Assembly: GCA_038207455.1 (NCBI GenBank)
Contig: JBBQZT010000016.1
Coordinates: 3,298 to 67,297 of the forward strand
DNA length: 64,000 nt
Direction: 5' to 3'
Origin: Chloroflexia bacterium
Lineage (GTDB): Bacteria; Chloroflexota; Chloroflexia; Chloroheliales; Chloroheliaceae
Shown: piece by piece, positions 1-64,000 of the stretch
How positions within the stretch are numbered: the first letter of the stretch is position 1
How the letters are laid out: each line of letters begins with the position of its first letter
The notes under the pieces: generated by a model
What the model was told of the DNA's origin: nothing
What the model saw: the letters and a program-made list of their open reading frames with translations, nothing else
Databases searched by the model: none
Position numbers and translations under genes: made by a program

Positions 1-2
1 TG

Positions 3-584
3 ATAGCAGCGAAAGCTGCAACCAAAAAACTTACGGTTAAGCAGTTCCTGGCCCTGGACGAAATAGATGGCGACGAGAATTTTTACGAGAATTATGAACT
101 GATAAACGGGGAAATCGTGGCAAAAACTAAGAAAAAAGGCCCAAGTGGAAGACATGGTGAAGTTATTAATAATTTGGGTAGCGAACTTAGAAACTTTGTG
201 AAAGCGGACAAGTTGGGCCGCGTATTTGTAACCAGCCCGTGTGCTTTTAGTGAAAACAACTATTACATACCGGACGTAGCTTTTGTAGCCAGGGGCCGCA
301 TCACTGTTCTTGATTTTGAAGGCACAGTACCAGTAATCCCCGATCTGGTGGCCGAGGTCAATTCGCCGAGCGATACCATTGAGCAGATACATAACAAAAT
401 TGAGGTTTATCTAAAAGCCGGGGTGCAACTGATCTGGTCGATTAATCTGGTGGACAAATACATATTTGTATATCAAGCGGGCGAACCAGAAAGAACCTAT
501 TTGAGCCTCAAAGACGAGCTAGATGGTGGTGCGGTGCTGCCCAACTTCAAGCTCAAGGTAGCAGACCTTTTTGTGGGCGAATGA
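3..584 (+). CDS. Uma2 family (DUF820) PD-(D/E)xK endonuclease, 5' end probably outside the window
   Basis: The frame is open from base 3 with no start codon before 117. The segments ..YELINGEIV..GRHGEV..IPDVAFV..PDLVAEVNSPSD..LPNFKLKVADLF are collinear with the paralogue at 4709-5335. Confidence 0.75.
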   Translation: MAAKAATKKLTVKQFLALDEIDGDENFYENYELINGEIVAKTKKKGPSGRHGEVINNLGSELRNFVKADKLGRVFVTSPCAFSENNYYIPDVAFVARGRITVLDFEGTVPVIPDLVAEVNSPSDTIEQIHNKIEVYLKAGVQLIWSINLVDKYIFVYQAGEPERTYLSLKDELDGGAVLPNFKLKVADLFVGE

Positions 585-585
585 T

Positions 586-730
586 AACTTTGTCATTCTG
601 AGCGGAGGCTCTGGCGAAGCGCGTAGCGAAGAGTCTGTTGCTAAATGTTCAAAAAAAACAGACCCTTCACTTCGCAGCAACCAGTTGACGCTTCCGTTCA
701 GGGTGACAAATCATCTATCTGAGTAGTTAC
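586..730. repeat. Family B palindromic element (GTCATTCTGAGCGGAGGC ... GCTTCCGTTCAGGGTGAC arms, ends in TGAGTAGTTAC)
   Basis: Internal inverted arms are visible. The right terminus is shared with the copies at 44939-45079, 45096-45194 and 47638-47750. The left terminus is degenerate. Confidence 0.6.
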
Positions 731-751
731 TAAAATAGAAAGTTAGAAAAT

Positions 752-2260
752 ATGGAATTTAACGAACAACAGCAGGGGCGTTTGGCTAAAGCCAAAAAAT
801 TGCGTCAGCTTGGGCTTGACCCTTATCCGCCCCGCTTCGAGGAGCGCGACCACACCATTGCCCAGGTGTTGGAGCATTTTGATGAATTCAAAAAAGACGA
901 ACATTCCGAGCCGCCCCTGGCAGGTCAGGACGTAACCGTTGCCGGACGCATTATGCTGTTGCGTGACAAAAAGGTGGTTTTTGCCGATTTGCATGAAGAC
1001 GGTCATAAAGTTCAGATTTACCTCAAAGACTCGCATTTGGACGCAGGAGCCGAGGGTTTGCAACTATTTAAGGAAACAGTTGACCTGGGCGATATTATTG
1101 GAGTGCGCGGCAAACCCTTCCTGACCCGTACAGGCGAAAAAACTATCGAGGTGAGTCATTGGTGGATGCTGACCAAAACTATCAATCCGATGCCCGACAA
1201 ATATCATGGCGTAACCGATACCGAACTGCGCTACCGCCAACGTTATGTAGATTTGCTGGTTAATACCGAAGTGCGCGACGTATTTATCAAACGCAGCCGT
1301 ATCGTCAGTGCGATGCGCCGTTTTCTGGATAGCAAAGGTTTCCTGGAGGTGGAAACGCCCGTGATGCAGCCGCTATATGGGGGTGCGTCGGCCCGTCCTT
1401 TCACTACCCGCCACAACGCCCTTGACCAGACTTTTTACCTGCGTATCGCCGACGAACTTTATCTGAAACGTTTGTTGGTGGGAGGTTTGAGCCGGGTTTA
1501 TGAGGTTTCCAAAGATTTCCGCAACGAAGGCATTGATGTTACCCACAACCCCGAATTTACTATGATGGAGTGTTATCAAGCCTTCGCCGATTATCACGAT
1601 ATTATGGAACTCAACGAGCAAATGATCGCTTATATCGCGCAGGAAGTTTTGGGGACGACCAAAATCACCACGCACGGCCACGAAGTCGAGTTGCAACCCC
1701 CCTGGCGACGGATGACTATGCGCGACGCTTTGATTGAATACGGTGGCCTGGATTACGAAGCTTTCCCGGAGCAGCCCGCCCTGTATGCCGAACTCCGCCG
1801 CCGCGATGTCGAAGTTGCGCCTGATACAGTCTGGCCTAAGTTGGTGGACGAAGCCTACAAAAATCTGGTGCGGCCCAAGCTCATCCAGCCGACTTTTTTG
1901 TATGACTACCCGCAGCGATTGTCACCGCTTGCCAAACGCAAACCTGGCGATCCCAACACAGCCGAGCGTTTCCAATCTATCATTGCGGGTATCGAGTCTA
2001 GCAACGCTTTTAGCGAACTAAACGACCCGATGGATCAGGCGGAGCGTTTCGCGGAGCAGACCAAAAACCGCGCGGCGGGTGACGACGAAGCTATGCAGAC
2101 CGATGACGATTTTATCAACGCCTTGATGTATGGAATGCCACCGACGGGCGGTATCGGTATCGGGATTGACCGCTTGGCGATGCTGCTGCTAGACCAATAT
2201 TCCATTCGGGACGTAATTTTGTTCCCTCAAATGCGTACTATTGAGCCGGGCCAAAGCTAA
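752..2260 (+). CDS. lysS: Lysine--tRNA ligase, class II
   Basis: 502 aa. N-terminal OB anticodon-binding region, then class II core motifs (FRNEGID.., ..MPPTGGIGIGIDRL..), typical LysS length and N-terminus. Confidence 0.95.
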   Translation: MEFNEQQQGRLAKAKKLRQLGLDPYPPRFEERDHTIAQVLEHFDEFKKDEHSEPPLAGQDVTVAGRIMLLRDKKVVFADLHEDGHKVQIYLKDSHLDAGAEGLQLFKETVDLGDIIGVRGKPFLTRTGEKTIEVSHWWMLTKTINPMPDKYHGVTDTELRYRQRYVDLLVNTEVRDVFIKRSRIVSAMRRFLDSKGFLEVETPVMQPLYGGASARPFTTRHNALDQTFYLRIADELYLKRLLVGGLSRVYEVSKDFRNEGIDVTHNPEFTMMECYQAFADYHDIMELNEQMIAYIAQEVLGTTKITTHGHEVELQPPWRRMTMRDALIEYGGLDYEAFPEQPALYAELRRRDVEVAPDTVWPKLVDEAYKNLVRPKLIQPTFLYDYPQRLSPLAKRKPGDPNTAERFQSIIAGIESSNAFSELNDPMDQAERFAEQTKNRAAGDDEAMQTDDDFINALMYGMPPTGGIGIGIDRLAMLLLDQYSIRDVILFPQMRTIEPGQS

Positions 2261-2264
2261 AACT

Positions 2265-3296
2265 ATGCTATACCTATTCTATGGTGAAGACCAGTTCGGG
2301 TTGCGCGAACAGGTTGTCAAAATCAAAGCCGAAACTATTCCAGCTGAGGCCGAGGATTTTAATTTTGTGCGCCTTGATGCCGAACGGGGCAACTTCCAAA
2401 TAGACACGCTGCTTCAAAACGCCGACGCTTACCCGTTTATGAACGATAAACGCATGGTAGTAGCTAGTGGCGTGAGTACAAAGCTGGGCAAAAGCGGTGA
2501 TAGCGTACCAGCACGCGGCAGGGGCGGTAAGGGTCAAACCGCCGCCAAAATTTTGTCGCCCCGCGAAAAGCTGCTGGACTTCCTGAGCCGCGTACCCACC
2601 ACGACGGTTTTGGTGCTGGTTGAGCAAAAAGTCGCCAAGAACGAGGTGTTATATAAAGCTGTCGAAAAATATGGGCAGGTAAAAGAATTTATCGCGCCCA
2701 GGGGTACGCAACTGGAAAATTGGGTAGTGGTTCGCGCCCGCCGAGAAAATATCAAGCTGGAAAACGCGGCGGCGATGAAATTGGCCGAATATATCGGGCC
2801 GGATTTGTACCGCCTGGATAACGAGATGCAAAAGCTGGCCGCCTATGCTGGGGAAGGGCAGAGCGTGACGGCCCAAATGGTGACAGAGATGACCGCCGAA
2901 GCCCAATCTACCTCGATTTACAACTTGACCGACGCGATAGGCCGACGTGATACAAGCGCAGCAATTCTTTTGTTAAATCGCTTGCGCCAGGAAACCAATC
3001 TCAACAAGCAAGGTTTTACCCGCCAGCTTTTCTCCCTGATAACCCGCGAGATTTACGATTTGTGTCGGGTACGCGAACTGGCCGGGCAGCGCAAAAGCCA
3101 GGGGGAAATCGCCTCAATTATGGGCTTGCCGCCATTTGTAGTCCAGAAAAAAACCGACACCGCCCGCAATTTCAGTAGCGAACGGCTGGACTATCTTTAC
3201 CATCGCCTGACCGAACTCGATTACGCCGACAAATCGGGCAAAGCCGACCTGACCATCCAACTTGATTTATTGGTAGCCGAAATTTGCCAAAGGTAA
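2265..3296 (+). CDS. holA: DNA polymerase III subunit delta
   Basis: The N-terminus MLYLFYGEDQFGL and the overall length and composition fit HolA. ATG 2265 is preferred over the TTG at 2241, which overlaps the end of lysS. Confidence 0.8.
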   Translation: MLYLFYGEDQFGLREQVVKIKAETIPAEAEDFNFVRLDAERGNFQIDTLLQNADAYPFMNDKRMVVASGVSTKLGKSGDSVPARGRGGKGQTAAKILSPREKLLDFLSRVPTTTVLVLVEQKVAKNEVLYKAVEKYGQVKEFIAPRGTQLENWVVVRARRENIKLENAAAMKLAEYIGPDLYRLDNEMQKLAAYAGEGQSVTAQMVTEMTAEAQSTSIYNLTDAIGRRDTSAAILLLNRLRQETNLNKQGFTRQLFSLITREIYDLCRVRELAGQRKSQGEIASIMGLPPFVVQKKTDTARNFSSERLDYLYHRLTELDYADKSGKADLTIQLDLLVAEICQR

Positions 3297-3320
3297 AAGT
3301 AACCAGAAGGAGTAGCCAGG

Positions 3321-3469
3321 ATGACAGCCCTATTAGATAAAGAGAAATTTACACGCTTGAGGAATTCGCGCTTTGCCAGATGACGGTAAACGCTATGAGT
3401 TGGGGCAGAGACGTTGTACCTGGCTTCAAGGTCAAAGTCAGCCAGCTTTTTGAGTACAGCCAGCAATAA
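3321..3469 (+). pseudogene. Decayed Uma2 remnant: N- and C-terminal ends only, frameshifted, core deleted
   Basis: Three frame segments read MTALLDKEKFT.., ..ALPDDGKRYELGQ.. and ..DVVPGFKVKVSQLFEYSQQ*. These match the YEL motif and the P-x-F-x-V-x-V-xxLF tail of the two intact Uma2 genes. Confidence 0.5.
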
Positions 3470-3495
3470 TTTACTTTACAAAGACAAGGAGAAAT

Positions 3496-4437
3496 TTGAT
3501 GACTTACGAACTCATAATGGTGACGGATTTCAGAGGCCATTGGCACGATGGGCAGACAACCAGTTACTTTAGTAGTATGTTTTATAACGTTGACGAAAAA
3601 ACTAGCCAGCAAGAAAAGAAATTTCAGAGTGCCCCAACAATTGAAGATTTGCGACCTTTCAATAACGCCCCAACCACTTTCATTAAAATTGCCTCTCAAT
3701 TTAATCAAAAGGCGGATGAAGCTTGGAGCGGTAGCGTAAGCGGATTTAGAGTGGATAAAATTGATAAAGGCAAGTTCTTGTTCGAAGTACATATAGATAA
3801 GAAAAAACCACTTGACGAGCTTGAAAAAGAGATTTGGTCTTCTGGCTGTTACATTTATGAGGTTGGAGAGCAAGCAGCGACTGAAGGAGAGACTTTCCGA
3901 TATTTCAAATACAGCGACACAACAAAGGTACAACAGCCAGTAATTTTATCAGCGTCGGAGCTTCGGCCACCCTTTTTCGACCTTTTTCCAAAATGTTCCT
4001 GGCAGGACTTTGAGACTTATACGTATTACTTAATTAGGCTTTTGGGCATACATCAGGCTGGCAAATTTCCGTCAGAAGCACAAGCTGGAAAAGCAGATGG
4101 CTTCTTCAGAATTAGGGGTTTAATTGTAATGTGGGATGCTACAATTAAGACAGATTTCAAGGATTGGAAATCAGAGCAGATTAGGAACTTTTGTAGTAAG
4201 CTTTTTCACGAAAACTTACTAGACCTGCCAAAGATAGAAACGGTTGATTTTTCTCAATACGACAAACAGGTTTGGATTGTTATAAGAAGTGAGCAAAGCT
4301 ATTCGATAAATACTATAGATGGTTTTCTCGTTAAAAAAGTTAGCGTGCGAGATTTGATCGAAATATACGAAGCTAGATTGAGAGATGGATTTGACGAACG
4401 AAATTTGGCAACCAAACTTAGCAATATTGGAAGTTAG
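3496..4437 (+). CDS. Hypothetical protein, AT-rich orphan; C-terminal half weakly restriction-endonuclease-like
   Basis: 313-aa ORF with AAGGAG upstream. It is visibly AT-richer than its flanks. The C-terminal region reads WQDFETYTYYLIRLLG..GKADGFF..LIVMWDATIK. Confidence 0.55.
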   Translation: MMTYELIMVTDFRGHWHDGQTTSYFSSMFYNVDEKTSQQEKKFQSAPTIEDLRPFNNAPTTFIKIASQFNQKADEAWSGSVSGFRVDKIDKGKFLFEVHIDKKKPLDELEKEIWSSGCYIYEVGEQAATEGETFRYFKYSDTTKVQQPVILSASELRPPFFDLFPKCSWQDFETYTYYLIRLLGIHQAGKFPSEAQAGKADGFFRIRGLIVMWDATIKTDFKDWKSEQIRNFCSKLFHENLLDLPKIETVDFSQYDKQVWIVIRSEQSYSINTIDGFLVKKVSVRDLIEIYEARLRDGFDERNLATKLSNIGS

Positions 4438-4482
4438 GGCTGGCTCGTTCTATGCTAAAGTATGCACCGCACCCAGTTGGAA

Positions 4483-4664
4483 GCGCATCAGATATTGTGT
4501 TTGACCGCCAACGGTTGAAACCGTCGTCTATTCACACCAAACCCACTGAAGTGGGTTCTCAAATACCTTAATGTGTTATACAAAAATGTGTTAGTAACCT
4601 GATTTATCAGGTTTGGGGTATATAGACGACGGTTTACCTGTACCCGCACGGTTGAACTGTTGAC
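4483..4664. repeat. Family A nested-palindrome element, copy 1 (left arm internally deleted)
   Basis: Shares CGCATCAGATATT..TTTGACCGCCAA, the core hairpin AACCTGATTTATCAGGTTTGGGGT and the right arm TAGACGACGGTTTACCTGTACCC.. with the other copies. Confidence 0.8.
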
Positions 4665-4708
4665 GATTATAGGAACAGCATAAGCTTTATTTTGCAGGAA
4701 GTAAATTT

Positions 4709-5335
4709 ATGACGCTGACTTTAGAAGATAAGAAAACCGCCCCCAAGAAGTATTACAATCTGGAAGGTTTTTTTGCCTGGATACACGAAAATGCCCAAAG
4801 TGATACTCAGTACGAACTAATTAACGGAGAGATTGTGGAACGGAATGCAGCAGGCCCAGACGGGCCAAGTGGTAAACACGGTGAGGTTATCGCCAGATTA
4901 ACTTCGGCCCTGGTCGTGTTTGCCGAAAGTAATGATTTGGGCCGGGTGTTTAGTACCGCCCCGTGCCTATTACCAGAACAGCTACAGGAAAATGACAAGG
5001 GCAAGAAAAAACGGGCCAGCTACTTGATACCTGATATAGCTTTTTACGTTAAAAGCCGCATTCCCGATAAATTTGCCGGAGCGATACCTGCCGTGCCAGA
5101 TTTGGTAGTGGAAGTAAACTCACCCAGCGACGATGGCGAACACATCAAGGCTAAAATCGAGCTTTACCAAAAAGCTGGAGTACGCTTGATTTGGTCAATC
5201 TATATGATGGAAGAATTTGTAGTCATTTATCGGTTGGGCGAACCGGACAAAAAGTTCTTGAACCTCAAAGATGATTTGGTTGGAGAAGATTTATTACCCA
5301 ACTTCGCTGTCAATGTAGCTAAATTGCTCAAGTAA
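4709..5335 (+). CDS. Uma2 family (DUF820) endonuclease
   Basis: 208 aa. Motifs YELINGEIVE, GKHGEV, IPDIAFY, PDLVVEVNSPSD and a ..LPNFAVNVAKLL tail. Confidence 0.85.
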   Translation: MTLTLEDKKTAPKKYYNLEGFFAWIHENAQSDTQYELINGEIVERNAAGPDGPSGKHGEVIARLTSALVVFAESNDLGRVFSTAPCLLPEQLQENDKGKKKRASYLIPDIAFYVKSRIPDKFAGAIPAVPDLVVEVNSPSDDGEHIKAKIELYQKAGVRLIWSIYMMEEFVVIYRLGEPDKKFLNLKDDLVGEDLLPNFAVNVAKLLK

Positions 5336-5363
5336 ATAGAAAAGCTGGTTGGTAATAGGTGTT

Positions 5364-5511
5364 CGCATCAGATATTTGCATTTGACCGCCAATGGATAAA
5401 TCCATCGTCTATTCACACCAAGTACGCTGAAGCGCACTAACAACCTGATTTGTCAGGTTTGAGGTGGCTAGACGACGGTTGCCTGTACCCAGCACGGGTG
5501 CAACCGTTGGC
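5364..5511. repeat. Family A nested-palindrome element, copy 2
   Basis: Same orientation and same 5' leader (CGCATCAGATATT..TTTGACCGCCAATGG) as copy 1. Core AACCTGATTTGTCAGGTTTGAGGT, right arm TAGACGACGGTTGCCTGTACCCAGCACGGGTGCAACCGTTGGC. Confidence 0.8.
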
Positions 5512-5548
5512 AATTTGTTACTACAAAGACTCTATACAAACAAAGAAA

Positions 5549-6508
5549 CTATTTGAGCTTTTGGAAAACCAAAATATATTGATGCAACTGGTTGGCTACG
5601 AACTGATAAGGGTAGCCGAATGGGTAAAGATTGGTGGTTTTGTCGTACCAGATTTTGTAGCCCTTGTAAGCCAGATTCTCAATTGTCATAAATTTGCTCA
5701 CAATATCGGCGTGTAACATATTGTGATGTTCGAGCGTCGGCTGCAAATCTTTGGTAAACAAAACCAGATAGCCACGCGGCTTGAGATGGGTCAACGCCCC
5801 TTCCATCACGATTTTGAGTTCGTCCAGGAAGGCAAAATATGGCAGGTTGCCTAAATCAGCTACGTCCGAAGTAAAAGGCGTAGGGTCGGCGCGGCCTGTA
5901 CGTTTCTTTTTTTCGCCGTCCTGGGGATTATTCATCATACTAGCGTAAGGCGGGTCGGTCAGAATCATATCGAAAACCCGCTCTGACACCTGGGGATAGG
6001 CTTGCAGTTGATGAGCGTCACCTACAATAAAAGGTTGCTCGGCCAGATTTTCGCTGGCACACACCTTCGCGTAAATATCAGCATATTGCGCCGACAGTTC
6101 CACTCCTACGCCGTTACGTCCGGCTAACGCACAGCCCAAAAGCGTACCGCCTACCCCAGCAAACGGGTCTAACACCCAACCATCGCGTTTAGTGAAGAAC
6201 TCAATCAGACGGCGCATCAATTGGGGCGGTTTAGGCGAAGGGTGAGCCTTGCGTAGATGGTGGCCGTAGCTTTCCTGCCCGCTCACCGCATAAGCCGTCG
6301 CATCTACCGAGCTAAGAAAATAAACCCACTCCTTGCCAGTCAAATCATTCAAGTTGTTACGGGGGTCAAGGCGACCATTGGGTGTCGGGATAACGGGCGG
6401 CGTTTCCAAAATTGTTTCAGCTGGCACAGTTTGAAGCATCGTCAAAGCTGGCTCTCCTTCAAATAAGTTATTTTGGCACAAAAGCAAATCCTGCCTATCT
6501 TTCATCAA
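5549..6508 (-). CDS. SAM-dependent DPPY (N6-adenine/N4-cytosine type) DNA methyltransferase, no adjacent recognisable restriction gene
   Basis: HPSPKPPQLMRRLI (motif X-like), then LDPFAGVGGT (motif I), and about 75 aa later ILTDPPYA (motif IV). Confidence 0.75.
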   Translation of the reverse strand: MMKDRQDLLLCQNNLFEGEPALTMLQTVPAETILETPPVIPTPNGRLDPRNNLNDLTGKEWVYFLSSVDATAYAVSGQESYGHHLRKAHPSPKPPQLMRRLIEFFTKRDGWVLDPFAGVGGTLLGCALAGRNGVGVELSAQYADIYAKVCASENLAEQPFIVGDAHQLQAYPQVSERVFDMILTDPPYASMMNNPQDGEKKKRTGRADPTPFTSDVADLGNLPYFAFLDELKIVMEGALTHLKPRGYLVLFTKDLQPTLEHHNMLHADIVSKFMTIENLAYKGYKIWYDKTTNLYPFGYPYQFVANQLHQYILVFQKLK

Positions 6509-6550
6509 CTAGCCTTGTCTATCCACCCGTTTGGGAAAAAGTGCCGAAGT

Positions 6551-6726
6551 AGCTAACAATTGTCAGCATTCAGTCGTCAGTTATCAGTCAAATGCAACTT
6601 GTTAGCAGTCAAGTAAGGTTTCGACTTTTGCTGCCTCCTAATTGCATTTAACTGATTGCTGACGGCTGATAGCTAACTGCATTTAACTGATTGCTAATTG
6701 CTGCTAACTGACGACTGTTGGCTAAC
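6551..6726. repeat. Family C: large imperfect palindrome built from CAGTNNT-type heptamers
   Basis: The left arm AGCTAACAATTGTCAGCATTCAGTCGTCAGTTATCAGTC is mirrored by ..GACTGATAGCT../CTGACGACTGTTGGCTAAC on the right. Related tracts lie at 39115-39152 and 58058-58088. Confidence 0.7.
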
Positions 6727-6729
6727 TTA

Positions 6730-7587
6730 CTATTCAAACACAATAGCGCGGCGGCCCGACACCAACACCCGGTCTTCCAGATGGGCCTTGACCGCTTGAG
6801 CCAAAACCTGCCGCTCTAAGTCGCGCCCCCGCCGCACCAAATCTTGTACCGAGTCTCGGTGGCTCACCTTTGTCACGTCCTGAGCAATGATCGGGCCTTC
6901 ATCCAATTCAGCGGTAACGTAATGGGCCGTCGCCCCGATAATTTTCACGCTGCGTTCGTAAGCTTGATGATAGGGTTTCGACCCAGCAAAAGCAGGCAGC
7001 AAGCTATGATGAATATTGATAATACGCCAGCGATATTGTTGGACAACGGCTGGCGACAGAATTTGCATATACCGCGCCAACACCACCAAATCAATCTTGT
7101 GCTGTGCTAATAAAGCCAGGATTGCCGCTTCTTGTCGCACCTTTGTGTCTGGCGTAGTAGGCAGATAATGCCATTCGATGCCAAAATTTTGGGCTATAGG
7201 TTCAAGCGTCGAGTGATTGCTGATAATCAGCGAAAGATTGGCTTGAAACTCGCCTGCCCGATGCCGCAACAGCAAATCGTAAAGGCAATGGTCTTGCTGC
7301 GATACCAAAATCGCCAAGTTTTTTAGCTCGTCCGCAAAGTGCAGTTGCCATTCCATCCCAAATTTTTGACCCACCGTTTCAAAAGCCGGAGCAATCTCGT
7401 TGCGAGACAGGGTCATACCAGCCAGGTCGAAAGCCACCCGCATAAAAAAAACACCCGCTGCCAAATCGCTATGCTGGTTCGAGTCCAAAATATTCGCCCC
7501 GTGTTCGGACAGGAAGCTGGTCACACTCGCTACCAGCCCGCGCCTATCAGGACAGGCTATGGTTAAAATACCGACAGTTTGCTTCAT
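6730..7587 (-). CDS. purU: Formyltetrahydrofolate deformylase
   Basis: ACT-like N-domain plus formyltransferase core (IINIHHSLLPAF..G..PYHQA, ..ATAHYVT.ELDEGPII). The start is set at ATG 7587 (MKQTVGILT) because the longer ORF overlaps ispH. Confidence 0.9.
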   Translation of the reverse strand: MKQTVGILTIACPDRRGLVASVTSFLSEHGANILDSNQHSDLAAGVFFMRVAFDLAGMTLSRNEIAPAFETVGQKFGMEWQLHFADELKNLAILVSQQDHCLYDLLLRHRAGEFQANLSLIISNHSTLEPIAQNFGIEWHYLPTTPDTKVRQEAAILALLAQHKIDLVVLARYMQILSPAVVQQYRWRIINIHHSLLPAFAGSKPYHQAYERSVKIIGATAHYVTAELDEGPIIAQDVTKVSHRDSVQDLVRRGRDLERQVLAQAVKAHLEDRVLVSGRRAIVFE

Positions 7588-7594
7588 TTCCAAA

Positions 7595-8476
7595 TTACTT
7601 CGTGGCAACCATCTGGCGTTGCAAATCGAACGAGCGCAACTGAGCCACCACTTCTTCAATGCTTTCGTCCGGCGTGCTGGCCCCGGCGGTCACACCCACT
7701 GTTTCGATACCGTCAAACCAGTGGGTGTCAAGGTCACTGGCGCGTTCGATTTTATAGGTGGTAGCACCTTCGGCCCGGCAGATGTCGGCCAAATGTTGGG
7801 TGTTGGCACTGGCTTTACCGCCAATGACTACCATCACCTGACATTCCTGGGCCAGTTCTTCGGCGGACGATTGCAAACGAGTGGTGGGAGCGCAAATAGT
7901 GTTATGGACTTTGATTTCTTTGGTTTTGCCCAAAAAGTGTTCGTTGACCTGAGTGACAAAATGACGGAAATGCTCCAAAATTTGGGTAGATTGGCAGACG
8001 ATACCAATACGTTTGGGCGGGCGCATATCTTTGATTTCCTCAAAGTCCATCGTGGCGATGGCCTCTTTACCTGCCCAGCCCAAAATACCTTTGACTTCTG
8101 GGTGGTTGCGGTCTCCAAACACAATCACTTTGTAACCTTGCTGCACCATTTCTCGCGCCGATTGTTGAATCAGGGTGACAAGGGGACAGGTCGCGTCCAT
8201 CACGTCCAGGCCACGCGCCCGCGCTTCTTCCACCACTTGGGGAGCGACACCGTGCGCGGTAAAAGCAATCGTGCCGCCAATTTGACCCATATCGCCCCGG
8301 TCAACCACGCCCACGCCCAATTTTTCCATGCGATTGACCACGACGGGATTATGCACCAATGCCCCGTAGGTCGTGATATGCGCGTTCGGTTTTTGTTGGG
8401 CTTGCTCGGCCACCAAATCTATGGCTTTCCGCACCCCGAAGCAAAAGCCCATTTCTTTCGCCAGTTTTATTTCCAT
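7595..8476 (-). CDS. ispH: 4-hydroxy-3-methylbut-2-enyl diphosphate reductase
   Basis: MGFCFGVRKAI, ..LVHNP.., ..DATCPLV.. and 293 aa are typical of IspH/LytB. Confidence 0.95.
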   Translation of the reverse strand: MEIKLAKEMGFCFGVRKAIDLVAEQAQQKPNAHITTYGALVHNPVVVNRMEKLGVGVVDRGDMGQIGGTIAFTAHGVAPQVVEEARARGLDVMDATCPLVTLIQQSAREMVQQGYKVIVFGDRNHPEVKGILGWAGKEAIATMDFEEIKDMRPPKRIGIVCQSTQILEHFRHFVTQVNEHFLGKTKEIKVHNTICAPTTRLQSSAEELAQECQVMVVIGGKASANTQHLADICRAEGATTYKIERASDLDTHWFDGIETVGVTAGASTPDESIEEVVAQLRSFDLQRQMVATK

Positions 8477-8603
8477 AAGTTGTTATATTTGCCTTACCTT
8501 TAATTTCTATAAGTTCGTATATATTATAACAAACTACGCAAACGAAAGCAGCATAGTTGCACAGAAGACAAAGAAGCCAAAACCCCGATTGTAGCCGTTC
8601 CTA

Positions 8604-8632
8604 TTGACATTAGTGCATTCTAGCGCGATAAT
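8604..8632 (+). promoter_or_regulatory. Sigma-70-like promoter, TTGACA-17 nt-GATAAT
   Basis: Hexamers at 8604-8609 and 8627-8632, about 45 nt upstream of the ATG at 8679, which has GAGGAGG before it. Confidence 0.5.
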
Positions 8633-8678
8633 CTTTTACATTAGCAACCAACATCTTAGGGTAGAGGAGGATTATCAA

Positions 8679-8993
8679 ATGAACAACAAACTGAACGAGA
8701 ATCTGAAAGCAGACGAAGAACTGGACAGTTCGCCGGAGCAGCAGGATTTGTTGGCTTCGATTGAGCATTTGCTGGCCGAACAAAGCCTGAACCAGAAATT
8801 GCGCGATATGGATATGCAGGTGGCGCGAGTGATGACCCTGGAGGAGTTCCAGGCTTTTACCAGCTACAAATGCTTTTGCCTGGGCCAGTTAGAAAAATAT
8901 TGCAGTGATGCGGCCCAAACGGTAGCACTCAACGCCGCTATCCAGCAAGGTTTTATGCTGGGCTATTGGGCTGCGATGCAACACGCTAAATAA
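8679..8993 (+). CDS. Hypothetical protein (104 aa)
   Basis: ATG with a GAGGAGG RBS. The longer track ORF starts at 8604, inside the predicted promoter. Confidence 0.5.
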   Translation: MNNKLNENLKADEELDSSPEQQDLLASIEHLLAEQSLNQKLRDMDMQVARVMTLEEFQAFTSYKCFCLGQLEKYCSDAAQTVALNAAIQQGFMLGYWAAMQHAK

Positions 8994-9004
8994 AGCGCGA
9001 GTTT

Positions 9005-9033
9005 TTGACAGCCATCAAGCTCTATTGTAAAAT
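9005..9033 (+). promoter_or_regulatory. Sigma-70-like promoter, TTGACA-17 nt-TAAAAT
   Basis: Hexamers at 9005-9010 and 9028-9033, upstream of the ferritin-like gene. Confidence 0.5.
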
Positions 9034-9096
9034 AGGTCAGGTATTTAATTGAAACGATTGATAGAAGCTGATTTATCTTACGAAAGGAACGCGAAA

Positions 9097-9657
9097 ATGG
9101 CGACATCGCTTTATAATTTAGAGGAGATACGCAAGCAGGCCAACGAGTCTATTTTGGAAGGGGCAGTCACCAAAGATTACCCGCTTGACCTGGACGAAAC
9201 CTATCAACTGATGAACGAGGCTTTGGCTTCAGAAATTTTGTGTGTGCTGCGCTACCGTCACCACCAGATAGTAGCCAAAGGGATTGACTTTCCCCAGGTG
9301 TCGGCGGAATTTGCCGAACACGCCGACGACGAGCAGAAACACATGATGATGATTGCCGAGCGGATTGACCAGTTGGGCGGCGACCCAGATTTCAATCCTT
9401 CGACTGTCCTGACCCGTTCGTCCACCGAGTACGGTAGTAGTGGCACGGAGATTCAGCTTGACCAACTGATTAAGGAAGATTTGGTGGCGGAGCGGATTGC
9501 GATTGAGATTTACCGCAAGCTAATCGAGCATTTCGGCCACGCCGACCCAACCAGCCGCCGGATGTTCGAGAAAATTTTGGAAGACGAGGAAGAACACGCC
9601 AACGATTTGTCCGATTTGTTGGCTGCCGTTGACCCACGCACCAAACCAGCCCATTAA
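9097..9657 (+). CDS. Bacterioferritin-like / ferritin-like di-iron protein
   Basis: Four-helix ferritin signature: ..EILCVLRYRHH.., ..EHADDEQKHMMMIAERI.., ..EDEEEHANDL.. The start is placed at MATSLYN. Confidence 0.7.
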   Translation: MATSLYNLEEIRKQANESILEGAVTKDYPLDLDETYQLMNEALASEILCVLRYRHHQIVAKGIDFPQVSAEFAEHADDEQKHMMMIAERIDQLGGDPDFNPSTVLTRSSTEYGSSGTEIQLDQLIKEDLVAERIAIEIYRKLIEHFGHADPTSRRMFEKILEDEEEHANDLSDLLAAVDPRTKPAH

Positions 9658-9753
9658 AAACTAAATAGCGTAACTCCTGCCCTTTACCGACATTTCTTAT
9701 AATAGAAGATATAAAATCGGAAGTTATTAAGATGTTGGCAAAGGAGCGGAGCG

Positions 9754-11088
9754 ATGCGAAAACTTGCTATGAGGTTTGCGGGCGGCTGGATAGCTGGGTT
9801 ATTGGTTTTAATTTTAGCGGCCTGTAATCAGGAAATAACCGACCTGGCTACTACCATCAGCGTTACGGCTACGCCTGTAGCTACAACCGTCGCCCCTTCT
9901 AACATTACGAGCGCGGCGGCTACAATATCAACCCCACCAGATTTGGTCATAAATAGCCCGGTAACACCACCAGCACCTACTCAATCTTTACCGCCTACTG
10001 TCACTCCATACCCGCCTACTATCACCGCTATGCCCACCCCAACCAAAGCCCCCAGCATTACCACTACTATTGCGCCACTGCCAACCAACACGCCACCACC
10101 CAAACCGACAGCCAGCCCTACCTCTAAGCCAACCGCCACTAATAGCAAACTAGAGGATACTTTTAACACAATGGCCCTTAGTCCGCACGGAGTGTTGATA
10201 GCTTTAGGCCAGTCCACAGATAGAAGCAATGGAGTAATCAAATTAATAGAAACGGCTACAGGTAAAACAGTAGCAAGTCTGCGCGGGCATACAGGCAGCA
10301 TCAGCGTGTTAGCCTTCTCGCCAGACGGCACGCTCCTGGCAAGCGGTAGCTCTGATAAAACTGTCCGTATATGGAATGTACAAACCTATCAGTTGCTTTA
10401 CACCTTCAAGGGTTATTCTGACGAGATACTAAAATTGTTTTTCAGCCCGAACAACAAATATCTGGCCTCTGATGACCACTATACGGTGAAAATTTGGGAC
10501 GTGCAAACACATCAAGAGGTCAGCCAATTCAAAGGGCAGGAAGGCACCCCATTGGCCTTTTCCTCCGACGGCAAGCAGTTAGTCAAAATGGGGCCGGATA
10601 GCATCAGATTGACGGATATAGCGACTGGTAAAACGCTGGTCAAGGGAGAGGGCTTCGCCAACGATGCTATTTTTAGCCAGGACGGAAAAACGATAACTTT
10701 TTACAACGGGGTGGCCGATAATTACGGTGCGGGTATCGTAGAGCGTTGGGATATTAAAACCAACAAAACTATTACGATTGCTAATCATTCGCAGACTAAC
10801 CCTGGAACGCTCCCATTTAACCTTTTCTTGCCGGGTGGTGACTATTGGGCAGGCCCAGGCAACAACTATGATGTAAGTCTCTACAGCACGAAAAGCGGCC
10901 AGCCAACTGTTACAATGGAAAATCCAACCCAACATCAACCGCTTGACCACAAAGAGTACAGTACGGGTATATTAGGTTTGGCTGCCTCCAGTCAGCGCGA
11001 ATTGTTGGCGGTGCTAGACCGGGACAACACCCTGGAAGTTTGGATAACACCACAAGGTGTATTGCTTTCGACGGTCAAAATTTCTTAA
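9754..11088 (+). CDS. WD40-repeat lipoprotein with a Pro/Thr-rich linker
   Basis: Signal peptide with a lipobox-like LILAACN, a P/T-rich linker, and WD repeats (GHTGSISVLAFSPDGTLLASGSSDKTVRIWN etc). Confidence 0.8.
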   Translation: MRKLAMRFAGGWIAGLLVLILAACNQEITDLATTISVTATPVATTVAPSNITSAAATISTPPDLVINSPVTPPAPTQSLPPTVTPYPPTITAMPTPTKAPSITTTIAPLPTNTPPPKPTASPTSKPTATNSKLEDTFNTMALSPHGVLIALGQSTDRSNGVIKLIETATGKTVASLRGHTGSISVLAFSPDGTLLASGSSDKTVRIWNVQTYQLLYTFKGYSDEILKLFFSPNNKYLASDDHYTVKIWDVQTHQEVSQFKGQEGTPLAFSSDGKQLVKMGPDSIRLTDIATGKTLVKGEGFANDAIFSQDGKTITFYNGVADNYGAGIVERWDIKTNKTITIANHSQTNPGTLPFNLFLPGGDYWAGPGNNYDVSLYSTKSGQPTVTMENPTQHQPLDHKEYSTGILGLAASSQRELLAVLDRDNTLEVWITPQGVLLSTVKIS

Positions 11089-11191
11089 TTCTTAAAAGAT
11101 ACCCCTTTGATACTATTGTGTCGTTCTGGTAGCTGTGTCACAATTAACCTGACCAAAGGTTTAATTAACACAAAACGGGAGTGGCACAACT

Positions 11192-12658
11192 ATGTTCGGT
11201 TTCAAACAAACAGAGGCGTATCGTGAGGCGTTCGGCAGTGACGCGGCGGCAGTGTTGGATGCGGATACCAAAACTCAAGGACTATTACAACCTGAGCCAG
11301 CCTTGCCGAATGCAAGTGGCCGGAAATCGAAAATAAAGGTCAAAAAGCAACCGAAGCTTAAAGTTAAGGTTGAAACTGAAGTCGAGGCCCAGCCCGAAAA
11401 GCCAACTGTCGCTTACCGTTTTACTTACCCACGCCTTTTCCCTATCTTGCGCCAATTTATCAGTTTTTTGTTGCTGCTTTCGGTGCTACCTTACAGCCTG
11501 ATTTTCGAGGTACGCCTGTTTTGGTGGAATTACGCGAGTATCCCCGACTGGCTGCGCCAACCAAACTGGAAAAACGTAGAAAATTCGGTCATCGGCGGCT
11601 TTGTAAAATTCGCCGAAACGGGCGGCGGACGCAGAGCAGGTCAAGACCTTTACACGACGGGCGATTTGCTGCGTTTGCTGCTACATTGGCTGTTGGTACT
11701 GGCTTTCGTTTTGTTTGTTTATGGCCTGGGCAACGACATCGAAATCACGCCTGAACATTTGAAGGTACGATACGCCGGGCGGTGGCGCAAAGTGCGCTGG
11801 CAACAAGTTAGCCTAGTACGTACCGTCGAGCTAAGTACCGAACGGCTAATCGTGCTGGTGCAAATCAACGGTTGGGGCTTGACTGTACTCCATCGGGTTT
11901 ATAGTCTGCTTTTGGGAGCGGGCTGGCGCAAAGGCGTTGTTATCACATCGGACATCAAGGATTTTAATAATCTGGTGCAATATCTGGTTTATTACAAAAG
12001 CCAGACCATCACGCCAACCCCCACAGAAACCCAAACGGCCCAAAATCCAGCCGCGCTTTTTGTCCAAGATGGCTTTGTCAGTCCGGTTTTGCAAGGTGTA
12101 CTCGAACCATCCGAAATAATGGACGCGGCCATTGACGAGATGCCCTTACACCTAAAGAAAAACGCTCCGCGCTGGCTCACCCAGTCCGAGCGAACCGAAC
12201 TATTGCCAAAAATGGCGGTAGTGGCCTCGGTAGTGCCAGTTTTGTATCTAGCCGGGGCGTTGCTGACCTGGACGCAATTTTCGGTCTGGACATTGGCGGG
12301 CGCGGCCTTGCTGTTTGGACTCGGTATGATGGAATGGATTTTCGCCAGCTATCTGATTTACGAATCTGGTCGTCAGTTCGCCCTGACGGGCGGTTGGGGC
12401 AACGCGCTGTTGGCCTATCCCTATCTACAAGGGGCGCGTATCGTGGCTGGCCTGGTTGGATTAGCCCTGACGATAGCTTTCGCTCCTGGCTGGTTTGTTT
12501 TCGTGATAATGGCTGCTGCGTGCGTGTGGGGCGCGGTGCTGACGCTGGTATTCACGGCTCGTCTCTACGACTTTAGCTACCAAAAAGCCGCTCTTGCTGG
12601 CGGGGGCGTACTATTGTATCAAGCCGCTTTCCTGGCTTTTTACTTGCTGGTAAAATAA
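11192..12658 (+). CDS. Polytopic membrane protein, function unknown
   Basis: 488 aa with a Lys-rich N-terminus, several hydrophobic helices and a possible bPH-like segment (IEITPEHLKVRYAGRWRKVRW). Confidence 0.55.
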   Translation: MFGFKQTEAYREAFGSDAAAVLDADTKTQGLLQPEPALPNASGRKSKIKVKKQPKLKVKVETEVEAQPEKPTVAYRFTYPRLFPILRQFISFLLLLSVLPYSLIFEVRLFWWNYASIPDWLRQPNWKNVENSVIGGFVKFAETGGGRRAGQDLYTTGDLLRLLLHWLLVLAFVLFVYGLGNDIEITPEHLKVRYAGRWRKVRWQQVSLVRTVELSTERLIVLVQINGWGLTVLHRVYSLLLGAGWRKGVVITSDIKDFNNLVQYLVYYKSQTITPTPTETQTAQNPAALFVQDGFVSPVLQGVLEPSEIMDAAIDEMPLHLKKNAPRWLTQSERTELLPKMAVVASVVPVLYLAGALLTWTQFSVWTLAGAALLFGLGMMEWIFASYLIYESGRQFALTGGWGNALLAYPYLQGARIVAGLVGLALTIAFAPGWFVFVIMAAACVWGAVLTLVFTARLYDFSYQKAALAGGGVLLYQAAFLAFYLLVK

Positions 12659-12862
12659 ATCGAATTTATTACAGGGACATTGCAAGGTTGGATATTTGCG
12701 GGACATTGCCTCAACTGGTTGCTGCCAATGGACTTTTCCGAACGGAGAAATATCCAACAAAACAGCCTTTGGGCCGACCTTGCTATAGTCTCAAGCTTAT
12801 TATATTCCCCTTGCTTTTTATTCCCTCATCAAGTAAGCTTAATCCCAATACCATTTTAATAA

Positions 12863-12934
12863 ATTGTAGGCGGCGCGTCCTCGCGCCCGCTATTAAGCCA
12901 GATGCACAGAGCGCGGGGACGCGCCGCCTACAAT
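12863..12934. repeat. Long GC-rich hairpin: about 24-bp stem with one mismatch, 24-nt loop
   Basis: ATTGTAGGCGGCGCGTCCTCGCGC ... GCGCGGGGACGCGCCGCCTACAAT read directly from the sequence. Confidence 0.8.
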
Positions 12935-12977
12935 GTTTTGATAACAAGCGAAAACTTAATTTTAGGAGAATAAAGCT

Positions 12978-13361
12978 GTGGCTGAAAATACTGTCACACC
13001 GCTTATGATATTGGTTGCCGGGCCGTATCGGTCTGGAACGGGCGACAAACCCGAACTGATAGCCGCGAACCTGCAAGCTATGAACGAGGTTGCCCTAAAA
13101 CTCTTTCGGGCTGGTCACATTCCGGTTTTGGGCGAGTGGTTTGCCATACCGTTGGCTGAAACCGGGGGTTCAAAAGAGTTGGGCGACCCAATATTCACCG
13201 AAATATTCCACCCGATTGCTTTGGCGGTAGCGCGTCGCTGTGATGCGTGTTTGCGGATTGGCGGCGCGTCGACAGGAGCAGATGGGATGGTACAATTGGC
13301 GGAGTCACTCAACCAGAAAGTTTTTTATAGCATCGAAGACGTTCCGGGTGTAGAGATTTAG
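12978..13361 (+). CDS. DUF4406/nucleoside 2-deoxyribosyltransferase-like small protein
   Basis: ILVAGPYRSG.. N-terminus and ..CDACLRIGGASTGADGMVQLA.. C-terminal pattern. GTG start after TAGGAG. Confidence 0.5.
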   Translation: MAENTVTPLMILVAGPYRSGTGDKPELIAANLQAMNEVALKLFRAGHIPVLGEWFAIPLAETGGSKELGDPIFTEIFHPIALAVARRCDACLRIGGASTGADGMVQLAESLNQKVFYSIEDVPGVEI

Positions 13362-13374
13362 AGGTTATATAAAA

Positions 13375-15318
13375 ATGTATGTAGTGGGGACGGCGGGCCA
13401 CGTGGATCACGGCAAAAGTACCCTGGTCAAGGCGTTGACAGGGATTGACCCTGACCGCTTGCAAGAAGAAAAAGCCCGCGAAATGACTATTGATTTGGGT
13501 TTCGCCTGGCTCAAACTGCCGAGCGGCCAGGAAATCAGTATTGTAGATGTGCCGGGTCACGAACGCTTTATCAAAAATATGCTGGCGGGTGTGGGCGGTT
13601 TCGACGCGGCCCTATTTGTGATTGCGGCGGACGAAGGGATAATGCCTCAAACCGAGGAACATCTGGCTATTTTGAACTTGTTGCAAATCGAACGCGGCGT
13701 GGTGGCTTTGACCAAACGCGATATGGTGGACGACGAATGGCTGGAATTGATGCAGGAGGAAGTGCGCGAAAAATTAGCCGCCACTTCACTCAAAAACGCC
13801 CCGATTATTCCGGTGTCGGCCCGCACTAGAGTTGGTCTCAAAGAGCTTTTAAAAGCGTTGGACACTTTATTGGCTGGTGTGCCGCCGCGCACCGATATTG
13901 GCAAACCACGTCTGCCGATTGACCGGGTGTTTAGCATTAGCGGCTTCGGCACGGTTGTGACTGGTACGCTGATTGAGGGACGCTTAGGAGTGGGCCAGGA
14001 AGTTGAAATCCAGCCGGGTGGCCTCAAAAGCCGGGTGCGTGGTTTGCAAATGCACAATAAAAAACACGATAGCGTCGCGCCGGGCAATCGGGTGGCGGTC
14101 AATCTAACGGGGCTGGAAGTAGGCGATTTACGGCGCGGTATGGTGCTGACCGTGCCGGGCTGGTTGGACGGCAGCGACAGATTAGACGTGCGGATTAGTG
14201 TGCTGGCCGACTCGCCCGTTGAAATCGGCCAAAACAGCCGCTTCGACTTTTTTAGTGGAGCGGACGAGGCGGTAGCCAGCATCACCGTGTTGGACAAGGC
14301 GCGGCTAGAACCGGGTGAAAGCGGTTTGTTGCAGGTACGTCTCAGCCAACCGTTGGCGTTGACAAAGGGAGACCGTTTTATTTTGCGTTTGCCTTCGCCC
14401 AGCCAAACCATCGGCGGCGGTATCGTGATTGACCCGCACCCGCTCCGCCATAAACGCTTTCAGCCCGAAGTTATCACCGCTCTGGAAACATTAGAAAAGG
14501 GTACGCCTGCCGATATTTTGTTACAAGCTCTGACAGTGGGGGACAAGCCGCCCCGCGACTTGCGTACTTTGGCTGAGGAAACTAGCCTACCCACAAAGGA
14601 AGTCCAAACCAGCAGCGTGCGTCTGCTCAAAGATGGTCTGGCCCTGGTGCTGGCGGACGATTGGGCCGAGCTTGAGCAACGCGCCCATAATGATGAAATA
14701 ACCGAACTTGCGCCGTCCCAAATTATAATTTCGTTAGCAGCCTTGAACCGACTCAAAGAAAAAGTTAGCGGCTTGCTCCAGAATTATCACAAGCAGTTTC
14801 CACTCAAACGGGGGATGGCTCGCGAGGAGCTAAAAAGCCGCCTGGGTATCGTCAGCCCCAAAACTTATAACTTCGTGATTGCGCGGTTGGTCAATGAAGG
14901 GGTGATAGCCGAAAGCGAAGGCAAAGGCGGCACGGGGACAGCCCTCAGTCTGCCAGATTTCGGGGTGACTTTTACGCCTACCCAGCAAAAACAAGCCGAT
15001 GAGTTATTGGCAGCTTACCGCAAAGAACCCTACTCGCCGCCGCCTGTAGCCGAACTTGGAACCGACCCGAACGTAGTAGCCGCGTTAGTAGATGATGGGC
15101 GGCTCAAAAAAATTAGCGAGACGATTTACTTTGCGATGCCCGCCTACGAAAGTATGGTGCGTAAAATCCTGGCGACTATTGACGCACAGGGCAAAATCAC
15201 CCTGGCCGAGGTGCGGGATATGTTTAATAGTAGTCGCAAATATTGTCAGGCCGTTTTGGAATATATGGACGACCAAAAGTTGACCCGTCGCCTGACCGAC
15301 GAACGAGTACGTTGGTAA
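13375..15318 (+). CDS. selB: Selenocysteine-specific translation elongation factor
   Basis: G-domain motifs [18 protein letters not shown] and TKRD, EF-Tu-like domains II/III, and a long C-terminal winged-helix extension. 647 aa. Confidence 0.9.
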
Positions 15319-15402
15319 CTTCGATTTGAGCGTAACTCAACTCCTAAAAAAGAGTTGTAAATAGTAGGTTAGTAATTAGGGAGATGTGCTAGTTAGAAAT
15401 TA

Positions 15403-15581
15403 GCCAATGGTTCACCCGTGCCGGGTACAGGTAAACCATCGTCTATACACCCCAAACCCACTCAAGTGGGTTGCAAACGGCCTAAGATTAGCCTGACAAG
15501 GTGGCTATTGTAACCTGCTTTAACAGGTTTGGGGTGCCTAGACGATGGTTTACCTGTACCCGGCACGGGTGAACCATTGGC
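15403..15581. repeat. Family A nested-palindrome element, copy 3 (most complete, about 43-bp perfect terminal inverted arms)
   Basis: GCCAATGGTTCACCCGTGCCGGGTACAGGTAAACCATCGTCTA ... TAGACGATGGTTTACCTGTACCCGGCACGGGTGAACCATTGGC. Internal hairpins AACCCACTCAAGTGGGTT and AACCTGCTTTAACAGGTT. Confidence 0.85.
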
Positions 15582-15675
15582 GCACCTTCGCTACCCTTCA
15601 TTTACGACCCGAAGGTTGGACAAAGCTAACTAGCACCAGCCCCTAGTTACAAGTAGTAAACGAAAGGGAAAAGTT

Positions 15676-16158
15676 ATGATGCAGTTTAAGGACTCCAACT
15701 TTCGCTTTGGGGACGAATCACAAAAAAATGAGGATGTTAAACCGGGAACATCGATTGTGGAATTTCAGCCTAAAGAGGCAACCCCTGGCGTAGCTATTTT
15801 AGCCTGTATCGTCAGCGTAGTTATCGGTATTGTTAACTTTATTGGCGGTATAAGCACCCTTAACGAGAAATCAGACTATCATCACGGGAAAGCCTGGTTC
15901 GAGTTGGACGGCTTAGGCTGGGCAAGTATTGTTTTGGGGGGTTTGGTGATAGTGTTAAGCATAATAGCAGTGGTACGCCAGTCATCAGGTTTTCAAACAG
16001 CCGTGGCAGTTATATTTAGTATTAGTACCATTACCCTGGTTGCTGGAATACTCGACGATACACTAAAAGTTGGCACATTTATAGCACTTACGTTGCGGTT
16101 CGGCATTGTGGCCCTATTATATTGGGCGGCGGTTGCGCTTTTCCGTGTAAACGAGTAA
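15676..16158 (+). CDS. Small membrane protein, unknown function
   Basis: 160 aa with four predicted hydrophobic helices. Confidence 0.5.
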   Translation: MMQFKDSNFRFGDESQKNEDVKPGTSIVEFQPKEATPGVAILACIVSVVIGIVNFIGGISTLNEKSDYHHGKAWFELDGLGWASIVLGGLVIVLSIIAVVRQSSGFQTAVAVIFSISTITLVAGILDDTLKVGTFIALTLRFGIVALLYWAAVALFRVNE

Positions 16159-16193
16159 AACTAATTTTTTTGGATTATTAGAGAAGGAAAATA

Positions 16194-16514
16194 ATGGTTA
16201 TTCGCTCGTGGACATACCAAACGGCGGCTCACAACGCGGCCCGTTTTGAAGAATTTGAGGCTGAGTATGGGCTGCCGATGATGAATGGGCAAAGGGGTTG
16301 TGTGGAAGTAAAGTTTTACCGTCGCCGCCCGGAAGAAAGTAACGGCGAGATAGCCGAATTTAGTATGATTTCCAGGTGGGCAAGTTGGGAACTTTTGCAA
16401 GCCGCCATTGACTCAAAAAGTTGGCGCGACGAAGTAGCTTTATTTCTAGCGCAGGGTTTTGGCGAAGGCAACGGCATTATTAAGCATTACGATGACATAT
16501 CTAACGTCTGCTAA
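16194..16514 (+). CDS. ABM/dimeric alpha-beta-barrel-like small protein (tentative)
   Basis: 106 aa. The size and the ..ISRWASWELLQAAIDS..W.. pattern resemble antibiotic-biosynthesis-monooxygenase-fold proteins. GAAGGAAAA RBS. Confidence 0.45.
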   Translation: MVIRSWTYQTAAHNAARFEEFEAEYGLPMMNGQRGCVEVKFYRRRPEESNGEIAEFSMISRWASWELLQAAIDSKSWRDEVALFLAQGFGEGNGIIKHYDDISNVC

Positions 16515-16544
16515 CTAACCAACTTCGTTGAATAGGTTCTAAAA

Positions 16545-17045
16545 ATGATTGTAAGAGTAATTCTTTGCACGTTGGCTAACAGCATTGTCGTTGCTACAGG
16601 CGCATATTTTTTGTGGGTTGATTTTACCCTTTTGAATCAACCAAACTTTTCTGATTTTATAGAGTATTTGCACAGGTATGTTGGGGCTGGCAATAAGCAA
16701 CAATTAGTATATGTTACGATAGGCTGTACCATCTATACGTTCTCCGGCATCCTGGGGTTTTTAGGCACATTTGTAACCAGGAAAGATTTGGTAGCCAGCC
16801 TTGTTCTACAATTGAGCATTGGTATTATAGGTTGTGCAGTGATGGGTTTGATGCTTTCGGACATTGTAGGAAATGAGCTTTTTCGCATTCAAATTAACGC
16901 TGTTACGTATTTAGCTGGGCCTGATAACCCGACAACATCATTAGGTGGGATAATTTTTGCTATAATGCTTCTCCTACCTGGTTATCCTGCTATTTTATTA
17001 GCAACAATGATAGGACATACGGTTGAATTTGTAACAAAACGTTAA
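16545..17045 (+). CDS. Small membrane protein, unknown function
   Basis: 166 aa, AT-richer than its neighbours, with 4-5 hydrophobic helices. Confidence 0.5.
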   Translation: MIVRVILCTLANSIVVATGAYFLWVDFTLLNQPNFSDFIEYLHRYVGAGNKQQLVYVTIGCTIYTFSGILGFLGTFVTRKDLVASLVLQLSIGIIGCAVMGLMLSDIVGNELFRIQINAVTYLAGPDNPTTSLGGIIFAIMLLLPGYPAILLATMIGHTVEFVTKR

Positions 17046-17051
17046 GAACAA

Positions 17052-17579
17052 TTGGATTACATTATAGATGGCTACAATCTGATGAAGACCGAACCCGAAC
17101 TGGCGATGTTGCAACGGGCCGGACTTGAGCTTGCCCGCGAAGCCTTGATAAAACGGGTCAATAGTGCGGCGGGTCTCAAAGCTGCCGGGCAGATTACGAT
17201 TGTGTTTGACGGCCATCAAAATGGCAACGCCACCGAAAGCAGCCAACGCTACGGGCGCATTATTGTCATCTATAGCAAGTTGGGCGAGACTGCCGACGAG
17301 GTTATCAAGCGCATGGTGCGCCAGTCCGACACACCCGAAAATATCAAAGTGATTACCCGCGATTGGGAAATCAAAGACGTAGTATGGGCTGCCGGGTCTG
17401 GCAGCACCAACATCTCTCGGCGACCTACTCCTAAAACCAAAAAATCTTCTGTTGGTAACAAAAACAAAGAGGCTGATGATAACCCCGGTTGGAACGCCAC
17501 CACCCGTAAGCGCGGCCCCAGCAAACGCCCTGCCAAAAGCCAACGCAAACCCAACCCTAATAAAGATGTTTATTGGTGA
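17052..17579 (+). CDS. NYN-domain (YacP/Rae1-like) predicted RNase with a basic C-terminal tail
   Basis: N-terminus (M)DYIIDGYNLM, ..ITIVFDG.., ..ETADEVIKRMV.. as in YacP-like NYN proteins. Confidence 0.7.
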   Translation: MDYIIDGYNLMKTEPELAMLQRAGLELAREALIKRVNSAAGLKAAGQITIVFDGHQNGNATESSQRYGRIIVIYSKLGETADEVIKRMVRQSDTPENIKVITRDWEIKDVVWAAGSGSTNISRRPTPKTKKSSVGNKNKEADDNPGWNATTRKRGPSKRPAKSQRKPNPNKDVYW

Positions 17580-17652
17580 GACAGGAAATCCGACCTCTTT
17601 TTGCATCATCAATGACCTCATTGCCGTAGTCACCCCCAAACCCACAAACAAC

Positions 17653-17828
17653 ACCGCTGGATAAATCCATCGACCAATAAATTCTAAACGTGATAAATCA
17701 GGTTGAAGAACCGCTTTGCAACCTACGTTAGTAGGTTCTCAAATACACTGATTTTTAGTAAGCAAAGGGGTATTTCTAACCTGATTTATCAGGTTTGGGG
17801 TGAACAGACGACGGTTTCAACCGTTGAC
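17653..17828. repeat. Family A nested-palindrome element, copy 4
   Basis: CTGGATAAATCCATCGAC.. left arm, core AACCTGATTTATCAGGTTTGGGGT, right arm GACGACGGTTTCAACCGTTGAC. Confidence 0.75.
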
Positions 17829-17886
17829 AATGATTAAACTGACAGCCGTGCAAATTTTTGTGTCACATCCCAATAGAAAGTGAATA

Positions 17887-17915
17887 TTGACAGACCCACA
17901 TAAGCGTGTTAGGAT
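17887..17915 (+). promoter_or_regulatory. Sigma-70-like promoter, TTGACA-17 nt-TAGGAT
   Basis: Hexamers at 17887-17892 and 17910-17915. The downstream transcript would carry a leader of about 190 nt before the first canonical start at 18106. Confidence 0.45.
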
Positions 17916-18105
17916 AATAGCACCACCCTTCTACACACCACTGTTCATGCGACGCATTTTTAGCACACGCAAATCAGCCACAGCAAAACTGTGACAGTGA
18001 AAGGAAATTTCCACGAAATTACTCAATTTCCAACGCCAATTCCGCACAGCCAGCAGCGAAGGCTACGCTATCTTTGAGCATGAGCTACGCATAGGTCGGG
18101 TTGAT

Positions 18106-18408
18106 TTGCATTTCGGGAGCGAGAACGTCTATGCCACCATTGTGGTGGAAGTAGCGATGAGCGAAGCGGAAGTAGCCCAGGTCATCGAAGAAATAGACGA
18201 TAAATTGGTGGTGACGGCCAGCGTCAAACGCGAAGACCTCAACGTTTGGGTTTATCAAGGCCAGGAAGTCGGCTTTTTTAACGACGAATTTCTGGAAGAG
18301 GAGTTTGGTGACAACAATGATGACGAAGACGAAGAATTGGACTCACTTGATGATGAACTCGATAGCGAAACCGACGATGTTGACGAAGACGACGATGAGC
18401 AAAGTTAG
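18106..18408 (+). CDS. Hypothetical protein with an extremely acidic C-terminal tail; start uncertain
   Basis: The frame is open from 18001 but has no ATG/GTG/TTG before TTG 18106. The C-terminus reads ..DDEDEELDSLDDELDSETDDVDEDDDEQS. Confidence 0.4.
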   Translation: MHFGSENVYATIVVEVAMSEAEVAQVIEEIDDKLVVTASVKREDLNVWVYQGQEVGFFNDEFLEEEFGDNNDDEDEELDSLDDELDSETDDVDEDDDEQS

Positions 18409-18590
18409 GCGCAGGTTTTCTACTGGGCAGGTGCATCACTGACTACACTTTGCCTGACCCTAGCTAAACGCTCCGCCCTACCCAAAGCGGACGTAAAACC
18501 TCTCCCCTCGTTTGTTACGAAGCACCAGGCGCATTCCCGCGCTCCTAAGTGTATTCTATGTTTCGATTTGTCGCATTTTACATATAATTC

Positions 18591-18619
18591 TTGCTTTTTG
18601 CAGCTTAAAGCATTATAAT
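18591..18619 (+). promoter_or_regulatory. Sigma-70-like promoter, TTGCTT-17 nt-TATAAT, for rpsA
   Basis: Hexamers at 18591-18596 and 18614-18619. The leader before the rpsA ATG is about 140 nt. Confidence 0.5.
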
Positions 18620-18764
18620 ACCTCACAGGATAGACCTTCCCAATAAAAACGTACTTCGCGTTTGCAAATCCCACTCGGCAAACAAACTGCGTTTATCGAG
18701 GCAGACCACTAAAACGGCTGCTCACAGGAACGGTGCTATCTAACCATTTGGATAAGGAAGGAAT

Positions 18765-20453
18765 ATGGAAGAAAAAGTCAATACGACTCAAGAATTTGAA
18801 AATAATAGTGCTGTGGCTGTAGCCCCCGCCCCTACTGAAAACACTGAGGCAGAGAACACAATCACCAGCGAAAGTTTGCAGGATAGTCGCCCTGAAAGCG
18901 ACTTAGCGACCACCGAAAGTATCGTGACTCCGGTTAGCTCTAACGGCACTACTAATGGCGCGTCTAACCACACTGAAGGCGCGACTTTGCAAGATAACCT
19001 GACCGCCGCCCCCGAAGCTACCCCTGCGGAGGCGGCAGTAGAAGCCCAACCCGAAATTGCAGCCGAGGTGCAGGCTCAACCCGAAGCCACGCTTGAAACG
19101 CAACCGGAAGCGACCATCGAAGCGCAGCCGGAGGCAGCTACCGAAGTGCAAACTCTGGCCCAATCCGAGCCAGAAACCACCACGGAGGCCGAACCGGAAG
19201 CGGCCACCCCAGCCGAACCCGTCAAACCAACCTCGCTGATGGAACAACTTCTCAATGAGGCCAGCAGTTCGCCCAAAGCTTTGCATTATGGCGATGTGTT
19301 GGACGGAATTGTGATGCGTAAAGACCGCGACGAGATTTTGGTGGACATCGGGGCTAAGTCGGAAGGAACTGTACCGAATAAAGAACTTTCCACCCTCAAC
19401 CTGGAAGAATTGGGCGACATCAAAGTAGGCGAACAGATTTTGGTCTTTGTCATCCAGCCCGAAAATCAGGACGGTCACGCTATTCTTTCGATTGACAAAG
19501 CCAAGATGGAAAAAAGCTGGCGGCGTTTGCAGAAGCAATACGAAGCCGAGGAAATCATCGAAGCCGAGGTAACAGGCTATAATAAAGGTGGCTTGTTAGT
19601 CAATCTGGAAGGAGTACGCGGTTTCGTACCATCGTCTCAGGTTAGCGGTTTGGCAGCGGGTACAGAAGCGGCCAAGCAAAGCGAAATGACACGACTGGTC
19701 AATAGCAAACTTCCGCTCAAGATTATCGAGATAAACCGCAACCGTAACCGCTTGATTTTGAGCGAACGGCTGGCAGCCCAGGCCCAACGCGACGTTCAGA
19801 AAGACCGCTTGATGAACGAGTTGGAAAAGGGTCAGGTACGCGATGGCATTGTCACCAGTATTTGTGACTTTGGCGCGTTTGTTGATATTGGTGGAGCGGA
19901 CGGTCTGGTTCACTTGAGCGAACTAAGCTGGAGCCGGGTCAATCACCCTAACGAAGTATTGAAGGTGAACGACAAGGTTAAGGTTTATGTTTTGGAAGTC
20001 AACCCGGACGATAAAAAGGTGGCTCTCAGTATTAAACGTACCCAGCCCGAACCCTGGAGTCAGGTGATGGCGAACTATCAGCCGGGTCAACTGGTGGAAG
20101 GCACAATTACCCAACTGGCGAATTTTGGGGCATTTGCTCGTATTGCCAACGGTATTGAAGGTTTGATCCACGTCAGCGAACTGGCCGAAGGGCGTGTCCA
20201 GCATCCGCGCAGTGTAGTCAAAGAAGGCGATGTCGTAACCTTACGTATCATTCGGATTGACCCACAGCGCAAACGCATGGGCTTGAGTCTGAAACGAGCC
20301 GTCGAAGGTTACGAAGGTAGCCTGGCCGATCTGCCAGAAGATGACGATTACACCAGCGGTGGAGGTAGTGGCGGAGGTAGTCGCTCGCGCCGTCGGCGTG
20401 ACGAAAACGGTGAAGGCGGAGAGGGTGGCGGCGTAGCAGTCGCAGAAGAATAA
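18765..20453 (+). CDS. rpsA: 30S ribosomal protein S1 with a long N-terminal low-complexity extension
   Basis: Four S1 OB domains (..GDVLDGIVMR.., ..AEVTGYNKGGLLVNLEGVRGFVPSSQ.., ..GIVTSICDFGAFVDIGGADGLVHLSE.., ..GTITQLANFGAFARI..GLIHVSE..) preceded by about 170 aa rich in E/A/P/T/Q. Confidence 0.9.
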   Translation: MEEKVNTTQEFENNSAVAVAPAPTENTEAENTITSESLQDSRPESDLATTESIVTPVSSNGTTNGASNHTEGATLQDNLTAAPEATPAEAAVEAQPEIAAEVQAQPEATLETQPEATIEAQPEAATEVQTLAQSEPETTTEAEPEAATPAEPVKPTSLMEQLLNEASSSPKALHYGDVLDGIVMRKDRDEILVDIGAKSEGTVPNKELSTLNLEELGDIKVGEQILVFVIQPENQDGHAILSIDKAKMEKSWRRLQKQYEAEEIIEAEVTGYNKGGLLVNLEGVRGFVPSSQVSGLAAGTEAAKQSEMTRLVNSKLPLKIIEINRNRNRLILSERLAAQAQRDVQKDRLMNELEKGQVRDGIVTSICDFGAFVDIGGADGLVHLSELSWSRVNHPNEVLKVNDKVKVYVLEVNPDDKKVALSIKRTQPEPWSQVMANYQPGQLVEGTITQLANFGAFARIANGIEGLIHVSELAEGRVQHPRSVVKEGDVVTLRIIRIDPQRKRMGLSLKRAVEGYEGSLADLPEDDDYTSGGGSGGGSRSRRRRDENGEGGEGGGVAVAEE

Positions 20454-20924
20454 CCAGCCGATTACTGTTTAACTGTTAATATTCAAATGGTTGCCAAAAG
20501 AGATGGCAGATTGCTTTTTCCAAACCTCTTGACTACAAGAGGCTGGCTGGAACAGTAGTCCGCCATCTTTGGCTATCGGGAAAATTCATCACAACGCAAG
20601 CAGATACATATACTTCGCTAACACAACGTACCGCGAATCTGGTTTACATCTATGGTAAAATAGCAGAAAGGATTGAGTGTCGCTTACTTATCGGTCATCG
20701 GGCATCCCTGCCAGCACCTTAACACCTCTTAATAACCGTGTTTTCAGCTAATTAAGAACTTATTAATATTTATAATGGCAGCTATATAGTAAACTAGGGG
20801 TTAATCATCAAAACAGCCTGGAGCGGCTGACCGCAAACCGGGAGTTCGAGCTTACGAATAAACCAAGAAAATCTTGATTTCAGGCGCGGTAAAAAGCTCT
20901 TTTAGTTCTAGTGGGAGATAATAT

Positions 20925-23444
20925 ATGTCTGATAGGTTTGAGAAATTTACCGAACGAGCGCGTAAGGTGCTTACCTTAGCTCAGGAGGAAGCCCAGCGTT
21001 TCAACCACAACTATATTGGCACCGAACACTTGCTGTTAGGTCTGGTGCGCGAAGGTGATGGTGTGGCGGCGCGGGTTTTGAATAATTTAGGCGTTGAATT
21101 ACATAAAGTACGTAGTGCCGTCGAATTTATCATCGGACGAGGAGACCGCGCTCCTATTGGTGAAATCGGCCTGACCCCACGTGCCAAAAAGGTAATTGAG
21201 TTGGCCGTAGATGAGGCGCGTCGTCTCAACCACCACTACATCGGCACCGAGCATTTACTGCTGGGTCTGGTACGCGAAGGCGAAGGTATCGCTGCTGGGG
21301 TACTAGAAAGCCTGGGTGTCAGCCTGGAAAAAGTGCGTCAGCAGGTAATCCAGGTTTTGAACCAAAGCACTTACAGCAGTCAGCAAAAGACTTCCAGTGC
21401 CACGCCGTTTGTAGATGCGATGGGCGTAGATATGACCGAACAAGCCCGCCAGGACAAACTTGACCCGGTGATTGGCCGCAAAAAAGAAATCGAGCGCGTG
21501 ATTCAGATTTTGTCGCGCCGTACCAAAAATAACCCGGCTCTGATTGGCGAACCAGGCGTAGGAAAAACGGCTATCGTCGAAGGGCTGGCCCAACGCATTA
21601 TCGCAGGCGAAGTGCCGGAAAATCTACTCAACAAACGCTTGCTAATGCTGGACATTGGCGCGTTAGTGGCTGGTACGAAATATCGCGGCGAGTTTGAAGA
21701 ACGGCTCAAAAAAGTAGTGGCCGAAGTCAAGAACACCGGAGCAATCCTCTTTATTGACGAGTTGCACACTTTGGTGGGCGCGGGCGCGGCGGAGGGTGCG
21801 GTTGATGCAGCCAACATCCTTAAACCGGCTTTGGCACGGGGCGAGTTGCAAACGATTGGCGCAACTACGCTCGATGAGTACCGCAAGTATATTGAGCGAG
21901 ACGCGGCCCTGGAACGCCGTTTCCAGCCTGTACAGGTTGATGAGCCGAGCGTCGAAGATACCATTTCGATTTTGCGGGGTATCAAGAGCCGCTACGAGGA
22001 GCATCATCACCTGACCATTACGGACGAAGCAGTAAAGGCGGCGGCAGAACTGGCAGCCCGTTATGTGACTGACCGTTTCTTGCCCGACAAAGCGATTGAC
22101 TTGATTGACGAAGCTGGTAGCCGCGTGCGGATGCATCGCAGCAGCAGCCCACCCACTCTAAAAGAAGCTTTGCGCGGTCTGGATAGTATCCGCAAGGAAA
22201 AAGAGGGTGCGATTGCGGCCCAACAATTTGAACTGGCTGCGGATTTGCGTGACCGCGAAGACCGTTTGCGCGAACGCATCACCGAGATGGAAAAGAAATG
22301 GGAGACCAGTCAGGACGAGGGCGAGAAACCTTATGTGACCGAGGAAGACATCGCCGAAATCGTTTCGATGTGGACTGGTATCCCGCTTATGCGTATCGCG
22401 GGCGAGGAAAGCGAACGTCTGCTGCATATGCGTGACGAGCTACACAAACGCATTGTGGGTCAGGAAGAAGCGATTGACCGGGTGACGAAGGCGGTACAAC
22501 GCGGACGGGCTGGTATCAAAGACCCCAAACGCCCGATTGGTTCGTTTATGTTCCTGGGGCCGACAGGCGTAGGCAAGACCGAGTTGGCGAAGGCGTTGGC
22601 GGAGTTTATGTTCGGTAGCGAAGCCTCGCTTATCAAGATTGATATGAGCGAGTTTATGGAACGCCACAACGTCAGCCGTTTGGTTGGTGCGCCTCCCGGA
22701 TACGTGGGTTACGAAGAAGGCGGCCAGTTGACCGAGGCGGTGCGGCGCAAGTCGTATAGCGTTGTTTTGCTGGACGAAATCGAGAAGGCCCACCCCGAAG
22801 CCTTTAATATGTTGTTGCAAATCCTGGAAGACGGTTATCTATCCGATGGCAAGGGTCGCCGTGTGGACTTCCGCAACACCATCATTATTATGACCTCAAA
22901 CGTGGGTGCGGAGTTTATCAACCGGGGTCAGATGGGGCCGGGCTTCAACCCCAGCCGCAACAAGGAAGACGAAGCCAAAAACAGCTTCGACCAGATGCAG
23001 GCAAAGGTGCGGGACGAACTCAAGCGAATGTTCCGACCAGAGTTCTTGAACCGGGTAGATGATATTATCGTCTTCCATCAGCTAAGTACCCAGGAGATTC
23101 GGCAGATTGTGAACCTGCTGCTGCGTCGGGTACAGTTGCAGTTGGTAGAGCAGGAGATTACCCTGGAAATAACCGAGGCGGCGATGGACTTAATTGCCAA
23201 GAAGGGTTACGACAAGCAATACGGAGCGCGTCCGTTGCGCCGGGTAATCCAGAACGAAATCGAGGACAAACTGGCTGAGGGTTTGCTAGACAGTACCTTC
23301 CTGCCGCAAAGCATGGTAGTAGTGACGGCGGACGGCGATAACTTCGTCTTCACCAGCACTATGCGCGATGCAGTCCCACTACTGCCAGATGGACACGAAG
23401 AGGTAGTGGCTCTACCTTCCCCTGCCGGAGCCGACGCAAGCTAA
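20925..23444 (+). CDS. clpC: ATP-dependent Clp protease ATP-binding subunit ClpC
   Basis: Duplicated Clp_N repeat ([15 protein letters not shown] twice) and two AAA+ modules with Walker A GEPGVGKT and GPTGVGKT. 839 aa. Confidence 0.95.
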
Positions 23445-23474
23445 TTTTCTGCCAGGCATCTACAATTTTCGGGA

Positions 23475-23507
23475 ATAAAAAGAGGCGGCCTTTGCGGGTC
23501 GCCTTTT
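23475..23507. terminator. Bidirectional intrinsic terminator module (ATAAAAAGAGGCGGCCTTTGCGGGTCGCCTTTT)
   Basis: A GC stem with an A-run before and a T-run after it, lying between the convergent clpC (+) and 23631-24950 (-) genes. The same 33-nt module recurs at 58188 and 59420. Confidence 0.75.
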
Positions 23508-23630
23508 TCGTTACCTATTTACACAGGAAGTTTGCCTATAACCCTCCTAAAATCTTGCCAAGAAATTTAGGAATCCAATTCGTCAAAAACACAAAGACAA
23601 AGCCTAACAGCGCAACGTTAGCGTTTATCA

Positions 23631-24950
23631 TCAGACACAATGTTCAGATACTTTGCCGCGAGTGGTACATTCACAAAACGCCAGGTCGTGGTCAATACGG
23701 CTGGGCAGCACAACCCTTTTGAAATAACGCAAGGCGTTTTGGCGGTTAGCCAACTCCTGGCTCAATTCCCGTTCCTCTTTGTTTTTAGTGCTGGATACAG
23801 TCTGTAGATACTGGTCGTACTCACGCTGCATATTGGCTGGATGTTGCTGGTTTAGCTGGTTTAGGTTGCCCTGGTAATGCGCGTGGCGACGATTGATGGC
23901 ATCAGCATTTAACAGCACCACCGCTAAAGGTCCGGTTACACCAGCAACCAGGAGCGATAGCGGAAAGACTACAATTTGTAAAACAATATTAGACCCAGCG
24001 AAAATTGAAACAAATACTATCAAGACTACCAGTTCAATTACGGTAGCAATGCCCACTTGTTTCCAGGTAGCAGGAATTTTCAGCTTGGTTAAAGCTGGCC
24101 CTATACCACAGATCAGTAATAATAACCAGGCAATACTACCTCCACCACTGGTTAAAGCCGACAACAACGCTATCACTGCCCAACTAGCTACCCCCACGAT
24201 AATTGGCAAACGTAGCAGGTTGAAAAACTGTTTGATGTCCCCGATACTGCTAATCTTGCCAGTAGTAGCCATATTTGTTTGTAATTGATGACTGGCTTGG
24301 GTATAACCGACTTCCATTTGGGCCACCCGGCTTTCGTACTGGCTTTTAGCTTGTTCAGCAAGGGTGACAAATCGGACTTCGCTCTCGCTCCTAAGTCTGT
24401 TTAGTTCTTGGGGAGTAGCAAGGTGTTCAAGTCTCTCAAAACAACGTTGGCGGTCAATACATTCGAGACAATCGCTACCTTTTAACTTGACCGCGTTGCA
24501 TTTTGAGCATAACTCACCGTTTTTACTCTCAAGTTCCAGGAAGAAAATGGCTCCTAACGCCGCTTGTCCACAATTACAGGTTCTGATGATGGTGTTAGTG
24601 CCGTTGATTTTGCCACAATTAGGACATTTCCATTCCCGTTGTAACTTATCCTGCTCGGCTTTAGTTCGCTTTTGCAAGTTAAGAGACTCTCCAGCGATAG
24701 CAGTCTGCTTCTCTGTAGCCCATCTTGTGGCGCGGGCTTCGCTTAAACTGCCTAAGGACGCGGCTGCCGTTACCTGGTTATAGAAAGCTGATCGTTCGTT
24801 GACTTCCACCGAGCGTGCATTAGCAAAGGCCGATTGTTCATCGGCGACTGCTGACCTGTGTGCTGACCGAGCGACTGTAGCGGAAGAAGCAGCCACACTT
24901 TCCGCAGCCTGTTCCACTCTCCTACGATGTTCTTGCCAATTATCACTCAT
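23631..24950 (-). CDS. Membrane protein with two zinc-ribbon motifs and coiled-coil segments, unknown function
   Basis: CPNCGK-x14-CNCG and CSKC-x9-CLEC motifs, 4-5 hydrophobic helices in the middle, and a start 27 nt after the kinase stop on the same strand. Confidence 0.6.
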   Translation of the reverse strand: MSDNWQEHRRRVEQAAESVAASSATVARSAHRSAVADEQSAFANARSVEVNERSAFYNQVTAAASLGSLSEARATRWATEKQTAIAGESLNLQKRTKAEQDKLQREWKCPNCGKINGTNTIIRTCNCGQAALGAIFFLELESKNGELCSKCNAVKLKGSDCLECIDRQRCFERLEHLATPQELNRLRSESEVRFVTLAEQAKSQYESRVAQMEVGYTQASHQLQTNMATTGKISSIGDIKQFFNLLRLPIIVGVASWAVIALLSALTSGGGSIAWLLLLICGIGPALTKLKIPATWKQVGIATVIELVVLIVFVSIFAGSNIVLQIVVFPLSLLVAGVTGPLAVVLLNADAINRRHAHYQGNLNQLNQQHPANMQREYDQYLQTVSSTKNKEERELSQELANRQNALRYFKRVVLPSRIDHDLAFCECTTRGKVSEHCV

Positions 24951-24977
24951 AATATTTCTCCTGTAACTAAATTAGGT

Positions 24978-27900
24978 TTAAAGTTTTGTGACCTTCACCA
25001 AATTGATACGAGCTGCGGCAGGGTTACGGTCAGTAGTGCGTATTTCGATACCAATATAACCTGTAGGCGGAATTTTGTCCTGGTTGCTTTGGTCAGCAGT
25101 AAAAGAAGCAATCATGGTATCGCCATCAAAAGCCGTGACAGAACTGCCCTGCACTATAATTTTCAAATTGATTAGGTTATTAGCTCCGTTCCATTTGACC
25201 GTTTCTCTATTAAGAGGTATAGATTGTCCATTCTTTATACTGACCCACTGGACGTAATTAGCAGTCAAATATAATTTGAGTGTGTTTTGGGAGTTTTGAG
25301 TGCGTACTGCTACCGATATATTCCCATTATCTTGATAATTCACAGTCTCAGGTAAATTGGTAATTTTGGCTTCTACCATATAATCTTTCCAATCGAGGCT
25401 ACCTACGTAAGTAGCCCCCTTTTGACCGCTAAACAAAGTATAGTTTCCGTTATCTACTGACCAACTGCCGCCAACCGAAACATCTGGTTTCCAATCGGCT
25501 TTTGGCCCATTTATGAAATCGTCCTGGAAAAGAATATTGGCAGGTAGGGTGTCAGTATGGTTATTAGCTGAAGCTTGAGCCATAGCCGCCATTTTAGTGA
25601 CCTTGACCAACGAGAAATGTGGAGCAATATCGTTTTTGTCAGTGAGCCTGGTTTGTAGCCCAATATATCCAGCCGTCGGGATTTTATCTTTATTAAGTTG
25701 GTCAGCAGTAAAGGAAGCCAACGGGTTATCACTGTCGTAAGCAGTGACAGTGTTACCCTGGACTACTATCCGTAGATTGATAGTATTGTTGGAACTATGC
25801 CAGCCTATTAAGTCACGGTTAAGGGCGGTGGGCTGTCCATTTTTTACGCTAAACCATTGCACATAATTAGCGGTCAGATACAAACTAAGTTTATTTTGAG
25901 GGTCTTGAGTACGCACCGACACCCAAATATTGCCATTATCCTGGTAATTTACAGTGCTGGGCAGATTGGTAACTTGAGTTTCCAAACTGTAATCTGTCCA
26001 ATCAGAACTACCGATATAGGTGAAACCTTGCTTACCGTAAAATAAACTATAACCCGCACCATCTACGCTCCAACCACCGTTTCCGACGGTTGTATCAGGT
26101 TTCCAGGCAGAATTAGCCCCATTCTTAAAATTATCTTGAAACAAAACCCCCGTTGCAGAATAAGATAAGGGTGGGTCAGACACAGCAGGTTGAACAGGTG
26201 GCAAAAGTTTGGTGATCTTTACATTTGAAAAACGCGGTACTCCACCTGTTTTAGTGGAGCGAATACTTAATCCAACGTAACCTGCTGCCGGGATTTTGTC
26301 TTTGTTAGCTGCGTCAACTATAACGCTGGTGATAAGATTAGGGCCATTATAAGCGGCAATTGAATTACCTTGCACCACTATTTTCAGGTTGATACTGCTA
26401 TTGTTAGACTGCCAACCTTGCGCTTGACGGTTAAGCCCCAATGTTTGGCCGTTACGTTCCGAAAGCCACTGTACATTATTAGCAGTCAGGTACAATTTGA
26501 GCGTGTTTTGAGGGTCTTGAGTACGCACTAACACCCATAAGTTGCCGTTATCCTGGTAGTTTACCGACGTGGGTAAATTGGTAATTTTCATTTCGATGGT
26601 GTAGTCTACCCAATCAGGGCTACCCACGTAAGCACTCCCTTTATCACCACTAAACAAAGTGTAAGCCCCATTATCTACCGACCAGCTACCATTGCCAATA
26701 GTAGTATCGGGCTTCCAATCGGGCTTGCTACTATTCAGAAAATCGTCCTGAAACAAAACGTCGCCAGTTTTAAGGGTCGCTACCCCTGCGGTGGCGTTCA
26801 GGCTGCTACCATTCGCTGCTGTCGCAGCTGCAATGGCCGTAACTGTAAAAGAGTTGCCGATAGGCAGCTGACTGCTGGTAGAGGGACTGGGAACAGTCGT
26901 GTATACTGTTTTGTCCCGAAAAAACGAATTCAAGATTGGTATTACAACGAAAAGCACGATGATACCGCCTATAATCCAGGGTAAGGTAAAACGCGGTCTG
27001 ATGTTGGTGAGACCACCAGAAGGACGGTTAGACCGTCCAGGCTTAAAATTGGGCGGAGGTACAACGTAACGCGAGTAATCTACGTTAGACGAGGATGGTG
27101 TTACGTTGATCGGATTAGCAGGTCTGGTATTAGAAATCGGCGGTGTGGAACGATTAGGGTTGATAAATTCCGTTTGTACAAATTGCGCCTGCGATGGTGG
27201 GACTACTACCGTAGCTGCAATAGCGGGGCTATTAGAATTATTACCTGCTAAAGCTAAATTAAAAGCTTTAGCAAAATCTGTAGGTGTCTTAAAACGTTTT
27301 TGCGGGTCTTTTTCCAATGCGCGTGCTATGACCTGTTGCAATGTAGCTGGCACTGCTATCCCATTGCGGTCTTTGATTGGGTTGGGTACTTTGGCACTCT
27401 TAACTGCTTGATATAAATCGCCTACATTTGTAGCATCAAATAAAGGTTTGCCTGTAATCAATTTAAGCGTAATCACTCCCAAAGCCCAAATATCGGCTTG
27501 AGGGCCAACTTTGCCAAAATTTGTAATTTGTTCGGGAGCCATATATTCGGGTGTTCCCATGCTATAGCTGCCAACCGTAAGATTATGATTATTGTTATGA
27601 GCGATGCCGAAGTCGCACAAACGCAAAGTCCCATCCTGCATAAACAAAATGTTGGCGGGTTTAAGGTCGCGGTGGATTATGCCTTTGGAGTGGGCGTAAT
27701 CCAAAACATTCGCTAACTGCTGCAACCATCCGGCAATCGCGGTTAGAGTAGGCGGGTTTTTCACCACATATTCATTTAAATTGCCTGCGGTAGCACATTC
27801 CAAAACTAGATAAGGCACTATCCCATAGTTGCCCTCATCTTCGACCTTGATAATATAGGGGTTGTCGCGCAGCTGGTTTAATATCTGTATCTCGTTCTTA

Positions 27901-28070
27901 AATCGCTTTTCAGCTTCGTTATCCAGGTGCAGGCCAAACTTGATAGCCACTAATTTATTGGACAAGGATTTATGCCTGGCTAACCAGACTTCACCGAAGC
28001 TACCTGATCCCAATTCTTTTATCAGAATGTATTTGTTCCCAATTTCCTCATCGGCTTTGAATTTAGGCAT
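24978..28070 (-). CDS. Hanks-type Ser/Thr protein kinase with a TM helix and three tandem extracellular jelly-roll (DUF1080/LamG-like) repeats
   Basis: GSGSFGEV, VAIK, HRDLKPANI, DFG and GTPEYMAPE motifs. TM helix WIIGGIIVLFVVIPIL. Three repeats of about 185 aa (approx 26206-26759, 25594-26148, 24981-25537), each starting (V/I)LFQD(D/N)F..W(K)PD..G(S/G)WSVD. Confidence 0.9.
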   Translation of the reverse strand: MPKFKADEEIGNKYILIKELGSGSFGEVWLARHKSLSNKLVAIKFGLHLDNEAEKRFKNEIQILNQLRDNPYIIKVEDEGNYGIVPYLVLECATAGNLNEYVVKNPPTLTAIAGWLQQLANVLDYAHSKGIIHRDLKPANILFMQDGTLRLCDFGIAHNNNHNLTVGSYSMGTPEYMAPEQITNFGKVGPQADIWALGVITLKLITGKPLFDATNVGDLYQAVKSAKVPNPIKDRNGIAVPATLQQVIARALEKDPQKRFKTPTDFAKAFNLALAGNNSNSPAIAATVVVPPSQAQFVQTEFINPNRSTPPISNTRPANPINVTPSSSNVDYSRYVVPPPNFKPGRSNRPSGGLTNIRPRFTLPWIIGGIIVLFVVIPILNSFFRDKTVYTTVPSPSTSSQLPIGNSFTVTAIAAATAANGSSLNATAGVATLKTGDVLFQDDFLNSSKPDWKPDTTIGNGSWSVDNGAYTLFSGDKGSAYVGSPDWVDYTIEMKITNLPTSVNYQDNGNLWVLVRTQDPQNTLKLYLTANNVQWLSERNGQTLGLNRQAQGWQSNNSSINLKIVVQGNSIAAYNGPNLITSVIVDAANKDKIPAAGYVGLSIRSTKTGGVPRFSNVKITKLLPPVQPAVSDPPLSYSATGVLFQDNFKNGANSAWKPDTTVGNGGWSVDGAGYSLFYGKQGFTYIGSSDWTDYSLETQVTNLPSTVNYQDNGNIWVSVRTQDPQNKLSLYLTANYVQWFSVKNGQPTALNRDLIGWHSSNNTINLRIVVQGNTVTAYDSDNPLASFTADQLNKDKIPTAGYIGLQTRLTDKNDIAPHFSLVKVTKMAAMAQASANNHTDTLPANILFQDDFINGPKADWKPDVSVGGSWSVDNGNYTLFSGQKGATYVGSLDWKDYMVEAKITNLPETVNYQDNGNISVAVRTQNSQNTLKLYLTANYVQWVSIKNGQSIPLNRETVKWNGANNLINLKIIVQGSSVTAFDGDTMIASFTADQSNQDKIPPTGYIGIEIRTTDRNPAAARINLVKVTKL

Positions 28071-28609
28071 ATTTTTCCTGCTTTGCTAACTGTTTCAGGT
28101 TGTGTATAGATGGAGTTCCCTGGTGCTAAATATAGCACATTTCTGGATAATTATTCACTGAAATACTAAAATAAGATGTTGCTAACCTAAAACATCGAAA
28201 TGTCTTACGCTCGTCAAGTTAAAAATAATATCACCTAAGTAGGGTTAAGCTAAATAATAAGCAGCTTTCCATCCGAATTTTAGCTCGAAAATCGTTAGTT
28301 TTTGTTAGATTGAGTTACCATAAAAGTGATTTTTGGTAGGGTTGTCTAACAAAAAGTTGATAAATACTCGTTCCAAGTCCTATAATAAATAGTCTAAAAG
28401 TGATTTGTGCATATATTATTCTTATGTTGGCGTGTGTACCCTTCACGCAGCCGAGCCTCCACTCAAGATGATAAATTTGACTAGCACAACGCCTTAGTTA
28501 CCAAAGTTTTTGATAGCTTGATTATACTACATTTAGCTACAAATAAGTCAATTGAGCCGAAGATTTGCAGAGCGGTACCTATTTGCCGCAAAACATGGTA
28601 GTATTGTAA

Positions 28610-29269
28610 CTACGCAGGTGTTGTTACGGCTTGTGAAGAAGCTGTTTGCGTGCTTTCATCTCGAATATCTATGCCCAGTTGGGTTACAAAGGTGAAACGA
28701 GTACCTTCGATTACCGGGGTTACTTCGTGGATGGTATGAGCGGGGAAGGCGACTAACAGGCCCGTTTCGCCCCTGATTTGAAAACCGTAGTCTTGCCAGC
28801 CCTCTTTTTGGATGAGGCCGTATAAGAATAAAGCTCCCCCAACGTACCCATCCCCATCGGGTGCTTCGACCTCGTTATTTTCGTTATTGAGGAAGATAAT
28901 TGTAGTAATCTCGCCTGGCCTGGTTTCGGGCAATTGGTCACGATGAGGGCGAATGAAATCTCCCGCTCGATAGCTTATAAACTTTTGAGTGTTTTGCCTT
29001 CCCAAAGATAGCTTGAAAAAGTCTTCTAATTGTGGTCGGGCCGCGTCCAACCGCTCGGTGATGAGCGTGCGAAGGGGTGCAGGGCTGTTCATGACTTTGA
29101 GTTGGCTTACCTCGTCCACCTGCCGCACCACCCCGTCATCGTCCACTGTGCCTAGCCAATCAACCGGAGCAGCTTCGGAACTGGCTACGACCTGGGCTGC
29201 CAGTTCCGGCTCTAAAAAATTAGGACGTACAAAGACTCCTAATTTGGCTAACAAATCGAAATTAGACAT
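28610..29269 (-). CDS. 2OG-Fe(II) oxygenase, prolyl-4-hydroxylase-like
   Basis: Facial triad RPHRD ... HTIHEV and 2OG-binding Arg in GTRFTFV. The start is set at ATG 29269 (MSNFDLL, GAAGG upstream) rather than the TTG at 29383. Confidence 0.8.
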   Translation of the reverse strand: MSNFDLLAKLGVFVRPNFLEPELAAQVVASSEAAPVDWLGTVDDDGVVRQVDEVSQLKVMNSPAPLRTLITERLDAARPQLEDFFKLSLGRQNTQKFISYRAGDFIRPHRDQLPETRPGEITTIIFLNNENNEVEAPDGDGYVGGALFLYGLIQKEGWQDYGFQIRGETGLLVAFPAHTIHEVTPVIEGTRFTFVTQLGIDIRDESTQTASSQAVTTPA

Positions 29270-29303
29270 GGGCGGCCTTCGCATCAAATAGCATTCGGTG
29301 CCA

Positions 29304-29480
29304 CTAGGATACCCGAACTCCAGCAAGCCTGATAATACCTGTGGTAGCCTGGGTGAGATTACGAACATCACCGTAAGCTGCAAGCTGCGGTTTGTGGTAG
29401 GTTCGTTTTACATTTGTAGGGACGCTTTCAGTGCTAATCTCTGACTCGGAAGGCTGCTGAGTCTCTTGTTTGCTTTCCAT
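29304..29480 (-). CDS. 58-aa peptide with a lasso-type leader motif (not in the ORF track, which cuts off at 60 aa)
   Basis: MESKQETQQPSESEISTESVPTNVKRTYHKPQLAAYGDVRNLTQATTGIIRLAGVRVS. GGAGG lies 7 nt before the ATG. Residues 28-44 fit Y-x2-P-x-L-x3-G-x5-T-x. The ORF ends 34 nt before the oxygenase start. Confidence 0.55.
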   Translation of the reverse strand: MESKQETQQPSESEISTESVPTNVKRTYHKPQLAAYGDVRNLTQATTGIIRLAGVRVS

Positions 29481-29576
29481 TTAATGACCTCCAATAAATA
29501 CATAAATAGAACCTGATTATTCAGAAGATGAGAAAAGTAAAGGGAAAGAGGTTTTCAAGGGACACCCTGCCATACG

Positions 29577-29604
29577 CACGGAGCGTTCTCCGTGACCTCT
29601 GAGG
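29577..29604. repeat. Family D short element (CACGGAG hairpin plus CAGAGG)
   Basis: CACGGAGCGTTCTCCGTGACCTCTGAGG. Related copies lie at 34887-34913 and 49295-49323. This copy lies in the 5' leader of the small ORF. Confidence 0.5.
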
Positions 29605-29609
29605 GATGG

Positions 29610-29638
29610 ATACTAGCAGAAATCAAAATACCTGTCAA
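29610..29638 (-). promoter_or_regulatory. Sigma-70-like promoter, TTGACA-17 nt-TAGTAT, for the peptide-oxygenase pair
   Basis: The minus strand reads TTGACAGGTATTTTGATTTCTGCTAGTAT, immediately downstream of the nuclease-gene terminator. Confidence 0.55.
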
Positions 29639-29651
29639 ATATTTACTTTAC

Positions 29652-29690
29652 AAAAAAAGAAAAGCCCCCAGGTCGAAACCCAGAGGCTTT
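29652..29690 (-). terminator. Intrinsic terminator of the nuclease gene
   Basis: The minus strand reads AAAGCCTCTGGGTTTCGACCTGGGGGCTTTTCTTTTTTTG: a GC/GU stem, a TTCG loop and a T-run, 22 nt after the stop at 29713. Confidence 0.65.
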
Positions 29691-29712
29691 TGCTATTTAA
29701 CCCTGTGTGAAC

Positions 29713-32700
29713 CTATTGGTTAGGCTCGGTGTAGGTATAGAACAAGCCTGCACCTGGATTAGTAGCGTTGGTGGTGTCAATCAAGGCGTTGGGTGTGCCG
29801 CCCGTTTGGTTCAACACGGCTGTCCCGTAGGTCAGACCACTGATGCCACCTTGAAATACTCCGACGCTGGCATACGGGTTCAAGGTGTAGTTGGCGGGCG
29901 TTAGGCCAGCTATCGGTTGACCGTTGATACCGTAGTAAGTTAGCGTGAAGCTGACCACGCTGCTACTGGCGTTAAAGACTGTCGTACCAGTCGTATAGCC
30001 GAAGCCGCCGTTGGCTATCACGGGCAAACCTACTACCTCGCTTCCACTGGCTGCCGCGCTATAGGTTCCGCTTTCGCTGCTGGTGGTCACGTTGATGTTG
30101 TCTTCGTTGACGACCATCACTACGCCGCCACCTGTTGCAGTAACCACTGCCGCCCCTGTAAAGCCAATAGGTAAACCACTGTTGCCGCCCGGCCCTTGAT
30201 AAAGTGGCTGGATGCTACGCCCATTAAGGGTGAAAGCTGGCATTGGGGTAGCCGTACCGCTCAAGTTGTAGTAGGTTACGCTCACGGAAACAGGAGCGGA
30301 ATTGGGATTGACAATGTTTACGCCTGTCACAAACCCACCGTAGGCGTTGTTAAAGATAGCCGGAGCATACAGCGTATTCTTGGGACTGGCCTGAGCATTG
30401 GCAATCGCCACGAAGCGGATGTCGGGGCGTTGCTCCAGCACCTGAGCTACCAACGATGAGCCGGATGCACCAGCGATTTGCGCCCAACCATAGAAACCTG
30501 CTGGTAAGTTGCTGGCGACGGCGGTCTGGTCGAGCGTAACCGACTGGCGCGGGCCAATCGTGATGTTCTGGCTAGAATTGGCCGGCGCATTACCGGACTG
30601 GTCGTAGAAATTGACCGTCGCGGTAGTAGTAACCGTGCTACTGTTAAACACCATTAGCTGAGTGATGAACCCACCCTGGTTGTTGATTGCCAGCGGCGCG
30701 GTTAGATTGGCTGCCGAACCCTGACTGACGGCATACGCACTGCCGCCGAAAGGCGTGCCTTCGGCCACAATCACGTTAAGCGGCTGGTCACTGCTAATAA
30801 TACCTGCCCCTTTTGCTCCGGTGTTGTAAGGGTTGGACGGCAAAGCTTCACCATACGGCGCAATGGTGGTAACGACCGTAGCAGCGGTCAAAGTCATACC
30901 CGTGCTATCAAAGTAGTTGATGGTCACGGTAGCCGTAACCGGGCCGTTATTCTGGAAGGCTAAATAGCTGGTGAACGTGCCTGTAATGGGCGCACCCGGA
31001 TTATATTGGTTGCCCAAGAACGGCAGATTGTAGGTGTAGGTCTGGCTAAAATCGAAAACCACAGTTTCCGGTTCATGATCGCTCAACCGCAATGGGTCGG
31101 CATCGGCATAATCGGAGTTGATATGCACGGGTTGGCCTGACCCAGCTACAAGTTTAGAAGCTAAACCTTTGCTATAAAAGATATGGTCAAGGTTTTGAGC
31201 ATTCCCTTCAAAAACGTAAGAATATTTGGCAATGTTGGTGGTCGAACTTTCAACCGCATCGGTCAAAACCTGGCTAGGGCCAACGGGTAAAGTCGCGCCA
31301 TAGCCACCCATTTTGAGAGCCAACAGTTCCGGTTCAAATTCAAACGCATTCATATCACCTGCTACGATGACATTGGCATTCGGGTTAGCGTTCAAAATTT
31401 GCGTCACGAAATCGCGGTTGACGACAGCCTGAGCAATCCGTTGTGGTTCGGACAGTAGCAGCGCAGGCTGGGGGTCGCCATACAAAGCTACATCGCCGCC
31501 CCGCGAAGTCAAATGGTTGCCAATCACAATCAGGCGTTGGCCGTTAAACAGAAACTCTCCGGCCAAGGGTTTACGACTGTTGCTGCTATTGCTCGTTCCA
31601 GTGATGCCCAAACTGTTGGTAACAGTGGTGGTAGGATAAGTCGAGCTAAAAGCCGGATTGGTAGGGTCAATGCGGCCTGGGCTTTGGGTCAGTGTGCCAT
31701 CAGGGTTGACTCCATCCGCCACAGTCGGCCCACCACCGGGTTTACTGACAAAAGTTAAGCCTCTGTCTGTTCGGAACAAGAAAACCACCCGAATATTTCC
31801 ACCCGGTTGTCCGCCGTCCTGGTTATTAACCGGATTGATGTACTGCCAGGTGTAGCTGATGCCCGAATTCGCGAAAATCGCGTCTCGAATATGGCCCAGG
31901 TTTATGTCAGCTGTAACCGTCCCGTCATCGGTGGGGCCGCTATCGTCCTGAATTTCTTCTAACACCATCAAATCAGGCAAACCCAAATAGTTGACGATAT
32001 GATTAGTCAGGGTTAGCACCCGACTATCGCTAACCGTAGTCGAGGAGAAGTTTTCGATGTTGTAATCCACCACCCGCAACTGTTTAGGATTGGTCACGTT
32101 GGCAACTGTGTCGCGCGGCAAGGCATTGGCGGTATAGGTGGGAACGGTGCGGGTTTGAATATACCAGTTGCCGAAAGTGGAGTCCAAAGGCCCCACAATC
32201 GCGCTGGTAATCTGGTCGCCCACCTTGACTGGTGGATTGCCAGGATAGCCCAACGCATCTTTGCCAACCTGAACACGCTGCGAATTAAATTGGGTAGGCG
32301 AAATCGGCAAAGCACCCCGCGAGTTAAAGGTCAGACCCAGGCCGTTGTCCGGCACAACTGCAAATTCATTGAAACCATTGGCAGGCCCAACTACTCGGCC
32401 ATTATCTACTTCCACCAGCATACCTTCGACAGACTCGAACAAGTCCACCGAATTAAGGCTGGGGTCGTAACCGCCCGTCGTGTTATTGTAGGTGCTGCTG
32501 GTATAAATGCTGGATGGTATTAAGCGGATGTAATTGTTACCAGCTTGTAAACGAGCCGGATCAATGGTCAACACGGTAGGTGTAATGGTTGGCCCAACTC
32601 CCTGGTCGGTGACAACCGGATTACTACCAATTTCGGTAAGCGGTTGGTAGGTACTACCGCTACTCCTAAACTCGCTGATTCTACCCACCACTTGAACATT

Positions 32701-33138
32701 ATGACTAATCACTACCGACGGAGCAGCCCCGGTAAAGACAAAAATGCCTTCCGAAGCCGTAATAAAATGGCTGACCGGGTCTTGCAAAAAGAAACCGTTG
32801 GACTTGAGACCAATTACCTCACCCGTCGTGGTAATTGTCTGCCCGACATAGGACGAACGACGCGAAGCACCTTGAAGCTGGTAGATAGGGGTAGTGGCTG
32901 TGACAACTAGCGGCTCAGAAGCTGCCACCACAGTTGGGGCAGGACTAGACACAATGGGCAGATGTAAGCCCGACACCTGCGGCAAGAAAGCACCGCAAAT
33001 GAAGACCACAATAAAGAACCAGCGTCCTAAAGAAGCACTGCTAAAAGAGTGGGTTTTGGCTGGCCGATAAGAAGCAGAAGAATTTTTGTTGGTATTCAAC
33101 ACCAATTTTACCTTTCTGGCTAAACTTTGCTTTGCCAA
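29713..33138 (-). CDS. Secreted endonuclease/exonuclease/phosphatase (EEP) family nuclease, ExeM/NucH-like, with a repeated C-terminal module
   Basis: N-terminal hydrophobic anchor. EEP motifs VVDYNIENF, LMVLEEIQD, GNHLTSRGG, AGDMNAFEF, NLDHIFYS and LSDHEP. Four repeats of about 115 aa in the C-terminal 450 aa. The exact start is uncertain (TTG). Confidence 0.8.
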   Translation of the reverse strand: MAKQSLARKVKLVLNTNKNSSASYRPAKTHSFSSASLGRWFFIVVFICGAFLPQVSGLHLPIVSSPAPTVVAASEPLVVTATTPIYQLQGASRRSSYVGQTITTTGEVIGLKSNGFFLQDPVSHFITASEGIFVFTGAAPSVVISHNVQVVGRISEFRSSGSTYQPLTEIGSNPVVTDQGVGPTITPTVLTIDPARLQAGNNYIRLIPSSIYTSSTYNNTTGGYDPSLNSVDLFESVEGMLVEVDNGRVVGPANGFNEFAVVPDNGLGLTFNSRGALPISPTQFNSQRVQVGKDALGYPGNPPVKVGDQITSAIVGPLDSTFGNWYIQTRTVPTYTANALPRDTVANVTNPKQLRVVDYNIENFSSTTVSDSRVLTLTNHIVNYLGLPDLMVLEEIQDDSGPTDDGTVTADINLGHIRDAIFANSGISYTWQYINPVNNQDGGQPGGNIRVVFLFRTDRGLTFVSKPGGGPTVADGVNPDGTLTQSPGRIDPTNPAFSSTYPTTTVTNSLGITGTSNSSNSRKPLAGEFLFNGQRLIVIGNHLTSRGGDVALYGDPQPALLLSEPQRIAQAVVNRDFVTQILNANPNANVIVAGDMNAFEFEPELLALKMGGYGATLPVGPSQVLTDAVESSTTNIAKYSYVFEGNAQNLDHIFYSKGLASKLVAGSGQPVHINSDYADADPLRLSDHEPETVVFDFSQTYTYNLPFLGNQYNPGAPITGTFTSYLAFQNNGPVTATVTINYFDSTGMTLTAATVVTTIAPYGEALPSNPYNTGAKGAGIISSDQPLNVIVAEGTPFGGSAYAVSQGSAANLTAPLAINNQGGFITQLMVFNSSTVTTTATVNFYDQSGNAPANSSQNITIGPRQSVTLDQTAVASNLPAGFYGWAQIAGASGSSLVAQVLEQRPDIRFVAIANAQASPKNTLYAPAIFNNAYGGFVTGVNIVNPNSAPVSVSVTYYNLSGTATPMPAFTLNGRSIQPLYQGPGGNSGLPIGFTGAAVVTATGGGVVMVVNEDNINVTTSSESGTYSAAASGSEVVGLPVIANGGFGYTTGTTVFNASSSVVSFTLTYYGINGQPIAGLTPANYTLNPYASVGVFQGGISGLTYGTAVLNQTGGTPNALIDTTNATNPGAGLFYTYTEPNQ

Positions 33139-33563
33139 CCAAACCCTGGGCGGCCCTTAAACAGAGAAACCCTGCGTCCTTCGGGCTGACAAAGTGAAAG
33201 TTTTAGATTAAAAAGCGGCACGAAAGCTACCGGACTTAAAAGTTGCCCAGCTTTTCCAACCTTCTGGCTTATTTGGCTACAGATTTCTACTCCTGAAACG
33301 ACCAGACCTCACAAAACTGTCCGATCAGCTTGAATGGTGCAAGCTCGATAATTTATAGCTTAATAGTACAAGGCCACTCTAGCTTTGTCAAACCAACTTC
33401 CAGCAAAGCAGGACAAAATAGGAGGCTTGAGCAAAAAATGACAGCGTATGGATTAGGAGTAAATATTAAAATCGTGTAAAATAGTTTTATGCTAAATATC
33501 TGCGCGGTTCTTCGGAAGCAAATTTTTGATTCAGTTCGCCACAAACAAGGAGTTGAAATTATT

Positions 33564-34853
33564 ATGGAAGATAAAGATATATCAAAGCGGAATTTGTCGC
33601 GTCGCCGTTTCGTCAAGATGGGTGGGGCGTTAGCGGGTATGGCTGCCGTTGGTTCGCTGGCTGCTTGTGGAGATACCAGCCCTACCGCCGCTCCAATTGT
33701 TACGACTGCGGCTAATGCTGCCACGACTGCGGGAACGACTACTGGTGCTACTACGGCGGCAGCGATGACAACGAGTGCTGCTGCCGCCGCTACTACAGGG
33801 GCTGCTACGGGAGCGGGAGGAGTGTTGCCCTTCGCCGGGCGCAGCATCACTCTTTTTGTCTATTCCGGCTTGACCGAAGATACTTTCCGCAACGTTTATG
33901 CCCCGGCTTTCGAGAAGGCGACGGGCGCAAAAATTGTTTTATCGGCTGGGTGGTGGGATGCTGCGGCCAAACTCAAATCGTCGCCTTCCGACCAGCCACC
34001 CTTCGACCTGGTGGAAACCGACCCTATCCAGGGCTATCCTGGTATTCGGGACGACCTTTTTCAGAAAATTGACCTCTCCAAGCTTACTAACTCCAAAGAT
34101 TTCGCCCCGCAAATCCTGGACAGCTACATATACAAAGAGAGTTGGGGCTTACCTTTTATTAGCTCGGCCATGTCGCTCTGTTGGCACAAAGAGCTTGTAC
34201 CGGACGGTCTCAAGAAATGGTCTGACCTGTTTTCGGACGGTCTCAAGGGCAAAATTATGATGTATAACTCCTATTATCTATCGCTTTACACTTTCGCGGT
34301 GGCTAAAGTGGAAATGGACGGTAAGCCCGGCACTGCTCACGCTGAAATGACCAACAACCTGGACGGAGTGATGCAGTTTGCCCGTGACAAGCGCGATTGG
34401 GTCAAATATTGGTGGCCTACTACCGCCGATGCCGTTAATGCACTGCTCCAAAAGAACGTCTCGGCAGGCAACATTCACGGCAACGGCATGATTTCGCCCA
34501 TCAAAGACAACAAGCCCGTAGATTTTATCGTTCCCGATAACGACCAGGCTTACGTCCAGCTATTCTTTGTCGTACCCAAAACCAGCAAAAACAAGGATGT
34601 GGCCGAGGCCGCTATCAACTTCTTTGCCAGCGCGGAAAACCAACGAGCCTTCGGTTTACAAACCGGACAATTGTCGGTCAACATCCCGTCGGTAGCTGCC
34701 GAAGTCGCGCCCAAACAGCCGATATGGGCTAAAGTCTATCCTAACCAGCCCGACCAGTTCTCCAGACTGGCCTACTACCCTTACGATGTTTATGATAAAA
34801 ACTCCGATAAACTTTCAAAGTTTTGGGATAGAGAAGTGCTTCGTAAGGCGTAA
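33564..34853 (+). CDS. ABC transporter substrate-binding lipoprotein (family 1, PotD/polyamine-like)
   Basis: The start at ATG 33564 follows AAGGAG. Twin-arginine-like SRRRFVKMGG and lipobox LAACG, an Ala/Thr-rich linker, and a solute-binding fold length. Confidence 0.8.
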   Translation: MEDKDISKRNLSRRRFVKMGGALAGMAAVGSLAACGDTSPTAAPIVTTAANAATTAGTTTGATTAAAMTTSAAAAATTGAATGAGGVLPFAGRSITLFVYSGLTEDTFRNVYAPAFEKATGAKIVLSAGWWDAAAKLKSSPSDQPPFDLVETDPIQGYPGIRDDLFQKIDLSKLTNSKDFAPQILDSYIYKESWGLPFISSAMSLCWHKELVPDGLKKWSDLFSDGLKGKIMMYNSYYLSLYTFAVAKVEMDGKPGTAHAEMTNNLDGVMQFARDKRDWVKYWWPTTADAVNALLQKNVSAGNIHGNGMISPIKDNKPVDFIVPDNDQAYVQLFFVVPKTSKNKDVAEAAINFFASAENQRAFGLQTGQLSVNIPSVAAEVAPKQPIWAKVYPNQPDQFSRLAYYPYDVYDKNSDKLSKFWDREVLRKA

Positions 34854-34886
34854 AATGGCTACGGGCCACGAGCAATAACCGTTTTT

Positions 34887-34913
34887 CACCACGGAGTCAC
34901 AGAGGTCACGGAG
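34887..34913. repeat. Family D short element
   Basis: CACCACGGAGTCACAGAGGTCACGGAG, enclosed by the inverted pair CCACGAGCAAT / ATTGCTCGTGG. Confidence 0.5.
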
Positions 34914-35004
34914 TTTTTTGAGGTTTTCATGGTTTTCGGTTTTGGCTCATTGCTCGTGGGGTGTGGTACATAATTTTGCGTTGCTAACAGTTTGGCTGTG
35001 CTTT

Positions 35005-35120
35005 GCCGACACCGATGGATTAACCCATCGGCAACCAGATTCCAAACCAACTAAAATGGGTTCTAACAACCTGATAAATCAGGTTTAGAATCTATTGGCC
35101 GATGGGTTAATCCATCGGTA
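35005..35120. repeat. Family A nested-palindrome element, copy 5 (short variant)
   Basis: Arms CCGATGGATTAACCCATCGG / CCGATGGGTTAATCCATCGG, core AACCTGATAAATCAGGTTTAGAAT. Confidence 0.75.
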
Positions 35121-35197
35121 CTGCGTAACCCCTTCAAAAACATAAACCACACCCTTGCTCGTGGCCCATAGCTCGTAGCTATCTATTAGGAGAGAAG

Positions 35198-36280
35198 ATG
35201 CAGGCAGTCCGTCTGGAAGCCGTCTCGAAAATGTATGGAGAAACCGTAGCTGTCAAAGATTTATCGCTGGAGGTAGCCGAGGGGGAATTTCTTTTTCTGC
35301 TCGGCCCTAGTGGGTCAGGCAAAACTACCGTTCTTCGTATGATTGGCGGCTACGAACAACCCAGCAGTGGCAAAATCGAAATCGGCGGCCAGGATGTAAC
35401 CCAACTGCCAGTCCACCAACGTAATATCGGCATGGTTTTCCAAAGCTATGCCCTATTTCCTCACATGACCGTCGCCCAAAATGTGGCTTTTGGCCTCAAG
35501 ATGCGTCACATAGCCAAAAGCGAAATTAAACAAAGAGTGGCCGAAGCCCTGGAACTGGTAGAATTGGACGGCCTGGGACAACGCTATCCAAACCAGCTTT
35601 CGGGCGGGCAACAACAACGAGTGGCTCTGGCGCGGGCCATTGTCTATCGCCCGGCTTTGCTGCTGCTGGACGAACCTCTGGCAAATCTTGACCGCAGATT
35701 GCGCGATACCATGCGGATAGAGCTAAAACAACTGCAAAGGCGGCTGGGACTGACTACCATTATGGTGACACACGACCAGGAAGAAAGTCTGTCTATGGCC
35801 GATAGGGTGGCTTTGCTATATCGGGGTAGCTTAGAACAGTCCGGTTCGTCTGCCGAGATTTACAACCAACCCGCTACGCCGTTCGTGGCCGCTTTCATCG
35901 GGGAGATGAACGTGTTTCGCGGTCAGATTAGCCAGCTGGCCGGAACAGAATACATTGTCCAGGCCGATAATTTTAAGTTCAGAGTAGCCGCCGACCACGC
36001 CGCCCGAATTGGCGATGACATTACAGTATGTTTGCGGGCCGAACGGCTGGTTTTGGGCCAGGCCGCGCTCGAAAGCGATACAGGCTGGAATACTTTTAAG
36101 GCTACAGTTGAGTTTGTGTCTTACCTGGGAGCTTCGACCTTATATTTGCTGCGGCTTGAGTCGGGCGCGACTCTAAAAGCCTTGCAAACCAATTTAGTCG
36201 GACAAACTTTGTACAGTCCTGGTCAATCGCTAATGGTGGGCTGGCCTGTCGCCAGCGCGATTTGTTTTCTCAATGATTAA
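35198..36280 (+). CDS. ABC transporter ATP-binding protein (PotA-like)
   Basis: Walker A GPSGSGKTT, signature LSGGQQQRVALARA, Walker B LLLLDEP, and a C-terminal TOBE-like domain. Confidence 0.92.
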   Translation: MQAVRLEAVSKMYGETVAVKDLSLEVAEGEFLFLLGPSGSGKTTVLRMIGGYEQPSSGKIEIGGQDVTQLPVHQRNIGMVFQSYALFPHMTVAQNVAFGLKMRHIAKSEIKQRVAEALELVELDGLGQRYPNQLSGGQQQRVALARAIVYRPALLLLDEPLANLDRRLRDTMRIELKQLQRRLGLTTIMVTHDQEESLSMADRVALLYRGSLEQSGSSAEIYNQPATPFVAAFIGEMNVFRGQISQLAGTEYIVQADNFKFRVAADHAARIGDDITVCLRAERLVLGQAALESDTGWNTFKATVEFVSYLGASTLYLLRLESGATLKALQTNLVGQTLYSPGQSLMVGWPVASAICFLND

Positions 36281-37199
36281 ACCAACAAGCCAAATTAAAA
36301 AATTTAAGCCTATCCGAAAGCTAGGCTGGCTGTGGCTACTGACCCCCTCGCTTATCTTGATGGGTGGCTTTTTTGTGACACCGCTACTATGGCTGGTGCG
36401 CGTCAGTCTATATGACCGTCCTGGCAGCGCAAGCAAGGGTGGCAGCCGCTTTTACGACCCCGACACCCTGACTTTCAAACAATATGGCGAGTTGTGGAGC
36501 GACTCATTTTACGGTCAGGTTTTCCTGGCTACCGTAATTCAGGCGTTGGTAATAACCCTGGTGGTGATGATGCTGGCTTATCCTTGCGCGGTTATCATTC
36601 ATCGTATGGGGGCGCGGCTAAAATCCGGTGCGCTGCTTTTGGTGATGCTGCCCAAGTTGACTAACCTGCTGGTGCTGACATACGGGTTGCTGGTGTTGTT
36701 TAGCAATAGCGGGGTCATCAACCAGACCTTGCTAAACTTGAAAATTATCAAAGAGCCGTTGCCAATGTTCGCCAATTTATTCGCGGTGGTGGCAACCGAA
36801 ACGGTTATTATTGCCCCCTACCCAATCCTGATACTGGTCAGCTTGTTTGAAGGTCTCGACCCGGCCTTAGAGCAGGCAGCGCGGGGTATGGGCGCAAATC
36901 CTTTCCGGTCTTTTTACGAAACGACTTTCAAACTAACCCTGCCCGGTGCGTTGACTGGGGCATTTATCACCTTTATTTGGGCGTTGGGGGCGTATATCGG
37001 GCCAATCGTGATGGGCAACCCCGACAACTACACTGTTGCGGTGCAGGTTTATACCGAAACTTTTGATAACAACAACTGGCCTTTGGGAGCCGCCCTTGCT
37101 ACCAGTAACGTTTTGCTGGTGGTGGCTTTATTCGTGACGCTGGATTTGCTGCAACGAAGCATCAAGAAAGCTGCCAGGCGAAGGGAGGCCAGCGTTTGA
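36273..37199 (+). CDS. ABC transporter permease (PotB-like)
   Basis: Six hydrophobic helices and an EAA-like loop (..LEQAARGMGANPFRSF..). 8-nt overlap with the ATPase gene. Confidence 0.85.
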   Translation: MIKPTSQIKKFKPIRKLGWLWLLTPSLILMGGFFVTPLLWLVRVSLYDRPGSASKGGSRFYDPDTLTFKQYGELWSDSFYGQVFLATVIQALVITLVVMMLAYPCAVIIHRMGARLKSGALLLVMLPKLTNLLVLTYGLLVLFSNSGVINQTLLNLKIIKEPLPMFANLFAVVATETVIIAPYPILILVSLFEGLDPALEQAARGMGANPFRSFYETTFKLTLPGALTGAFITFIWALGAYIGPIVMGNPDNYTVAVQVYTETFDNNNWPLGAALATSNVLLVVALFVTLDLLQRSIKKAARRREASV

Positions 37200-38032
37200 G
37201 TGTCGCTATTAACCGCTCTCAAGTAACCAAAAGAGCGCGTAGCTGGGGGTATGTGGCCTATTTACCCGTATATTTGCTCGGTCTGCTAATGTTGCTGCTA
37301 CTGCTTGTGCCACTAATTCTGAGCCTGCTGGTAGCTTTTACGCCCGGCGAAACTATTGATATACCCGCGCCCGGTACCTGGTCGTTGCGCTGGTTTGAAC
37401 GCTTCTTCAATGACCCGATCTGGCAAACCGGCGCGGTTAATAGTGCTTTAATAGCCTCAATGACCAGTGGCATTTCGCTCATCGCGGGTACAACCGCCGC
37501 CGTCGCTTTTGAACGTTACGAATTTCCGGCCAAACGGCTGCTCAACCTGTTTATTTTGATGCCGCTTTTCGTGCCGCCCGTCGTTATCGGTATCCAGAAT
37601 TTAGCCTGGCATCAACGCATTGGCATCTGGGGCAGTTTGTTTAGTCTGGCTATCACCCACTCGCTGTGGGCCACGCCGCTGGTCTTTGTAGTGATGCGCT
37701 CGACTTTACGCGGAGTAGATGTGAAACTGGAGGAAGCGGCGGCGGGTATGGGCGCGGCTCCCTTAACCATTTTCCGCAAAATTACCTTCCCGCTTATTTT
37801 GCCCGGTCTATTGGTATCGGCATTTTTCGCCTTTATCATTTCGATGAACGAGTTTGTAATGTCGCTGTTCCTGGCTACTCCCAAAACCCAAACCATCTCA
37901 ACCCTGATTTGGCCGCAACTGCGCTATAATCTGACCCCGTTAGTGGCGGCGGCTTCGGCAGTGCTACTAATCTTGACCGTTGCCATCTTGTTTATCTCAT
38001 CGCGTTTGCTCAACGTGAGAAAATTACTGTAA
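37196..38032 (+). CDS. ABC transporter permease (PotC-like)
   Basis: Six hydrophobic helices and an EAA-like loop (..LEEAAAGMGAAPLTIF..). 4-nt overlap with the upstream permease. Confidence 0.85.
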   Translation: MSVAINRSQVTKRARSWGYVAYLPVYLLGLLMLLLLLVPLILSLLVAFTPGETIDIPAPGTWSLRWFERFFNDPIWQTGAVNSALIASMTSGISLIAGTTAAVAFERYEFPAKRLLNLFILMPLFVPPVVIGIQNLAWHQRIGIWGSLFSLAITHSLWATPLVFVVMRSTLRGVDVKLEEAAAGMGAAPLTIFRKITFPLILPGLLVSAFFAFIISMNEFVMSLFLATPKTQTISTLIWPQLRYNLTPLVAAASAVLLILTVAILFISSRLLNVRKLL

Positions 38033-38045
38033 CAGAGAAAATTAG

Positions 38046-38744
38046 CTACTTGCTGCGAATTAAATCTATCAAGCGGCGGGAGATTTGGGGTTGAGGGCTG
38101 TGGGGCAGTTGCGCTTCGAGTTGGTCGGCTAATTGGTGCAGACCAAAGGTAAGCGAACCATCGGGGTCGTGAGCGAGAGCTTGCTCTACATCTTCCAGGC
38201 CCAGGTCAAAACGATTGGTGGCGAAGGCCAGATTTGCGCGGGTCAGGCGATGATTGGGGTTGGTAGGGTCAAGCTCAATCACGCGGTTGAGATTTAGCAG
38301 CGCATCGGGGGCCATCCCCTTGTTGGCAAAAAAAGCGGCCCGATTCAAAAAATTCTCTGCCGAGGGGTCAAGCTCAATCGCGGCGGTCAAATCGTGCAGA
38401 GTTGCGCCCGTGTGGTCGAGGGCGGCGTGGACAACCGCGCGGCTGGAGTAAAGGGCGGCGGTTGGCTCAAGCTCAATCGCCTTATCGTAGTCCCGCAAAG
38501 CCGCTTCTTGCTGCCCCATTGCAAACAAGATACGGGCGCGGTTGCTATAATTCAAAACATCCTGGGGTTCAAGTTCGATAGCGTGGCTGATATGCTCGGC
38601 GGCGGCTTCGAGGTTGCCATTTTGGAGATAGGCAATTGCGGCCCGATTCCAATTATCGGCCTGGCTTTGGTCTTGGGCCAACGCTTGCAAAGCCTGCTCT
38701 AAGGTGGCCTTTTTATCGTTATCCGGGGAGAATTCGGCAGTCAA
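38046..38744 (-). CDS. Tetratricopeptide-repeat protein
   Basis: Repeated 34-aa units with A..Y..AIELDP patterns. TTG start one nt after the upstream stop. Confidence 0.75.
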   Translation of the reverse strand: MTAEFSPDNDKKATLEQALQALAQDQSQADNWNRAAIAYLQNGNLEAAAEHISHAIELEPQDVLNYSNRARILFAMGQQEAALRDYDKAIELEPTAALYSSRAVVHAALDHTGATLHDLTAAIELDPSAENFLNRAAFFANKGMAPDALLNLNRVIELDPTNPNHRLTRANLAFATNRFDLGLEDVEQALAHDPDGSLTFGLHQLADQLEAQLPHSPQPQISRRLIDLIRSK

Positions 38745-38745
38745 A

Positions 38746-38988
38746 CTACTTTGTCCCGGCTCCTAGCCGTTGCTCCAAAAGCACTTTGAAAGCGTCGTCA
38801 CCTTCAACCCAACCGCAATGCACACACACCTGGGCGGCAGGTTTGGGTTGAGGCAGACGCGCCCGCTTGTACATCATAAACAACCGATTGCCAACCAACT
38901 CTAACGACCCGCCGCAATTGCTACAAATTGCTTCGTTCGCGCCACTATGTTCAGCCTTTACTTTTACGGTTGAGTCGTTACGAGACAT
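38746..38988 (-). CDS. Small zinc-ribbon protein
   Basis: 80 aa with CSNCGG ... CVHCGW. A strong GGAGG lies 9 nt before the ATG. Confidence 0.6.
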   Translation of the reverse strand: MSRNDSTVKVKAEHSGANEAICSNCGGSLELVGNRLFMMYKRARLPQPKPAAQVCVHCGWVEGDDAFKVLLEQRLGAGTK

Positions 38989-39114
38989 GGTTATTTCCTC
39001 CTAAAAACTTCACACGGTGTATTTGCAAGTGATAAAAAAATTATACTTTCCTTGAATCAAGGTGTCAAGTTGGTTATTTTGTGGTTTTCGCTAAAACCAT
39101 AAGTTTTATCAATA

Positions 39115-39152
39115 GCATTCAGTTATCAGCCGTCAGTTATCAGTCAGCAGCC
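39115..39152. repeat. Family C heptamer tract
   Basis: GCATTCAGTTATCAGCCGTCAGTTATCAGTCAGCAGCC. It has the same GCATTCAGT lead-in as the tracts at 6566 and 58058. Confidence 0.6.
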
Positions 39153-39201
39153 GGAAGTAGCGATAACGCGCAACTAACGGTTTTTGTAAGATATTGCGCC
39201 G

Positions 39202-40635
39202 TCAATAGATTTTCTCGATTTCGGTTTTAACTGAGAACTGATGACTGTCAACTGATAGCTCTAAAAGCCTTTTCAGGTAGAAAGTCACCATGCTTTCCAT
39301 CTGCCAACGAGCTTCCATATTGAGCAAGATATACAGATGGTAAGTTAAAGCGGCGTGAAGCGGGGCTAATAGTTGGGCCAGTTCAAACGCCTCGATTAAT
39401 TGCTCCATTGATGCGTAATCCAGCCACTCGGACAGATAAGCGTCGCGCAAACGGTTATGTAGATTAGGTACTGAGGCAAAAGCAGCCTTCACACCCTCAT
39501 CAATAAAGCTGTCCGCGTCCAGAAACGACCACAAGCTAAAGAAAGGGTGGGACAACGAACTGTCCGACCAATCGAAAAACAAATAGTCGTTGGCAGTGAC
39601 GATAACGTTGCCGGGCCATAAATCACCGTGTTCGAGAGCTATCGGCAAGTTATAAGCAGCTAATTTCGCACAATTTTCTTTGAGACGGGGTGCAAGCTCC
39701 TGCAATTGCGTAATATCTTCCCGGCTCAAGCTGCTCCAACGGTTATGGGTATAAGTTTCCAACTGGCTGAAAAAAGGCTCTATTTGCATCACCAAACTTT
39801 CGATTGGGCGTACTGGACAGCCAATATTGGCTAATTCTGCTTGCTGCTTGACCGTATAGTGCTGGATTTGGGCCAAACGACGCAAAGCCTCCTCCCATCT
39901 GGTCACGTCCGGTACAGCATCAAGCGAAAGGCCGCCAAAATCGCGCATCAAAACCCAATTACGGGCGTGGTCATAAGCCACAAGCTGCGGGTAATTGGCT
40001 GGGAACTCTGGCTTAAGCAGTTCGACTAGCCGGAACTCGTGAGCAAACCAGGCTGGCACAGCTTTGAAATAAAAATACCCATTATCGGTATTTACCCGTA
40101 GCACGCAAGAGCGTTCCCAGGTTCGTAACTGTTCCACCGACCCAATAGCACTCAAATCTGCTGCTCCAAGTTGAGCCATAATCCAGGTGTGAGTCGTACC
40201 GAACCAACCGCGCTGCGCCCAGGCTGGACGTTGGATTGGCACGGTTTGGTCAAACTCTGCGAACCATTCCTCCAGCGTGGCGCGTTGTTCAGGATATACC
40301 AGTGGCAATTCGGCAAGTTCGGTCTGCCCCACCCAACGCGCTCCGATGGGCGGTATCCAGACGGAGGCGGAGTTTTCTAGTTCATAAAGATTTATGTAAA
40401 GCCGATTTTCGGGATAAGTGAAATCACGCAGCAAACGCAAAGTAGTTACAGCCAGGCCAAAATACCCAGTCATTCCCGCGTTGATATGGCTCACTGTTTG
40501 CCAAAAGTTGGGCGTTTGGGTGCGCCAATGAGGTAAAACCCAGCCGTTTGCGTTCGGCAACAACAGCAAGCGCGGTTCGGTGGGGTGAGGCAAAAGCAGG
40601 TGGTATTCCCAGGTAGGGACGGGTAGAATTTCCAT
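39202..40635 (-). CDS. Aminoglycoside/choline-kinase-like phosphotransferase (APH family) with an about 130-aa N-terminal extension
   Basis: Catalytic-loop-like LEHGDLWPGNVIV and ..FFDWSDS.. in the C-terminal half. The N-terminal region looks Nudix-fold-like but has no Nudix box. Confidence 0.65.
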   Translation of the reverse strand: MEILPVPTWEYHLLLPHPTEPRLLLLPNANGWVLPHWRTQTPNFWQTVSHINAGMTGYFGLAVTTLRLLRDFTYPENRLYINLYELENSASVWIPPIGARWVGQTELAELPLVYPEQRATLEEWFAEFDQTVPIQRPAWAQRGWFGTTHTWIMAQLGAADLSAIGSVEQLRTWERSCVLRVNTDNGYFYFKAVPAWFAHEFRLVELLKPEFPANYPQLVAYDHARNWVLMRDFGGLSLDAVPDVTRWEEALRRLAQIQHYTVKQQAELANIGCPVRPIESLVMQIEPFFSQLETYTHNRWSSLSREDITQLQELAPRLKENCAKLAAYNLPIALEHGDLWPGNVIVTANDYLFFDWSDSSLSHPFFSLWSFLDADSFIDEGVKAAFASVPNLHNRLRDAYLSEWLDYASMEQLIEAFELAQLLAPLHAALTYHLYILLNMEARWQMESMVTFYLKRLLELSVDSHQFSVKTEIEKIY

Positions 40636-40957
40636 TAAAAGAGTCTCCTTTTTGGTTTACTAAATCTTACAAGCCGCTTGACGAGCAAATCAAAACAATC
40701 CTGACAACATGGCAGGTCTGCTTCAAATTACTCGCTTGTGATTCAGCTTACCTCGTCACTGGAGACTCTCCTTTTAGTTCTTGCTACACAGATTATAGCC
40801 AAACAGTGCTATTGGTGCAAATGCTATAATAGCAGTATTCCCGCAGACTGTAAGGTTTGGGCCAGTGCGGTGTAGTAATATAGGAGAGCCTGCAATATAA
40901 AGCTATTTGACAGAAAAATAGAAAACCAAAATCAGTGTACGGATTGAGGAGTGAGCT

Positions 40958-42088
40958 ATGAGAAAATTTCGCCTTGTTTTATTAGTTGCCCTACTGAGCA
41001 TAACGGCTTTCGGGGGCGGTTTATTGGTCAATGCCGCGTTGAATTCGCCCGCAAGGGTGGAGGCTGCTGTCGCGCCTACTACAAACCAGACGGCCAGCCA
41101 GGACTTCAATCTTGATAACAGTGACAGCGCGGATGTAGCGGATATAGATGCGGCGGCCACGATTGATATGAACGCGATGATGGCTGATGGTCAAGCGATG
41201 TTCAGCCCAGGCGCATTTGGCACGATGGCCGGGCCGGAAGAACGCGGTATCATCAGCAGCACCAGCAATAGCGGCAACACTTTGATGCTACGGAACAAGC
41301 GCGTGGTGAATCTGAATGGGCAAACCTCGATTGGGGATGCAAGTGGGACAGTCAGTGCCTCTAGTTTGAAAGCGGGCGACTATATTTTCGCGCTCGGCAC
41401 TGTTCAGTCGGACAAATCGTTACAGGCGCGGTGGGTTTTGCGTTTGCCGCCCCCGCCTCAGCTAAAACACGGTCAGGTCACGACTACTAATGTAGCTGGG
41501 AACTCGTTCCAGTTCAAAGTTGGCAACGATACCTGGACAGCCAGCGTCGTCAGCGACACCAAAATTTTCAAAGCGGGTAAGGCAGCCACCTTGAGCGATA
41601 TTGCGGTCAACGACGAAGTAAACGTGCTTGGCACAGTGGACGAAACCGCCCATACAATCCAGGCCAGCGCGGTGCAAGATGGCCGCCCGACAGCACCCCC
41701 AAATCCAGGTAACTTCTTGAATGGCACGGTCAGCACGATTGACGTAGCCGGAAACAGCTTTGTCATAACCGAAACCTTGCCCGGCCCGCGACAAATGCCC
41801 AAGAAACCAGGCGATCAATCACCGCCATCTACTGCTACTGGTAATGGTACGCAGGTGAAAGTGACGGTGGATAGCAATACCCGCTATATGGGCCAGAACC
41901 TCAAGAGCTTGACCGACCTCAAAGCTGGAGACCACGTAGTTGTGACGGGCGAAAAGCAAACCGATGGCAGTACCAAAGCCAAAACGGTATCCGTCCTGCC
42001 CGCTGGTGGCCCTGGTGGTAACAAAAACGGTGGTAGTGACAGGAATAGTCAGGGTGGCGGCTTCTTTATGGATAGACCGAACGGTTAA
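40958..42088 (+). CDS. Secreted protein with DUF5666-like repeats
   Basis: Signal peptide. Repeated ..GD.V.V.GT(V/E)....(A/K)..V.. units (GDYIFALGTVQSDKSLQARWV, VNVLGTVDETAHTIQASAV, GDHVVVTGEKQTDGSTKAKTVSV). Confidence 0.55.
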   Translation: MRKFRLVLLVALLSITAFGGGLLVNAALNSPARVEAAVAPTTNQTASQDFNLDNSDSADVADIDAAATIDMNAMMADGQAMFSPGAFGTMAGPEERGIISSTSNSGNTLMLRNKRVVNLNGQTSIGDASGTVSASSLKAGDYIFALGTVQSDKSLQARWVLRLPPPPQLKHGQVTTTNVAGNSFQFKVGNDTWTASVVSDTKIFKAGKAATLSDIAVNDEVNVLGTVDETAHTIQASAVQDGRPTAPPNPGNFLNGTVSTIDVAGNSFVITETLPGPRQMPKKPGDQSPPSTATGNGTQVKVTVDSNTRYMGQNLKSLTDLKAGDHVVVTGEKQTDGSTKAKTVSVLPAGGPGGNKNGGSDRNSQGGGFFMDRPNG

Positions 42089-42097
42089 GTCTTAGGG

Positions 42098-42709
42098 TTG
42101 GGCAAGGTAGAGGCGTGGGTGTTTAACCACAAAAGTAGCGGAGTCAGCACAACGAAAGAAGCCCGGTTCACGGCAGAGTTAGACGTGCAGGCGCAACCAG
42201 CTTCGTTTGCTGACTTTGGTCAACTTTATGATGCTTTGTTTCCACGCATCTATAACTATGTTTCATATAGAGTGGCCGGGCGCGAGGAAGCCGAAGACCT
42301 GGTGGGGACTGTTTTCGAGAAAGCTTTAGCCAACTTTGCAAAATTTGATAGCCGCAAAGGTAGTATCGAAAGTTGGCTTTTTACTATTGCTCACCACACC
42401 GTCGTTAATTATTACCGCAGCCACCAGCGGCATCCTCAAACTCAGTTAGAGGAAAATTTAGAAACCAGCGAGGCCGAACAACCAGACCAGACTTTTTTGC
42501 AGCGCGAAGAAATGGCACGGTTGCGGCACAATTTGAGCAAAATGGGCGAACGAGACCGTGAATTGATTGCCTTGCGTTACGGGGCTAGTTTCAGTCATCG
42601 GCAGATTGGACAGGTCTTAAAAATGAAGGAAGGCAGCGTAACAGTGGCTTTAAGCCGGGCGGTGAGCCGATTACGCAAACTATTTGAGGCCGAAGAAGAA
42701 ACAAAATGA
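42098..42709 (+). CDS. ECF-type RNA polymerase sigma factor; start uncertain
   Basis: Region 2 (..IYNYVSYRVAGREEAEDLVGTVFEKAL..WLFTIAHHTVVNYYR) and region 4 (..RELIALRYGASFSHRQIGQVLKMKEGSVTVALSRAV.RLR). Confidence 0.85.
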   Translation: MGKVEAWVFNHKSSGVSTTKEARFTAELDVQAQPASFADFGQLYDALFPRIYNYVSYRVAGREEAEDLVGTVFEKALANFAKFDSRKGSIESWLFTIAHHTVVNYYRSHQRHPQTQLEENLETSEAEQPDQTFLQREEMARLRHNLSKMGERDRELIALRYGASFSHRQIGQVLKMKEGSVTVALSRAVSRLRKLFEAEEETK

Positions 42710-43731
42710 GCAGTGATAATTTTAGGGGGTGGAGAAAACCGAATAATAGCCAGTCCGAAATTTTGGCAGACCAGGCTTTCGAGCAACATTTGGAACAATT
42801 ACCCTTGTTCGAGGCCCGTCCCCAATTTCGAACCGAATTACGCGCCCGACTGTTGAATACCACCACCGTCCAAATTAGCCAACCCTCAAATACGTCGAGA
42901 TTTTCACTTTTGAGCAGACCACGTTGGGTGTTAGTGGGTGTGGCTGTAGGTATTGCGCTGGTAGCTTTCGCCGTAACCTTGTTTTTTGCCGCTAAAGTGA
43001 CCGAAATTCCGGTTGCCAATGCCTTCGACAAAGTGTATGACCCGGATAGCCAGGCTTATGTCAACTCAAATGAAGCGGCCCAGGCTCTCGGTTTCGCGGT
43101 CAACGCCCCTAGTTATCTGCCCCAAGCTCATAGTGATTATCAAGTAGAGTCGGCTCTGGCTCCCGCCGTCTTTACCAATACCGACACCACCAATCCGCCC
43201 AGCGATAGCCCAACGCGCACCTTACAGGTAAGTTTAATCCCTAAAAACCCAGCCCAAAACCAGCCCCAATTTGAGATTTACGAGATGCGCGTGCCAGTTA
43301 ATCTGGTAGCTACCAGCCAAAGCCCTACCGTTCTACGGGCGCAACGTTTCTTGCCCATCACAGTGCAAGGCGTACAAGGTTATTTTGTAGAGGGTCGTTT
43401 CTGGAGACTGGTTTTTCAGGCGCATCTCCAACCTGGACGAGCAATTCCGACACGGAAACCAGGCGCAGCCGTTCCAGCCCGTACTCCACTGCCTGCTGTC
43501 CTTGCGCCCGGTTTGCGACCTAACCCGTTTGTAATTGGGCGGGCTGCTTCCCCTGACCCCAACAATCCACGAGTTTTCTTGGAGTTTTTGCCCAGCAAAA
43601 AATGGAGTGCGGGAGCAAAAACTATCATTTGGCAAAAAAATGGTATATTATTTATGCTAGTGAGCGACCAAACCACTTCGGACGACCAGCTGCAACGAAT
43701 AGCTGATTCGTTCCAGCAAATTAGTAAATAG
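42706..43731 (+). CDS. Putative anti-sigma factor: single TM helix with an extracytoplasmic domain
   Basis: 4-nt overlap with the sigma gene. One TM helix ([23 protein letters not shown]). The C-terminal domain is of DUF4367-like size. Confidence 0.55.
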
Positions 43732-43739
43732 TGGCAATT

Positions 43740-44513
43740 ATGCGTTTCGATATTTTTACCCTTTTCCCTCAAATGTTCGCCGGGCCGTTGGGCGAGAGCA
43801 TTTTGGGACGGGCTATCAACCAAAATTTGTTCGCGGTACACCTCCACAATATCAGGGATTGGGGAGCAGGTCGTCATAAGCAGGTGGACGATTACCCTTA
43901 TGGCGGCGGAGCGGGCATGGTTTTTCGACCAGAGCCAGTTTTTGCCGCACTCGAAAACGTATTGGAGTTACCGCCCAACTCTGCCGAACACCCTGCGCCC
44001 CCACCCGATTTCCCCATTATTTTGATGTCGCCACACGGCATAGTTTTTAATCAAAAACTCGCCCGCGAACTGGCCCAGGAGTCGCGGCTGGCTTTGGTGT
44101 GCGGCCATTACGAAGGGCTGGACGAACGGATCAGAGCAAATCTGATTACCCACGAAATTAGTATTGGCGATTTTGTGCTAACCGGAGGCGAACTAGCAGC
44201 GATGGTAGTGGTAGATGCAGTGGCTAGGCTGTTACCCGACGTTTTAAGCGAAGGTTCAACCAGCGAGGAGTCACATTCGCGGGGTCTGTTGGAATATCCG
44301 CAATATACCCGCCCCGCCGATTTCAGGGGTTGGGGAGTGCCAGACATTTTGGTAAGCGGGCATCACGGCAAAGTGGCGGAGTGGCGTTTCAAGGAGTCGG
44401 CGCGTCAAACCTTACGTCGCCGCCCGGATATGCTGGCCCAGGCCGAGGCCCAGATGTCACCTCAAGAAAAAAAGTGGCTGGAACAGGTGCAGCGGGAGGA
44501 AAGTCAAGATTAG
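43740..44513 (+). CDS. trmD: tRNA (guanine37-N1)-methyltransferase
   Basis: [33 protein letters not shown] and [10 protein letters not shown] motifs. Confidence 0.93.
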
Positions 44514-44531
44514 CATTAAGGAGCGGGAAAA

Positions 44532-44942
44532 ATGCTTCAAATACGCAAATTCGGGCCTGAAATAAAAACGACTTTTCCCAACCCCGATTTAAAAGAAATG
44601 TCGGGCGTAATAGTGCAACTAGACAAGGAGGTGGCCGCCAAATTTAGCCCCGAAGAAATGGAGCGGCGTTATAACGGCCTTCCTATTTTGCTAGACCGCT
44701 CGAATTCTGTGGTGGTTTTGTACTTCGACCCGCACGGCGAAATGCCCACACATCCCGCAGGTGAGCCAGTGCTGTTTATGGTTTTGAGCGGGAGCGGTTT
44801 TGTGCGAATTGGCGGCGAAAGTGGCGAAACCGTCCATATGAACGCTGGCGAAGCGGTTTTGTGGCCCGCCAACGTACTACACAAAGTCTGGACAGAAGAC
44901 CAGCCCCTACAAGCTTTATTAATCCACTATTCCAAAACGTAA
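44532..44942 (+). CDS. Cupin-domain protein
   Basis: 136 aa with ..HP.GEPVLFMVLSGSGFVRIGGE....AGEAVLWPANVLH.. cupin motifs. The stop TAA lies inside the terminus of the downstream family B element. Confidence 0.6.
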   Translation: MLQIRKFGPEIKTTFPNPDLKEMSGVIVQLDKEVAAKFSPEEMERRYNGLPILLDRSNSVVVLYFDPHGEMPTHPAGEPVLFMVLSGSGFVRIGGESGETVHMNAGEAVLWPANVLHKVWTEDQPLQALLIHYSKT

Positions 44943-45079
44943 CTACTCACCTGTCATGCTGAACGGAGGCTCTGCGGAGTGAAGAATCTGTTGCTAAAGT
45001 TTTCGACCTGAGCAACAAGTTTCTAGCCACAGCTTCCTCGCTCCGCCACCCTACGGGCCGTGCCAATACCTGAGTAGTT
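44939..45079. repeat. Family B element (GTAACTACTCA ... TGAGTAGTTA termini)
   Basis: Termini as in the copy at 47638-47750. The interior is related to the copy at 586-730 (GTCATGCTGAACGGAGGCTCTGCGGAGTGAAGAATCTGTTGCT). Confidence 0.7.
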
Positions 45080-45095
45080 AGAGAGTGGTGCTAAG

Positions 45096-45194
45096 TCATT
45101 CCGAACGCAGGTTTTTGCGAAGTGAGGAAGCTCTCATTTGAAAACTAGATTAGAGATTCCTCGCTGCGCTCGGAATGACAGGTTGAATAGTTAC
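45096..45194. repeat. Family B-related palindromic element (GTCATTCCGAACGCAG ... CTGCGCTCGGAATGAC)
   Basis: 16-bp inverted arms read directly. It ends in TTGAATAGTTAC, similar to the family B terminus. Confidence 0.65.
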
Positions 45195-45251
45195 CCGATT
45201 TCTCTTCTTAGCTAAATTCGGCACTTTTATATTCCCTCGCAGATATATACC

Positions 45252-45281
45252 TTGACACGAATATACCTTTTGTGGTATATT
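45252..45281 (+). promoter_or_regulatory. Sigma-70-like promoter, TTGACA-18 nt-TATATT with TG extension; implies a leaderless mRNA
   Basis: The -10 hexamer ends at 45281 and the ATG of the ArsR-type gene is at 45288. No RBS is present. Confidence 0.45.
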
Positions 45282-45287
45282 ATACTC

Positions 45288-46082
45288 ATGATTAAAATAT
45301 TGAGTGCGCTGGCCGAGCCAAATCGCTTACATATTGTCGAGCTTCTACACCACGGGCCACGCTCTGTCGGAGAAATTGTCGAGCAACTGAGCCTGCCTCA
45401 ACCACAGGTTTCCAAGCATCTCCGCGTGCTGGTTGAGGCAGGGCTGGTTGGGGTGCAACGGGACGCTCAACGCCGCATCTACCAGCTGCGACCCCAGCCG
45501 TTCAAAGAGCTAAACGAGTGGTTGGCATCTTTTCGTCGCATTTGGGACGAGCGATTTGACCGTCTGGAAGAATATTTGCACGAACTACAAGCAGAAGAAA
45601 CCAAACAAGGAGCAAACCAAATGACAAATCGAGAACTTGTCATCACCCGCATCTTTGATGCGCCGCGCGAATTGGTATTCAAAGCGTGGACTGAACCAAA
45701 GCATCTGGCGCAGTGGTGGGGACCCGAAGGGTTTACTAATCCGGTCTGCGAGTTAGATTTGCGGCCCGGTGGTGCTATTCTCATTCACATGACCGGCCCC
45801 GATGGGGTGGTCTATCCAAACAAGGGGGTCTTTCACGAAGTCGCCCCTCCTGAGAGGCTGGTGATGACCACCAGCGCCTTTGAGGATGCGGCAGGTCAGC
45901 CTCAGCTTGAAGTCCTCAACACTATTACCTTCGCTGTGATGAACGAAGGTACCAAAACGAAACTCACTTTGCGGGCAGTCGTCGTCAAGTCTGGGCCAGC
46001 GGTGGCAACATCACTGGCAGGCATGGAGGAGGGCTGGAACCAAAGCCTGGATCGTCTCGCCCAGGAGTTGGAGAAGGTTTGA
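45288..46082 (+). CDS. ArsR-family winged-helix regulator fused to an SRPBCC/AHSA1-like domain
   Basis: ALAEPNRLHIVELL..GPRSVGEIVEQLSLPQPQVSKHLRVL (ArsR HTH), followed by ..ITRIFDAPRELVFKAWTEPKHLAQWWGPEGF.. (AHSA1/SRPBCC). Confidence 0.8.
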   Translation: MIKILSALAEPNRLHIVELLHHGPRSVGEIVEQLSLPQPQVSKHLRVLVEAGLVGVQRDAQRRIYQLRPQPFKELNEWLASFRRIWDERFDRLEEYLHELQAEETKQGANQMTNRELVITRIFDAPRELVFKAWTEPKHLAQWWGPEGFTNPVCELDLRPGGAILIHMTGPDGVVYPNKGVFHEVAPPERLVMTTSAFEDAAGQPQLEVLNTITFAVMNEGTKTKLTLRAVVVKSGPAVATSLAGMEEGWNQSLDRLAQELEKV

Positions 46083-46110
46083 AATTTTAGCTAATTACAA
46101 GGAGAATTTT

Positions 46111-46887
46111 ATGAAGAAAGTAACTTCGCAGGACGGCACTAGCATCGCCTTTGACCAATTGGGTGAAGGGCCAGCGGTTATCCTGGTGTGCGGCGGTTCA
46201 ACTGATAGGTCGGCGAATGCGTCTCTGGCCGCGCTCCTGGCTCCCCACTTTACCGTGTTCAACTATGACCGTCGAGGCCGGGGCGATAGTGGCGATACCG
46301 CCCCTTACGCGGTCAAGCGCGAAGTCGAAGACATCCAGGCCGTGATCAAAGAAGCGGGTGGCTCGGCGTTCCTGTACGGTACATCCTCCGGTGCGGCCCT
46401 GGCTCTCGAAACAGCGGCCAGTCTGCCCACCATTAAGAAGCTGGCGTTGTGGGAGCCACCGTACATAGTTGATGACAGTCGCCCTCGCCCTCCAGCAGAC
46501 ACGGCGACAATCTACACAGAATTGGTAGCCGATGGTCGGCGGGGCGACGCAGTTGAGTTCTTCATGGCTAAGGTGGTGGGTCTTCCGCCTGAGTTTGTGG
46601 CTTATGCACACACCCAACCCTGGTGGCCGTCTCAAGAGGCTCTGGCTCACACCCTCGCCTACGATGCCACCGTCATGGGCGACTATTCGTTGCCTACGGA
46701 GCGGGCCAGGTCCGTCACTGTACCCACGTTGGTAATGGCAGGTGGGGCAAGCTGGGGCTGGATGCATAACACGGCGCAAACGCTTACGAATACCCTTCCC
46801 AATGGGCAACTTCGCACTCTGGAAGGTCAGGAACACAATGTTAACCCAGCAGCCATGGCTACCGTGTTGAAGGAGTTTTTCTCATGA
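46111..46887 (+). CDS. Alpha/beta hydrolase
   Basis: 258 aa. Nucleophile elbow-like G-T-S-S-G (YGTSSGAA) and a typical ..PAVILVCGG.. N-terminal strand. Confidence 0.75.
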   Translation: MKKVTSQDGTSIAFDQLGEGPAVILVCGGSTDRSANASLAALLAPHFTVFNYDRRGRGDSGDTAPYAVKREVEDIQAVIKEAGGSAFLYGTSSGAALALETAASLPTIKKLALWEPPYIVDDSRPRPPADTATIYTELVADGRRGDAVEFFMAKVVGLPPEFVAYAHTQPWWPSQEALAHTLAYDATVMGDYSLPTERARSVTVPTLVMAGGASWGWMHNTAQTLTNTLPNGQLRTLEGQEHNVNPAAMATVLKEFFS

Positions 46888-47231
46888 TGAATCAAGCAGT
46901 CACCGATTATATTCAAAACATAAAGGAGCAGTGGCAAGCCGAGATTTGTAATCAGCTTCGTCAGATCGTTCATCAATCAGTACCGGAGGTGGAAGAACGG
47001 TTACAATACGGCAAACCGCATTTTCTAAAGAACGGTAAGTACGTCTGTGTGCTGGGTACCGCCAAAGATTGGGTAAGCTTTACCATTTTTAATGCTAAGG
47101 CACTCGAAGCACCCGAAGCCTTTTTTGAAGCTGGCAACCCTGACCGCAAGACCGTCAAAATCCGTAAAGGTCAGGCGATTGATTACGACCTTTTAGCCAG
47201 GCTTCTGGAGCAGGCCGCTAATTCTCAATAA
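46884..47231 (+). CDS. DUF1801 (YdhG-like) domain protein
   Basis: 115 aa with ..YGKPHFLKNGKYVCVLGTAKDWVSFTIFN.. pattern. 4-nt overlap with the upstream gene. Confidence 0.6.
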   Translation: MMNQAVTDYIQNIKEQWQAEICNQLRQIVHQSVPEVEERLQYGKPHFLKNGKYVCVLGTAKDWVSFTIFNAKALEAPEAFFEAGNPDRKTVKIRKGQAIDYDLLARLLEQAANSQ

Positions 47232-47246
47232 AGCTTACTGATTTCG

Positions 47247-47606
47247 TTAATCCAGTTGTTGGCGGCGGGCAATCAGGCCAGGGGCGTATTTTTGCAACCA
47301 ATCGGGGTGTTTGGCGGCAATTTTAGCAAACTTGGTGGCATAGGCACTTTCCAGGTCTATATCATAGGCGTTGCAAACTTCGAACAAGCTGAACAAAATA
47401 TCGCCTACCTCGGCCTCGAATGCCGTTTTCTGGTTGTGCCAGTTCGGGTTGTCCGGCCCACTCCCATAAATTTCCACACCCATAACTTCTTTAACCAGTT
47501 CCCCCAATTCCTCGACCAGTCCCAGCGTAGCACCCAAACGCGGGTGTTTTAGCTCATCACCCAGCAGGTTTTTGGCCTCGGTTTGCAGTTCGGTCAGGCT
47601 TTTCAT
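47247..47606 (-). CDS. MazG-like nucleotide pyrophosphohydrolase domain protein
   Basis: ..LVEELGELVKEV.. and ..EVGDILFSLFEVCNAYDIDLE.. EExxE/D motifs. 119 aa. Confidence 0.8.
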   Translation of the reverse strand: MKSLTELQTEAKNLLGDELKHPRLGATLGLVEELGELVKEVMGVEIYGSGPDNPNWHNQKTAFEAEVGDILFSLFEVCNAYDIDLESAYATKFAKIAAKHPDWLQKYAPGLIARRQQLD

Positions 47607-47637
47607 AGCGGCTTCTGCTCCCTTATTTAGAAAGATT

Positions 47638-47750
47638 GTAACTACTCACTTGTCCTGGTTTTTGTAGGAGGCTGCTCTGCCAGCCGATGTATTAAGGCTA
47701 CAAACAATCGGCTGACGGAGTAGCCTCCTACCAGCAGCCTGAGTAGTTAT
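47638..47750. mobile_element. Family B MITE with 11-bp terminal inverted repeats and an 8-bp target-site duplication
   Basis: GTAACTACTCA ... TGAGTAGTTAT, flanked on both sides by GAAAGATT (47630-47637 and 47751-47758). There is an internal long hairpin TGTAGGAGGCTGCTC..GAGTAGCCTCCTAC and no coding capacity. Confidence 0.75.
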
Positions 47751-48430
47751 GAAAGATTAACTCGTTCCAGGGCCGCTTCTAGCACCTGTTGGCGCAAAGT
47801 CATGGTCAAATCGCCGCGTGTGCGTTCCAACACCCCGCGTACCAAATCCGTGGTGCGGCGCAAACCGTTGGTTAAAGCATCGGGGAAATCCACCGTCACC
47901 AACTGGCTATAGACTTCTTCCATTTTATCGAGCAATTCTTCGCAGCGTGTCACCTCTTGTGCTCCGTGCCTAATTAAATCCAGAATATAGCGGCGCAACT
48001 CACTGGCTGCCTCACCCAACCCGTTGAGATACGGCGCGTCTTCGACTGCCAATGCCTGGGGAGAAGGCAAAGGTTCACCCCGCACCAGGGCGTAGGTCAA
48101 ACACGCCTCGGCATACTCTTTTTGCGCGTCCTGCACATATCCGGCCCAATAAATATCTTGATAATTCGCCAAATCGTTTTTAATCGCAATCAAGCGAGTG
48201 CGGCCTTGTTCCAAAAGTTCGCTGGCCTGCTCGAACTGGTTGCGGTGAACAGCCCGTATCGCGTTAGCCACGTTCCGAATCACACCCCGCGACTCCGCCA
48301 ATGCGCGTTCACGGGCAGCGTTTTTCTGCTCCAACCGCGCCATCACCGCCGCTACCGTTTCTTCTATAGAACTGACGTTATTTTGATTTGCTTCGGACAA
48401 AATTTTCTCCTTAATACGGTTAAAGCTCAC
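47747..48430 (-). CDS. Translin-family (COG2178-like) nucleic-acid-binding protein
   Basis: ..VEDAPYLNGLGEAASELRRY.. and ..LRRTTDLVRGVLERTRGDL.. align by eye with the translin C-terminal helices. GTG start overlaps the upstream stop (GTGA). The stop codon lies in the MITE terminus. Confidence 0.65.
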   Translation of the reverse strand: MSFNRIKEKILSEANQNNVSSIEETVAAVMARLEQKNAARERALAESRGVIRNVANAIRAVHRNQFEQASELLEQGRTRLIAIKNDLANYQDIYWAGYVQDAQKEYAEACLTYALVRGEPLPSPQALAVEDAPYLNGLGEAASELRRYILDLIRHGAQEVTRCEELLDKMEEVYSQLVTVDFPDALTNGLRRTTDLVRGVLERTRGDLTMTLRQQVLEAALERVNLS

Positions 48431-49284
48431 CGCTTTTGGGCCATCACATTCAAACGGCGGGCGGTCTCAACTATTTTTTCGTAATCGGGCAAACTGGTTT
48501 TCCAAACGTCGGGTATGGCTTCCTGGCCGTGATATGCTCCGGCTAATACTCCAATCAAGGGTGACAAATCTGGATTGATGTTTTTGAGGCTGAAAGCCAG
48601 GTTTATAACTTCCTCAAAGCTATCTTTGCGGGCGGCCAAAAGATAACAAGCGGCGGCCAATACGTCATAGGTCGTCAGATTGGGGATACTTTTGGCCCAC
48701 AGACGGTTTACGTTTTTGAAATCGGTTTGCTGTAAATCCACGTCAGCCAGTTCGCCCGCTTCGACGTTATCAACCAAAGTCTGGCGTTCTTCCAAATAAT
48801 CTTGCGCTACCAACAGTTTCTGGTAAGACGGATGGAAAAAATCAAACGGCAAGACATCCAGAATAGCACTCATCAAATCTTCGGGCATAATCTCGCGCCG
48901 CGCCAACAAATAAGCAGCTTTGGCGATTGCCAACATGGTGTCATTGGGCTGCCAGGGGACAGCAGGGTTTATAACTCGGTTAGGATATTCCGCAAAAAAT
49001 TTGTCTTTATCAAAGCCAGCGTAAGTGTAAAATAAACCCCAAACTGCTATCCAGGCTTCGGTTGTGATAGGTTCTTCCCAAACCAACTCTGACGGCTCAA
49101 ATTGCGGTTTCCAATTCACGGCCAGCTTTAGCGGATAATCATCTTCCATCAAACCTTCCGCCAAAAGTACGGCCATTTCAAGGTCTTCGCCCAGGGCTTT
49201 ACCAGGCGCACCCAGCTGATTACAGGCAATCGCTAAACCTAGCATCGCTCCCACAAAATTTGACTCGTAATTTTCTTCCTTCAA
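48427..49284 (-). CDS. ADP-ribosylglycohydrolase-like protein, apparently lacking the metal-binding Asp/Thr motifs; start uncertain
   Basis: The C-terminal ..LIGVLAGAYHGQEAIPDVWKTSL matches the ARH signature. The expected GDALG and GGDTDT positions read ACNQLG and NINPDLSP. A TTG at 49284 after GGAG avoids overlap with the PHP gene. Confidence 0.5.
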   Translation of the reverse strand: MKEENYESNFVGAMLGLAIACNQLGAPGKALGEDLEMAVLLAEGLMEDDYPLKLAVNWKPQFEPSELVWEEPITTEAWIAVWGLFYTYAGFDKDKFFAEYPNRVINPAVPWQPNDTMLAIAKAAYLLARREIMPEDLMSAILDVLPFDFFHPSYQKLLVAQDYLEERQTLVDNVEAGELADVDLQQTDFKNVNRLWAKSIPNLTTYDVLAAACYLLAARKDSFEEVINLAFSLKNINPDLSPLIGVLAGAYHGQEAIPDVWKTSLPDYEKIVETARRLNVMAQKR

Positions 49285-49294
49285 TCCGAATTTT

Positions 49295-49323
49295 CTCCGC
49301 GCCCTCTGCGTCCTCGGCGGTGA
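49295..49323. repeat. Family D short element
   Basis: The minus strand reads CACCGCCGAGGACGCAGAGGGCGCGGAG, in the 43-nt spacer between the PHP and ARH-like genes. Confidence 0.45.
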
Positions 49324-49327
49324 ATTC

Positions 49328-50185
49328 TTACGCTGCGTCGGCCTGCGGCACGTCCACTGCGAAGCGTTCCAACAAATCGCGCACGAGTTCGGGGTTCCAG
49401 GGGGTCGGTTTGCGGGCCTCGCTGTGGCTATCGTTTCCGGCACTAACTACCAATTTGTGTTGCCGAGCGAAATCCAGAAAGCGTGCGACGGTTTCGGGTG
49501 CGTGCGAAGGGTGATAAGCTTCCAGCCCCATCAAACCTGCCTCGACTAATTCACGCAAAACCTGCGTCGTAGCCGCCGAAAAACTGTACTCCTGGCGGCC
49601 AGGGTGAGCAATAACTGGAATACCGCCTGCCGCAATCGCCGTTTTGAGGACTACCTCGGCTGGCTGCGAACAAACTTTTTCCAAACCTAACTCCAAACAC
49701 ATACTAAAAGCGCGGTCAAAACTGGCTACTTCCCCACCCTTAACTAACGCACGCGGAATATCTACCGACAAATGATGCCCGTCGGGGCGACGAAAACTGT
49801 CGAGTAAACTTAATTTATAGCCGCGTTTTTGCAAACCTTCAATGATAGAGGCGTGTTTAGCGTGCATCTGGGCCTGCGTATCGGCCAGTAGCGCGTTAAG
49901 TCCGATATTTTCAGGGTCAAAATTAAAAACGAGCAGGTGATACATCGCCTCTCGCCATTTTATAGTTATTTCTACTCCCGGCACGAACTGAATTCCGCGT
50001 GCCTGAGCCAACTTTTGAACGGCCCGTACCGACCCAATTGTATCGTGGTCACTGACCGTCATCACTTTAACACCCGCCTGAACTACATTCTCCACCAACG
50101 TTTCGGGTGTCCATGCCCCGTCGCTGGCCGTCGTGTGCATATGGAAATCCACGCCCTGACCCGGCATTTTTAATAACTGATTCAT
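49328..50185 (-). CDS. PHP-domain phosphoesterase (TrpH/YciV-like)
   Basis: VDFHMHTTASDGAWTPE, ..VSDHDT.., ..IAHPGR.., ..GNDSH.. metal-ligand motifs. Confidence 0.85.
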   Translation of the reverse strand: MNQLLKMPGQGVDFHMHTTASDGAWTPETLVENVVQAGVKVMTVSDHDTIGSVRAVQKLAQARGIQFVPGVEITIKWREAMYHLLVFNFDPENIGLNALLADTQAQMHAKHASIIEGLQKRGYKLSLLDSFRRPDGHHLSVDIPRALVKGGEVASFDRAFSMCLELGLEKVCSQPAEVVLKTAIAAGGIPVIAHPGRQEYSFSAATTQVLRELVEAGLMGLEAYHPSHAPETVARFLDFARQHKLVVSAGNDSHSEARKPTPWNPELVRDLLERFAVDVPQADAA

Positions 50186-50309
50186 CTTTTATCTAATACT
50201 CCCGATTTTTACATTTTATAAAGTCTATTTTCTTAGTCAACTCTATTTTAACATAACCGAATCGGCTACGCACCAGCACAAAAGCCTAAGAAAATTATTA
50301 CTATAAAGG

Positions 50310-51005
50310 TTACAGAGGATTAGAAGACATTGACATGAGTTTTTTGACTAAAAGATGAACTGTAGTAGATGGATTGAGTTTTTTGACTCTATTGTGGGGA
50401 AATTCCTCAAGAGCAATTTCTTCGGTTAAGTTCGGATGCTTCTCCAGCATCCTTTCAGCATTTTCAATAGCATCGTTGGTTTTATCACGTATTTTTTCAA
50501 ATACGGGCATACTCTCCTGGTAGCCACTAATACAAGTTTTCATTTTGACCTTAGCTTCCTTACAGTTGCCAAATGGCTGCGTGTTATAGCCAAAATGTAG
50601 TAAAAACCAAAATTCTATACAAGGGTTACATAAAGCTAACTCAAGTTTATTATCTTGCGCTTTATTAACGGCAGAGTGGTAAGAGGGGTTTTGTGACAAG
50701 TTTTCCACATCAAAAACACACCAAACTTCGTCAAAGGCCGCTATGTTAAGCGAATCTTTAGCTTCCTTGTCGCGTTTAGTCTGCAACTCTAAAGCTTTTT
50801 CAACTACCGTTATAGCTGCCCCGCCCTGACCGACAACCACAACTTCCAGAGGTTTCAATTTCAAATGCTTGCAAAGAGCTCCGAAGTAGTTTGGTTCTGT
50901 CTCCTTGCCTTCACAAACAATCAGAATAATTTCTTTTGGTTTACGGCTATTTGCACGTGGGTACGAGCCAAACTTCTCAGGGCTTTTTGATTTATGCCTA
51001 GACAA
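50310..51005 (-). CDS. RloB-like (Toprim-type) protein, predicted nuclease partner of the upstream ATPase
   Basis: N-terminal ILIVCEGKETEPNYF and downstream VWCVFDVEN are the RloB/Toprim acidic motifs. TTG start overlaps the ATPase stop by 8 nt. The gene is AT-rich. Confidence 0.75.
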   Translation of the reverse strand: MSRHKSKSPEKFGSYPRANSRKPKEIILIVCEGKETEPNYFGALCKHLKLKPLEVVVVGQGGAAITVVEKALELQTKRDKEAKDSLNIAAFDEVWCVFDVENLSQNPSYHSAVNKAQDNKLELALCNPCIEFWFLLHFGYNTQPFGNCKEAKVKMKTCISGYQESMPVFEKIRDKTNDAIENAERMLEKHPNLTEEIALEEFPHNRVKKLNPSTTVHLLVKKLMSMSSNPL

Positions 51006-52317
51006 TAGAACTTTCTTTCGCTAATGGTTCTGACAACAACGCTTCTGAAATAAAAGGAATAGCTCCGTAACGTCCTTGTAAATAACCCTTTTGCAAAGCT
51101 TCTTTATCACGAGGACTGTATTCCAAATAGGGTACAAGACTCGATGCACCATTACTTTTTTCAACGAACCAGATTTGGTCACGTCGTAACAAAGTCAAAT
51201 CTTGTAGGGTAGTATCATGAGTATTAAAAATTAGTTGTGCGCCGTTTTTGTTGATTTGTGGATTATGAAACAGGCGTACCAATGCTCTAACAAGGATAGG
51301 ATGCAAACTAGCATCAAGCTCGTCAACTACCAGAACTCGCCCGCCTTCTAATACATCTAACAAAGGCGCACTTAGAGCAAATAAACGACGTGTGCCAAAA
51401 GACTCATCTTGCCACGGTAAAAAAACTCCTGCACCTGCTTGCTCTCCATATTGATGTTTGAATTGAACACTAACAGAAGGCTGGTTAATTTTAGAAGTTA
51501 AGGCGTTAATTTCCCTGTACAAAGGTAATAACTCGTTAGGAAAATTATCTGGAATGGCTGTTTCTTTAACTTCCTCTTGGACCTGATAATCAACGATTTC
51601 TAAATCTAGCTGCTGAATCAAAGCTTTCATTCCGGTAGCATAGTTTTCATCTTGAAGTAGCCTACGCTTGTTGACTTGTTCATAAACCTCTATCTCTTGA
51701 GTAATGTCTATAATAAGCAAACATCGCAAAAACCAATTTAGTACGCCTAGTAATTGCTTACTATTATTTTGGGCCGCTGTTGATAAGAAAAGTGCATCTG
51801 GTCTAGTGTTATCTTGCAATTTCAACTTTTTATCACTAAATTTTGAGCCAAAGTACCATTCTGACTCATCTGAGTCCGTTTTCGGATTGCGTTCAAACCA
51901 GGTTTGAGGCTGTCCTTTAGGGTAGGCGATTAACCATTCTTGATAAACACGTTTGTTATCAAGAGTAAATCCGTACTGGTAACGGACGTTTTGATAAATA
52001 AAATGTATCTCAAACTCAGTTGGGTTACTGGCTGTAGCTACATCTAACAAGAAAGGGCGGACACCTGTTTCGCTGCCAATAGGCCGAATAAAAGATCTAA
52101 GAATAAATTGCTCTACATAACGAAGTGCTTGTATAATATTACTCTTGCCAGAAGCGTTCGCACCATAAATTACAGCACTATTTACTAGACGCTGCTTGCC
52201 AAAATTTTCAGGCGAGGTCACGTTTTCGGACAAATTGTTATCAGGACTGGCAACCAGACTGAAAACCTGTTCGTCCTTGAAAGACTTGAAATTTTTGAAT
52301 TTGAATTCGATTAACAT
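50998..52317 (-). CDS. AAA_21/ABC-type ATPase (AbiLi / AriA / OLD-ATPase-like)
   Basis: MLIEFKFKNFKSFKD.., Walker A GANASGKSN, Walker B/D-loop LVVDELDASLHP, H-loop IFNTHDT. The gene is AT-rich. Confidence 0.85.
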   Translation of the reverse strand: MLIEFKFKNFKSFKDEQVFSLVASPDNNLSENVTSPENFGKQRLVNSAVIYGANASGKSNIIQALRYVEQFILRSFIRPIGSETGVRPFLLDVATASNPTEFEIHFIYQNVRYQYGFTLDNKRVYQEWLIAYPKGQPQTWFERNPKTDSDESEWYFGSKFSDKKLKLQDNTRPDALFLSTAAQNNSKQLLGVLNWFLRCLLIIDITQEIEVYEQVNKRRLLQDENYATGMKALIQQLDLEIVDYQVQEEVKETAIPDNFPNELLPLYREINALTSKINQPSVSVQFKHQYGEQAGAGVFLPWQDESFGTRRLFALSAPLLDVLEGGRVLVVDELDASLHPILVRALVRLFHNPQINKNGAQLIFNTHDTTLQDLTLLRRDQIWFVEKSNGASSLVPYLEYSPRDKEALQKGYLQGRYGAIPFISEALLSEPLAKESSIV

Positions 52318-52631
52318 AGCTTTGCTTTCTTTTGCTTATAATAGACCCTGTAAAGCTACCTAAATCATAAGGTATCTACAAAAATCTAATATTGTGTCTA
52401 TTATTGCATAAAACCTGCAATAATGTCAATAGGATTGTTTTTTTTGACAAAATTCTTATAGTTCTCATATATGATTAAAGTAAAAAGTCATCATCTACCA
52501 GCAGCTAACAAATCTAAACCGCATTCGATGCAATAAAATCGCTGTAAAGCGTTTGTGTGAGCGGCGTGTTATAATTCTAACAATCAAACTATAAAAGATT
52601 TATGTAAAGTCAAATAAGAGGAGTTTTTATA

Positions 52632-54575
52632 TTGGGAACAAATCTGGCCCGGAAAATCATCGCGGCCCATATAATTTCCGGCGAAATGACGGCGGGCCAA
52701 GAAATCGCGGTTAAAATAGACCAGACCTTGACCCAAGATGCTTCCGGTACGACAGCCTATCTGCAATTCGAGGCCATCGGGTTGCCGCGTGTCCAAACCG
52801 AGCTTTCGGTCAGCTATGTTGACCACAATATGTTGCAAACTGGCTTTGAAAACGCCGACGACCATCGCTTCTTGCAAAGTATCGCCGCCAAATTCGGGGT
52901 TTATTTCTCGCGGCCCGGCAACGGTATCTGTCATCAAGTTCACGCCGAACGCTTTGCCCGGCCCGGCGCAACTCTGCTGGGCAGCGATAGCCATACGCCG
53001 CTGTGTGGTGGCCTGGGGATGTTGGCAATCGGCGCGGGTGGTCTGGATGTGGCTGTAGCTATGGGTGGTGGGCCGTTTTATCTGGCGATGCCCAAAATCG
53101 TCGGCGTATATCTAAGTGGGAATTTGCAGCCCTGGGTCAGCGGCAAAGACGTAATTTTGGAAATGTTGCGCCGCTTAACCGTTAAAGGCGGGGTGGGTCG
53201 CATCATTGAATATACTGGGCCGGGTGTAGCCAGCCTGAGCGTGATTGACCGCACCACCATTACCAATATGGGCGCGGAGTTGGGCGCAACCACTTCTATC
53301 TTCCCTAGCGACGCACGCACCCTAGAGTATCTGACGGCGCAGGGGCGCGAAAACGTCTGGCAAGCCTGGGCCGCCGACCCCGATGCAACCTATGACGAGA
53401 CTTTGGAAATCAATTTGGATACGCTTGAACCGCTTATTGCCCAACCTCATAGCCCAGATAATGTGGTAAAAGTTAGCGAAGTGGCTGGTATTCCAGTCCA
53501 GCAGGTCTCAGTGGGTAGCTGCACCAACAGCAGTTTTCGCGACCTCTCGGTGGTGGCCCACGTACTGCACGGCAAAAGTGTGAATCCCGGTTTGAGCTTT
53601 ACAGTCAGCCCCGGCTCGAAACAGGTTTATGCTAACATCGCTCGTAACGGTGGCCTGACCGATATGATAGAAGCGGGCGCACGTATTTTGGAGTCGGCGT
53701 GTGGGCCGTGTATCGGGATGGGTATGGCTCCGCCGAGTGGTAGCGTGGTGGTACGCAGCTTCAACCGCAACTTTGAAGGACGCAGTGGTACGAAAGATGC
53801 CCGCGTCTATCTTGCCAGCCCCGAAACCTGCGCCGCCACCGCCGTAACCGGGGTTATTACCGACCCACGCACGCTTGGCCCCTACCCACATATCGAAATG
53901 CCCACGCATTACGCTATTAACGACTCGATGCTGATTGCTCCGGTTGAAGATACGTCCAGCATCGAAATCGTGCGCGGCCCTAATATCAAGCCCTTGCCAC
54001 GTTTCGACAAAATTGAAGCGAACCTGCGCGGCCCGGTTATCCTCAAAGTAGGGGACAATATCACCACTGACCATATTTCTCCGGCAGGCTCAAAGGTTTT
54101 GCCGCTGCGTTCCAATTTGCCCGCGCTGGCCGAGTTCACCTTTGAGCGCGTGGATAAAACTTTTGCCGAACGCGCCCAGGCAGCTAAAAGCGGGCACGGT
54201 GGCAGTTTCGTGGTAGGGGGCACAAATTATGGTCAGGGTAGCGCACGCGAACACGCCGCCCTTGCCCCGCGCTTTTTGGGCGTGCAAGCAGTTATCGTCA
54301 TCAATTTTGCCCGCATTCATCGCGCCAATCTGATTAACTTTGGGATTGTACCACTCACTTTTATTGCGCCCGAAGATTATGCAGCCCTTGAGCAGGGTGA
54401 TGAACTCGAAATCCGCGACTTGCCCAGCCAGATGCAAGCTGGCGCAACAGTGCGGCTGCACAATCTGACCAAAAACACCAGGCTGGAGGTGCAGCACAAC
54501 TTGAGCCAGCGCGAACTCGAAATCTTGCTAGATGGAGGTCTGCTCAACCATATCAAGCTAACTAACGCGGGGTAG
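52632..54575 (+). CDS. Aconitate hydratase (short, about 650-aa aconitase-family type)
   Basis: ..DQTLTQDASG.., GSDSHT, ..SCTNSS.., ..CGPCIGMG.., and swivel domain ..GGTNYGQGSAREHAA.. TTG start 8 nt after GAGGAG. Confidence 0.9.
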   Translation: MGTNLARKIIAAHIISGEMTAGQEIAVKIDQTLTQDASGTTAYLQFEAIGLPRVQTELSVSYVDHNMLQTGFENADDHRFLQSIAAKFGVYFSRPGNGICHQVHAERFARPGATLLGSDSHTPLCGGLGMLAIGAGGLDVAVAMGGGPFYLAMPKIVGVYLSGNLQPWVSGKDVILEMLRRLTVKGGVGRIIEYTGPGVASLSVIDRTTITNMGAELGATTSIFPSDARTLEYLTAQGRENVWQAWAADPDATYDETLEINLDTLEPLIAQPHSPDNVVKVSEVAGIPVQQVSVGSCTNSSFRDLSVVAHVLHGKSVNPGLSFTVSPGSKQVYANIARNGGLTDMIEAGARILESACGPCIGMGMAPPSGSVVVRSFNRNFEGRSGTKDARVYLASPETCAATAVTGVITDPRTLGPYPHIEMPTHYAINDSMLIAPVEDTSSIEIVRGPNIKPLPRFDKIEANLRGPVILKVGDNITTDHISPAGSKVLPLRSNLPALAEFTFERVDKTFAERAQAAKSGHGGSFVVGGTNYGQGSAREHAALAPRFLGVQAVIVINFARIHRANLINFGIVPLTFIAPEDYAALEQGDELEIRDLPSQMQAGATVRLHNLTKNTRLEVQHNLSQRELEILLDGGLLNHIKLTNAG

Positions 54576-54617
54576 CCAACGGTTTACCCCGTACCCGGCA
54601 CGGGTGAACCGTTGGCT
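54576..54617. repeat. Solo arm of family A forming a hairpin directly after the aconitase stop
   Basis: GCCAACGGTTTACCCCGTACCCGGCACGGGTGAACCGTTGGC corresponds to one terminal arm of the 15403-15581 element. Confidence 0.75.
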
Positions 54618-54640
54618 GACAGTATAAATTGATGCTTCTT

Positions 54641-55480
54641 TCAGTTTGCTTCTTGCCAAAGCTTTAAGAAGTCCTGCCAGTCGGGGGCAAGTTCTGGGGG
54701 GAGCCATTCGGCTATTTCCAGACCAATTTGTAAATCGTGGAGTTGTGGGTTTGCGCTCCACTCGATAGGCGGGCCAAAAATAAGCTGCCACAATTGCGCC
54801 TCGTTGTCCCACCAGACCGAGACGGGTAATACTGGGACAGCCAGTTTTGCCAGCCAACGTCCCGCACCAGGACGTATCGGGCCAAATTGGTCTCTGCCTC
54901 GTCCTTCGGGGAAAACCAAAGTGGGCTGCGAGTGGGCGCGACTTTTCCAGGTGCGTAAAGCTTCCAAACTGACCCGCTCGTTACCCGTCGGCAGACGCAA
55001 TACATTATGAGACCAGCGTCGAAAAATCCAATCATGCACGCGGCGGATTTTTGAAACCAGATAGCGCACAACTGGATTTACCTTTTGCAAATCAGCTTCG
55101 CGGTAGCCTACTATTACCAGCCAATCGCGGGCTAAATCTGGTCGCCTTTGCTGGACTGCCTGATGGATAGTTGCCAGTAAACGCGGTGTCCAACGTACCA
55201 AAGTGTGATTGACTGCCAGCGTAAAAACACCATCGGCAGGCACAAATTCCAACCCGCGCACCTGGTATTTATCACGCATTGGTACGCACAAAGCCAGAAT
55301 ATCGCGCCTACCAAAAGTTTGCCACCCCAACTGAAACCAAAAACCTGGCCCTGAGCCACCCCGATTATGGCGGCGTTCACCAAGTTGAGCCTTTGTATCT
55401 AACCACTGTTTCAGGGAGCGGCTAAAGCGATTAGAAACGGCGGCGGCGCGGAACTTGACGGTAGTTATACCTGTTGGCAT
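54641..55480 (-). CDS. PlsC-family acyltransferase-like protein (tentative); start uncertain
   Basis: ..LAVNHTLV.. (NH motif without the canonical D) and ..VFPEGRGRD.. resemble acyltransferase blocks I and III. Confidence 0.5.
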   Translation of the reverse strand: MPTGITTVKFRAAAVSNRFSRSLKQWLDTKAQLGERRHNRGGSGPGFWFQLGWQTFGRRDILALCVPMRDKYQVRGLEFVPADGVFTLAVNHTLVRWTPRLLATIHQAVQQRRPDLARDWLVIVGYREADLQKVNPVVRYLVSKIRRVHDWIFRRWSHNVLRLPTGNERVSLEALRTWKSRAHSQPTLVFPEGRGRDQFGPIRPGAGRWLAKLAVPVLPVSVWWDNEAQLWQLIFGPPIEWSANPQLHDLQIGLEIAEWLPPELAPDWQDFLKLWQEAN

Positions 55481-55794
55481 CACGCATTCCTTGTTGATAA
55501 GCACTTCGTCGGCCACCGCCGCCCGAACTGGACTCGGAAGAACTATAGCTACTGGCACTGGAAACAAGTTCGTCCGAAGCACTAATTTCCAGCGAGTCGC
55601 TACTCAGATCATCTTCACTGTTTAATAACATACCCATCAGCACAAAAGTCAGATAGCGTTGCGTTTGTTTGAACACATTTTTCCCTTTACCAACTAAACG
55701 GCTGGTCAAACCCACCCGTTATTAAGCCACACTCAATTACTAGCACCAGGGTTAAGTACAAATATCGGGCCAGGGATAGCTTCTGCTACAAAAA

Positions 55795-57927
55795 TTAGCT
55801 GGCTTTGAAACTCTGCAAAACGTGGTCAAAAATCTTAGAAAGATCTGCTTCATCGTTTGGCAAAGCTTGATAAGAAATAATCCAGAGACGATTGTTCTTA
55901 ACAAAGGTGAACAGTTTGGCATTAAGAGTTTGACCGTTATCAGCAAAAGTGGCGGTACTCAATTTACCCTTGACCTGATTAACAGTAAAATCCTCGGTTT
56001 TCTTAACCGTAAAGCCCACACTTTCCAAAATTGTACCCAAGAAACTATCCAGCGTAGCCGCATCAACGCCTGCACTATCTAAATTATTGATGCCAATCTG
56101 GTCAGTCGAAGTAGAGGTGGCGGCAAACACATCTATATCCTGACCCGCATTGTTACTATTGCTAATAAACCAGCCATCCGGTACCTCAATACTGTATTTG
56201 CCAGTCGGGGCTTTGTAAGGTTTATATACAATTGCCCCAGCAGTAGCCGCAGTGGATTGGGCAGGGGCGGTGGTAGTAGTGGGTCGGGTAGTCGTAGCTG
56301 GCTTGGTGGCTACCGAAGTGGTGGAAACGGTATCAGGCGGAGTGGTGGCTGATACGTCAGTTGTTTGAAGCGCAACTGTAGTAACAGAGGCAACCGCCGT
56401 ACTGGTATCTGCAACGGTTGCGGCGGGCGTAGCCGTATCCGGTTCGCTAGTGGCGGTGGCTAGGTCGGCAGTCGTCGCTTCGGTAGCGGGAATGACCTCC
56501 TGGGCGGTTGACGTGGCAACCCCACTGCCTTTACTACTATTGGCAAGCAAAATAACGGCTGCAATCGCCACTATCACCAATACAGCTACGCCGCCTAAAA
56601 TAAATGGCAATAAGACCGAGTTTCGACGGGGGGCTGGCACAACCGCCACGCCATTAGGGTTGCCATACACACCTGGGCCGAAATCCGGCGGCCTGTTGAC
56701 GTAGTTTGTATTTGTACCGGTTGAGCCACTGTTGACGTTGCCATATGGGATACTGGGGTTGCTGATGTTGCCCACGCCAGGGTTAGAAATACCGCCCGCA
56801 CTCGAACCCGTGCCGCTACCCACCAGCCGTTGCCAGTTCGGAACGTTATCCTGGCCGTAGCCCATGACCCGGTAACGTTCAAGCATAGTCGGCACATCAC
56901 GGAAGTTGGTAAATTGTGAGTGCAGCCGACTAAAAACCTCGAACGCCCCATGAAAATTATTTTGTTGTTCCAGGCGGCGAGCTTCTTGATAAAGCCGATC
57001 TGCTTCGGGGTGGTCAGCGGGCGTAGCAAGCCCGACATTGGGCTGCATATTGGACTCGACTTTTTGAGTCGAAAAACCGCTATAGGGGTGGGCAATCGCT
57101 TCTTTTACGGAGTTGGCAAAGTCGCCACAGGTATCGTAACGATCTTCGGGCTTCTTTGCCAGAGCTTTGAGCAAAACTTGTTCGATGGAAGGCGGCACAT
57201 CGGGGTTATATTTGGTAGGCATCGGTAACGGCTTGGATACGTGGCCCATCACAATAGCAATAGGAGTGTCGCCCTGGAAAGGTGGCCTACCAGTCATCAT
57301 CTCATAAAACATTACGCCCAACGAATATTCGTCACTACGCACGTCCAGCCCTTCGCCCATCGCCTGTTCGGGACTCATATAATCGGGAGTACCCACACCC
57401 GTGCCGGTATTAGTTAGTTGCAGATTGTTATTATTTTGTTCGCCGATCATCTTGATGATACCGAAGTCGGACAGGACGGCCCGCCCGCTTTTGTCCATCA
57501 ACACATTCGAAGGCTTGACATCGCGGTGAATAATTCCCGAATTATGAGCATAATCCAGAGCCGAGGCGATTTGGGTGTTGATGTTTTCGGCCCGATCCAG
57601 AGCCATCGGCTTATTATTCATGACTTCTTTGAGCGTCGGGCCGTCTATCAACTCCATTACAATGTAGAGCAGCCCGTTATCGTCTCCAGCATCAAACACG
57701 GTCAGTATATTGGGGTGGCGCAAGCGGGCAATCGAACGGGCTTCACGCCGGAAGCGTTCGACAAAAGCCGGGTCACTGGTATAGCGTTCGGCCATCACTT
57801 TGATTGCCACCTCGCGGTCAAGGCTAGGCTGGTAGGCGCGATAAACCGAGGCCATTCCGCCCTTGCCGAGTGGCTCTAAAACTTCGTACTGACCAATTTT
57901 ACGGCCTTTTTCAAGCTGACCCGCCAT
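55795..57927 (-). CDS. Hanks-type Ser/Thr protein kinase with a TM helix and an extracellular globular domain
   Basis: GKGGMASVYRA, VAIK, HRDVKPSNV, DFG and GTPDYMSPE motifs. TM helix LLPFILGGVAVLVIVAIAAVILL, a Thr/Ala-rich linker, and about 150 aa of C-terminal domain. The start is set at ATG 57927 (MAGQLEKGRKIGQYEV). Confidence 0.9.
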   Translation of the reverse strand: MAGQLEKGRKIGQYEVLEPLGKGGMASVYRAYQPSLDREVAIKVMAERYTSDPAFVERFRREARSIARLRHPNILTVFDAGDDNGLLYIVMELIDGPTLKEVMNNKPMALDRAENINTQIASALDYAHNSGIIHRDVKPSNVLMDKSGRAVLSDFGIIKMIGEQNNNNLQLTNTGTGVGTPDYMSPEQAMGEGLDVRSDEYSLGVMFYEMMTGRPPFQGDTPIAIVMGHVSKPLPMPTKYNPDVPPSIEQVLLKALAKKPEDRYDTCGDFANSVKEAIAHPYSGFSTQKVESNMQPNVGLATPADHPEADRLYQEARRLEQQNNFHGAFEVFSRLHSQFTNFRDVPTMLERYRVMGYGQDNVPNWQRLVGSGTGSSAGGISNPGVGNISNPSIPYGNVNSGSTGTNTNYVNRPPDFGPGVYGNPNGVAVVPAPRRNSVLLPFILGGVAVLVIVAIAAVILLANSSKGSGVATSTAQEVIPATEATTADLATATSEPDTATPAATVADTSTAVASVTTVALQTTDVSATTPPDTVSTTSVATKPATTTRPTTTTAPAQSTAATAGAIVYKPYKAPTGKYSIEVPDGWFISNSNNAGQDIDVFAATSTSTDQIGINNLDSAGVDAATLDSFLGTILESVGFTVKKTEDFTVNQVKGKLSTATFADNGQTLNAKLFTFVKNNRLWIISYQALPNDEADLSKIFDHVLQSFKAS

Positions 57928-58057
57928 GCTAATCCCTTTCTGACACCCTACCACCACCGAGACACAACAGAAGATACGGAGAAAGTACACGTAGTACGCA
58001 CTGTACCGATGTATTATAATAGTAGCAGGCGTGATTGACAGTGATAATTATATCATA

Positions 58058-58088
58058 GCATTCAGTTGTCAGTCGTCAGTTATTAGCC
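58058..58088. repeat. Family C heptamer tract
   Basis: GCATTCAGTTGTCAGTCGTCAGTTATTAGCC. Confidence 0.55.
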
Positions 58089-58187
58089 ATTATTTCGTTA
58101 ATATATATTGTCATTTGGAGCGGTCAGGTAATACTGGGGACGCTGGCGGTTGAAGGCAAAAATCTGACACCCCCCAGCAATTACGGC

Positions 58188-58220
58188 ATAAAAAGAGGCG
58201 GCCTTGGCGGGTCGCCTTTT
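58188..58220 (-). terminator. Intrinsic terminator module, copy of the 23475 module with one substitution
   Basis: ATAAAAAGAGGCGGCCTTGGCGGGTCGCCTTTT, 33 nt downstream of the stop at 58253 on the minus strand. Confidence 0.7.
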
Positions 58221-58252
58221 CTAGGTGGAATATCAGCACGCAGCCACTAATG

Positions 58253-59254
58253 CTAGTGTTGCTCCTCCTTGCGGAGTACCGCTTCCAAAGGTGGCACTAC
58301 TGCTAAGGTGGTGCAAACGAGCTGAATACAAGTTTGACCGGGTGGACAGTTGCAATTAGGAGTGGCGGTGGGTGGAGCGGGCGTAGCAGTAGCTCCTACT
58401 TGGGTAGCGGTGGGCGGAACAGGCGTATTGGTGGGCGGAACAGGCGTATTGGTGGCTGGTTTTGGCGTAGCCGTCGGCGAAATAGGCGTAGAAGTAGCGG
58501 TCGGTGGGACGGGCGTGTTCGTGGCAGGTAGCGGCGTACTGTTGGGTAAGGGCGTACCATTAAAACTGAGAAACTGGCGCGACGGCAAATCAAATACGAA
58601 TGTTTTGCCGTCCATCGAAACTAAGGTAAATTGCAGATTATTCTCCGCCACAATCTTCAAGGCTTGAGCTTTGATAGGCGTAGGGTATCTTGCCGCTTTA
58701 GCATTTTCATTGTATGTACCGTTTTCAGCACTATTTACAAACACCGTCCCCCGGTCAGGGTATTCAGGTGCAGTTCCCGCAAACACAAAATAACCTATGC
58801 CATTTATGGTTTTCTGCCACCCATTCGTAACTAAAACGCCCGAATGTGGATAGGGATTTTGAAGATTGTCAATGATACCAAAGTCTGGGATTGTCTGGGG
58901 AGGGTAGGCCGCTCTTATAGTCAAGGAATCAGCTGTTACTCCCGCCCAACTAAAGGTAGGCTTAATTGGGGGTGGAGTTAAGGCGTTAGCTGTCTCCCGA
59001 TTGCTTTGGTTGGTCAGTTTAGCTTGCAAAGTCAAAATACCGAAAACAGTTGGCGGTGTAGCTGTAGGGGTGGAAGTAGCAGGGGAGGTAGGAGTATCGG
59101 TTGAGCCTGCACCAAGCTGAACCTGCTCTACTGAAACAGAACTGGTGGGCGCAGACCCCGCGCTAAATAAGCCCACCATCAGGATACAAAATACTGCTAC
59201 AGTCGTTAAAAAGAGACCTACCAGCAAACCAATTTTCCACTTTGTTTTTAACAT
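58253..59254 (-). CDS. Secreted/anchored protein, paralogue 1: signal anchor, globular domain, P/T-rich linker, Cys-rich tail
   Basis: MLKTKWKIGLLVGLFLTTVAVFCIL anchor, a conserved block YPTPIKAQALKIVAENNLQFTLVSMDGKTFVFDLPSRQFLSFNGTPLP, PTAT repeats, and the tail CNCPPGQTCIQLVCTTLAVVPPLEAVLRKEEQH. GAGAGGAG RBS. Confidence 0.75.
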   Translation of the reverse strand: MLKTKWKIGLLVGLFLTTVAVFCILMVGLFSAGSAPTSSVSVEQVQLGAGSTDTPTSPATSTPTATPPTVFGILTLQAKLTNQSNRETANALTPPPIKPTFSWAGVTADSLTIRAAYPPQTIPDFGIIDNLQNPYPHSGVLVTNGWQKTINGIGYFVFAGTAPEYPDRGTVFVNSAENGTYNENAKAARYPTPIKAQALKIVAENNLQFTLVSMDGKTFVFDLPSRQFLSFNGTPLPNSTPLPATNTPVPPTATSTPISPTATPKPATNTPVPPTNTPVPPTATQVGATATPAPPTATPNCNCPPGQTCIQLVCTTLAVVPPLEAVLRKEEQH

Positions 59255-59419
59255 TTGATGCTCCTCTCGATGAAATGAATTATTGTTCGTAGATAATGTC
59301 GATCAAGTAATTGAAACCATAGGGAAAAGCAGTCCTGGTATAACCTTTTTGACCCGCTAAGTCAAGTCTTTTTCTAATTCATTTCCTGAGCATCTACAGC
59401 ACAACTCCCTAGTTACGGC

Positions 59420-59452
59420 ATAAAAAGAGGCGGCCTTTGCGGGTCGCCTTTT
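59420..59452 (-). terminator. Intrinsic terminator module, identical to the 23475 module
   Basis: ATAAAAAGAGGCGGCCTTTGCGGGTCGCCTTTT, 31 nt downstream of the stop at 59483 on the minus strand. Confidence 0.7.
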
Positions 59453-59482
59453 AATTGGAGTATCAACAGACCGCCACTCCTG

Positions 59483-60469
59483 CTAATGCTGGTCGTCCTT
59501 GCGGAGTACGGCTTCAAGAGGTGGCCTGGCGGCTAAGGTGGTACAAACGAGGTTTATACAAGTTTGACCAGGTGGGCAATTGCAACTGGGGGTGGCGGTG
59601 GCTGGAGCAGGCGTAGAAGTAGCTCCTACTCGCGTGGCAGTTGGTGGAACAGGCGTATTGGTAGGTATTCGCGTAGCCGTTGGTGGGATAGGCGTGTTGG
59701 TGGCCGTCGGTGGGACGGGCGTGTTCGTGGCAGGTAGCGGCGTACTACTGGGTAAGGGCGTGCCATTAAAACTGAGAAACTGGCGCGACGGCAAATCAAA
59801 GACGAATGTTTTACCATCCATCGAAACTAAGGTAAATTGCAAATTGTTTTCTGCCACGATTTTCAAGGCTTGCGCTTTGATAGGAGTAGGATACCGATTT
59901 TCTGTGGGATTTTTGACGTTTGTACCATCTTCAGAAGTACCTACAAACACTGTACCTCTACTATATTCAGGTGCATATCCAGCATAAACTCCATAGCTTA
60001 CACCATTTATTGTTTTACTCCAATGATTTAGAATTGCCACCCCTGTTCCCGGCCAGGGATTATACGAACTTTGGACGAGGCCCTCATCTGGTATAGGTCT
60101 GCCTGTTGGGTGATTAGCAGACATAGTTAAAGCTATCGCTGTAAGTTCGGTACGACTTGGCTTGGTTGGTAGCGTGCGTTGGGCTGCTATTGCTCCACGT
60201 GTCTTGTACCCATTCTCTTCAGCCTGTAGTGTCAGCATAACTGATGGAGAAGTTTTGGGTGGGGTAGGAGTGGCAGGCGATGGGGAAATAGTGGTGGTAG
60301 GATTGCTCGATGCACCTATACCTCCATTCGCCACAGCTTGACTAACAGGCGTGGAACTGGCTGGATTACTACCGAGTCCGATTAGGCTCAACCCTAAAAA
60401 GCTCAACCCTACCACCGTCAACATTGCAATGCCTAGTCTCACCCCTATTTTCCATTTAGTATTTCGCAT
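59483..60469 (-). CDS. Secreted/anchored protein, paralogue 2
   Basis: Same architecture as paralogue 1. The start is set at ATG 60469 (MRNTKWKIG, GAGGA RBS) by analogy with paralogue 1. The tail reads CNCPPGQTCINLVCTTLAARPPLEAVLRKDDQH. Confidence 0.75.
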   Translation of the reverse strand: MRNTKWKIGVRLGIAMLTVVGLSFLGLSLIGLGSNPASSTPVSQAVANGGIGASSNPTTTISPSPATPTPPKTSPSVMLTLQAEENGYKTRGAIAAQRTLPTKPSRTELTAIALTMSANHPTGRPIPDEGLVQSSYNPWPGTGVAILNHWSKTINGVSYGVYAGYAPEYSRGTVFVGTSEDGTNVKNPTENRYPTPIKAQALKIVAENNLQFTLVSMDGKTFVFDLPSRQFLSFNGTPLPSSTPLPATNTPVPPTATNTPIPPTATRIPTNTPVPPTATRVGATSTPAPATATPSCNCPPGQTCINLVCTTLAARPPLEAVLRKDDQH

Positions 60470-60500
60470 TTTTGTTCCTCTTACGAAGTTGAAAAGGTCA

Positions 60501-63500
60501 CTATTCATCAGCTATATCGGTCAAATAATTAAAACCAAGAGGCCAAATTGTACTGATGTCTCGATTAATCGGTCCCCATAAGAACGCCCAACTTTGCTGA
60601 GGCGAATTATAAGCGGGGTTAGAGGAGCCTGTTGCTCTGTAGCTAGAAAGCGTACCAGCGAAAGGCATCTGGTTCCCAGTTTGGTTAGCGGAATAAAGAC
60701 TTAACCAATACCAACTGTTACCGACTGAATCACTGTACAACTTATTAATTTTATCGGTATCAAGATCATAGCTTTTATAAATCTCTGGTATTGGAATTAC
60801 ACTACCAGTATAGGCGACGTAAACCATGTCAGCTATAGGCCAATTGAATGAAACAGCAGGAATACCTGTATTTGCGCCCGTGCCATCCTTTGTAGCACTG
60901 CAATCAGCACTGCGATCAGAAGGACAACCACTGGCATCCCCATAATCATAAAGTATGGTGCCATCACTGTTTAAGCTGTTATAACCATCAATCCAGGCTT
61001 TAGTTGGCGTGGGAATATTAAAGCTTGTTTCTGCATCTATCCCTGCCGCTATCTCTACTTGAGAAAAATAATTGTTGATGCTTACACTTTGATTAACTTG
61101 CGCTACTATTTGCGCCCACGCTCCTCCAGCAGCATTTGTAATTTCACCATCGTAGTAATTATTAGTGCCAATTACTAAGCGGACTTTAGCAGTGGTGTTA
61201 CCTCCCGTACAGTACCAGTATCCGTGTGCGAATTCTGTAGCAACAGCTGCTATGTCTGATGGTATAGCAAACACACTTTTGCTACCAGTATGGATTAGTT
61301 TTGTACCATAAACTGTGGCACCGGAGTTGTCGGTTATCTTAATAGGCTCGCCAAAATCAAGAATAACTAGAGGATTGACTGCTCCAAGTGAGGAGTCGTG
61401 ATTACCCTGGTTACAACCTTTGCTGTACATAGTTTGGGTATCCAGTGAGGTTACATAGAAGCTATAGGTAGAATTTGGTGAGGTGGGTGTATTGACCAGT
61501 TTCAGATTAACGCCAGTTACTCCAGATAAGTCATTAGTGTAAGCATAAACGGTATAATTACCTATAGTGTTATTTGCAGTAAAGTCATAGGAGACGGTAG
61601 CTCTCCCATCTGAACCAGTGACAGCAGTAGCTGTGGTACTACCATTTGAAAAAGTACCAGTAGCTCCTCCAGAAGACGGTGCGACAAAAATTATATGTAC
61701 GCCGGATACTGCTATCAAATTACCACTAGCATCCCCTAAGCCAACTTTGAGTGGATTCGGGAATTTATTGTTAATAGGCGCACTTTGGTCATATAGAGTT
61801 ATAATTTGAGTTATGGTAGAATTGGCTAAATCAAATTCGGCAGGGGCTAATCCTGGCGTCGTAGCCATAAGTTTATAACTGCCCAATATGTTATTGGATT
61901 GAAAATTAGGCGCGGTAGCTATCCCGTTGGCATCGGTAAGGGCAGTGATGGTGCTGTTGCCACCCGCAAAAATGCCAGTAGCCCCCGTCGTCGGAGCGGC
62001 GAAGGTGACGGTTCTGCCTTGAATGGGGTAGCCCCAATCGTTTTGTAGCTGAACTTGAAGCTGGCTACCAAAGGTATTATTCAAGGTGGTACTTTGGGGT
62101 GTACCGCCCACCGCAATAAGGGAAACCGCAATATTGCTAAGACTAAAGCTGGCTGGGGTGCTTAGACCGTTGACAGTAGCAGTGACGTTGTAATTGCCAG
62201 GAGTATTGTTGGCGGTCAGTACGGCACTATATGTTCCATTGCCGTTATCCTGGCCCGTAGTGCTGGTGCTGCCATTAGCAAAAGTGCCGCCTTGACCGCT
62301 ACTCGGAGCCTGGAAGGTGACGTTTTGCCCGGTCAAAAGATTACCGCTTGCGTCTTTGACTGTCACTTGCAAAGGTGTAGCGAAGGCGGTATTGAGGTTG
62401 GTGCTTTGGTTGTTGCCGCCTGTTACCACGATGGCAGCCTGGGTGGGTGGCGCGGAAAGCGTGTTCGTCATATTTGTGAAATATTGAGTTAAATATAGAT
62501 TTATGTTTTGGTAGTCCCAGGAATACAGCTGATAATACACATCAGCTTCCACCCGATAACTACCAGTCTGGTTGTTGGCGACAAAAGCCGGAGCGGTGGC
62601 AATACCGTCGCTGCCCGTAGTGACTCTGACACTATACTGGCCGTTAAAAGTACCAGTAGCCGTAGCATTATAGTCTATCAAAAGCCGACTATTGCCACTA
62701 TATCCAATGCCAGGGGTGGGGGTAGCTGAATTGACGAAAGGCGTGGCAGTCAGGGCTTGTTGATTGTTTAGATTGACTGGGGGTGTCAAACCGCTACTAC
62801 AACCATTGCAAGGGGTGGGGGTAGGTGGGACTGGCCCTGGCACCGGAGCATAGAAACGCACGCCAATTCCACTCACAGGTTGATTGGCTCCGTCAGTGAC
62901 AAGCACCTGGAGAGGGGTAGCAAAAGCTGAGTTGAGGGCCGCGCTTTGATTGGCCCCCGTTACAGTTATCAAATGAGAAATCACCCGATTGGTCACGGTA
63001 GTGCTGGTGGAGAGAGCCGTCCCGACGACAGTAGCCGTAACCTGGTAACTCCCCTGAATGCCATTAGAAGCGACGGTGGCATTAGTCAAACCCGTGTCAT
63101 CGGTAACAAGGTTGCCACTGACATAAGCCCCGGCGACGGAGTTACTTCCAGGTGCGGAAAGATTGAGAGTTACGCCCACGCTTGGACTACCATTGGAATT
63201 TGTAACGCTGACTTGTAAGGCACCGGGGGGTGTTAAATAGGTGTCACGTGGATAGGTTACTAGATTTTGGGAAGTAGAGGAGGTAAAGGCGATATTAGTC
63301 GGATTATTATTACTTAGCTTAAACTTAACAGTTGAGGTTGAATTTGGAATACTGGCTATGACCTGGTACTGACCAGCCACGCTATTAGCGGTCAAGGTAG
63401 GGGCGGTAGCGAGACCATTGACATCGGTAACAGCCGTAGCCGTCATACTACTGCCAAAACTACTCGTTGCGCCACCGGAAGTGCTGCCATCGGGGGCGGT

Positions 63501-63845
63501 AAAAGTTACCGTAAGACCGCTAACAGCAGCATTATTGTTATCAGTTACATAGACCCATAAAGCCGTGCTGAAAGGTGTATTGACTGAAGCGGGCAAGGTT
63601 TGATAAATATTAGTTCGGACAAAATAGGGCGGGGAGAAGCTGTTAGGAGCAGCGACAGCAGCTAGACCAGGGGCAAAACCAGTGGTAATTAGTTGCAAAA
63701 ATAGGAAGGTAGCCATCAAGCCAGCTAACCTTTTAATATTTAGGGGGGGGTTGATTATTCGTGTAAAGCTAAATAGTCTGGCTAATTTGGAGAGAAAAGA
63801 AGTCAGGTGGTGGATAAAGATTTGCTGCATATGATGCCCTTTCAT
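60501..63845 (-). CDS. Large surface protein with at least 6 bacterial Ig-like (Big_1/invasin-type) repeats and an unassigned 330-aa C-terminal domain
   Basis: N-terminal hydrophobic segment. Repeats of the form ..(V/L)(S/T)G..V.F.AP..G..G.F...S....TD.NG.ATAP.F.(A/S)NN..G.Y.V.A.. The C-terminal domain has no motif I recognise. Confidence 0.75.
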   Translation of the reverse strand: MKGHHMQQIFIHHLTSFLSKLARLFSFTRIINPPLNIKRLAGLMATFLFLQLITTGFAPGLAAVAAPNSFSPPYFVRTNIYQTLPASVNTPFSTALWVYVTDNNNAAVSGLTVTFTAPDGSTSGGATSSFGSSMTATAVTDVNGLATAPTLTANSVAGQYQVIASIPNSTSTVKFKLSNNNPTNIAFTSSTSQNLVTYPRDTYLTPPGALQVSVTNSNGSPSVGVTLNLSAPGSNSVAGAYVSGNLVTDDTGLTNATVASNGIQGSYQVTATVVGTALSTSTTVTNRVISHLITVTGANQSAALNSAFATPLQVLVTDGANQPVSGIGVRFYAPVPGPVPPTPTPCNGCSSGLTPPVNLNNQQALTATPFVNSATPTPGIGYSGNSRLLIDYNATATGTFNGQYSVRVTTGSDGIATAPAFVANNQTGSYRVEADVYYQLYSWDYQNINLYLTQYFTNMTNTLSAPPTQAAIVVTGGNNQSTNLNTAFATPLQVTVKDASGNLLTGQNVTFQAPSSGQGGTFANGSTSTTGQDNGNGTYSAVLTANNTPGNYNVTATVNGLSTPASFSLSNIAVSLIAVGGTPQSTTLNNTFGSQLQVQLQNDWGYPIQGRTVTFAAPTTGATGIFAGGNSTITALTDANGIATAPNFQSNNILGSYKLMATTPGLAPAEFDLANSTITQIITLYDQSAPINNKFPNPLKVGLGDASGNLIAVSGVHIIFVAPSSGGATGTFSNGSTTATAVTGSDGRATVSYDFTANNTIGNYTVYAYTNDLSGVTGVNLKLVNTPTSPNSTYSFYVTSLDTQTMYSKGCNQGNHDSSLGAVNPLVILDFGEPIKITDNSGATVYGTKLIHTGSKSVFAIPSDIAAVATEFAHGYWYCTGGNTTAKVRLVIGTNNYYDGEITNAAGGAWAQIVAQVNQSVSINNYFSQVEIAAGIDAETSFNIPTPTKAWIDGYNSLNSDGTILYDYGDASGCPSDRSADCSATKDGTGANTGIPAVSFNWPIADMVYVAYTGSVIPIPEIYKSYDLDTDKINKLYSDSVGNSWYWLSLYSANQTGNQMPFAGTLSSYRATGSSNPAYNSPQQSWAFLWGPINRDISTIWPLGFNYLTDIADE

Positions 63846-63941
63846 TGTAATAATTAAGATGAGCTAAATAAATCGAAGTACACATTCAGGTCTGATTTAG
63901 ATTGATAATCTGCTATAAATTTTTGTTTACTTGCTAAAAAC

Positions 63942-63970
63942 ATCATAAATGACATAGTTAAGATTGTCAA
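63942..63970 (-). promoter_or_regulatory. Sigma-70-like promoter, TTGACA-17 nt-TATGAT, for the Ig-repeat gene cluster
   Basis: The minus strand reads TTGACAATCTTAACTATGTCATTTATGAT, about 95 nt upstream of ATG 63845. Confidence 0.5.
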
Positions 63971-64000
63971 TAGGCAACTTCTCTTATTTTATAGCTTTAT

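Follow-up and report, generated by a model that had tools for sequence, protein, structure and literature searches.

A peptide gene and an oxygenase gene, adjacent on the minus strand of this Chloroflexia contig, probably constitute a conserved and co-transcribed two-gene module reduced from a paeninodin-type lasso cluster, a reading that we adopt with moderate confidence and in which a precursor-like peptide is retained together with a tailoring oxygenase and the product is linear. One promoter would transcribe both genes, the oxygenase would oxidise, and most simply hydroxylate, a residue of the linear peptide, and the peptide product would remain linear. Action on the linear peptide is proposed by analogy with the characterised lasso tailoring enzymes, which act on linear precursors; that the two gene products are enzyme and substrate is the best inference, and the nature and position of the modification, removal of the leader and a biological role are likewise inferred. 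The two-gene arrangement, with its acid-less core and with no RRE, protease or cyclase nearby, appears to be undescribed. The preliminary description of this DNA had called the pairing itself undescribed, which appears to hold for the two-gene form and not for the association of oxygenase and precursor as such, given the CanE precedent (PMC9266682) and the many complete clusters with a homologous oxygenase. Within the window, by which we mean the whole 64-kb stretch of DNA analysed, the locus is made up of the following features:

29660..29691, minus strand: intrinsic terminator of the upstream 1141-aa gene (14-bp stem with 6 GC pairs, then a T-run)
29610..29638, minus strand: promoter of the sigma-70 type, TTGACA-17-TAGTAT, its -10 extended by TG (10/12 matches)
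29481..29603, minus strand: 5' UTR of ~120 nt with a hairpin and a Shine-Dalgarno sequence (read from the sequence)
29304..29480 including the stop codon, minus strand: precursor-like peptide gene, 58 aa (ORF translation and frame-specific selection)
29349..29399, minus strand: leader recognition motif, residues 28-44, YHKPQLAAYGDVRNLTQ (NF033521 and leader HMM)
29307..29348, minus strand: putative core, 14 residues, ATTGIIRLAGVRVS (sequence and sister-species comparison)
28610..29269, minus strand: PHD/P4H-like 2OG-Fe(II) oxygenase, 219 aa, H109-x-D111...H181...R191 (PF13640, alignment and AlphaFold2)

Translation of 29480-29304 on the minus strand reproduces the 58-aa peptide quoted in the preliminary description, which had termed it unannotated; the gene does fall below the 60-aa cutoff used there, but it has already been called as protein P0053 in a public source and is therefore unannotated only relative to that cutoff. 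The expression signals claimed for it are all present: the promoter (29638-29610), the terminator of the preceding gene (29691-29660), which sets the 5' boundary of the peptide-oxygenase unit, and a GGAGG Shine-Dalgarno sequence at 29492-29488 with the ATG 7 nt further on. The oxygenase ATG at 29269 lies, as had been reported, 34 nt past the peptide stop codon. The hairpin of the 5' UTR comprises 7 bp (CACGGAG-AACG-CTCCGTG, 29594-29577). A regulatory RNA in this region was considered and ruled out, Rfam returning sub-threshold chance matches only; we claim no regulatory structure for the 5' UTR because its fold is no more stable than that of shuffled sequence (z = -1.0). A 66-aa start called in the sister species was likewise set aside, the upstream ATG being out of frame in the window.

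Purifying selection acts on both genes. They are retained in one sister species (L001/L008), with 83% amino-acid identity for each protein, and comparison of the peptide gene between the two species yields 16 synonymous and 10 non-synonymous changes (dN/dS 0.145, binomial P 4e-5), whereas the other two frames over the same gene give ratios >1.7. The signal is sharper still in residues 16-54, where 11 synonymous changes stand against 2 non-synonymous ones in the peptide's frame only (P 1e-5). The oxygenase has a dN/dS of 0.20, so that the ratios of the pair are similar to those of the flanking genes, 0.09 and 0.19. Conservation extends to the regulatory region: the promoter differs from that of the sister species by one substitution, located in the spacer immediately ahead of the -10 hexamer, with both hexamers unchanged, and the 5' UTR is ~85-90% conserved, with the Shine-Dalgarno sequence and the upstream terminator kept. 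In the sister species an element of ~150 nt is inserted between the peptide and oxygenase genes, and the pair has stayed adjacent through two independent local rearrangements, this intergenic insertion and a replacement of genes downstream in another strain. That the small ORF might owe its conservation to a 257-aa upstream-extended reading frame of the oxygenase (28610-29383), or to an ORF on the antisense strand, was rejected on two grounds: the selection signal is confined to the frame of the peptide, and the sister species has an insert of ~150 nt separating the genes. The distribution of the pair is confined to one narrow lineage, namely the source genome and the one sister species, in which the pairing and the first 10 core residues are kept; no other close relative was found in 5.8 billion clustered proteins or in a scan of JGI metagenomes.

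The lasso-leader motif YxxPxLx3Gx5Tx that had been noticed in the peptide is recovered by profile searches. With NCBIfam model NF033521 (lasso_leader_L3) the peptide reaches 20.6 bits, above the cutoff of 19, and in YHKPQLAAYGDVRNLTQ the residues Tyr-17, Pro-14, Leu-12 and Thr-2, read directly from the translation, have the canonical spacing, with Gly-8 between the last two. A second model, NF033528 (lasso_cyano), reaches E 5.8e-6 and 26.2 bits, under its 33-bit cutoff, and aligns with leader residues 25-46 only. A leader HMM that is partly circular, being composed of six independent lasso precursors and the two lineage peptides themselves, finds the peptide with E 8e-14 among 24,134 six-frame ORFs. 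The leader match exceeds a chance match to a regular expression. No second leader-type peptide was found in the 64-kb window, and the nearest leader outside the lineage is P0055, 73% identical and annotated as a lasso RiPP leader peptide, which is the precursor of cluster L009. The exchange of Leu-12 for Phe is the sole substitution in the leader motif relative to the sister species. The motif is strongly constrained and something therefore still reads the leader; this reader is about as likely to be the oxygenase itself as an RRE, possibly accompanied by a B2-type protease, encoded outside the window.

The putative core ATTGIIRLAGVRVS contains no Asp, Glu, Pro, Asn or Lys and begins with Ala at position 1. 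Its lack of acidic residues, pointed out in the preliminary description, is shared by the core of the sister species, ATTGIIRLAGIQGS, in which residues 1-10 are identical and the C-terminal Ser is conserved. To close a macrolactam, core position 7-9 must offer the side chain of Asp or Glu. Asp occupies one of these positions in 115 of 120 related precursors and position 10 in two more, and only three cores in this set are acid-less: the two lineage peptides and one D9Y variant of a common soil core type. The core is also short, with 14 residues as against 19-23 in relatives; being shorter and without an acidic residue, it can form no macrolactam or lasso fold. All nine cores from the other oxygenase-containing clusters (L009, L010, L011, L013/L014, L020, L035, L065 and two in L089) possess Pro together with Asn or Asp, none of which is found in the present core, so that the residue targeted in the ancestor may have been lost and the site used today cannot be read from them; an attempt to deduce the target from the residues common to those cores was uninformative for this reason. 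Searching the JGI metagenomes with a degenerate DNA pattern for TQATTGIIRLAG matched the known sister contig only. Furthermore, no complete lasso cluster with a near-identical precursor, a finding that would have marked the peptide as a mere duplicate, was encountered in these metagenomes.

The designation of the second gene as a P4H-like 2OG-Fe(II) oxygenase with an HxD...H...R signature is borne out by PF13640 (E 8.8e-8, 33.4 bits, gathering score 27) and by an alignment of 50 homologues in which the four residues H109, D111, H181 and R191 are invariant. Enzymes that hydroxylate peptides and proteins typically have a PHD/PPHD-like fold such as this one, and the AlphaFold2 model of the oxygenase (pLDDT 86.8) has its best PDB matches in PPHD 4iw3 and PHD2, with TM 0.6-0.67. 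The closest relatives outside the lineage, at 29-40% identity, reside in complete paeninodin-like lasso clusters and in other RRE-containing RiPP clusters. A neighbour-joining tree places the oxygenase beside that of L089, a locus with an RRE and a kinase, adjoining a clade with RRE-, lasso- and kinase-associated members and apart from a large clade without RiPP context; L089, from a Chloroflexia MAG, is the nearest neighbour outside the lineage in the tree at 38% identity, and other homologues reach 39-40%. An RRE is found nearby in 17 of the 26 loci in the RiPP-associated part of the tree, a count that includes the RRE-positive L089 and in which several RRE-less loci lie on short or incomplete contigs, and none is found within the 64 kb here.

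Several of the best-scoring oxygenase loci of the genome scan are complete lasso clusters (for example L009, L010, L011, L020, L035, L065 and L090), with the gene order PqqD/B1, (B2), Asn-synthase-like C, precursor, HPr-kinase-like kinase, oxygenase, methyltransferase, ABC transporter and NTP_transf_5. One of these clusters, L009, holds both the top-scoring oxygenase of the scan and the nearest outside leader of the peptide, which implies that the pair descends together from a lasso cluster. Derivation of the pair from such a cluster is thus clearly indicated by sequence relationships, and the oxygenase clade would be a tailoring enzyme there. The same clade is carried by L089, a cluster that has an RRE and a kinase and lacks a cyclase. 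As an observation in its own right, members of the clade occur frequently in RRE-dependent clusters of the lasso, LPP-like and other types, including a very abundant lasso family of soil Pyrinomonadaceae.

The absence of lasso maturation genes from the 64 kb, also part of the preliminary description, was upheld by two types of search. The best E-values were at least 0.12 when B1, B2, C and kinase sequences of lasso clusters were used in tblastn, and at least 0.13 for RRE, B2 protease, cyclase and HPr-kinase-like profile HMMs run over all six frames with --max; B1, B2, C and an HPr-kinase-like kinase were consequently rejected as occupants of the window. A tblastn query with NTP_transf_5 gave no match in the window, an ABC exporter query matched only the ATPase of a solute-uptake operon, and neither an exporter nor a leader peptidase is adjacent to the pair. 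The neighbouring genes are unrelated according to Pfam and specify a nuclease/phosphatase, a Ser/Thr kinase, a ClpC-like ATPase, an S1-domain protein and a solute-binding protein with an ABC ATPase. As a stand-in for the lasso kinase, the Ser/Thr kinase of 1030 aa encoded downstream was considered and dismissed, since in another strain of the sister species an unrelated AAA-type gene takes the place of both this kinase and the gene that follows it, with the pair still intact. No HIP1 repeats or tRNA genes were found in the window.

How much the two genes accomplish by themselves, and whether they act on one another at all, can be judged from the same observations. It is doubtful that they form a self-sufficient RiPP pathway in which the PHD-like oxygenase would read the lasso-type leader without an RRE and hydroxylate the short hydrophobic/basic core to give a linear product; if true, this would be a new minimal RiPP class, a lasso cluster stripped to precursor and tailoring enzyme. 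We also think it unlikely that the genes are neighbours by descent and no longer enzyme and substrate, with the peptide kept for its leader, perhaps as a mimic or competitor binding an RRE from a RiPP pathway encoded elsewhere in the genome, or as a small regulatory protein, and with the oxygenase acting on some other protein or peptide. The RRE-binding motif and its surroundings are indeed the most constrained part of the peptide, the window contains no RRE and the reader of the motif may therefore lie elsewhere, and the core is without the residue types found in all other cores of the oxygenase clade; moreover, PHD-like enzymes can hydroxylate housekeeping proteins, as PPHD does with EF-Tu (PDB 4iw3). 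However, the first ten core residues are conserved as strictly as the leader, and a pure leader mimic would not need them. The promoter common to both genes in the source genome, the gap of only 34 nt and the adjacency kept through two independent local rearrangements also speak for a joint function, and no decoy precedent was met in passing in the related literature.

Two further explanations were considered. The intact canonical leader, including the Thr-2 needed by B2 proteases, would suit an additional precursor serving a complete lasso cluster at another place in the genome, still matured to a lasso, or at least cleaved, by the B1, B2 and C proteins of that cluster; this is very improbable in view of the missing acidic core residue in both species, the core of 14 residues where relatives have 19-23, and the absence of a near-identical core elsewhere in the JGI metagenomes. 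Strongly disfavoured, too, is a non-functional and not-yet-decayed remnant of a degraded lasso cluster, an idea that draws on the loss of all remaining cluster genes and of the ring-forming residue and on the very narrow distribution. A neutral ORF of 58 codons at dS ~0.5 would be expected to have accumulated many non-synonymous changes and probably stops or frameshifts, yet the dN/dS is 0.145 and the signal is frame-specific (P 4e-5); the oxygenase gene is undamaged, retains the catalytic residues and has a dN/dS of 0.20, and the promoter and Shine-Dalgarno sequence are conserved. Of the suggestion that the precursor is stranded or decayed, decay is hence contradicted by purifying selection and by the conserved promoter, 5' UTR and Shine-Dalgarno sequence, and stranding is apt in an evolutionary sense only.

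If the favoured model of a reduced two-gene module holds, a precursor and the enzyme that tailors it can survive the loss of the machinery that defines their RiPP class and persist as an independent selected unit, and genome mining anchored on cyclases or RREs would miss such units. The locus would furthermore provide a two-component system for lasso-type leader recognition without a neighbouring RRE, and a handle on the PHD-like oxygenase clade of lasso, LPP-like and other RRE-dependent clusters.

Searchable literature yielded no biochemical description of this oxygenase clade, and the nearest matter found on its occurrence in lasso clusters concerns CanE, the LPPs and CorC only. The lasso-peptide hydroxylase CanE was reportedly described by Zhang and Seyedsayamdost in 2020. 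According to two later reviews, CanE is an Fe(II)/2-oxoglutarate hydroxylase of the canucin cluster that acts on the linear lasso precursor (PMC9266682, PMC8498205), and the RRE stimulates the enzyme without being strictly needed, the reaction being less efficient in its absence (PMC9266682). As here, an Fe/2OG-type enzyme is encoded beside a lasso-type precursor; unlike the present oxygenase, CanE, compared by its published description, works within a complete lasso cluster, where it hydroxylates an Asp at the C terminus; the peptide studied here has no such residue. CorC is a PF13640 oxygenase that hydroxylates the graspetide corallotide, its product being described there as the first hydroxylation on a cyclised graspetide (PMC13097080). 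Likened by family and description, it is a RiPP tailoring hydroxylase of the same Pfam family and serves a different RiPP class. The double-stranded beta-helix and HxD...H...R of the oxygenase recur in Pseudomonas PPHD 4iw3, human PHD2 and the PKHD-type YbiX/PiuC, which are the best structural or profile matches; identity to such PHD/P4H-type hydroxylases is 15-20% only, and what these are known to modify is proline, in folded proteins or in HIF peptides, a residue that the putative core does not contain.

The LPPs (linear polyphosphorylated peptides) are RiPPs that stay linear, without cyclisation; they arose alongside paeninodin-like lasso systems and keep an RRE-binding leader of the form [Y/W]xxPx[L/V/I] (Popov et al. 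2026, PMC13381572). Their leader YxxPxVLxHQxIxFETxxS differs from the lasso-type YxxPxLx3Gx5Tx of the present peptide, and their clusters include a separate RRE, a kinase of the HprK-like type, an SpI-type peptidase, an NTP transferase as well as an MsbA-like exporter, of which RRE and kinase were not found in the window. The Chloroflexia cluster L089, whose oxygenase groups nearest outside the lineage, is LPP-like in leader, RRE and kinase. Paeninodin-type lasso clusters, finally, combine a split B1/B2, C, an HPr-kinase-like kinase, NTP_transf_5 and an ABC exporter, and differ from the 64 kb analysed here, which are without B1, B2, C, kinase, methyltransferase, exporter and nucleotidyltransferase. 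Their precursors have the same spacing of Tyr-17, Pro-14, Leu-12 and Thr-2, and several of them carry the same oxygenase clade, L009 supplying the closest leader as well as the top oxygenase of the genome scan.

The peptide gene lies on the minus strand ahead of the oxygenase gene, and its layout as proposed in the preliminary description (small ORF, GGAGG, promoter, terminator and short gap to the oxygenase) is borne out by reading of the sequence:

29713, minus strand: end of the upstream gene for a 1141-aa Exo_endo_phos nuclease/phosphatase (Pfam annotation)
29691-29660, minus strand: strong intrinsic terminator of that gene
29638-29610, minus strand: promoter-like site TTGACA-17-TAGTAT with a TG-extended -10
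29577-29594, minus strand: perfect 7-bp hairpin CACGGAG-AACG-CTCCGTG at the start of the peptide 5' UTR, which measures about 120 nt and reaches the ATG at 29480
29492-29488, minus strand: Shine-Dalgarno GGAGG, 7 nt ahead of the peptide ATG
29480-29304, minus strand: peptide ORF, product MESKQETQQPSESEISTESVPTNVKRTYHKPQLAAYGDVRNLTQATTGIIRLAGVRVS
29269, minus strand: start ATG of the oxygenase (219 aa), 34 nt past the peptide stop codon

The hairpin displays no covariation and has no Rfam match. The window neighbours, according to Pfam, are unrelated chromosomal genes encoding a ClpC-like ATPase, an S1-domain protein, a solute-binding protein with an ABC ATPase, and a Ser/Thr kinase. The last is a 1030-aa protein (24978-28070, minus strand) with an N-terminal Pkinase domain followed by a Pro/Ser-rich linker, a transmembrane segment and, at the C-terminus, three tandem repeats of about 190 aa each (64-74% DNA identity between copies) in which no Pfam family was detected.

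Judged by profile matches, the leader is genuinely of the lasso type, with Thr at -2, as had been proposed. Residues 28-44 match NCBIfam NF033521 (lasso_leader_L3) with 20.6 bits at a cutoff of 19, and the leader matches NF033528 (lasso_cyano) with an E-value of 5.8e-6, falling below the whole-peptide cutoff; relative to the predicted cleavage site the motif positions are Tyr-17, Pro-14, Leu-12, Gly-8 and Thr-2. A leader profile made from both lineage peptides (the window's included) and six independently found lasso precursors gives the window peptide an E-value of 8e-14 in a set of 24,134 six-frame ORFs, and reveals no second peptide of this leader type among the six-frame ORFs of the window.

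The putative 14-residue core ATTGIIRLAGVRVS contains no Asp, Glu, Pro or Asn, and is thus as acid-less as first described. A profile search through 5.8 billion clustered proteins supplied relatives of this leader type, and in the best 120 of them an Asp or Glu sits at core position 7-9 in 115 cases and at position 10 in two. Acid is entirely lacking in just three cores: that of the window peptide, that of its orthologue in the sister species, and a D9Y variant of the common soil core type. Pro and Asn or Asp are present in every one of the nine precursor cores that were read from other oxygenase-containing clusters, whereas the window core has none of these. Because the ring-closing acid, a defining feature, is missing, we reject the identification as a lasso peptide. 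The lasso maturation genes had also been described as absent and this stands: tblastn found no lasso B1 (the PqqD-like leader-binding domain, or RRE), B2 (protease), C (Asn-synthase-like cyclase), kinase, methyltransferase or nucleotidyltransferase in the 64-kb window, and a six-frame search of it (--max) with profile HMMs of B1, B2, C and kinase gave no match. The C-terminal Ser of the core is conserved beside three variable residues. In paeninodin-type systems the C-terminal Ser is phosphorylated, which the conserved Ser recalls, but their Ser-phosphorylating kinase is without a counterpart in the window.

The oxygenase matches PF13640 (2OG-FeII_Oxy_3) above the gathering threshold, and H109, D111, H181 and R191 are invariant in a 50-sequence alignment. 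Its best sequence-profile matches in the PDB are PKHD-type hydroxylases and P4Hs, and its AlphaFold2 model (pLDDT 86.8) is closest to Pseudomonas PPHD and human PHD2; the protein includes no additional domain able to serve as a fused RRE. In the searchable literature, no paper characterising this PHD-like clade was found.

Conservation of the pairing was confirmed in a sister species, where both genes are kept together in the same arrangement (eight metagenome-derived loci, six contigs). At a dS of ~0.4-0.55 between the two species, the dN/dS ratios of peptide (0.145) and oxygenase (0.20) compare with 0.09 and 0.19 in the flanking genes. Synonymous changes account for 16 of the 26 peptide substitutions (binomial P 4e-5) and, in residues 16-54, a stretch covering the leader motif plus core residues 1-10, for 11 against 2 non-synonymous ones (P 1e-5); read in either of the other two frames, the ratio exceeds 1.7. 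The promoter and Shine-Dalgarno site are kept, the 5' UTR hairpin is unchanged, and the sole difference in the Tyr-17/Pro-14/Leu-12/Thr-2 motif is a conservative Leu-to-Phe. A decayed precursor, one option offered initially, is rejected given this frame-specific purifying selection on the peptide, purifying selection on the oxygenase and the conserved expression signals; judging by the substitution pattern, the pair is maintained by selection.

The pair is also intact through two local rearrangements. The first is an insertion: in sister-species locus L001, ~150 nt (~9850-9997) widen the gap between peptide stop and oxygenase ATG from 34 to 181 nt; a further insert of ~150 nt (~9314-9466) in this locus, between upstream terminator and promoter, has a MITE-like look with a 29-nt inverted repeat (9368-9396 / 9407-9435). 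The second concerns a strain-variable segment about 100 nt downstream of the oxygenase (window 23519-28608 versus 1560-4100 of sister locus L008, also seen in L007): the window and L001 have the 1030-aa Ser/Thr kinase and a 439-aa membrane/zinc-ribbon protein there, but L007 and L008, from another strain, have one AAA_22/AAA_35 (STAND-like) gene of 800 aa in their place. Since this replacement leaves the pair in place, the kinase was rejected as a member of the unit.

Beyond the sister species (83% identity), the closest oxygenase homologues share only 29-40% identity. When one genome per prokaryotic species was scanned, complete lasso clusters turned up at several of the top-scoring loci. The top match is L009 of the cyanobacterium Roseofilum, with the order PqqD/B1, Asn-synthase-like C, precursor, HPr-kinase-like protein, oxygenase, PRMT-like methyltransferase, ABC exporter and NTP_transf_5; variants occur in L010, L011 (with B2), L020, L035, L065, L090 and several actinobacterial loci. 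Their precursors share the window peptide's leader type, with Asp at core position 8 or 9 except in L010 (position 10). The nearest leader outside the lineage (73% identity) is the L009 precursor P0055, publicly annotated as a lasso RiPP leader peptide. Both genes therefore have their top-ranked matches in one cluster, which argues for their joint descent from a paeninodin-type lasso cluster.

In a neighbour-joining tree the window oxygenase stands beside that of L089, adjoining an RRE-associated clade and apart from a large Pyrinomonadaceae/Mesorhizobium clade without RiPP context. L089 (7956-10816, Chloroflexia MAG, same contig as locus L012) encodes, in order, oxygenase, PqqD, precursor (…KKTWVAPAILLEQSL…), a duplicated oxygenase C-terminal fragment, an HPr-kinase/ScmC-like P-loop protein, a second PqqD, a second precursor (…KKVWEAPAILLEQSLIV…) and Peptidase_C25. 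With two RREs, this kinase, two WxxPxILLEQ-type precursors and no cyclase it resembles linear polyphosphorylated peptide clusters (PMC13381572), but carries a PHD-like oxygenase. In L013 (5349-7327) and L014 (2203-4081) the oxygenase is followed by PqqD and a precursor. As its members recur in lasso, L089-type and PqqD clusters, the clade repeatedly supplies a tailoring enzyme to RRE-dependent RiPP clusters.

L013, L014 and L022 come from Dadabacteria and Thermodesulfobacteriota MAGs. The L013/L014 precursor has the leader …EFKIELKKIGTLEENT… and a Cys-containing core, DIICCGIPDN; in L022 (1237-5325) the oxygenase lies near a PqqD-PGA_cap/CapA fusion and several related precursors, PGA_cap/CapA being the family to which the lasso epimerase MslH belongs. 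Of the 502 database clusters matched, most fall in a very abundant, mostly metagenomic family of 55-62-aa lasso precursors (P0056, P0061-P0172; named members are Pyrinomonadaceae), whose near-invariant core NAGPKGNLDGGGGAAAGPKTG[VT] has collagen-like G-P-K triplets. One of its clusters, L065 (5603-11995), holds B1, a member of the present PHD/P4H-like oxygenase clade, C, precursor, HPr-kinase-like protein, PRMT-like methyltransferase and NTP_transf_5, and an obvious hypothesis for this soil family is that its GPK sites are hydroxylated on Pro or Lys.

For the window, the best-supported reading, built on two closely related species, is a reduced module of precursor plus tailoring enzyme, the product of which would be a linear peptide modified by the oxygenase. 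The strong constraint on the Tyr-17/Pro-14/Leu-12/Thr-2 motif implies that the leader is still read by something; the reader would be the oxygenase or else an RRE (together with a B2-type protease) whose gene lies outside the window. RRE-independent recognition by the oxygenase, which we deem unlikely, would if true define a minimal RiPP class. Each step of the proposed module has precedent: the lasso tailoring enzymes that have been characterised work on linear precursors, among them the Fe/2OG hydroxylase CanE, which is active, if less efficient, without its RRE (PMC9266682, PMC8498205); linear RiPPs with retained lasso-like leaders exist (PMC13381572); and a graspetide is hydroxylated by a PF13640 enzyme (PMC13097080). 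Lasso-type leaders are already known, as are Fe/2OG tailoring of lasso precursors and relatives of lasso clusters that lack a cyclase; new are the RRE-less two-gene arrangement and an acid-less core under purifying selection.

Follow-up and report, generated by a model that had tools for sequence, protein, structure and literature searches.

An AbiL-type ATPase–RloB gene pair from Chloroflexia with a promoter palindrome recurring across its family and an apparently exchanged insert–RloB segment

We report that two genes in a 64,000-nucleotide stretch of Chloroflexia DNA (the window) form a two-gene AbiL-type module, most likely one that protects against phages by abortive infection or in the manner of a toxin-antitoxin pair. 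As judged from their sequences, both proteins are intact family members with all catalytic motifs present, and the genes appear to be translationally coupled behind their own conserved promoter. The cassette also looks, by sequence, like an ordinary member of a very common two-gene AbiL family, and taken alone it is one more AbiL locus, in an under-studied phylum. What comparison of its relatives adds to the original prediction is a promoter palindrome shared within the family and a segment, covering the putative sensor and effector parts, that appears to have been swapped.

Open reading frame calling placed an ATPase gene at 50998..52317 (439 aa, ATG start) and an RloB gene at 50310..51005 (231 aa), both on the minus strand; by analogy the former may act as sensor or regulator, and the latter is the presumed nuclease effector. 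The TTG start of the RloB gene, before whose conserved core no other canonical start lies in frame, and the TAG stop of the ATPase gene lie in an 8-nt overlap (TTGTCTAG, 50998..51005, minus strand), implying translational coupling. Reading frames, sizes, motifs and overlap were all as originally predicted. Among PADLOC profiles the AbiLi model PDLC02335 was the top of 62 matches for the ATPase (3.7e-102, 339.7 bits, residues 1-429) and the AbiLii model PDLC02337 the top match for the RloB protein (1.6e-30, 105 bits), as well as matching 60/60 aligned RloB homologues; these matches bear out the earlier reading of an AbiL-like split ATPase plus Toprim system, for which a PADLOC search had been proposed as a check. 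In Pfam the ATPase matched AAA_21 (5.5e-45) and AAA_15 (6.4e-12), and the smaller protein matched RloB (PF13707, 1.1e-41) over the full length of the model (1-195/195). AbiL of the Lactococcus lactis plasmid pND861 is modelled by both PADLOC and DefenseFinder, and PADLOC defines AbiL operationally as adjacent AbiLi and AbiLii genes; since both profiles match, here in two co-oriented genes of one operon, defence annotators would label the cassette AbiL.

The ATPase carries YGANASGKSN, VLVVDELDASLHP and LIFNTHDT, and its ABC motif set (GANASGKS, Q138 as the Q-loop, ESFGT, VVDELD and NTHD) is complete and conserved in 49 homologues. Residues invariant among these are G52, A55, G57, K58 and N60 in the Walker A motif or P-loop (YGANASGKSN, residues 51-60; 52138..52167), S306, G308 and T309 in the ABC signature (ESFGT; 51391-51405), D332 and E333 in the Walker B/D-loop (VLVVDELD, residues 328-335; 51313..51336), and N365 and T366, with H367 nearly so, in the H-loop (FNTHD; 51214-51228), all on the minus strand. 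Foldseek matched the AlphaFold model (pLDDT 85.6) to Rad50 (4.2e-12), SMC, PtuA and JetC and to OLD 6p74 (1e-8), and the protein is predicted to fold as a Rad50/SMC/PtuA/OLD-type bilobed ABC head; profile searches of PDB sequences, AriA included, returned no relative.

Two parts of the ATPase stand out. At the site of the coiled coil in Rad50/SMC lies a hypervariable inserted domain (residues 151-310; 51388..51867, minus strand), whose mean identity across the family is 0.31 against 0.44 for the head, and RloB divergence follows that of the insert (partial rho 0.50) more than that of the head (0.34). In AriA the equivalent position binds Ocr and AriB (PMC10802264), and we regard the insert as a candidate module for trigger sensing and effector docking. 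The C-terminal tail (residues 401-439, SPRDKEALQKGYLQGRYGAIPF...; 51001..51117, minus strand) has no confident model (pLDDT < 50) and is conserved, with R403, Y412, G415 and Y417 invariant among the 49 homologues and E406, K410, G411, L413, R416, G418, A419 and P421 nearly so; we infer that it is probably a docking peptide.

The RloB protein (model pLDDT 88.6) consists of a basic N-terminal tail, a Toprim-like core and a C-terminal helical domain. The tail spans 26 residues (50928..51005, minus strand; pLDDT 63-66), and a basic stretch of about 28 aa with 9-10 K/R precedes strand 1 in 42/42 family members examined. Motif 1, strand 1 followed by a conserved Glu (ILIVCEGKETEPNYF with E32, G33, T36 and E37; 50883..50927, minus strand), aligns to P2 Old VLLVEGKTETNVLY; G33, T36, E37 and Y40 are invariant and E32 is present in 58/60 homologues. 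Motif 2, strand 3 followed by D-x-D/E (VWCVFDVE with D99 and E101; 50703..50726, minus strand), aligns to the OLD hhhhDxD. Here D99 is invariant, and at position 101 30 of the 60 homologues have D and 28 have E, so that the DxE of the window protein is a normal variant. Further invariant residues, E131 and H137, lie in CNPCIEFWFLLH (50595-50630, minus strand). In the model strand 1 (27-31) leads into E32, strand 3 (93-99) into D99xE101, and E131 follows strand 4 (122-127); the arrangement that marks the Toprim superfamily, a Glu after strand 1 and an acidic pair after strand 3 of a four-stranded parallel sheet, is present.

An hhalign comparison of the RloB profile with an OLD-family Toprim profile gave P = 0.0012 with both catalytic motifs in register, a score that 0/40 column-shuffled controls matched. 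This link is one profile-profile test against a thin template of 5 OLD Toprim sequences, and only the deepened profile reached that value, earlier and shallower ones having given P = 0.07-0.13. Alignment to a single Old sequence was non-significant, Foldseek searches of PDB and BFVD with the RloB model yielded no significant match to Toprim, and none came from HMM-versus-sequence scans, PDB sequence profiles or Pfam at E up to 10; nor did the HMM-versus-sequence and Foldseek searches connect RloB to Old. The AriB, DUF4435 and PF20469 profiles matched neither the RloB protein nor its 60 homologues, in contrast to P2 Old, which matches PF20469 at 1.2e-17. The original placement of the small protein in the RloB/Toprim families agrees with its Pfam match and with the profile alignment to OLD Toprim.

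The promoter and the two genes form a unit that recurs across phyla and mobile elements. We found at least 7,999 ATPase matches and at least 14,226 RloB clusters, on chromosomes, plasmids and prophages, and the two proteins, each with thousands of homologues, occur as adjacent pairs above chance. Just the two-gene pair makes up 80 of 85 family loci, and the junction is as a rule an overlap or a gap of 0-6 nt (-1 in 20 loci, -26 in 20, -8 in 5 and -11 in 5). The absence of an accessory gene, predicted for the window, holds across the family, where P2-like phage genes are found and no third gene recurs. In a tblastn search of 72,556 plasmids there were 184 plasmid records for the ATPase and 75 for RloB, with no Lactococcus plasmid among the matches listed or the most frequent organisms. 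A further 203 relatives were on viral contigs, some have P2-like prophage genes as neighbours, and one lies beside McrBC, an AAA_13 ATPase and a transposase.

An N-6 DNA methylase comes after the cassette of an Agrobacterium plasmid, and the RloB family was named after restriction-modification (R-M)-linked genes (PMC10440598, PMC10802264); both would fit an R-M accessory like Campylobacter RloA/RloB that acts only together with R-M, e.g. by sensing anti-restriction proteins. That role is very improbable for the window pair given that some 10 kb of the window around it contain neither R-M nor other defence genes and that no R-M gene recurs beside the pair in 47 non-redundant loci.

As predicted, the cassette is AT-richer than the PHP and aconitase genes on either side. 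GC content is 37.4% in the island between them (50186..52631) and averages 49% over the window, with an sd of 3.4% among 2-kb windows; of these, the one with the lowest GC anywhere in the 64 kb begins at 50601, and GC3 is 0.32 and 0.375 in the two cassette genes compared with 0.54 in the PHP and 0.605 in the aconitase gene. Neither flanking repeats nor a tRNA gene or integrase were found as insertion marks, and the neighbours are ordinary genes. Elsewhere in the window, a 647-aa ORF (13375-15318) considered as an aconitase paralogue proved to be unrelated and GTPase-like.

The predicted sigma-70-type promoter (52400..52429, minus strand) has a -35 box TTGACA (52429-52424), an 18-nt spacer and a TG-extended -10 box AATAAT (52405-52400). 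It scores 11/12 with the upstream TG present; the region holds 5 promoter-like sites versus 6.2±2.5 in shuffled sequences, which is not above chance, so the scan alone proves nothing. The promoter is, as the original prediction had it, TTGACA-18-AATAAT, and conservation speaks for it: the sister lineage keeps it as TTGATA...TGCAATAAT and more distant cassettes (L086, L002 and L004) have the same layout. Between the -10 box and the ATG lies a leader of about 80 nt (52318..52399, minus strand), which is 80-84% identical to that of the sister lineage and shows no significant RNA fold (z = -1.83).

Overlapping the spacer and the -10 box is a palindrome with 9-bp perfect arms, ATTATTGCA-GGTTTTA-TGCAATAAT (52400..52424), which includes an instance of TTG-N11-CAA (TTG 52420-52418, CAA 52406-52404); among 50 matches to this pattern in the window only the promoter one has extended symmetry. 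About half of the family members, the window's included, have on their promoter a 23-bp palindrome of the form TTTTTG-nn-(A/T)7-n'n'-CAAAAA. TTG-N11-CAA occurs in 23/47 family upstream regions, and its exact form is missing from the other 24/47, versus 1-5 regions for other spacings; its density is 2.95 per kb upstream against 0.025 per kb elsewhere (about 120-fold enrichment). The inner pairs covary (73% complementary versus 31% expected), the motif was re-found in 3/6 plasmid cassettes, and the palindrome is common to cassettes across phyla, including those on 4-5 kb Klebsiella and E. coli plasmids. We relied on this geometry and dropped a plain inverted-repeat statistic because the latter is enriched also downstream of RloB (13/44 versus 4.1 expected). 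Motif presence did not correlate with RloB tail length or charge, protein length or GC.

Two other roles for the palindrome were rejected. As a terminator it has the wrong orientation, since on either strand the run of T comes first (5') and the run of A last (3'). It can form an RNA hairpin (z = -3.8), which is true of any palindrome, yet in the window its position is upstream of where transcription is predicted to begin; in C. beijerinckii it directly precedes a TATAAT box. The palindrome looks like an operator, and the cassette probably controls its own expression by way of the TTG-N11-CAA overlapping the promoter. No DNA-binding domain that would account for an operator was recognisable in the ATPase or in RloB, and our literature search found no published description of an AbiL promoter palindrome. 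From the palindrome one would expect a system without an annotated regulator to bind DNA sequence-specifically and to regulate itself, and the small Klebsiella and E. coli plasmids that carry it offer experimenters tractable material.

The palindrome, read as an operator on the promoter, would be of a kind that type II toxin-antitoxin operons have, and the pair might be primarily a selfish toxin-antitoxin or addiction module, stabilising the DNA on which it lies, with RloB as toxin and the ATPase as antitoxin and no dedicated anti-phage role. ColE1-type enterobacterial plasmids of 4-5 kb have little content other than the pair, Toprim toxins are neutralised by AAA ATPases and AAA-Toprim pairs have been validated as toxin-antitoxin pairs (PMC10440598), and AbiLii of F. 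nucleatum is toxic in E. coli; in that study AbiLi in trans gave no rescue and AbiLii of L. lactis was not toxic in E. coli (Dy et al. 2014, PMC3985639). This reading overlaps with the preferred one, and we consider it unlikely, although not negligibly so: PMC13064643 cites Deng 1999 for the abortive-infection phenotype by which lactococcal AbiL was defined, relatives are located in prophage hotspots and beside McrBC, a chromosomal single copy gains little from addiction, and the divergent sensor-like insert suggests an arms race. An anti-phage module of the AbiL type is the reading that we carry forward.

The sister lineage (L087) has an ATPase-RloB pair at the same site. Its flanking genes are 90-96% identical to those of the window at the amino acid level, compared with 60% for the ATPase and 33% for RloB; within the ATPase the head lobes are 72-81% identical and the insert only 33%. 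Synonymous divergence (dS) is 0.46-0.56 in the flanks and ranges from 1.07 to saturated in the cassette, rough estimates for AT-rich genes and 74-codon segments, and in the head lobes dN is far lower than dS. No other of 903 family pairs combines a head at least 68% identical with an RloB below 45%. Sliding identity to the sister allele is 0.80-0.89 at 52450-52140, 0.39-0.52 at 51870-51380, 0.64-0.80 at 51380-51110, 0.29-0.61 over RloB and about 0.9 in PHP, which delimits approximately a strongly diverged segment at 50286..52140; homology at flank level returns at GCTTTTGTGCTGGTGCGTA, some 95 nt before the ATG of PHP. The best explanation of these sequence comparisons is that the cassette has long resided at one fixed site, flanked by the PHP and aconitase genes, and that insert and RloB were exchanged for a very different allele in one of the two sampled lineages. 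No close relative that could be the donor of the sister lineage's insert and RloB was found in a set biased to relatives of the window.

The cassette closest to that of the window is L086 (ATPase 66% and RloB 57% identical). It comes from the same sample as L102, which carries a relative 71% identical to PHP, but we do not treat the two as one locus, the contigs ending without overlap and the link being unproven. In the next-nearest relatives there is no cassette beside PHP or aconitase, and among 80 aconitase loci of GTDB representative genomes and 11 PHP loci of JGI metagenomes we found neither an empty site nor synteny beyond the sister lineage. Of the horizontal acquisition originally proposed, a foreign origin is supported (the cassette is AT-rich, patchy and borne by mobile elements), while a recent private island is not, the pair being at the sister-lineage site. 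Conservation at this locus, named there as a result that would count against a defence role, thus applies to the sister lineage; the pair is nevertheless not a core gene, because divergence between its two alleles far exceeds that of the flanks and because it is absent from relatives further away.

The shared chromosomal site, with both ORFs and all motifs intact, would also fit a domesticated housekeeping pair, a RecF/Rad50-like ATPase with a Toprim partner in repair or replication. We judge this highly improbable for a 37% GC cassette in a 49% GC genome that has saturated dS versus 0.5 in its flanks, an RloB only 33% identical between lineages with flanks 90-96% identical, no counterpart beside PHP or aconitase in the next-nearest relatives, and the same cassette on plasmids and phages of other phyla. 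Just as slight is the chance that the cassette has fallen silent or is decaying, having lost its expression or activity. The RloB gene does have a TTG start and a weak Shine-Dalgarno sequence, and no terminator was found after it, features that could be read in that way, but there are no frameshifts or stops, just two of the invariant family residues are altered, both conservatively (C126 instead of S, I130 instead of F), the promoter and the putative operator are undamaged as well as conserved, and dN is low relative to dS in the head lobes.

For an AbiL-type anti-phage module, PARIS and P2 Old suggest by analogy how the parts could work together. An ATPase oligomer would hold the RloB nuclease inactive, the hypervariable insert (residues 151-310) would read a phage cue, and ATP binding or hydrolysis would then free or activate RloB, whose acidic site (E32, D99, E101 and E131) would cut nucleic acid, possibly tRNA, and arrest the infected cell. 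A more speculative proposal, which we offer tentatively and consider possible rather than probable, joins the two new observations. The palindrome would be a cassette-intrinsic operator read by the AbiL proteins themselves, in a self-repressing toxin-antitoxin-like module whose expression rises when infection disturbs the complex, and insert plus RloB would be one exchangeable specificity unit that recombines through the conserved head, as exemplified by the chimeric allele pair. Under it the operator might be bound by the basic N-terminal tail of RloB, by its helical C-terminal domain or by the ATPase-RloB complex. The natural chimera marks the part of the ATPase that travels with the effector, and hence a place to seek trigger recognition and effector docking, and the locus illustrates a fixed chromosomal address that is kept while the specificity module is replaced.

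First described in 1999, AbiL has since been placed alongside PARIS, OLD and Gabija and is classed among the systems of an ABC ATPase plus TOPRIM (PMC11464382, PMC12409363), while its mechanism is still unknown (PMC13064643, PMC10802264). P2 Old, of the OLD family (classes 1-4), likewise combines an ABC ATPase with a Toprim nuclease, its VLLVEGKTE aligning with IVCEGKETE and the OLD hhhhDxD with CVFDVE at the P value given above, and the predicted fold of the window ATPase matches OLD. It differs in being one fused polypeptide with PF20469, whereas the window has two proteins and a far more divergent Toprim; a naturally split OLD is present in Rhizobium phage RHph_Y3_1.

PARIS also pairs an ABC ATPase that has an inserted domain with a separate Toprim-type effector; the coiled-coil insert of AriA binds the trigger and cradles AriB (PMC10802264), and the variable insert of the window ATPase is at the same position. 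The effector of the window pair is RloB (PF13707) and not DUF4435/OLD-Toprim, with no AriB profile match, and the AriA profile PDLC02979 matched the ATPase at 2.9e-16 as against 3.7e-102 for AbiLi. A second match labelled AriA (PDLC02980, 6.8e-42) is read as a generic AAA_21 model, since it has the same coordinates as Pfam AAA_21. Deep et al. describe AbiL and RloAB as structurally distinct from PARIS (PMC10802264), and for this reason the model of sequestration may fail to carry over. According to the accounts in PMC11464382 and PMC12445682, both AriB and P2 Old act as tRNases.

Septu, the retron PtuAB and Gabija share a related AAA_15/21 ATPase, as seen in the PtuA fold matches and in weak PtuA/GajA profile matches, but their partners are an HNH nuclease or a UvrD-like helicase, both missing here, and those systems lack RloB. 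The only partner of the window ATPase is RloB, with PHP and aconitase as neighbours and no GajB or PtuB. With AriB/DUF4435, GajB and HNH partners all absent, the original description of PARIS, OLD and Gabija as more distant relatives was rightly worded.

Campylobacter RloA/RloB belong to the same protein families but lie inside type I R-M loci, and none is near the window cassette. HHpred connects RloB to OLD_TOPRIM (PMC10440598), and in the NetFlax network node D44 is RloB, paired with an AAA node, in a setting where pairs behave as a toxin and a neutralising ATPase (PMC10440598); the experimentally validated pairs there had TOPRIM_OLD toxins, not RloB. The window pair, whose likeness to the AbiL prototype rests on the PADLOC profiles and which is chromosomal in an uncultured Chloroflexia-type host, shares with AbiL of Lactococcus lactis pND861 the same two coupled and co-oriented genes, an AAA_21/AAA_15 ATPase followed by RloB, and no third gene.

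Both genes of the cassette were found exactly where the original prediction had placed them on the minus strand, an ATPase ORF of 439 aa (50998-52317) and an RloB-like ORF of 231 aa (50310-51005), with all the quoted peptide motifs present. The two genes are coupled by the predicted 8-nt overlap (TTGTCTAG), and the RloB frame opens with a TTG, which is the sole canonical start codon ahead of its conserved core. The cassette and its spacers are, as had been proposed, AT-rich and foreign in composition: the GC content of 50186-52631 is 37.4% against a window mean of 49% (standard deviation 3.4% among 2-kb windows), the lowest-GC 2-kb window in all 64 kb falls within this segment, and GC3 is 0.32 and 0.375 for the cassette genes vs 0.54 and 0.605 for the PHP and aconitase genes. 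The island is marked neither by repeats, direct or inverted, nor by tRNA genes or Rfam families.

The large protein was assigned by Pfam to AAA_21 (5.5e-45) and AAA_15, and the small protein to RloB over its full length (1.1e-41). Comparison with defence-system profiles had been suggested as a check, and among the PADLOC profiles AbiLi (3.7e-102, 339.7 bits) and AbiLii (1.6e-30) score best for the ATPase and the RloB protein, respectively; together with the motifs and the coupling this supports the interpretation of the pair as an AbiL-like ATPase plus RloB system. The second-best match, labelled "AriA", covers the same coordinates as Pfam AAA_21 and was therefore read as a generic AAA_21 model; the specific AriA profile gave only 2.9e-16, and a scan of NCBIfam returned nothing over its cut-offs.

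Both proteins are members of their families with intact catalytic motifs. The ATPase retains the Walker A, signature, Walker B, D-loop and H-loop motifs, and its AlphaFold model (pLDDT 85.6) matches Rad50, SMC, JetC, PtuA and an OLD nuclease. The C-terminal tail of the ATPase (residues 401-439; 51001-51117, minus strand; SPRDKEALQKGYLQGRYGAIPF) ranks with the best-conserved segments of the family: R403, Y412, G415 and Y417 are invariant, yet the model gives it a pLDDT below 50. It looks like a candidate peptide for docking, with RloB or an adjacent subunit as the partner. In the RloB model (pLDDT 88.6) the core is built of strands and helices; E32 follows strand 1, D99-x-E101 strand 3 and the invariant E131 strand 4. 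Of 60 homologues, 30 have D and 28 have E at position 101, and the DxE of the window is thus a normal variant. In every RloB-family protein examined (42 loci; 50928-51005 in the window) a basic N-terminal tail of ~28 aa with 9-10 Lys/Arg precedes the first Toprim strand and is a candidate nucleic-acid-binding arm.

With respect to a link between RloB and Toprim, Foldseek searches against the PDB and BFVD, lax Pfam scans of 60 RloB family members, PDB sequence-profile searches, and hhalign with the single P2 Old sequence or with a shallow RloB profile were all negative or non-significant. The RloB and P2 Old motifs are nevertheless plainly alike by eye (VLLVEGKTETNVLY against ILIVCEGKETEPNYF), and the retron I-B ATPase-Toprim profile gave a weak match in 3 of 60 RloB members. 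A split OLD does occur in nature: in the Rhizobium phage RHph_Y3_1 (L195:904-2602) a 409-aa ATPase annotated as "ATP-dependent endonuclease" is followed, after a 1-nt gap, by a separate 155-aa protein annotated as containing a TOPRIM domain, an arrangement that stands, in architecture, midway between the fused Old protein and two-gene systems.

The cassette is mobile and its relatives are abundant. A word-indexed search gave at least 7,999 matches for the ATPase and 1,198 for RloB, and an exhaustive profile search gave 14,226 RloB clusters at 50% identity, 9,705 of them at 1e-10. Relatives are present in plasmid records (184 for the ATPase and 75 for RloB, 4-5 kb enterobacterial plasmids among them), in some of which the genes are labelled "abiLI" or "RloA", in a few deposited phages, and in IMG/VR contigs (203 relatives). 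The RloB gene lies directly downstream of the ATPase gene in 80 of 85 loci (two of the other five have no downstream DNA), and at the junction the two genes mostly overlap or lie 0-6 nt apart. No third gene recurs beside the pair, the recurring neighbours being P2-like phage genes, and the cassette of the window stands alone: PADLOC gave no match except a generic wHTH among its neighbours (PHP phosphoesterase, ADP-ribosylglycohydrolase, MazG-like protein, aconitase, acyltransferase and Ser/Thr kinase), in agreement with the original prediction that no trigger or accessory gene is evident. One Chloroflexi relative adjoins a transposase, an AAA_13 ATPase and McrBC. In approximately ten non-redundant viral loci (IMG/VR contigs L105-L184) the pair adjoins P2-like terminase/portal, integrase or replication genes, which places these pairs in prophage hotspots already known for collecting defence systems.

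The PHP-aconitase site carries a chimeric allele. In the closest genome representatives (Chloroflexia MAGs, aconitase 76-78% identical) synteny is lost and the cassette is absent, and the same applies to more distant PHP relatives. Four metagenome contigs of a sister lineage (L087, L088, L089 and L101), with flanking proteins 90-96% identical to those of the window (aconitase 96%, 227-aa protein 95%, PHP 92%, MazG 90%), have an ATPase-RloB pair at the same site, the proteins of which are 60% (ATPase) and 33% (RloB) identical to ours. At the nucleotide level the comparison is a mosaic: identity is 0.80-0.89 over the promoter, leader and first ~75 codons, 0.39-0.52 over the ATPase insert, 0.64-0.80 over the C-terminal ABC lobe, near random over RloB, and ~0.9 from ~25 nt past the RloB stop on the PHP side. 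Correspondingly, the ABC lobes forming the ATPase head are 72-81% identical in protein sequence and the insert (residues 151-310), like RloB, 33%, as far apart as unrelated family members.

Divergence in place after the host lineages separated would be one explanation for this profile; dS is 0.46-0.56 across four flanking genes, 1.07 in ATPase codons 1-75 and saturated in the rest of the cassette, and since selection on the protein cannot inflate dS the cassette alleles predate the host split. This points to an allele swapped by recombination at a conserved site rather than one diverged in place; a search for the donor of the sister-lineage insert/RloB allele found none. Among 903 family pairs, window vs L087 is the sole one with heads at least 68% identical and RloB below 45%, and across the family RloB divergence tracks the insert (partial rho 0.50) above the head (0.34). 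This fits a role of the insert as a partner-docking or sensing module, by analogy with the AriA insert, which serves partner docking or sensing (PMC10802264). GC is 0.36-0.40 in both alleles and in the closest cassette homologue (L086). Of the predicted horizontal acquisition the foreign composition stands, but the cassette is no recent private island; it has long occupied a conserved site, and its specificity module has probably been replaced.

Other features of the site are as follows. In the sister lineage (L087:4787-7768; also L088 and L089) an extra 993-aa gene with cupredoxin/Big_3_5 domains (52.5% GC) separates the promoter region of aconitase from the promoter of the cassette; this position matches the intergenic 52470-52560 of the window, which lacks the gene, and at least one further insertion or deletion has therefore occurred at the same intergenic site. 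On the PHP side, a promoter-like site for PHP, TTGACT-16-TAAAAT (50213-50240, minus strand), lies downstream of the block GCTTTTGTGCTGGTGCGTA (50262-50285), which is kept in the window, the sister lineage and L102 and delimits the variable segment on the right; a terminator between RloB and PHP was not found. L086 (2.5-kb contig, 36% GC; ATPase 66% and RloB 57% identical) and L102, whose PHP (71% identical) is surpassed in closeness only by that of the sister lineage and which stops 183 nt upstream of PHP, both come from run SRR33230254 and may be neighbours in one genome parted by an assembly break; their contig ends do not overlap.

The cassette has a conserved promoter with a palindrome. 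The predicted TTGACA-18-AATAAT promoter was located at 52429-52400 (minus strand; 11/12 positions matched, TG upstream), and it is credible because the site is conserved in other cassettes, promoter-like sites not being in excess across the region (5 vs 6.2±2.5 in shuffles). Alignment of the upstream regions of five cassettes in unrelated contexts (ATPases 47-66% identical) gave a common core, CTATTGACAT, followed by an inverted repeat, the right arm of which is the -10 box. In the window it reads ATTATTGCA-GGTTTTA-TGCAATAAT (52424-52400) with perfect 9-bp arms; of the 50 TTG-N11-CAA matches in the window no other shows extended symmetry.

In 47 non-redundant upstream regions (130 nt each, de-duplicated by 8-mer content) TTG-N11-CAA occurs in 23 (every other spacing from 5 to 18 gives 1-5) and TTTG-N11-CAAA in 18 (other spacings 0-2), and the density of the motif is 2.95 per kb upstream vs 0.025 per kb in the remainder of these loci. 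Inverted repeats of the TTTG type were detected in 15/47 regions vs 1.2±1.1 in dinucleotide shuffles, 11/664 AT-rich control windows and 1/47 in the opposite orientation, in loci that are not phylogenetically independent and in which some of the TTTG signal may fall on promoter elements. The consensus of 26 instances is tTTTTG-nn-(A/T)7-n'n'-CAAAAa, with an asymmetric centre; the two inner pairs are complementary in 73% vs 31% expected, and all four pair types are represented. In an independent set the motif is present in three of six plasmid cassettes (Psychrobacter, C. beijerinckii and Klebsiella; the Klebsiella plasmid pKpn2312-5, L188, bears the motif), and an Agrobacterium plasmid cassette has a one-mismatch version. 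Cassettes with the palindrome range from 23% to 62% GC, the exact motif is absent in about half of the loci, and its presence showed no correlation with the measured protein features. The palindrome lies over the -35/-10 region in the window and just upstream of a TATAAT box in C. beijerinckii, and judging from this placement it probably acts as an operator in the DNA and not as an RNA hairpin. Since no regulator gene accompanies the cassette, the binding factor may, speculatively, be the ATPase or RloB itself, the latter with its basic N-terminal tail. We found no description of the TTG-N11-CAA palindrome in the searchable literature. The cassette of the Bacillus mycoides plasmid p77 (L190:1000-1200) has no TTG-N11-CAA; a different palindrome, AGTGA-AAAAA-TCACT, is found there twice, some 105 and 27 nt ahead of the ATG, which suggests operator diversity within the family.

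Elsewhere in the window, the mechanically called ADP-ribosylglycohydrolase ORF (48427-49443, minus strand; 338 aa, from a GTG) shares 116 nt with the PHP gene (49328-50185, minus strand). On the identical public contig this gene is called at 275 aa, and its first ~50 residues resemble the sister lineage less well, in a broken alignment (67% over 1-42, then a gap), which makes a start further downstream probable. Low-GC genes encoding a 313-aa protein (3496-4437, plus strand; 39% GC) and a 439-aa protein (23631-24950, minus strand), both without Pfam match, and a 1030-aa Ser/Thr protein kinase adjoining the latter (24978-28070, minus strand; 44% GC) may be further acquired DNA.

Taken together, the cassette is a further member of a known and very common family, and is therefore in itself ordinary; what deserves pursuit is the promoter palindrome shared across the family, along with the natural chimera of head and insert-RloB. 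We envisage that an ATPase oligomer would restrain RloB, that the variable insert would sense a phage cue, and that ATP-dependent release would activate RloB as a metal-dependent nuclease, leading to abortive infection, with expression autoregulated via the palindrome. The nuclease might be a tRNase like AriB and P2 Old (PMC11464382, PMC12445682). Counting against such a mechanism, the F. nucleatum AbiLii is toxic and not rescued by AbiLi in trans, and the L. lactis AbiLii is non-toxic in E. coli (PMC3985639); moreover, PARIS is described as differing in structure from both AbiL and RloAB (PMC10802264).
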